NCBI RefSeq assembly: GCF_004010195.1
Contig: NC_057718.1
Location: 103,943,954-103,974,019, forward strand
Length of the DNA stretch: 30,066 nt
Direction of reading: 5' to 3'
From: Chiloscyllium plagiosum
Taxonomy: Eukaryota
Below are positions 1 to 30,066 of this stretch, piece after piece. Below the pieces are notes generated by a model. That model saw nothing but the letters and a program-made list of their open reading frames with translations. It had not been told where the DNA came from and did not search any database. A program made the position numbers and the translations under genes. Each line of letters opens with the position of its first letter. Within the stretch, counting starts at the first letter, position 1.

Positions 1-140
1 TAATATCCACACATAACCCCAAGTGCGCTGGCTATCCTGGACATACCTGCAAGTCATGACTCAAAAAAAGCAAAGATATCTCTCGAGCTGCCAGAAGTTG
101 GCATTAGCAAATACTTCTTGAGTAAATACTGCCTGCATCT

Positions 141-234
141 CTCCTGATGAGGGGCTTATGCTCGAAATGTCGACTCTCCTGCTCCTCGGATACTGCCTGA
201 CCGGCTGCACTTTTCCAGCACCACACTTTTTGAC
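141..234 (+). mobile_element. Penelope-like element (PLE) terminal fragment with minimal hammerhead motif
   Basis: CTGATGA-GGGGC-TTAT-GCTC-GAAATGTC at 144-171, followed by the same tail (GACTCTCCTGCTCCTCGGATACTGCCTGACC...TTTTCCAGCACC) as the GIY-YIG-bearing element at 6006-6579. Confidence 0.8.
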
Positions 235-1186
235 ATAGGAGTGGAAAGCTAAAAGGAGAGAGAATATGAATAAAAGTAGTGGGATTAACATAAGCAGGAA
301 TATCAAAGGGGCTAGGGTAACGTTACACATGTTTCTTCAGTGAGATCATGCTTTTCTGGACGTGTCAACCTGTGATTCTTGGCAAGAATACAAGTGTTAA
401 TGAATGAACCGTGCTCTGACACACTCACTGGGTGCCTCCACGTGTTCCTCTGTTGCCAATGAATGTTAACTTACACCGATCTTACACACTCTACATTAGA
501 TGTTGCAGTTGGATGTCATGGACAACATCTGCAGCAGAAGTTGAGAAACAACAGTTTTTTAAAAATACCAGTAGCTGTTTTAAAACTGTCCTACCATGAG
601 AATAATTAGATTCAACTATTTTTAAGATTTCCTTCTGAGATGTTTGAGGATTGCTGGGCTCTGGTTATCAAGCTGGGGTGATTTTAAAACTCTGTTAGAC
701 AGCTTGTCACTCTCACTTTCTGAATGATACACATCTGTGTAGTTTTACGCATGCTGTGTGTGAGCATATCTGTGTATATGCATGTCTGTTTGAGTGCATG
801 GGTGCGAATGTGAGTGTGTGTAAGAATGTGTGACAGTGTGCACACATGGATCTGAGATCTCCGAAGTGATCTACTCTGTGAATCAGATCTGATCTCCCAG
901 CCCCGCCCATCAGAAGCTGTTCCGTAGCTTCTCATAACTTGCCCAATCAGAGTTCGTCTCACTCAGAATAGACTAGTGATAGAACTAAGAACCACCTCCA
1001 AGTAGGACCCCAAGCCTGTGTGGATACCCACTTTACAGAGCTATGTAAGTACACAGTTATTGCACAACTGATTATAAAGAGTGGAGCAGATGTTCATTCA
1101 GAGTAAATGGAATTCAGTGCAGGCAGCTGTGGTATTGAGTGACAGGCAAACTGTCCTTGCCTGTGCCTCATTGAAGCACACTTGTT

Positions 1187-1578
1187 CAATGTTTGAGTTA
1201 TAGGGAGAGTCTGAATAGGCTGGGGATTTTTTCCCTGGAGCATCAGAGACAGAGGGTTGACCTTTTGGAAGTTTATAAAATCATGAGAGGCATCAGTAGG
1301 GTGAATAATCTAGGTTTAAGATGAAAGGGGAAAGATTTAAAAGGGGCAACCTCTTCACGCAGAGGGTGGTACGTGTATGGAATGAGCTGCCACAGGAAGT
1401 GGTGGAGGTTGGTACAATTACAGCATTTAAAAGGCATCTGGATGGGTTTTGAATAGGAAGGGTTTAGAGGGATATGGGCAAAATGCTGGCAAATGGGACA
1501 AGATTAATTTAGGATACTTGGCCAGCATGGACAAGTTGGACCGCTATTTCCGTGCTGTACAACTTTATGACTCAATGA
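1187..1578 (+). mobile_element. CR1 LINE 3' end (degenerate ORF2 C-terminus plus 3' UTR)
   Basis: Typical CR1 tail: LNRLGIFSLE.. / EVYKIMRG.. / FTQRVVRVWNELPQEVVE, ending in the TATGACTC-type terminal repeat. Confidence 0.85.
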
Positions 1579-1861
1579 TATACCTGAAACCCAAATAAAA
1601 GTTCCTACAAAGACATCAACTACCTCAGGGTGTGTTTATTCACTGTGTTGCTGAAGCTGCTGCGTAAGATTTGCAGGTTGGACATCTAAACCCTGGCCCC
1701 CTCACAACTAGAACCACAATGTAATTTGAATTTTCCCGGGTTTTAGACTCCAGAGGTTAGTTGTTGAGGGTCCTTTCAGTATGGGAACTAGATCTGAGTA
1801 TCGTGAAGCAGTGAATCCGATAACTGGCCCACCGCCCCATCCGGTACTAACGCCAAATTGG

Positions 1862-1972
1862 TTTGTTTATTCGTTCATGGGGTGTAGGAGCACTGGCTAG
1901 ACCAACATTTATTGTCCATCCCAAAGTCCCAGTTAAGAGTCAACCACATTGCTGCCGGTCTGGAGTCACATG
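1862..1972 (-). mobile_element. 3' fragment of a CR1/Jockey-group (Zenon-like) LINE
   Basis: Resembles the 3' terminus seen at 3972-4040 (TTTATTC..ATGGG.TGT.GG..ACTGGCT.G..CA.CATTTATT..CC.TCCC). Confidence 0.6.
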
Positions 1973-2865
1973 GACTAATCACGTGGACAATAAATGCAAA
2001 TAAGTATCAAGTGGAACATGTTTAGAAATGATCAGCTTTGGACATAAAACCTTGGCCACTCTTCCAGCAACAGAACTGTTTGAAAAGTATTATTATAGCC
2101 TTAAACCATTTCAATCCTTTAGCTTGTTCAATAAAGAAACCTCTTGGGTGAGGGCAATAAGGGATATAAAACAATTATAATCTTACCATAACTCGAAGGG
2201 AACAGCATCTTGTTGTAAGTTTTAAGAAGGAAGCTAGGCCCTGGTGTACACATAGACACAGAGTTGTCTGCAGTCCTGGAATGGTGAATGGGGAAGGCCC
2301 ACCCATCTGATATTCTTTGCTCTGAACCAGCTTTGTATTTTATCCATTCTCAAGCTGCTGGACAGTGATGTCCCTGCTCCTGATCAGTCCTATCGATTTC
2401 AGCCCAGACAGTTCAAACAAAAGTAGTGAAACCTTCCCCATCCCTGAATGACTCCGGGAGCGGTGAGTCAATTCGGAAAATGTGGCAAGATCATGGAAAA
2501 TGAGTTTCTCGATGTTGAGACGTTAAAGTCAGAATTTCCACCTCAGGTTTCAATGAGACAAGAATCTCGCTTGTGAACAGCAAGGGGGCTGTCCGCATGA
2601 ATTAATGTCTCATTATTATCTAATCCTGCCTCATTTCTCTGCAGATTGCTCTTTTTACCAGGCAGTAGGGAGAAACAAGACGGTGACAATTCCCAACAGG
2701 AGAGTCCGAGTATGCTGTTGGCAGTCCAGTTGCCAATTGCTCCTCCTCTTCTAGGCCTTTCCCTCGGCCATCAGTCCCCATGATCTCATGGTATGTCCCA
2801 CAGGCAGTAACCACCAGCACCCCCTGTTTGTAGAAACTCGCACTGGACTCACCACACCATCTTGG

Positions 2866-3495
2866 TGTCACAAAACAAAGTTCCTTTTATTCTAAAAGCT
2901 GTTCTTTGGCTCAAGGAGACTCTGATCTTGATTTTTTTCAGAAGGGTAATAAACTGGTCTGGGGTCTGATCAGTCTGGCTTGGTACAGAGATGAAAAGGA
3001 TTTTGAGAGGCCTTTTGTTTATATGTAAACAGATGAGACTTCAGGCCAAAGTGGTCATGTTTTAGAAGTGACCTGTATAATGGAAGGGGAGTGGTTAGTT
3101 CTCGAGCTGAGCTGAGCAGTTTAGTTCAGTCTGAACTGGTAAGGAGTTCACCAGGGAAATGTGTGGAAACTCTCTCTCTCTCTTTCTGCCCTTCAACTTT
3201 AGCCTGTAAGTATGTGTTACATTTATACTGGGTTTAAAGGGAGTTTGTTTATTGGGACTGTTGTGTATATTCGGAACAGCACAATTAAGTCTAGTTTGGA
3301 TAGACTGAGTTCTGTAGGGGTTATTTATTCTGTTCTTTGTGATTCATTTGGTAATTTTGTGAATAAGTTTTTGTCTGTTTTAAAATCTAGTCGTCAACCG
3401 AGCTATCTTACTCCGGGTAATTTTCACTGTACACTTACCAAAACAAATTGCAAAGTTATGGTCTGGGGCTGCCTGATTAAGAATGTTTTGAGTGG
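2866..3495 (+). mobile_element. Solo (3'-truncated) LTR of the same Gypsy family as 14314-21326
   Basis: Starts TGTCACAAA and is colinear with both proviral LTRs. Similarity stops at GAGTGG, about 19 nt short of the ...CATAACA end. No TSD identified. Confidence 0.92.
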
Positions 3496-3971
3496 ATTTA
3501 TCATACAGATCATCTTGTCAATACTGGCATGGGGAACTCAGTGCAAGCTCTCGCTGTAACGCTGCACGTTCGGGTCACATTGGTCAGGTCAGACAAGGAC
3601 AACTTGAGGCAAAACCTCTCTGAATTCCAGCAGACCAGCCTCCTCCAGCTCACTCTGCACCCACCCTGATGGGATCCTCAACCTGTCACCACAGGAGCCC
3701 AGGCTGGCGAGTCGCCTAGCTCCCCTCACAATCACAACAACAGATTCCACCCCCAAGAGAATGTCACTGTGTCGAGAGATTGAAAACTAGTCTCTGGGGT
3801 GGAGAAGGTTAAGAGGATACCACTAGAAGGCTTTGAAATTCTTAAAGGTTATGAGAGGGCAATGGGGCAAACTATTACATTTACAATTGGTTTTGAGAGC
3901 ATAAAGGGATGTTGAAGAAAATCTGTTTGTATAATTGATTGTTATATTATTGAAAACAGTAACTCAGGTCA

Positions 3972-4755
3972 TTTTTATTCACACATGGGATGTGGGTGTT
4001 ACTGGCTGGGACAGCATTTATTACCCTGTCCCTAGTTGCCCCTTGAGAAGGTGGTGTTGTGCTGCCTTATTAAACAACTGCAGTCCATGTGCTTTCGGGA
4101 CACTGACAATGTCCTTAGGGAGGAATTCCAGGATTTGACCCAGCAACAGTGAAGGAACGGCAATATATTTCCAAGTCGGGATGGTGAATGGCTTGGTGGG
4201 GAACCTGAAGGGGGTGGGGTTCCCATGTATCTGCTGCCCTTGTCCTTCTGGATGGAAGTGTTTGTGGGTTTGAAAGATGCTGTCTTTGGTTAATGTCTGC
4301 AGCACATCTTGTAGATGGTACACACTGCTGCTACCGTGTGTCAGTGGCGGAGGGAGGGGATGTGTGTGGATGTGATGCCAATCAAGTGGCACGATTTGTC
4401 CTGGATGGTGTCAAGTTTCTTGACTGTTGTTGGAGCTGCACCCATCCAGGCAAGTGGGGAGTATTGCATGAGTTGTGCCTTGTAAATGGTGGGACAGGCT
4501 TTGGTGAGTAAGAAGCTAAGTTAGTTGCTGCAAGATTCCTCATCCCTGCTTTTGCAGCCACTGCATTTAAATGGCTGGTCCAGTTCAGTTTCTAATCAAT
4601 GGGGTACCTGCCTGCACCAGTCAGGGCATTCAGTGATGGTGATGCCATTGAATGTCCAGGTATGATTGACAGATTTTGTTCCTTGTTGGAAATGGTCATT
4701 GCCTGGCAGATGTGGGGCACAAACAATACTTGCCATTTGTCAGCCCAAGCCCAAG
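3972..4755 (-). mobile_element. CR1/Jockey-group (Zenon-like) LINE 3' portion, degenerate
   Basis: Minus-strand remnants of RT (..WADKWQVLFVPHICQAMTISNK) and of the SPLAWMxAAPTT..KLDTIQDK region. Homologous to 7220-7680. Confidence 0.8.
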
Positions 4756-6005
4756 GTAACTGTTCGAGTTGAGTTAAGCACAGCACGTAAGATGAAATTA
4801 ACATTCCCAGAGGCTAGATCATTAAAGGGTGGGAGCCTAAGCACAAAGATGAGATGAAAATCGATGGGTGCCATGTGGATTTGGCGTTGACCGAATGCAT
4901 GAGAGCGGAAGAGTCTTCCATCTGTGACTAAATGATCAAGAATTGTACTGGAGTTGATTCTCCTCCACTCTGAAATGCCCACCCTGTCCAACACGCAGTG
5001 TAACCACCTCCTGTCATCTCCTGCGCACTTTATCAAAACCACAAGCAAGATGCCTGAATTCTGAGCAGCATGTAAATAAAATTTCAGAGCAGAAAGAACT
5101 GGCAAGCTGAAAGATTATCAAACAGAACCTCAGGAACCTTTCAAAGAACTTTATTTTAACAAACATTTAAATCTCTCTGTAGCAATCAAATGTAGTGTTT
5201 CAAATCATTCATTGTAATAACTGTGTCTCAGTCCAGACATTTAACAAACATTATATTCCGAACTGGCACTTGATCATGTTTTTATGACCTTTTATGAGTA
5301 TCAAAGATCATTGTAAATGGAAAAGCTGACAGTTTTAATTAGAGTTTTAAAAGTCTCATTATGCTCTGTGCAATTTAACATCAAAAAAGTTATTAGTGAT
5401 TGCTGTAACCCATGTAAATTCACTGGTGTAATGTTCCATTTCTGATGGGATTTCTTGAGGAAACAGGACCAGATGGCAGGTCATGGAGGTGGACAAGAAT
5501 TTCCTCACAAATTCATCAGCTCAGGAAAGCAAAGAGGTGTAAGTACAAATGTTCGACTTGTTTCAGTTCCTTTGTTCGAAAACTGCTTGAGAAATGATGG
5601 TATTGAAGATGCAAACTGAACTCTGATGCTAACATAGAACTCTTGATGTTTATATAAGTAGTAAGAATCTACTAAAATGTGGATCTGGATTAAATCACAG
5701 ATATGAAATACCCTTCGCCTATTTATACTGAGTGCCCGTAGCATTTGTAAAACTCAGGACACTTAAATTACTCTGGTTTTACAAACTGACTAGCAATCCC
5801 TTCTGTACACGGGTCACTGCAGCCTGTACTGTTCCCACTCTTTACAAGAACTTACTGCAGTAAAAGTCTGTAAAATTAAACCTGAGATCGCCCCTTGTTG
5901 GCCACATGAAAAATATTTATGTTGCAAACGCCCGTGAGATTGACTTGCAGCCAAAGCCTGACATAAAATTTATACTGCCGTCTCTGCAGAGCCAGACCTG
6001 GTTCT

Positions 6006-6579
6006 CGGAGAAAGGGAGGACTGCAGATGCTGGAGATCGGAGTCAAAAAAGTGTGGTGCTGGAAAAGCACAGCTGGTCAGGCAGCATCCGAGGAGCAGGA
6101 GAGTCGATGTTTCAGGCATAAGCCCTTCATCGGGAATGTGGCGGGGAGGGGGGAAAGGGGCTGAGAGATAAATAGGTGGGTGGGGTGAAGGTGGGGAGAA
6201 GGTAGCTTGGAAGGCAATAGATGAATGCAGGTGGGAGGTAATTGTGATAGGTCAGAGTGGAGGGTGGAGTGGAGAGGTGGGAAGGAAAATGGACAGGTAG
6301 GACAATTCAAGGGGGCGATGCTGAGTTGGAGGGTTGAATCTGGCTTGAGGTGGGGGAAGGGGAGATGAGGAAACTGGTGACATCGACATTGATGCCGTGT
6401 GGTTGGAGGGTCCCAAGGTGGAAGATGAGGCGTTCTTCCTCCAGTTGTCGGGTGGCTTGGATTTGGAGGTGGATGAGGCCCAGGACTTGCATGTCCTTGG
6501 CGAAGTGGGAGGGGTGTTGAAGTCGTTGGCCATGGGGCGATGGGGTTGTTTGGTGCGTGTGTCCCAGAGATGTTCCCTG
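6006..6579 (-). mobile_element. Penelope-like retroelement, 5'-truncated (GIY-YIG C-terminus plus terminal repeat with decayed hammerhead)
   Basis: Minus-strand ..EHLWDTRTKQPHRPMANDFN..MQVLGLIHLQIQATRQLEEERLIFHLGTLQPHGIN matches the PLE endonuclease end. TSD CAGACCTG(G/A)TTCT at 5993-6005 and 6580-6592. Decayed core CCGATGA..GAAACATC at about 6103-6135. Confidence 0.88.
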
Positions 6580-6899
6580 CAGACCTGATTCTAACTCTGC
6601 AACTTAGTGATCAGTGCTCCAAAAGCACCTGGCTAGGACTATTAGATGTTTCTCAAGCTTCCTGGATGTACCTGAAACAGATGCTTATTCCTCTGTGTCT
6701 GTCAATGAAGGATTCCCTGCCCAAATTGACACATCTTCAGGGTTTTTCTGGGGTGGCTTTAGCAATAAACAAAAGGATGTTGTTTCTTTTTCTCTGCTTT
6801 TTTTGGCTTCGCTAAATGCCTGAAGACCACTACCAACTGTGGACCAGTGCCAACTACCACCCCCCCCCCTCTGTCTGTCTGTCTGTCTCTCTCTCAATC

Positions 6900-7219
6900 C
6901 TCTTTCCCAATGCTGAGAGGATATTTCCCCTCATGGCAGAGTCCAGGACCAGAGGGCATAGTCTCAGAGTAAAGGGGCACCAATTTAAGGCTGAGATGAG
7001 GAGGAATTTCTTCTCTCAAAGAGTTGAGAGTTTTTTGAACTTGTTGCCACAGAGAGCTGGGGGGTGGCAAGTCCTTATGAATAGTTAAGGCTGCCTTAGA
7101 TGGACTCTTGATCAGTCAGGAATCAAGCATTATGGAGAAAGGACAGGACAATGGATGTGAGGAATGGCAGATCAGCCAAGATCCTCCTGAATGGTGGAAT
7201 AGGCTCGAGGGCTGAATGC
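6900..7219 (+). mobile_element. CR1 LINE 3' end
   Basis: ..AERIFPLMAESRTRGHSLRVKGHQFKAEMRRNFFSQRV.. followed by a 3' UTR (GAATGGTGGAATAGGCTCGAGGGCTGAATG). Confidence 0.88.
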
Positions 7220-7680
7220 CCTTAGGGAGGATTCTGACCCAGCAACACTGAAGGAACAATGATATATTTCCAAGTCAGGATGGGGAGTGGCATGGAGACG
7301 AATGTGAAGGGGGTGGTATTCCCATGTATCTGCTGCCCTTGTCCTTCTAGATGGAAGTGGTTGTGGGTTTGGAAGGTACTGTCTGAGGATCTTTGGTGAA
7401 GTTCTGCAGGGCCTCTTGTAGATAGTACACACTGCTGCTACTGAGCTTTGGTGGTGAACAGAGCGGATGCTTGAGGATGTGGTGCCAATCAAAAGGATTA
7501 CTTTGTCCTGGATGGTGTCAAGCTTCTTGAGTGTTGTTGGAGCTGCCCCCATCCAGGCAAGTGGGGAGCATTCCATCACAATCCTGACTTGTGTCTTGTA
7601 GATGGTGGACTGAATCAGAAGATGAGTTCCTCAGTGCAGGATTCCTGTGTCTCTGAGCTGCTCTTGAAGTATTTAGTTCA
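7220..7680 (-). mobile_element. CR1/Jockey-group (Zenon-like) LINE fragment
   Basis: ORF 7172-7579(-): MECSPLAWMGAAPTTLKKLDTIQDK..VAAVCTIYK.., the post-RT region of non-LTR ORF2. Confidence 0.82.
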
Positions 7681-7859
7681 TCTGTTGATACCCATTCTAG
7701 GGGCATGCTCAGTTGGTAACACTGAAAAGTAATTTTTTGATTTGATGATTCAAGCTGGTAAAGCTGTCATGTGGAGATAACTAGCCTCTTCTGATTACCT
7801 TCATTTTCAAACCTGGTTATCCGACTCCAGAACAGGTTGCAAGGATTGTCATTTAACCA

Positions 7860-8067
7860 GGTCAGAAGTCACACGACACCAGGTTATGGTGCAACAGGTT
7901 TATTTGAAATCACAAGCTTTTGAAGCACTGCTCCATCGTCAAGTGTCCTGATGGAGGGCCAGCGCTCTAAAAGCCTGTGACTTTAAATAAACCTGTTGGA
8001 CTATAACCTGGTGTCAAGTGACTTCTGACCTTGTCCACCCCAGTCCAACCGCGGCACCGCCACATCA
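7860..8067. mobile_element. Palindromic (fold-back) PLE-derived insert, second family, with decayed hammerheads in both arms
   Basis: 7860-7943 is an imperfect reverse complement of 7947-8030. Degenerate TSD TGTCATTTAACCA (7847-7859) / TATCATCGAACCA (8068-8080). Confidence 0.8.
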
Positions 8068-9365
8068 TATCATCGAACCAAACAGTGCAAATCTTCCAGT
8101 TCTCCCACCGTCAATGATCTTCTTTAGCCATTCTGTTCAATGCCTCACAGTTTGAGAGGCTTACCTTCTGTATGACCCTAAAGCCCAGCGTAGATATTTC
8201 TTCCTGGCCTCTCCTTGGAATCTCCTAAGGATTTATCCTTGATACTTCACCTGCATATTCTGACCCCCACAGCACCATCCAATGAAAGGTGTCCTTGCCA
8301 ATATTTATTTCTCAAACACGTACATGTTTTATCCATTCCCATGATCCAGGCATTGCTAGCTAGGTCACACTTATTGTCCATCCCTCTTTGCCCAGACATC
8401 AGTAAATATTATGGGATCACTTGAAACAAAAACAGTAAAGAACTTGAAAATCAGTTAACAAATTAAAACATTCTTGTGCCAAAATGGGAGGTAATTATTG
8501 CTGAGGAGGAGAGGGGATAAAGACTGTCACTGCGGGTCTGGAGTCACATGCAGGTCAGGCCAGGTAAAGACAGCAGAGTTCCTTTCAACCCATGTCACCA
8601 AAACCCATTATCTGGTGGAAATCTGGTGTAAATTGGTTGCTGCATTTTGTCCAACAGCGAGTGTGCATCAATGAATACTTCATTCAAAAGTCAAGAAAGG
8701 TGGCTATTAAAATGCAAGTTCTGCAGGCCTAATGCAAAGTAGTCTTTCCTAAAGCAAAACAAGGAGCTGACAAGCTCAAGTTTACTATAGCATTGATGAA
8801 GGCATCATAGATTCAACAGGTTACAAAGAATACAGTGGAGGAAGATCTGGACAATATTTAAACTCAAACACTCTTTACTGTGTTAATTCATCAAATATCA
8901 ATGTATTAAACATGAGAAATGTGCACACAATAATACAATAAGCAACATGTCTTAGACAGTTAGACAGAGTCTTAGTCATTTTATTTTCAAACTACTGTAC
9001 AGGCATGTTATTTATAATGTTGTATATTAATGGAATGTCACATTTGAAATCCTTTGAGAGGTATGATGCCATTTTTGTATCAAAACAAAACAACTGATTG
9101 CAATTTGCCCGTCTCACCCTTTACACATGAGAAAAGCTGTCCGTGGTTTCGAACAGATCTCAAGATACAATCCTCACTGCTAAGCATTTATCGAAATTCT
9201 TTGTTTCACAGAAGTTACATCAGGTAGAAACGTTCCTAATTTGAGAAGTGCAAGGAACAGCAAGCGCACTGCAAGAGAAACCACTTCCTCTTCACTTGTA
9301 GTCAATGACTCAAAGTCTTCCTCATGGCTGATTATCCCAGATGTCAGAACTGTGGATGTGGTTCA

Positions 9366-10040
9366 TATACACACACACACATATACAACCTCACACATAT
9401 GCACACGCACGCACACACAGACACACACGTGTGCACACTCTTACACACACAAACTCACAGACACGCACACTCACACACGCACACACATATGCACAAACAC
9501 ATACCCACACACACTCTCTCTCTCACATACACACAGACACACATACGCACACAAAACCCTCACACATACATTCATACACAGTCACACACAGAAACTCACA
9601 CACATGCGCACACACAGAGACACACACACACTCATGCACACTCTCACACACAGACACACGCACAAAAACCCACACCCACTCTCTCTCTCACACACACATA
9701 CACACACACGCACACATACACATGCCCACACATAGACACACACATGCACTTACACACTGTCTCTCTTTCTCTCTCTCGCACACACTCACGCACACCCTCA
9801 CACACACACCCACCCACACTCAGTAATGTAAAGGAATACCCACCCACATTTACGCAAATACATGCAGTCAAATACAGATACACACACATAAAGTCAGACA
9901 CAGGTACACACAAGCACACACACAATCAGATACGGGTGCACACATGCACTGCACAGACACACAAACATACCTTTCTCTCACACACACAGATTCACACGGC
10001 ATGTGTGCACACACACAGTCAGTCATTCAGTACACACACA
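9366..10040. repeat. Degenerate (CA)n/(CT)n low-complexity tract
   Basis: Visible CA-rich simple repeat; explains the His/Thr-rich pseudo-ORFs. Confidence 0.95.
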
Positions 10041-10847
10041 TAAATTCCCACCATGCATGTGCAAACAATCATATTCAGTAACCGCACTTCACATTCATTT
10101 GGATGTGAAGCCGCATAAATGCAATTAGCTTTTAATTACAACTTGTGGGTTGCACTGCAAGCTTTAATTCGTTCTTTACTTCAATGGGGATTAATTCTGA
10201 TTTGTAAACTTTAAGGGCACTTAACAAACTAGCGTCTTGCCCGGTTCTAGTGAACATATCAAGTGAATATGTCTTTTCCAGGTCCTGAGTAGATCTTAAG
10301 TCTGTCTTGCCCTGAACTCTCAGCTGTTCATTGATGTTCTAGCACAGATCAGAGATGGTCACTCATTTAGACGTGACATTTCAGTGTGAGCTGAGCTGGC
10401 TTTTTTTTTGTTGAGAAATAAAATAAATTTTGAAAGAGATCTGTTGGTGAAGAAATAGAAATCACTTCTGAACTCACCTCCAAAGTGTTGGACATGTCAT
10501 AAATTCTGGCAAAGATACAGAGGTGTAATCAACTGGCTATTTTTACTGTGTAAGTGTTCCTGTACTGTAGACTGAAGTCTCAATAAGAGGAACTCTTGTC
10601 TGAAATGTTCCTGTGAAAAGCCAAATATTTCCAGAGGCTTGTGATTAATATTATTTCTGTCTGTCCGCCTGATTTTAAGAGTCAAGTGTTGATGACATCA
10701 TTGGAGAAAGCGTGTTGGAAGATGCTGTGTCTATTTGGGTTAATGCTTCCTTTGTGCAGCTTGAAGTTCATTTGGAAGAGCGTGTTTACAAGTTGGTACA
10801 GCATATGCACAGGGAAAACGTTTCTCAGGTGCAATTAAGCTAAAGGA

Positions 10848-10952
10848 AAATAAAAGCAGAAAACAGTGGATGCTGGTAAACTAAAATAGAAAGCATAACA
10901 TCCTGGAAATACTCAGTGGGTCTGGCATCATCTTTGGGCAAAGGAACATAGA
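10848..10952 (-). mobile_element. Old PLE-derived terminal fragment
   Basis: GATGCTGG..CTGGAAATACTCAG.GGGTCTGGCA.CATCT, similar to 22133-22295. Confidence 0.55.
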
Positions 10953-11524
10953 GAATGAAACATGGAGAACCAAACAGAATGCAAATGAAGAGGAAATGTT
11001 TTAACTTACAATGTGTTTCTTATTTCTTGAACATTTCAAATCAGGACATTTTCCACCCTACAACTGATTAAAACATTGAAGTGGTTAATTGCATTTTGGA
11101 AAGGAGGAGACGCGGGTGAATCAACCAAGAGGCTGGTGATCCTTCTGAGCAGTACAGATGCTGGTGTAGAGTGTCAGACAGTCTCCTGTAATCAGTAGAG
11201 TTTAAACAGTTTTCTAACAGACTATTAAGGATGATGTTACAAAGAAGCAATGTTGCAGTATAGGCCGGAGAAAATCTCAGGTCAGTACATATTTGCTTCC
11301 CTATTAGAGATATTTGTTCTTATCACGTGTAAAAGCCACTCTTGTCTCCTCCACTGTATCAACTCTCTTTGTAAAATCTCAGAAACCAAAGGCTTGCAAA
11401 CTGGGGGGAAATCAGCAGCATCAAACTGATGAACCAAAAAATTAAAAGTAAGTCAAAGTATAAAAATAAGAGACTATATTACATACTGTACCATACTTTG
11501 AGGGTGTTGGGTTGGTCAGGTAAG

Positions 11525-12159
11525 CTATGTACAGTTAGCTCAGTTGGCTGGATGGCTAGTTAATTGACGCATCATCATCATCATCATTGGCGGTCCCTCA
11601 CAGATGAGGGTGATTCTTTTCCACTCTCCGGGTGTGTCTGTAGGTGGCTGTACAGACTGGTGGAGCTACAGCAGGCTCTGTTACACTTGGGGCAGAAGTT
11701 GGCCGTGGGAAGGGGTGGATGGAGTGATGGTGTGGCACTGCACTCCTTTCCCTGTTTCCGCCCGGCTTCCGCTTTTTCCCGATGGCCAAGTCCCGAGACC
11801 TTCCTGGATGCTCCTCCTCCATGTTGGACGGTCACAGCCCAGTGATTCCAAGGTGTCGGTGGGGAATGCTGCACTTCCCCAGTGAGGCCTTGTGGGTATC
11901 CCTGAAGAAATTCCTCTGTTCCACCTGGGACTCCCCTGCCGTTTTGGAGCTGGGGGTAGTCCACCTGCTTGGGGAGTCTCGTGTGGGTCATGGAGATGAT
12001 GTGCCCTGCCAATCACACATGGTCAAGGGTTGATGCAGAGCGAGGCCAACAGTGTGGGTTAAATTCCTGTTTCAGCTGAGACACCATGAAGGATTCTACT
12101 TCCATGAAGGATTCTCCCCTCCCCTGAGATGTGGTGGCACTCAGGTTAACCCCCCACTA

Positions 12160-12200
<41 letters not shown>
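11525..12200 (+). mobile_element. tRNA-derived SINE split by an RTE insertion
   Basis: A-box-like TAGCTCAGTTGG (11536-11547) before the insert, B-box-like GGGTTAAATTCC (12056-12067) after it, and a (CT)n tail. Confidence 0.7.
11572..12029 (-). mobile_element. RTE-clade LINE 3' end
   Basis: Minus strand: AGHIISM..RLPKQV.YPQL..G....GG, C-terminal zinc finger CPKCNRAC...LYSHLQTH, and an (ATG)n tail. TSD TTGA(C/T)GCA at 11564-11571 and 12030-12037. Confidence 0.85.
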
Positions 12201-12756
12201 TTGTCTCAAATGATGTGGTAAGACAATTGTGACATTATCTTGCCTTTCACTTGTGCAGTTTCTTGTGTGTTGGAGTCTAGGATACAGACCTGTCTTTTGT
12301 ACTCTGCAGCTTATCGATCGATTAGGGATCAAATGTCAAACTATTATATAGTGAACACAGCATTAAGTTGCAGGTGCAGTTATGCCATCCTTTATGTGAT
12401 CCATTGTTTTATTTATAATCAACCAGTTTTCATTGGATACCTTTATTGTTGCCATATCCAGTCTCCATTTCCCCTCCTTCTCATTACTAATTCAGTTCTG
12501 ATGTCTTTCCTGAAAGTGTAAATGCTGAGTTGTGGTGCAGGTCGCTTCTGCACTTAATGGTGAAAACAAACAGAACAATGGGACTGCTGTCCATCCTTAA
12601 CTGGTCGGCAGGAATGAAATACGGATCAGGGCAGGAAGGGACAGAGTATACAATCCCTAGAAAAACAGCAGGAAATGGGATCAAAAGGGAAAGAAATGGT
12701 CAGAGGTAAAATTAATGGATCTTAACTTGAGTGAGCGTAGTATTAGGGACAATATA

Positions 12757-13108
12757 CAGTGACACGGTGGTTCAGTGGTTAGCACTGCTGCCTCACAGCG
12801 CCAGGGACCCGGGTTCAATTCCAGACTCGGGTGACTCTCTGTGTGGAGTTTGCACATTCTCCCCATGTCTGCGTGGGTTTCCTCTGGGTGCTCTGGTTTC
12901 CTCCCAATGTCCAAAGATGTGCAGGTCAGGTAGATTGGCCGTGCTAAATTGCCCATAGTGTTCAGGGATGTGCAGGCTAGGTGGATCATTCATGGGTAAT
13001 GCAGGGATAGGATAGGGAGTGGGTCTGGCTGGAATACTCTTTGGAGAGTCGGTGTGGACTTGATGGGCTGAAAGGCCTGTGTCTACACTGTAGGGATTCT
13101 ATTCTATG
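12757..13108 (+). mobile_element. HE1-like V-SINE (tRNA head, V domain, CR1-derived tail), full length
   Basis: GGTGGTTCAGTGGTTAGCACTGCTGCCTCACAGCGCCAGGGACCCGGGTTCAATTCC head, V-domain GTGTGGAGTTTGCACATTCTCCCC..GGTTTCCTCCCA, and tail ..CACTGTAGGGATTCTATTCTATG. Confidence 0.9.
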
Positions 13109-13139
13109 ACATAAAATAAATGAACAAATGAACACAGCC

Positions 13140-13500
13140 ATACCAATGCAAGTGGTATTGTACAGTCACGACAGAGACATGGTTACAGGAGAAAAAGGCA
13201 GGAATGAAACATTCAGGGAAATATGACTTTTCAGAAGGATGGGCAGGAAGGAAGGGGTGGTAGGTAGTATTGTTAGGACCGGTTAGAGTAGGTACAATAG
13301 TGAGAAATGATCTTGGATCAGAAGATGTAGAGTCCATATGGGCCGAGGTAAGACATAAAAACACAAAGAGTGCCCTGACAGTGAGAATCAACAGGCCCCC
13401 TGGCAGTGGAACAGGAAAAAAGTTAGGCAGACAATGGAAGGGTTGATAGTAAGACAGGGAAGAAGAAAAGCTAATAGACATTAAGCTAGTTAATTTTCAT
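13140..13500 (+). mobile_element. Degenerate CR1 ORF2 endonuclease (APE) fragment
   Basis: Frameshifted motifs TETWLQ, NIQG, KDGQEGRGG, RNDLGSEDVESIWAEVR and NRPPGS. Confidence 0.75.
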
Positions 13501-14005
13501 AATTAAGGCTCAGGCAGCTGAAGGCATAGCTGGTGCAGTGATAAAAATCAGCAATGCATTGGCTGGAATCAGAGCAATGCAGATATTCAGAGGTTGTGGA
13601 CATTATAGAGATAGGGTGGAGTGAGGCCATAGAGAGATTTGAAAACAAAGCTGAGAATATTCTGAAACATTCTGCTCCCGACCTGCTCACAAATAAAATG
13701 GTAATAACTTGTAAACTTGCAAACCCCTATATCTGTCACATTTTGAGCAAAAAGACTGAAGGCCTCACTCAGAAAGGTTAAATTGGTACCAGTTCCAGCC
13801 AGACAAACACCTGAAATGAGGAAGCAGTAAGTGCAAAGTGACAGCACGTACCCTCCACATGAACTCACTGATTCAGACAGCATCTAATCAAGTGATGTTC
13901 ATACACTGTACGGGATAAAACCAGAATTATACAGCGGTCAACAGTTCAGGTTGCCCCATTATGAGGAATATCGGTCTCTGCACTGCTGTCAAACTTAGAT
14001 GCTTG

Positions 14006-14130
14006 ACCCTGAAGAAGGGTTCCCCCCGAAACATTGACTTCTCCACCTCCTGATGCTGGCTGGCTTGCTGTGTTCTTCCAGCCTGCTGCCTGTCTACCTT
14101 GGATTCTAGCATCTGCAATGTTTTTGTCTC
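14006..14130 (+). mobile_element. PLE terminal fragment with hammerhead-like core
   Basis: CTGAAGA-AGGG-TTCCC-CCC-GAAACATTG at 14009-14036, followed by a GATGCTG..CTTGCTGTGTTCTTCCAGC..AGCATCTGCA tail. Confidence 0.7.
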
Positions 14131-14132
14131 AT

Positions 14133-14313
14133 CAAGATGTTGAGAGGCATAGGTAGCATAACCAGAGGTTTCTACCCATGGTGAAAATGTCTATCTCGAG
14201 GGGGCAGAATTTTCAGATAATAGGAGGAAGGTATAGGGGAGATGTCAGAGGTAGGTGGGTGCATGGAATGCACTGTCAGCATTGACAGTAGAGTCAGATA
14301 CATTAGGGACATT
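14133..14313 (+). mobile_element. CR1 LINE 3' region, left half (interrupted by the Gypsy element)
   Basis: CR1 C-terminal motifs. Ends ..GATACATTAGGGACATT and resumes at 21331 with TAAGTGACTCTTGGATAGGCACATGGA. Confidence 0.8.
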
Positions 14314-14937
14314 TGTCCCAAAGATTGTCCCTTTTATTCTAAAAGCTGTCCCTGATTTTTCTTTGTCAGAGGGGTAATAAACCAGGCCGGGCTCCCATCA
14401 GTCTGGTTTGGTACAGAGATGAAAAGGATTTTGAGAGGCCTTTTGTTTATATGTAAACAGATGAGTCTTCAGGCCAAAGTGGTCATGTTTTAGAAGTGAC
14501 CTGTATAAAGAAAGGGCAGTGGTCAGCTCTCCAGCTGAGCTGAGCAGTTTTAGTTCAGTCTTGAACTGGGACGTTCAACAGGGAGCTGTATGGAAACTCT
14601 CTCACTTTTCTGCCTTCAACTTTAGCCTGTAAGCATGTGTTCCATTTATACTGTGTTTTAAAAGGAGTTTGCTAATTGGGACTGTTGTGTATATTCAGAA
14701 CAGCATAATTCAGTCTAGCTGGATAGGTTGAGTTCTGTCGGGATTCTTTATTGTGTTTTTTGTGTTTTATTGTGTAATTTTGTGAATAAAGTTTTGTCTG
14801 TTTTAAAATCTAGTCATCAACCTAGCTACCTCACTCCGGGTAATTTTCATTGTACACCTATGGAAACAAATTGCAAAGTTATGGTCTGGGGCTGTCTGCT
14901 TAAGAATGTTTTGAGTGGTCTGGTCTAGTCCATAACA
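14314..14937 (+). repeat. 5' LTR
   Basis: TGTCCCAAAG...CCATAACA, homologous to 20465-21326. Contains AATAAA at about 14785. Confidence 0.93.
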
Positions 14938-14940
14938 GAC

Positions 14941-14958
14941 TGGGGGCTCGTCCAGGAT
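14941..14958 (+). promoter_or_regulatory. Primer-binding site complementary to tRNA-Pro
   Basis: TGGGGGCTCGTCCAGGAT matches the canonical PBS-Pro TGGGGGCTCGTCCGGGAT at 17/18 positions, 3 nt after the LTR end. Confidence 0.9.
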
Positions 14959-15036
14959 TTTAATCAGCGAGTAGTAGGTGCTCGTGTCTTTATTTCGGGT
15001 GTTAGTTTGGTTGGGTAGACAAAGCTTGGGATAGCA

Positions 15037-16260
15037 ATGGCTCTTTTAGTTGCCAAAAACTTTCTGGATGTGGATGCGGAGACTTTGGAAGTTTTGCAAA
15101 AGTGAATAAGACCAAGCTGCAGGAATGAGCAGAGAAGCTGGGGTTGGACCTGCCTGCTTCTGTAAGGAAAGGAGAAATAATCACAGCAGTAGCTCAGCAT
15201 TTACACTTGCTGGAGAAACCATCAGAATCTATAGAGATGGCAATAATTCAGTTGCAAATGAAGCAGCCTGAGTCAGAAGCGAAAGATAAGGAAAGGGCAG
15301 CAGAAACGAAAGTTTGAGTTACAATTAAAAGCAGAAGAGAGAGAAAAAGAGCTTTTGAACTTCAAAATTGGTACTTTAAAAGAAAAGTCAGCATAAAAGA
15401 TTGGAGATAAAGGCTGAGAGTAGGCTCAGTGAGGAAGAGATTGAGGATGAGCAAGCCCCTGGTAGTCAGACGCCTCGTGAGAAACTGTTTAAGTATGTTC
15501 AAGCATTGCCTAAATTTGATGAGAAGGATGTGGAAGCCTTTTTCATCTCATTTGAAAAGGTGGATAAACAAATGCAGTAGCCACTGACAATGTGGGTTTT
15601 GATGATCCAAATGAAACTTGTCGTTAGGGCGATTGAGGTCTTCGCATCACTATCAGAGGAGGTATCTGGGGAGTAGGAGGCGGTGAAAAAGCCATTTTAA
15701 ATGCATATGAGCTTGTACCAGAAGCCTATAGACAAGTTTCAGGAATCTAAGGAGAGACCCTGGTCAAACGTATATTGAGTTTGAAAGGATGGAACAGATC
15801 CTAATTTCGATAGATGGAAAAGAACTTTAAAAATCGAGAAAACCTATGATGCCCTTAGAGAGGTAATTATTTTGGAGGAATTCAAACATTAACTGCCTGA
15901 AGTAGTGCGAACTCATGTGGAAGAGCAGAGAATTAAAACAGCAAGGTTAGCAGCTGAAGGGGCTGATGATTATGAGCTGGTCAATAAAACTTGGGTTGGC
16001 TTCCAGAGTCAATTTCAGTCCACTGAGGGATAGAAATTGGGGCAAAGAGAAATCCTCACATGGAAAGGAAATGGTAGATCTCAGTGAAGATCATAAGGAG
16101 AACTTACATCAGGGTAAAAAAGAAACCCTTGAGGGAGACAAAGAAGTTAAAAGCTCCGGTGTTTCCATTGTAATAAAGTGGGTCACATGAAATCATAGTG
16201 TGGGGGGCTAGGAGAAAGCCAGATGTTGGAAAACAGGACAAGCCTGGAAGTTTTGCTGGA
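15037..16260 (+). pseudogene. gag: gag with SCAN-like capsid domain and CCHC zinc knuckle (disrupted)
   Basis: LPKFDEKDVEAFFISFEKV.., YELVPEAYRQ.FRNL.., LREVIILEEF..LPEVVRTHVEEQ..AA..ADDY. Zinc knuckle CFHCNKVGHMKS*C at 16160-16201. Confidence 0.85.
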
Positions 16261-16388
16261 CTAGTAACAGAAAGCACAAGGGAAGTTAGACAACTGCCTC
16301 AGAGTGTACAGGATGATCAGAGGTAGATTAAAAATACACATGCAAGGGTAAAGTTTATTCACATAGGCCAGGAGCAGTAGGTTAAGAG

Positions 16389-16640
16389 GTTACAATATTA
16401 AAGGACACAGGATCCTTTCAGTCTGTGATGCTAAAGGATGAGGAGATATGTACTCCTGAGGGACTATTGCCAGAAAAGGTGCTGGTAACAGGAATTCATG
16501 GTGAGACAAAAAGTGCTCAGTTATGTAAAGTGAGGCAAGAGAACCTAGAGAATTTTGGAGAATTTGTGGTAGGAGTTCTGGACAAACTCTCAGCTCCAGG
16601 AATACAATTTGTCCTTGCAAATGATATAGCTGATTCAGCA
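16389..16640 (+). pseudogene. Retroviral-type aspartic protease remnant
   Basis: VTILKDTGSFQSV (DTG at 16404) and downstream GIQFVLANDI. Confidence 0.8.
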
Positions 16641-17314
16641 GTAGGCATGCTGCTGAAGAAGATGCAGACAACTGAAGAAATGAAGGACCTTTATCCAGGA
16701 ATTTTCCCTGGTTGTGTGGTCACAAGATCACAGAGGCACAAGCTGAAGCAAGAGAGCTCAAAAGGCACTGAAAAGGGAGCTGACATAGACTTATCCAAAA
16801 CTTGCTTTGATCAGATAAGTGACACAGAGAAGAGCAAATAGGTAAATGTGCAAGTATTTTTAGCTCTGCTAAGCTGATTAAATTACAACAGAAAGATGAG
16901 GAGTTAAAACAGGTTTATCAAAAGGCATTTACAAAGAAAAAGAAAGTGAATGCATCCCTCTGTGTCTTAATGAGGAAATGGAAACCATCACACAGTCAAG
17001 CAGTTGATAAATGGGCAGAGATTCATCAAATTGCTTTGCCTGTAGGGTATAAGAAGGTGGTGCTGTGAGTAGCACATGAGCTACCACTTAGAGGTCATTT
17101 AGGGGTAAGGAAAACATAGGCTAAAATACAAAGACATTTTTACTGGCCTGGACTACACAAGGATGTAGTTGAATTTTGCCAGATGTGTCACATATGTCAG
17201 CTAACAGGAAAACTGCAGGTAGTAATAAACCTGCATCTTTAATACCTATTCCAGCATTTCACAAGAGTCTTGATTGATGTTGTGGTTCTGTTCGCCGAAC
17301 TGGGAATTTGTGTT

Positions 17315-17354
17315 GCAGACGTTTCGTCCCCTGTCTAGGTGACATCCTCAGTGC
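17315..17354 (-). ncRNA. Minimal type I hammerhead ribozyme (PLE type)
   Basis: Minus strand: GCA-CUGAGGA-U-GUC A CCU AGAC AGG G GAC-GAA-ACGU-C-UGC. Stem I is GCA/UGC, stem II is present, and the palindromic ACGU precedes a GUC site. Confidence 0.8.
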
Positions 17355-17601
17355 TTGGGAGCCTCATGTGAAGCACTTCTGTGATGTTTCCTCCGGCATT
17401 TATAGTGATTTGTATCTGCCGCTTCCGGTTGTCAGTTCCAGCTGAACTACGAAAGCAACCACCCCAACACGCACAAAAGAAGTTGCATCAAGACACTATT
17501 CAATAGGGCCACAACACACTGCAGTACACCAGAACTGCAAAAAGAGGAAGAAGAACACCTATACAATGTATTCGCCAAAAACGGATACCCGCGCAACTTC
17601 A

Positions 17602-17718
17602 NNNNNNNNNNNNNNNNNNNNNNNNNNNNNNNNNNNNNNNNNNNNNNNNNNNNNNNNNNNNNNNNNNNNNNNNNNNNNNNNNNNNNNNNNNNNNNNNNNN
17701 NNNNNNNNNNNNNNNNNN
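17602..17718. other. Assembly gap (117 N)
   Basis: Run of N inside the nested Penelope element. Confidence 0.99.
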
Positions 17719-17880
17719 CATGGCACTCATCCACAGATTCAATCAATAAGCACATTGACCTGGACCCAATATACCGACCACTGCAACGGACAGCTGAAAC
17801 TGACAACTGGAAGCGGCAGATTCAAACCACTATAAATGCCGGAGGAAAGATCACAGAAGCGCTTCACAGGAGGCTCCCAA

Positions 17881-17921
17881 GCACTGAGGATGTCACCTAG
17901 ACAGGGGGACGAAACGTCTGC
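17881..17921 (+). ncRNA. Minimal type I hammerhead ribozyme (PLE type)
   Basis: GCA-CUGAGGA-U-GUC A CCU AGAC AGG GG GAC-GAA-ACGU-C-UGC. Predicted cleavage 3' of C17918. Confidence 0.8.
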
Positions 17922-19029
17922 AACACAAATTCCCAGCTCGGCGAACAGAACCACAACAACAAGCACCCAAGCTACAAATCTTCTCACAAACTTTGAAGTT
18001 TTGATTGATTGCATAGGTCCCCTACTTCAAACAAAAAGTGAGAATAAGTATTTTTTAACAATAATGGATAGATCAACTAGATTTCCAGAGGCAAACCCAT
18101 TACGCAACATCACAGCTAAAAGGATTGCAGAAGAATTACTTAAATGTTTTACTAGATATGGACTGCCAATAGAAATCCAGTCAGATCAAGGATCAAACTT
18201 CACATCCAAACTATTCACGGAGTTTATGGATAACTTGGGAATAAAGCAATTCAAATCTATTGTGTACCATCCAGAATGGAAGGGAGCACTAGAGAGATGG
18301 CATTAAACACTAAGGAACATGTTGAGGGCTTATGGTCAGGATTATCCAGATGATTGGGATAAGGGAATCCTGTTTGTACATTTTGCGATCAGAGATGCAC
18401 TGAATGAATCAATCAAATTCAGTCCAGTTGAATCAATTTTTGGGCATGAAGTAAGAGGACCATTAAAATTGATTAAGGAGAAATTAATAAGAATTCAGAG
18501 ACCATCCATTTGGACTATGTGTCAAATTTTATTGAACGATTAAATAGAGCTGGAGAGTTGGCTAGACAGCATTTAAAAATATCACACCATGCAATGAAAC
18601 AGAATGCAGATGAGAAATCACGAATTCACAATTTTGCAATTGGGGATAAGGTATTGGTGTTACTTCCAGTAACAGATGAGCCTTTAAAAGAAAGGTTTAG
18701 TGGGCCTTATGAAATTGAGAGGAAATTGAGTGAGGTGAACTACTTGATAAAGACTCCAGACAGGAAGAAATCTCACAGAGTATGTCATGTGAATATGCTC
18801 AAAAGGTATTTTGATAGGGAAGGAAAGCAAGAGGAGACGGTGTTAATGATTACAGCACAGAAGGAAGAACCAAGCTCAGAGGATTCTGAATTGGACATTC
18901 CTCAAATCAAATTGGTCAATGAGTAAGTTGTCAAAAATTGGGATAAATTATTGAGTTACCTGAAATGACCTGAAATGACCTGAAAGAGTTCTTACTATCA
19001 CATGTGGAGATATGTGGAAATAAACTGGG

Positions 19030-20282
19030 AAATACTAAGCTTATTGTGCATGATGTAGATTTGGGAGATGCTGTTCCAGTTAAGCAACATTCCTATAGGC
19101 ATAATCCTCTAAAGTTGGCACGGGTTCAGAAGGAAATAGAGAGCATGCTCCAAGATGGCATAATCGAAGTGAGTTACAGTGACTGGAGCTCACCCATAGT
19201 CATGGTGCCAAAGACAGGTGGTACCCAGTGTTCATTTGCAAAGTCAACGCTGTTACAAAGACTGATGCATATCCGATTCCATGGTTGGAGGACTGTGTTG
19301 AAAAAGTGGGACGAGCAACTTACATTTCCAATTTGGACTTGCTCAGAGGCAACTACCTTTGTCAGAAATAGCAAAGGCAATTTTGAATTTTGTAATGTCA
19401 AATGGACTGTATCAGTTCAAAGTCATGCCATTTGAATGAAAAATGCTCCAGCCACATTTCAGAGATTGACTAATAAGGTCATTGCCAGATTACCCAACTG
19501 TGTGGTATATATATTGATGAACTGGTGATTTTTAGTCACTCATGGAAGGAACATTAACAGTATTTATCAGACTTGTTCGATCGACTTTGGAAGGCAGGCT
19601 TAGTGATAAACCCAGATAAAAGTGAATTTGCCAAAGCCCAAGTCACCTTCCTGGGCCATGTTAGTGGACGAGGACAAATGACCCCCACGGGATGCAAAAA
19701 CGTAAGTAATTGGGGAATTTCCCACACCATCGACAATAAAAGCATTACTTCAGTTCCTGAGGTTGAGTGGACTTTACCCAAACGTTAGTGCCGAACTTTA
19801 GCAATGTGGCTGCTCCACTCACTGAATTGTTAAAAAAGGGCAAGAAGTTTCAGTGGACATCAGACTGTCAAAAGGCGTTTGACAGCCTAAAAACTGTGTT
19901 AACCACTGGCCCATTATTAGGCACACCAGATTACAAGGTCAACGATGTCAACGATGTGGGTGTCGGTGCAGTGCTCCTGCAGGACGATGACAAGGGGATA
20001 GAAAGACCCAGCGAGTATTTTTCCAGCAAGTTGAGCATTCATCAACAGAAATATTCAACAGTGGAGAAGGAAACTTTAAGCTTGGTGTTGGCATGATAAC
20101 ATTTCAGTGTTTATATTACCAGCAATGCATCTGAGACAATCATATACACTGATCAAGCCCATTGACATTTGTGGAGAAACACCAGCCTGTTTAGATGGAG
20201 CTTGTTGTGCCAGCCATTCAGTTTGACAATTGTTCAGGTGGCAGCTCGCAAAAACTTGATTGCCGATGCGTTATCAAGACTC
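19030..20282 (+). pseudogene. pol: Reverse transcriptase plus RNase H (disrupted), downstream of integrase
   Basis: SDWSSPIVMVPK; DAYPIP; FKVMPF*MKNAPATFQR; catalytic motif mutated to YIDE (19510-19521). RNase H: DVGVGAVLLQ..YFSSKL..YSTVEKE..YTD..NLIADALSR. Confidence 0.92.
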
Positions 20283-20453
20283 GAATGTGATACAGAAGCG
20301 TTCGGTAGTGGGTGTACCATGGCCTGAATTGGCATGTGGTTGTCCATGTTTGCATGTGTGTAGTTACTATAGTGTATATGTGTGTTTAGAATACTAACCG
20401 GGTTTTGAAGGGTTAAAAATGAAGCCATCTCTTGGTATTGATGGGTTTTTTTT

Positions 20454-20464
20454 AAGGGGGGAGG
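20454..20464 (+). promoter_or_regulatory. Polypurine tract preceded by a T-run
   Basis: TTTTTTTT-AAGGGGGGAGG immediately before the TG of the 3' LTR. Confidence 0.9.
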
Positions 20465-20997
20465 TGTCACAAAGCTCGTCCCTTTTTTTCTAAAAGCTGT
20501 TCCTTGGCTCAAGGAGACTCTGTCCTTGACTTTTATCAGAGGGGCAATAAACCAGGTCGGGCTCCAATCAGTCTGGTTTGATACAGAGATGGAAAGGATT
20601 TTGAGAGGCCTTTTGTTTATATGTAAACAGGTGAGATTTCAGGCCAAAGTGGTCATGTTTTAGAAGTCACCTGTATAATGGAAGGGGAGTGGTAGTTCAG
20701 TCTTGAACTGGTGAGGAGTTCAATAGTGAGCTGTATGAAAATTCTCTCTCTCTCTGCCATTCAACATCAACCTGTAAGCATGTGTTCCATTTATACTGGG
20801 TTTTAAAGGGAGCTTGTTTATTGGGATTGTTGTATATATTCGGAACAGCATCATTCAGTCTAGTTTAGATGGGTTGAGTTCTGTAGGGCTTCTTTATTCT
20901 GTGAGGAGAAAGTGAGGTCTGCAGATGCTGGAGATCAGAGATGGAAATGTGTTGCTGGAAAAGCGCAGCAGGTCGGGCAGCATCTAGGGAACAGGAG

Positions 20998-21033
20998 AAT
21001 CGACGTTTCGGGCATTAGCCCTTCTTCAGGATT
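20998..21033 (-). ncRNA. Minimal hammerhead ribozyme motif
   Basis: Minus strand: AAUC-CUGAAGA-A-GGGC UAAU GCCC-GAA-ACGU-C-GAUU, with a 4-bp stem I and 4-bp stem II. Confidence 0.75.
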
Positions 21034-21040
21034 TAGCCCT

Positions 21041-21072
21041 TCCTGAAGAAGGGCTAATGCCCGAAACGTCGA
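21041..21072 (+). ncRNA. Minimal hammerhead ribozyme motif
   Basis: UC-CUGAAGA-A-GGGC UAAU GCCC-GAA-ACGU-C-GA. Stem I is only 2 bp. Confidence 0.65.
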
Positions 21073-21326
21073 TTCTCCTGTTCACTAGATGCTGCCTGAC
21101 CTGCTGCGCTTTTCCAGCAACACATTTCCATCTTCTTTATTCTGTTCTTTGTGTTCAATTGTGTAATTTTGTGAATAAAGTTTTGTCTGTTTTAAAATCT
21201 AGTCGTCAACCGAGCTATCTTACTCCGGGTAATTTTCACTGCACACTTACCAAAACAAATTGCAAAGTTATGGTCTGGGGCTGCCTGATTAAGAATGTTT
21301 TGAGTGGCCTGGCCTCCTCCATAACA

Positions 21327-21436
21327 CAGTTAAGTGACTCTTGGATAGGCACATGGACGATAGTACAATGAAGGGTATGTAGGTTAGTCTGACCTTAGAG
21401 TAGGATAAAAAACCAGCACAACATCGAGGGCCGAAG
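21327..21436 (+). mobile_element. CR1 LINE 3' region, right half
   Basis: Continues 14133-14313 and ends ..GCACAACATCGAGGGCCGAAG. Confidence 0.8.
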
Positions 21437-21534
21437 AAGAAAAGAAATAAACATTCTCAGTGAGGCCTCTTGTGGTTGAGGGCTGGTGGTCCTACCTCTG
21501 AGTCAGGAGGCCTGGATTCCAATCCCATCTGCTC

Positions 21535-21813
21535 ATAGAATCCCAACAGTGTGGAAGCAGTACATACAAATCTTCTAAAGAGCATTCCAACCAATCTCTA
21601 CATTTCCCATGGTGAACCCACACATCCCTGGATACTATGGACAATTTAACATGGCCAATTCTCCTAACCCGAGTATCTTTGGACTTTGGGAGGAAACCCA
21701 CACAGACACAAGGAGAATGTGTAAACACCACACAGTCACTTGAGGCTGGAATTGAACCCAGGTCCCTGGCACTATGAGACAGCAGTGCTAACCATTGAGC
21801 CACCGTGCCACCC
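21535..21813 (-). mobile_element. HE1-like V-SINE, nested in an older tRNA-headed SINE (about 21460-21850)
   Basis: Reverse complement of the 12757-13108 family (..GCAGTGCTAACCATTGAGCCACCGTGCC). Confidence 0.85.
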
Positions 21814-21962
21814 TAAGGTGTGTTAGCCCACCATGGTACAGGTTGATTAGAAATTACCTTAAACACTCCCATTGCTGCAGCAATACAGTCAGAGGAGCAA
21901 TAAAGCTTGTTTCACTGTGTCCCATCAGTGAATCCTGCTTCTGACCCTCTTATATTGGATTG

Positions 21963-22080
21963 GGTAAAAACAATGACTGCAGATGCTGGAAAACAGATTC
22001 TGGAGTCGTGGTGCTGGAAAAGCACAGCAGTTCTGATGCTGCCTGAACTGCTGTGCTTTTCCAGCACCACCAATCCAGAA
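21963..22080. mobile_element. Short palindromic PLE-derived insert lacking the hammerhead centre
   Basis: Inverted arms GGTGCTGGAAAAGCACAGCAGTTC / GAACTGCTGTGCTTTTCCAGCACC. Perfect 15-bp TSD TCTTATATTGGATTG at 21948-21962 and 22081-22095. Confidence 0.88.
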
Positions 22081-22132
22081 TCTTATATTGGATTGTCCAC
22101 AGCTCACAGAAGCTATTTTCATACCAGCTACA

Positions 22133-22295
22133 AAAGCAAACTCTTGCAGATATTGGTGATCTGAAATAAACACAGAAGTTGCTGGAGAAACTCAGCAGGT
22201 CCAGCAGCATCCATGGAGAGAGAGAGAAAGAGAGAGAGAGAGAGACAAAGCAACAGAGCTATCGTTTTGAGTCCGATGTGACTCCAAAAGCTCTT
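22133..22295 (-). mobile_element. PLE-derived terminal fragment with internal (GA)n
   Basis: TTGCTGGAGAAACTCAGCAGGTCCAGCAGCATC..(GA)n..CGTTTTGAGTCC, related to the other PLE tails. Confidence 0.65.
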
Positions 22296-23174
22296 TGGAG
22301 ATAATTTCATGAATTTTGTTGAGTCCTACTCTTAATTTAATGCAATTGTCATGGGATTCCATTTTACACAGAGAACCAGCATTTGCAATACCTTGGCAAA
22401 AAACATTTAAATGCCCATCCTGAATTGAAGGATTCCTGATTTGAGTAAACATTATGCTAACTCTCTGCATCGTACAGACTCTCTGTAAATCATGTCCTGA
22501 ACAATGTGTACAGCAACCAAAAAAAAATGTAATTGTCATTTCATGTGTGTAACTTGTGGCTTTGAATATTCAAACGTATAAAATAATCCTGGGGATAGTG
22601 AAAAGGCCAGTCACGCCCAAGAAATAAACCTTTATATTGTTGAGTGATCATGATCGCTCCCTGCAGAATTCGAGCCATTAAAATGAAGTCTGGGAAACTG
22701 AGGTGCAATTATACTTCAAATAATTTTCCAGATGTGTAACCACTGTCAGATTGTACAATTTCTTTCAAATTGACACAGTGATATGCCCAGGCAAACTCAT
22801 ACCAGCTCAACAGAATATACAGAACCGAAATCTGAATATTTTGCTTGTTTTATTAAGTCTTCACTGCACACATGAAAATTAATCTACAAAAACGATCTGT
22901 AGGAATTTGATAGATGGCAGAATAAAGGCATTACTTGGGCAAATAAATATTCCAAGGGAGAACACTAGCAGGTATTGTATAAGGGAAACTGTCAATGGGA
23001 TATGTTTTCATCATCTGCGGTGTGACTATCCTGTGACTCTCAGTCTCTGCTGCTGTTTATCAATGAGATCGATGTTTATATTTCAGCAAGTCTGTGCAAC
23101 AGATCTTCACAAACCATCTAATATATCAACAAATGGTAAATTCGAACTGAGATTGTGTGAATGCCATTTCAGAG

Positions 23175-23635
23175 AGCACACTTACCCATGTACACACTCA
23201 CTGAAACATACTCCTCATGTGTGCTCATGCACATTCCCACTTACATGGACTCTTTACTCCCTCCCTCACACTCTCTCCCTCATGCTTGCACTTTTTCAGA
23301 CTCATTCTCCCTACTATTTTCACTCCTCCGCACTTTCTCTCTCACGCAATCCCTTTCACACAGGCACTCTCTCATTCACACATTCTCGCAATCTCTCTCT
23401 CGCACATTCTCTCTCCACATTCTCTCTCTCACTCACACTCTCTCTCACATGCACATTCACACACTGCCTCTCCTGTACTCTCTTTCTCACACACACTCAT
23501 GTACTCTCTTCTGCACAGACTCTCTCACACTTTCTCATACTCTCTCTGTTACACACCCTCTCCTGCATACCCTCTCTTACACTCTTTCACAAAATTTCTC
23601 GCACCCTGTCACACTCTCTCTCACAGTCCCTCACC
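23175..23635. repeat. Degenerate (CT)n/(CA)n low-complexity tract
   Basis: Visible simple-repeat composition; explains the Ser/Leu/His/Thr-rich ORFs. Confidence 0.9.
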
Positions 23636-24159
23636 GATTGATCCCATACTGTGGGAAGCATGTGAAGACAAATTAATGGGAACAGCCTTCACCCTGAGCT
23701 CAGGTGGCCATTGTCTGCTTCCTGGGGAGAGACAGAAGACAGTTTCGCTGGTAAAGTTAATCTGAGAAAAAATCAAACCTGAAAGTTAGGCATGGCCATC
23801 CAGGAGTATGTCGAAAAGCACCAAAAGTTATAGAAATCTCAAACTCCCTTCTCCTAAAGTTTTGAGGCTGGATTGAAACCTACAATTGACAGATTGCTAT
23901 TGACTATAAGGTTTTAAAGATTAATGAAACACAGTGAGTTGATGGATTTAATATATAGCATCAGCCATGAGCTATCTTGATGGTGGAACTGAGGCTGAAT
24001 TGGGGAGGTGGAATTTGCAAGAAAATAACTGACTATGAAAAAGCAAGCTGTATATTTTTGACAACTTCTATTTAAATGATTAAAAGTTCTTTAAACTATC
24101 AGTGGAAACAAAAAGGACTTAAACTGTTGAGTAATGCTGGATAATTTGTCTGTGTAGAT

Positions 24160-24322
24160 CAGCAGATACAGGGGAACACCGCAAGGTACTTTTCAAGCCA
24201 CTCACCATCCTGACTTCAAACTATCTCATCATTCCTTGGCTTAGACCAGGTCAGAATCCTGGAGCTCCCTCCCTACACATCAGGGACTGCAGTGATTCAG
24301 GGAGATAGTTCACCAACATCTT
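24160..24322 (+). mobile_element. Zenon-like LINE 3' fragment
   Basis: Reverse-complement similarity to 4040-4235 (GCAGATACA.GGGAAC..AAGCCA.TCACCATCC.GACTT). Confidence 0.65.
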
Positions 24323-24499
24323 GTATAAAGGGGAGGTACAATGCAGTGGGGTCATTGGGCTGGTCATCCAGTGATGTGGGTTAACGCTCGGGAAACATGG
24401 GGTCAAATCTCACCATGGAAGGTCATGAAATGTGAATTCATTAAAAATTAAAAGAGTTATCTCAAATAAGGCAACCTGGTCATGTTCACATTGTTGTTT

Positions 24500-25125
24500 A
24501 TGGGGTATTCAAGTGAAGGTGTGTTGGCCCTTTGTAGTGAGAGGGTTCAAAGGCAACAGCAGGGCTGTCTTACTACAACTGGACAGATAAGACAACACCC
24601 AGAATATTGTGTGCAGTTTTGGTCTCCTTATCTGAAGACAGATATTCATGGTATAGAGGGAGTGTAGCAAAGGTTTACCAATTGGCTCCTGGGATGGTAG
24701 GAGGAGAGGTTGAGTCAGTTAGGATTGTATTTGTTGGAAGGGAGGGGGGATTCTCATTGAAACCTATTATATTCTAATGGGATGAGACAGGGATAAATGC
24801 AGGAAGGATGTTCCTGATGACCAGGGAGTCCACAACCAGGGGGTCACAGTCAAAGGATACTGGGTATTTCAGACTGAGATGAGGAGAAATGTCTTCACCT
24901 AGAGTGTGGTGAGCCTGTGGAATCCGCTACCACAGAGGAGACCAAAACATAGTATGATTGCAAGAAGGAATTAGATACAGCATGTGGGGCTAAAGGGATC
25001 AAGGGAAACGGGGATAAAGCAGGAACAGGCTACTGAGTTGGATGATCAGCCAGGATCATAATGAATGGAAGAGCAGGCTCGAAGGGCCAAATGGCTCACT
25101 CCTGTTTTGTTTTGTTTTCTATGTT
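24500..25125 (+). mobile_element. CR1 LINE 3' end
   Basis: EYCVQFWSPYL..IEGV..RFT, a degenerate SRTRGHS-like motif, TEMRRNVFT.RVVSLWN, and a 3' UTR ending ..TTCTATGTTT. Confidence 0.9.
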
Positions 25126-25829
25126 TAATCCTTGGCTCATTCTCACATTTACTTTTGAAAAGAACATAGCTCTTAAGGCATTAATACAACAGCGAATACA
25201 ACTGATGCTCTCAATTTACATTGAACAACTCGAAATAGGTAAGTTATCCAGCTCTGGAGAAAGTTCACATATTCAGTGGTTGTATCTTTCAATTGCAAAA
25301 TTCTAAACCCCAATGGGTTTCAGTCTATCTCTGTTGGTAGTGCTCTCTTCCAGCACAGAAAGAGGCCCTTCAGCCCATCATGTCCTGCCAGTCATCAACC
25401 ACCCATCTATTCTCACCCCATTTTCCAGTCCTTGGACCATCACCTTGAATGCTACTTTTAAGTTTTCAGAAAGTTGTGGATTCAAGTCTGACCCCTGGAC
25501 ATGAGGAGAAATTCCTGTGATGGGGTTAACCCGAACCCAATTGCAGGTTAATCCTCAGCAGTACAAAGGGAGGGCTACAGTGACAGAGCTGTCTTCTGGA
25601 TGAATTTTTGAACCAATTTTAAATCTTTGGCTCCTGTCCCCACCCTGGTTACTAATCACCTTGCAGATGGGAATAGACCCGTCTTATCCAGTCTGCTCTG
25701 GGCCCCTCATAATCCTATACCTCTCAATTCATCCTCCCCTCAGCCTCTGCTCTTACAAAGAAAAATCTCCCTGGCTCATCCAATCTTTCCTCATCACTGA
25801 GGTCTGCAAGCCTGGCCCCAAAGGTTCCA

Positions 25830-26272
25830 TGGAACTAATTCAAAGATGAAGAGAGTAGATCTCCCCACTCTCCTGCTCAATATTTCTCCTTCAGTCAAGA
25901 CCACAAATAAAATTGGTTAGAATCACAGAATCCCTACAGTGTGGTAACAGGCGATTTGGCCCATCAAGTTCGCACTGACCCTCCGAACAGCATCCCACAC
26001 ACCTCCTGCCCTGAACCTGTAATCCTGCATTTCACATGGCTGGCCCACCTAGCCTGCATATCCCTGGACACTATGGGGCAATTTAGCATGGCCAATCCAC
26101 CAGGTTATCGGGTCATTTTCACATTTCTGTTTATGGGATCTTGCTGTGCGCAAACTGACTGCCATCTTTCCTACATTGCCACAGTAACCACACTTCAGAA
26201 GTCTATAATTGCCTTGGGGATGACCTGTGATCATGAGAGGTTCCATAGAAATGCAAATCTTTCTTTATCTCT
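25830..26272 (+). mobile_element. Deu-domain-type SINE with L2-like tail, interrupted by an HE1 fragment
   Basis: ..GGTCATTTTCACATTTCTGTTTATGGGATCTTGCTGTGCGCAAACTGACTGCC..TAGAAATGCAAATCTTTCTTT. A more decayed copy lies at about 8610-8722. Confidence 0.6.
25917..26101 (-). mobile_element. HE1-like SINE 3' half
   Basis: Reverse complement of 12930-13108 (AGAATCCCTACAGTGT..GGGCAATTTAGCATGGCCAATCCACC). Confidence 0.85.
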
Positions 26273-27489
26273 GTAATTCCTGCTTTGTGGAAATCACCAA
26301 AACTATTCCCTGAGCAACAAAAGCATCAATTTCTGGATTTCTCTGCACAGCCATTATGCTGATTAACAGGGAGAGAAGCTCTTTGAGCAGTAATGAAGGG
26401 TTTGCTGCTTTTTACCTGCAATTAGTGACCAACTCCCGAAATCAGGGAAATGAGCAGCTTTGAAATATATCTTCACCAAGAACATTAGCAGGATTTTAAT
26501 TCTGGGAAAAAAATGAGACTTTCTCCTATTTCACATTTAATGATATAATTGCTCAGCCAGCCAGCAGCCTCTCATTTCAGCTTGCCCTCCTCGCTCACCC
26601 AAACACTGGTGGAGATATCATTAATACAAATTCTTTTAGTATCATTGACATTGCATCACAAAAGGCCACTGTTTAGAAACATGGGAGTGATCATTGGTAC
26701 TGAGGGAGGCCATTGAACCCATCTTTCCTGGCTTAGCTGGTATCCAGCATAATCCCACCACTCAGGGTTTGCACCATAAACCCGCAGGTCGCAATACCTC
26801 AAGTTTAGATCCATTTTTACATGTAACAAAGGATTCTACCTTCACCACTCTTTCAGACATTAGTTCTGGAACTCCATTAGCCTCTGAAAATAATATACAC
26901 CCTTTCCCCAACAATCCTTACACCAATTCCTTTGAATCAATGTTCCATTCTTATTTATTGACCTTTCTGCTAATAGGAACATACTTTCCATTTTTTAAAC
27001 GCTATACTTTGATACCTAATGAAGTGTCAGATTTTGAGTTTGTTTTAAAGAACACTTATGAATAGCTGTCCCCTGACGGTGAGGCTGCAGAGCACCTTGC
27101 TCTGAGTTGTACAGGTTCCAACCTTCTGGCAGAGTCCTTTCAGGTCACAGATACATCCCAGAGGGTTCATCGATATTTTCACTAAAACTCTTTCTCTGCA
27201 TCTCCTTATTCTCTCTCCCTTCGGCCTCTTATAACCTCATGCATCACAATCCAACCTCCCCTCAGCCTCTTCTGTTCTGATATAAACAGCCCCATCCATA
27301 ATCCTGCTGCAGGAATACTCCCGAAACGACAACCTATCTGCATTACTGTGTTGTGGACCAGACCAAGCCCCCTCAAAACATATCAAGGAGATAGCCTAGA
27401 CCCCACATCTTTTCTTATTTTAAAAGTAAGTGTAAGGGATGGCAATGCAAATGCAATTAGATTTCATTAAGTATCAAAGTATATCATTT

Positions 27490-27590
27490 TAAAAAAAGGA
27501 AAGTATGTTCCTATTAGCAGAGGGGTCAATAACTAAGAATGGAGCATCGATTCAAAGGAACTGGTGTAAGGGTTAGATGGGAAAGGGTGT
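27490..27590 (+). mobile_element. Short CR1 fragment inserted in the LTR
   Basis: TATGTTCCTATTAGCAGAGGGGTCAATAACTAAG..GCATCGATTCAAAGG, resembling the CR1 SxTRGHRFK region. Confidence 0.5.
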
Positions 27591-28267
27591 GTATTATTAG
27601 ACTGGTCAGACTACCAGGTTAGAAGCTAAACATACTTTATTCACACATTATAATTACAATACAAACAAAAAAAAGAATTGGGATAACTTAACTCTAACAG
27701 AAAAGCTTAATGGAATATAAATCAATTAACTACAAAACAACAACAGTTCCAATGTAGTAACATCCCATAAACACACCCTTGGAAAAGGGGAATTCAGTAA
27801 ATTAGATTGGCTCACATGTGATTCTAGCAGCAGGACGAGAACCCCAGCTTTTAGCTGTAACAGAGAGAGACAGAGAGAGAGAAAGAGATGTAGCACCTTT
27901 CTCCATCCCACCAGCCACTAAAAGCTAAAACTAAAATCCTGGTTCTGTGGGAGCTTTACCCCACCCATTCAGGCTGCTTCTATTATTCCAAATTTAATAG
28001 AAACCCAAGGCCTCACAAGCTGTTTACATTATTGGCTTTGAGCAGATCACTCTATAATCTCTGTCTCAGCCTTTCTTCACAAAAAAAACAAAATAGGGTC
28101 ATAGTGTCATCACAACATTTCCACTTAAACAAAAGGAAACTTCAATATACAAAGATAGCTTCATTTTAAAAGCCTTTCGCTCGACTTACACCATTTGTTC
28201 ACTACAATACATACAAATTGCATTTACTCTAAGCTATGCAAATATTCACTACTACAGTCCTTTTCAG

Positions 28268-28442
28268 CAGGTCAGGCAGCATCCAAGGAGCAGGAGAACC
28301 AACGTTTCGGGCATGAGCCCTTCATCAGGAATCAGGCTTATGCCCGAAACATCGATTCTCCTGCTCCTCAGATGCTGCCTGACTGGCTGTGCTTTTCCAG
28401 CACCAGGCTCTTGACTCTGATCTGCAGTCCTCACTTTCTCCT
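28268..28442. mobile_element. Palindromic PLE-derived insert with an intact minus-strand hammerhead core
   Basis: Inverted arms centred near 28332. Minus strand 28299-28332 reads UC-CUGAUGA-A-GGGC UCAU GCCC-GAA-ACGU-U-GG. Degenerate 15-bp TSD (12/15) at 28253-28267 and 28443-28457. Confidence 0.82.
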
Positions 28443-28496
28443 TACATTCTATTTCAGTCTGTTTTTTCCACCAACGAACACCTCTGTCTTCCTTCA

Positions 28497-28804
28497 TCAA
28501 AGTCGTGACAACGCGTCAGCAATTATGTTTTCTCGTCCTGCCATGTGTAAAATTTTCAAATTGAATGGCTGCAGTAATAAGCGCCATCTGAACAGTCTGG
28601 AATTTTTATCCTTAAATTTTTCCAAAACCTTTGATGAGTTATGATCAGTATACACAATTGTCTCAGACATGTTACTGGCAATATAAATGTTGAAATGTTA
28701 CAACACCAACACCAAGCTCAAGGTCTCCTCAATTGTGGAATATTTCTGTTGATGATTATTCAATTTTCTGGAAAAATACCCAATTGGTCTTTCTATCGTC
28801 TCGT
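28497..28804 (-). pseudogene. Gypsy RNase H remnant at the end of pol
   Basis: IERPIGYFSRKLNNHQQKYSTIEETLSLVLVL*HF..YTDHN..RLFRWRLLLQPFNL..GRENIIADALSRL*. Confidence 0.9.
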
Positions 28805-29049
28805 TGTCAAACTAAAATCCTGGTTTTGTAGGAGCTTGACCCCACCCATTCAGGCTGCTTCTACTGTTCTAACTTTAAATAAAACCCCTGGGCCTCACAA
28901 GCTGTTTATTGGCTTTGAACAGACTGCTCATCACTTCTGTCTCAACCTCCTTCATAGAAAAAAAAAGACAAAATTCACCTCCAAAAGCCATAGCATCATC
29001 ACAACTGTGTTTCAAATGTAATAAACAATCTAAACCTCTTCAACAACAT

Positions 29050-29350
29050 ACTGAATTTATAGAGCAACCTGAAACATCCCAAGCTGCTTTGCAGGAACGT
29101 TATGAAGTGGGTTTGACATTGAGGCATGGAAGGTGATAATAGAATGGGTGGTTTAAAGCACAGTCAAGTTGCTGCACTTTAAAGAGTGGTGCAAAGGAGA
29201 AGAGAGAGGCAGAGAGATGGAGAGATTGAGGCAAGAACTTCAAGAGCTTAGAGCCTCACCAGCTAGAAGCACAGCCAACGGTGAGTTGGCCAAAATCCAA
29301 GATGTGTAAGGTGAGAAAATTGGATTGTACTGATATCTCAGAAGGTTCTA
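29050..29350 (-). mobile_element. L2 LINE 3' fragment (old)
   Basis: CATCCCAAG..GCTTTGCAGG..GAGAGGCAGAGAGATGGAGAG..CAAGAGCTTAGAGCC..AGCTAGAAGCACAGCC pattern. A further small piece lies at about 13590-13665. Confidence 0.6.
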
Positions 29351-29685
29351 GATCTGAAAATATTAGACCCTTGTTAAGGCTTTCTTGGGAGCATACAGCA
29401 TTGACACTAAGGACAGTGAGAAACTTCAGACCAATTGTTCAAAATTGTGACAATTGACCAGCCAAATTCCAACAAGACTCCGAAATAAGTGTGAGCGCGA
29501 GCAGCAGCGGAGGCAAGATGAAGCCGGAACACTGCAGTTAAGGTAAGGCAGTTTTTTAAAAAAATTACTTACCGGTAGCGGACAGCGGTGTTTTCCCTTT
29601 CACAGAAGGAGCGGGAGCAGTGGGGGAAGTGACGAGGACCAGAGGGGCAGCCGGGAAGGAAAGCAATGAGTATAAAAGCGTGCAG

Positions 29686-30066
29686 GAGAGGATAGTATTA
29701 CAGCGGTGAAAGGACGATGGATGAAGACTCGCTATTTGAGGTAGTTTGGGCTGAGGTTAGGAATAGGAAAGGTGAGGTCACCCAGTTAGGAGTTTTCTAC
29801 AGGCCTCCTAATAGTCCTAGAGACGTAGAAGAAAGGATTGCGAGGATGATTCAGGAGAAGAGTGAAAGTAATAGGGTGGTTGTTATGGGGGACTTTAACT
29901 TTCCAGATATTGACTGGGAAAGCTATAGCTCGAGTTTGTTAGATGGGTCGGTGTTTGTCCAATGTGTGCAGGAGGGTTTCCTGACACAATATGTAGACAG
30001 GCCAACAAGAGGTGAGGCCATACTGGATTTGGTTCTGGGTAACAAACCAGGCCAGGTGTTAGAATT
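29686..30066 (+). mobile_element. CR1 LINE ORF2 apurinic-like endonuclease, continuing beyond the window
   Basis: Open frame from 29717 to the window end: EVVWAEVRNRKG..GVFYRPPNS..VVVMGDFNFPDIDW..FLTQYVDRPTRGEAILDLVL. Confidence 0.93.

Follow-up and report, generated by a model that had tools for sequence, protein, structure and literature searches.

Hammerhead ribozymes in Penelope-like elements

Pairs of minimal hammerhead ribozymes (min-HHRs) on opposite strands, 100-700 bp apart, have been described in the pLTRs of metazoan Penelope-like elements (PLEs), among them Poseidon and Neptune elements of fishes (Cervera and De la Pena 2014, PMC4209133); the monomer is reported to have no activity and the dimer low activity. 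Dimer cleavage of min-HHRs is also attributed to Lunse et al. in a review (PMC6765202). The insertion units of EN+ PLEs contain an inverted, 5'-truncated copy and a tail of 30-40 bp (Craig et al. 2021, PMC8557442), and it has been suggested in general terms by the same authors that endonuclease cleavage shapes the inverted copies. The Poseidon element of the lizard Anolis carolinensis, PAc, encodes a protein that cleaves and extends both target strands in vitro and prefers ATT (Frangieh et al. 2024, PMC11167929). According to that report, two internal start sites of reverse transcription bound the PAc tail, uncut RNA is the main substrate, and the hammerhead cleaves only with the protein, its cleavage being dispensable for insertion in vitro. 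A type I hammerhead is also found in the PLE-derived sequence of non-LTR retrozymes, which are described as present in the single chondrichthyan sampled (Li et al. 2026, bioRxiv 10.64898/2026.07.22.740005).

The locus analysed here is most probably explained as a copy, truncated at its 5' end, of an abundant Penelope family of the Poseidon type, inserted in a decayed Gypsy element and carrying in its pLTR the known minimal type I hammerheads, predicted to be inert at this site. The original prediction had assigned its motifs to this known class, with activity reported for dimers, and the assignment stands.

The insertion and its Gypsy host

The window is the whole stretch of DNA that was analysed, with a length of 30,066 nucleotides. 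As had been predicted, a Penelope element is nested at 17279-17996 (718 nt). It lies inside, and interrupts, a Gypsy integrase, with a target-site duplication (TSD) on both sides, for which the predicted identity of 12/13 was confirmed. The features are as follows.

17266..17278, + strand: left TSD, 13 bp, includes ATT, inside the Gypsy integrase coding sequence
17279..17444, - strand: inverted 5'-truncated pLTR copy, tail-less, reverse complement of 17791-17957
17315..17354, - strand: minimal type I hammerhead motif, 4-G form, C17 = 17318
17442..17600, + strand: 53-codon open fragment, thumb region of the Penelope ORF, 92% to P0001 aa 207-259
17602..17718, no strand: assembly gap, 117 N; 120 nt between the ORF pieces versus 145 codons (435 nt) in an intact element
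17721..17900, + strand: ORF C-terminus, where the GIY-YIG region ends; 17721-17897 is 88% to P0001 aa 405-463
17881..17921, + strand: minimal type I hammerhead motif, 5-G form, predicted cut 3' of C17918
17890..17892, + strand: likely ORF start codon, AUG (A9 of the core, extra U, G10.1)
17958..17996, + strand: 39-nt AC-rich tail, on the right copy alone, between two preferred family ends
17997..18009, + strand: right TSD, 12/13 identical to 17266-17278
17998..20096, + strand: decayed Gypsy-type LTR retrotransposon, the host, with many stops and frameshifts; its remainder lies upstream of 17278
20889-21145 (element 20903-21131): inverted Neptune-type insertion, from a second family; TSD perfect over 14 bp; arms differ at 2/93
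21948-22095 (element 21963-22080): third inverted insertion, with a Neptune-like 3' end, perfect 15-bp TSD, truncated, no hammerhead left

Within the host, the order is integrase core, integrase C-terminus and RNase H (PF00665, E 2.8e-12; PF22938, E 9.4e-13; PF17919, E 2.1e-18). The integrase is thus upstream of RT/RNase H, the unusual order of the Gmr1 group. Overall, this heavily decayed element covers 16386-20096. Since the Penelope insertion is nested in it, the insertion is the younger of the two.

The arms of the insertion, 17279-17444 and 17791-17957, show 9 differences in 167 columns, and the 3 nt at 17442-17444, common to the open fragment and the inverted arm, are likely a microhomology. 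Given that 120 nt separate ORF pieces expected to be 435 nt apart, either the gap is drawn too short or the copy has an internal deletion. With an N gap in mid-element, it is the TSD and the integrase frame continuing across that carry the reading as a single insertion.

The gap also raises the question of whether the inverted arrangement is an artefact, in which contigs ending in a high-copy repeat were joined across it. The gap is in mid-element and 315 nt short of the intact expectation, and the family is of very high copy, with 16,099 contigs in run X3 and 46,305 in run X1. These counts were taken on 17719-18060; X3 and X1 are DNA, and run X21 is RNA (fragmented polyA cDNA). An artefactual join is nonetheless very improbable, given that the flanks form a 12/13 TSD, that integrase coding sequence runs from the left flank into the right, and that the identical architecture is repeated twice more in the window, free of gaps, at 20903-21131 and 21963-22080.

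Identity of the element

On homology, the element is assigned to a very abundant Poseidon-type Penelope family as a 5'-truncated copy. With the 52-residue open fragment as query, 8 homologs were found among 9 candidates, every one from a carpet shark and the top one at 92% identity. The bamboo-shark protein P0001 matches the two ORF pieces at 92% and 88% identity, and shows a single ORF with RT followed by a C-terminal GIY-YIG (PF00078 for the former, a GIY-YIG-type motif by eye for the latter). The locus itself retains the thumb and the C-terminal end of this ORF and nothing else of it; Pfam matched 0 of the 2 Penelope fragments. An open RT fragment had been predicted. The frame is indeed open, but 17442-17600 encodes the non-catalytic thumb, 3' of the YVDD motif of P0001, rather than the RT catalytic domain. 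Lacking the RT catalytic motifs, the copy cannot be autonomous.

A Zn-finger-like linker between RT and endonuclease is reported in Neptune and Nematis (PMC8557442). By eye, a CxxC linker between thumb and endonuclease is absent from P0001 and present in P0009, from the second Penelope-like family of the window. By the linker criterion of that paper, the absence from P0001 points to the Penelope/Poseidon clade.

Anatomy and occurrence of the hammerhead motifs

The inverted pair of hammerhead motifs was found with the coordinates and anatomy originally predicted for 17315-17354 (-) and 17881-17921 (+). Read from the sequence, the minimal type I motifs run from the core to C17 at 17884-17918 (+) and 17351-17318 (-). 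They are 41 and 40 nt long, and the minus copy is identical to the plus copy except for one G fewer in a run of G. In the plus motif, a 3-bp stem I is formed by GCA at 17881-17883 and UGC directly after C17918. The core CUGAGGA (17884-17890) is followed by the extra U17891, and then by stem II, with six positions, G17892-C17910 as the outer pair and a single A.G mismatch. GAA, the palindromic ACGU and C17 (17918) complete the motif, with GUC as the cleavage triplet. Neither copy has a mismatch to the core CUGANGA...GAAA...UH. The topology is that of type I, with a short helix I (3 bp) and a helix II of more than 4 bp (six positions, one mismatch), and the extra base between 9 and 10.1 (U17891), the G10.1-C11.1 pair and a palindromic 15.1-16.1 without a stable helix III are all present. 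The motif is in the pLTR, where, as judged by the homologs P0001 and P0008, it overlaps both the end and the start of the ORF; the stop codon (17898-17900) is within stem-loop II.

A descriptor scan of both strands of the window finds 8 candidate motifs at two or fewer mismatches. Three motifs combine a perfect core with a stem I of at least 3 bp, versus a mean of 0.0 (maximum 0) in 40 Markov-1 resamples, and with two mismatches allowed the resamples average 0.075 motifs. The motifs therefore occur far more often than by chance, and the scan recovers both copies with perfect cores. The plus and minus motifs derive from a single duplication and are therefore counted as one event. A covariance-model search had been proposed as a check. 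Rfam cmscan of the whole window returned 9 matches at E<=10, with no hammerhead among them.

Support for the structure as a class comes from metagenomes, where a core-only pattern that leaves stem II unspecified past G10.1 was found at 27 loci in 13 families. The first pair of stem II is formed in 13/13 families, and pairs 2-4 are formed in 31 of 39 cases versus a shuffle mean of 18.3, with 0 of 100,000 shuffles as high. The third pair of stem I, which the pattern does not constrain, is formed in 7 of the 13. A PLE ORF was found by tblastn at 1 of the 27 loci, and the pattern has 0 loci in viral contigs. On one metagenome contig (L022, 883-2596), a Poseidon-like ORF (29% to P0001, 444 aa) is followed by a minimal hammerhead.

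The shark family shows conservation, and covariation is not among its listed variants. Of the 74 variant rows, 40 are listed, and five of these lie within the motif: at N7, at the mismatch, in the loop, at C11.1 (a change to U that keeps the wobble) and at H17. None of the five is compensatory. Invariant core or stem I bases are hit by 0 of the same 40 rows of 74, which is not significant (P = 0.07). For six sequences, the isolated motif folds no better than its shuffles (z -0.36 to +0.87), so minimum free energy (MFE) lends the structure no support.

Predicted activity at the locus

Folding models predict that the two motifs are likely inert at this locus. Since they are on opposite strands, no single RNA holds two sense copies and no dimer can form within one RNA. 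The dimer cleavage that had been put forward is therefore disfavoured here, the copies being mutually antisense. In read-through RNA, the arms are predicted to form a duplex of -314 to -321 kcal/mol, and the probability of stem II is 0.0 on either strand. In outward RNAs, stem II has a probability of 0.004-0.019, and a competing hairpin (0.6-0.97) buries G12 and the cut site. The stability of a cleavage-competent dimer (-15.9 and -15.7 kcal/mol) falls short of that of two monomers (-21.2 and -20.4) by about 5 kcal/mol. Mg2+, tertiary contacts and help from protein are left out of account by nearest-neighbour folding, and given that the lizard ribozyme does cleave with its protein, the predicted inertness is not proof.

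It was also considered that the motifs are active here, with outward pLTR transcripts of one hammerhead each being cut in trans, together with family transcripts or the protein of the element. Both cores are still perfect at the locus, pLTRs typically hold promoters (PMC6765202), and family RNA is present, with 489 X21 reads on 17719-18060. Of these reads, 78% continue into unlike sequence, likely as host transcripts through scattered copies; run X22 yielded 0 reads. Moreover, the cut-site C17918 reads U in 71 of 192 X21 reads versus 3.0% (X3) and 8.8% (X1) of DNA word depth, the pattern expected if cleavable RNA were depleted. However, unrelated sites beyond the motif are equally enriched in RNA (17820 in 55 of 122 reads versus 2.9%, 17738 in 24 of 57 versus 1.3%), so that a bias of locus or subfamily explains the excess, which was rejected as a sign of cleavage. 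Run X21 has no site with many molecule ends and its depth is continuous across 17918, a weak test in a fragmented polyA library. Given also the competing hairpin in the outward RNAs and the low rates published for min-HHRs even as dimers (PMC4209133), activity at this locus is improbable.

A TATA-like hexamer at 17831-17836 is a doubtful promoter candidate; it is polymorphic, and 17833 differs in 32% of X3 depth.

Ends of the family and a proposed mechanism of insertion

Both ends of the insertion are preferred ends of the family. Among the rows listed, the loose ends of X3 pile up at 17958 (141 contigs) and 17997 (137), and those of X21 at 17960 (32), 17995 (25) and 17997 (37); neither 17958 nor 17997 is among the X1 rows listed, and the loose-end table holds 518 further rows. 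Read or contig depth steps down at both family ends in X3, X1 and X21. The left arm ends at the inner of the two. The insertion consists of an inverted 5'-truncated copy (166-nt arm) with a tail at one end (39 nt, for an expected 30-40 bp). The family ends match the two reverse-transcription start sites of the lizard Poseidon.

A mechanism can be proposed that would extend the two-strand priming of the lizard in vitro system to the shark element. The element protein would nick each target strand, with about 13 bp between the nicks, and from each of them reverse transcription would be primed at one of two internal starts, equivalent to 17996 and 17957. One cDNA would extend into the thumb region and the other would halt after 166 nt, and the two would then be joined head to head at the microhomology of 17442-17444. 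Because both cDNAs would cross the cut site, the template RNA would be uncut there, or re-ligated. In the active parent element, the motif may have weak ribozyme activity that depends on a partner or on the protein of the element. A literature search, including the available text of PMC11167929, found no link between two-strand priming and inverted copies.

An inverted copy could instead arise from a single RNA or cDNA, by fold-back, template switching or twin priming of the L1 type, with the arm differences due to decay after insertion. The 3-nt microhomology would fit such an origin, as would the inverted match, which reaches 17271, and the last bases of the TSD, which resemble element sequence past the left end. 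It is, however, left unexplained why the left end coincides exactly with a preferred family end. L1 twin priming gives two parts free of overlap, whereas the inverted part here duplicates the 3' end. In addition, 3 of the 9 arm differences (17797, 17822 and 17849) are at sites where both alleles are apparently common in family DNA. These discordant alleles hint at two template RNAs, a hint weakened by possible reference bias. A single-template origin is thus rather doubtful, and priming on both strands is the preferred reading.

A likely start codon in the ribozyme core

The likely start codon at 17890-17892 is part of the ribozyme core itself. In the 4-G form (minus copy), the frame of the AUG agrees with the N-terminus of P0008, whereas in the 5-G form (right copy) the extra G shifts the AUG out of that frame. 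The one-base deletion at the G run is seen in 84 contigs of X3, 114 of X1 and 100 of 199 reads of X21. Used as query, the N-terminal region of P0008 matched P0008 itself and nothing else. Among the best 150 distant homologs, 24 extend back to the N-terminal region. The spacing M-x6-KRL is present in 4 of these 24 (in other protein clusters, at 42-51% identity), M-x6-KRQ in two more, and a looser pattern in 9. From the protein alone, it is inferred that a hammerhead may stand at the start of those distant homologs. The lizard element being laid out alike, the start codon in the core extends a published fact. For a role of the PLE hammerhead in start-codon use or translation, the literature search found none in the texts available to it, an RNA-virus paper being the only match.

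It is possible, though speculative and on balance unlikely, that the Poseidon hammerhead serves as a start-codon switch and that the inverted insertions are the footprints of a dimeric enzyme priming two RNAs. If so, the U of the AUG of the ORF would be the extra base that characterises the minimal core, and the stop codon of the ORF would fall 8 nt past the AUG, in the next repeat. With the help of protein, cleavage would sever the start codon from the mRNA and the RT start sites from the template, giving negative feedback, and the whole protein would be encoded by uncut tandem RNA or a re-ligated circle alone. The dimeric enzyme would prime two different RNA molecules, one per target strand.

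Age, and other copies in the window

The element had been described as young, which is not supported by the 9/167 differences between the arms, the mismatch in the TSD, or the comparison of the right copy with the family majority, from which it differs at at least five positions in 278 nt (17756, 17786, 17808, 17961 and 17969), or about 2%. At the rate of 7e-10 mutations per site per generation reported for a related shark (PMC10587355), this divergence would correspond to tens of millions of generations, a figure that RT errors and template variety would inflate.

Nor is the claim supported that the two motifs are the best-formed candidates in the window, given that a motif of the second family at 21029-21002 (-) folds better in short contexts. 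Its hammerhead-like fold is the MFE structure at 6-nt flanks, with a mean core unpaired value of 0.89, and of 0.94 at 15-nt flanks. The motifs at 17884-17918 and 17351-17318 reach 0.62-0.65 and 0.48-0.50 and lose stem II to the competing hairpin. At 30-nt flanks, the fold is lost by all three. The 20889-21145 insertion, which carries hammerhead motifs at 21043-21070 (+) and 21029-21002 (-) and, on one arm alone, a tail about 36 nt long, looks younger than the copy at 17279-17996.

Further traces of the second family are scattered through the window. Decayed minimal hammerhead motifs are found at 144-171 (+), 6133-6106 (-) and 28328-28301 (-), its endonuclease end is at 6307-6603 (-) with 67% identity to P0009, and several copies start just 5' of the core in local alignments. 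Other long inverted pairs lie at 26889-27598 (111 nt, 88%) and 7856-8034 (86 nt, 81%).

Comparison with described systems

The features of the locus are all published already, and its arrangement was described in 2014. Taken singly it matters little, the element class being known and dead copies of it very numerous. On sequence grounds, every feature expected of a metazoan PLE min-HHR and of an inverted, tailed PLE insertion unit appears to be present. Like the min-HHRs of PMC4209133, the motifs are of type I, with a short helix I, a long helix II, the extra base between 9 and 10.1, G10.1-C11.1, a palindromic remnant of helix III and an opposite-strand pair. Helix I is 3 bp here, versus 4-5 in Schistosoma and 2 in D. 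virilis (PMC4209133). They differ in that the 3' strand of stem II can pair with bases of the cleavage site, giving the competing hairpin. Sharks are not named for min-HHRs in the available text of PMC4209133, and a literature search for Penelope, shark and hammerhead ribozyme together found nothing beyond a review; in either case, supplements may list shark motifs.

The insertion resembles the EN+ PLE units of PMC8557442 in the inverted repeats that flank it, in the tail at one end and in being hard for short-read assembly. There is no substantive difference, the locus being without a partial-tandem upstream pLTR. The non-LTR retrozymes described by Li et al. are non-coding head-to-tail tandems, whereas this locus is inverted and has ORF remnants; with no long direct repeat in 15000-21000, identity with a retrozyme was rejected.

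A shark family of very high copy would permit statistical tests of cleaved RNA as template and of inverted insertions made from two templates. The value of the locus is as a clean genomic match to PAc, the sole Poseidon studied biochemically, with two RT starts, a tail, and a ribozyme that contains the start codon. In both, the ORF opens where stem II starts and the cut is about 25-26 nt past the start codon, two internal RT starts bound an AC-rich tail, ATT is in the target, and RNA-seq has no ends at the cut site, which in the shark (X21) is a weak test (PMC11167929). The shark family ends are at about +67 and +106 from the AUG, and the PAc stem-loop is at 111-118 (PMC11167929). Unlike PAc, the shark copy is truncated and without the RT catalytic motifs.
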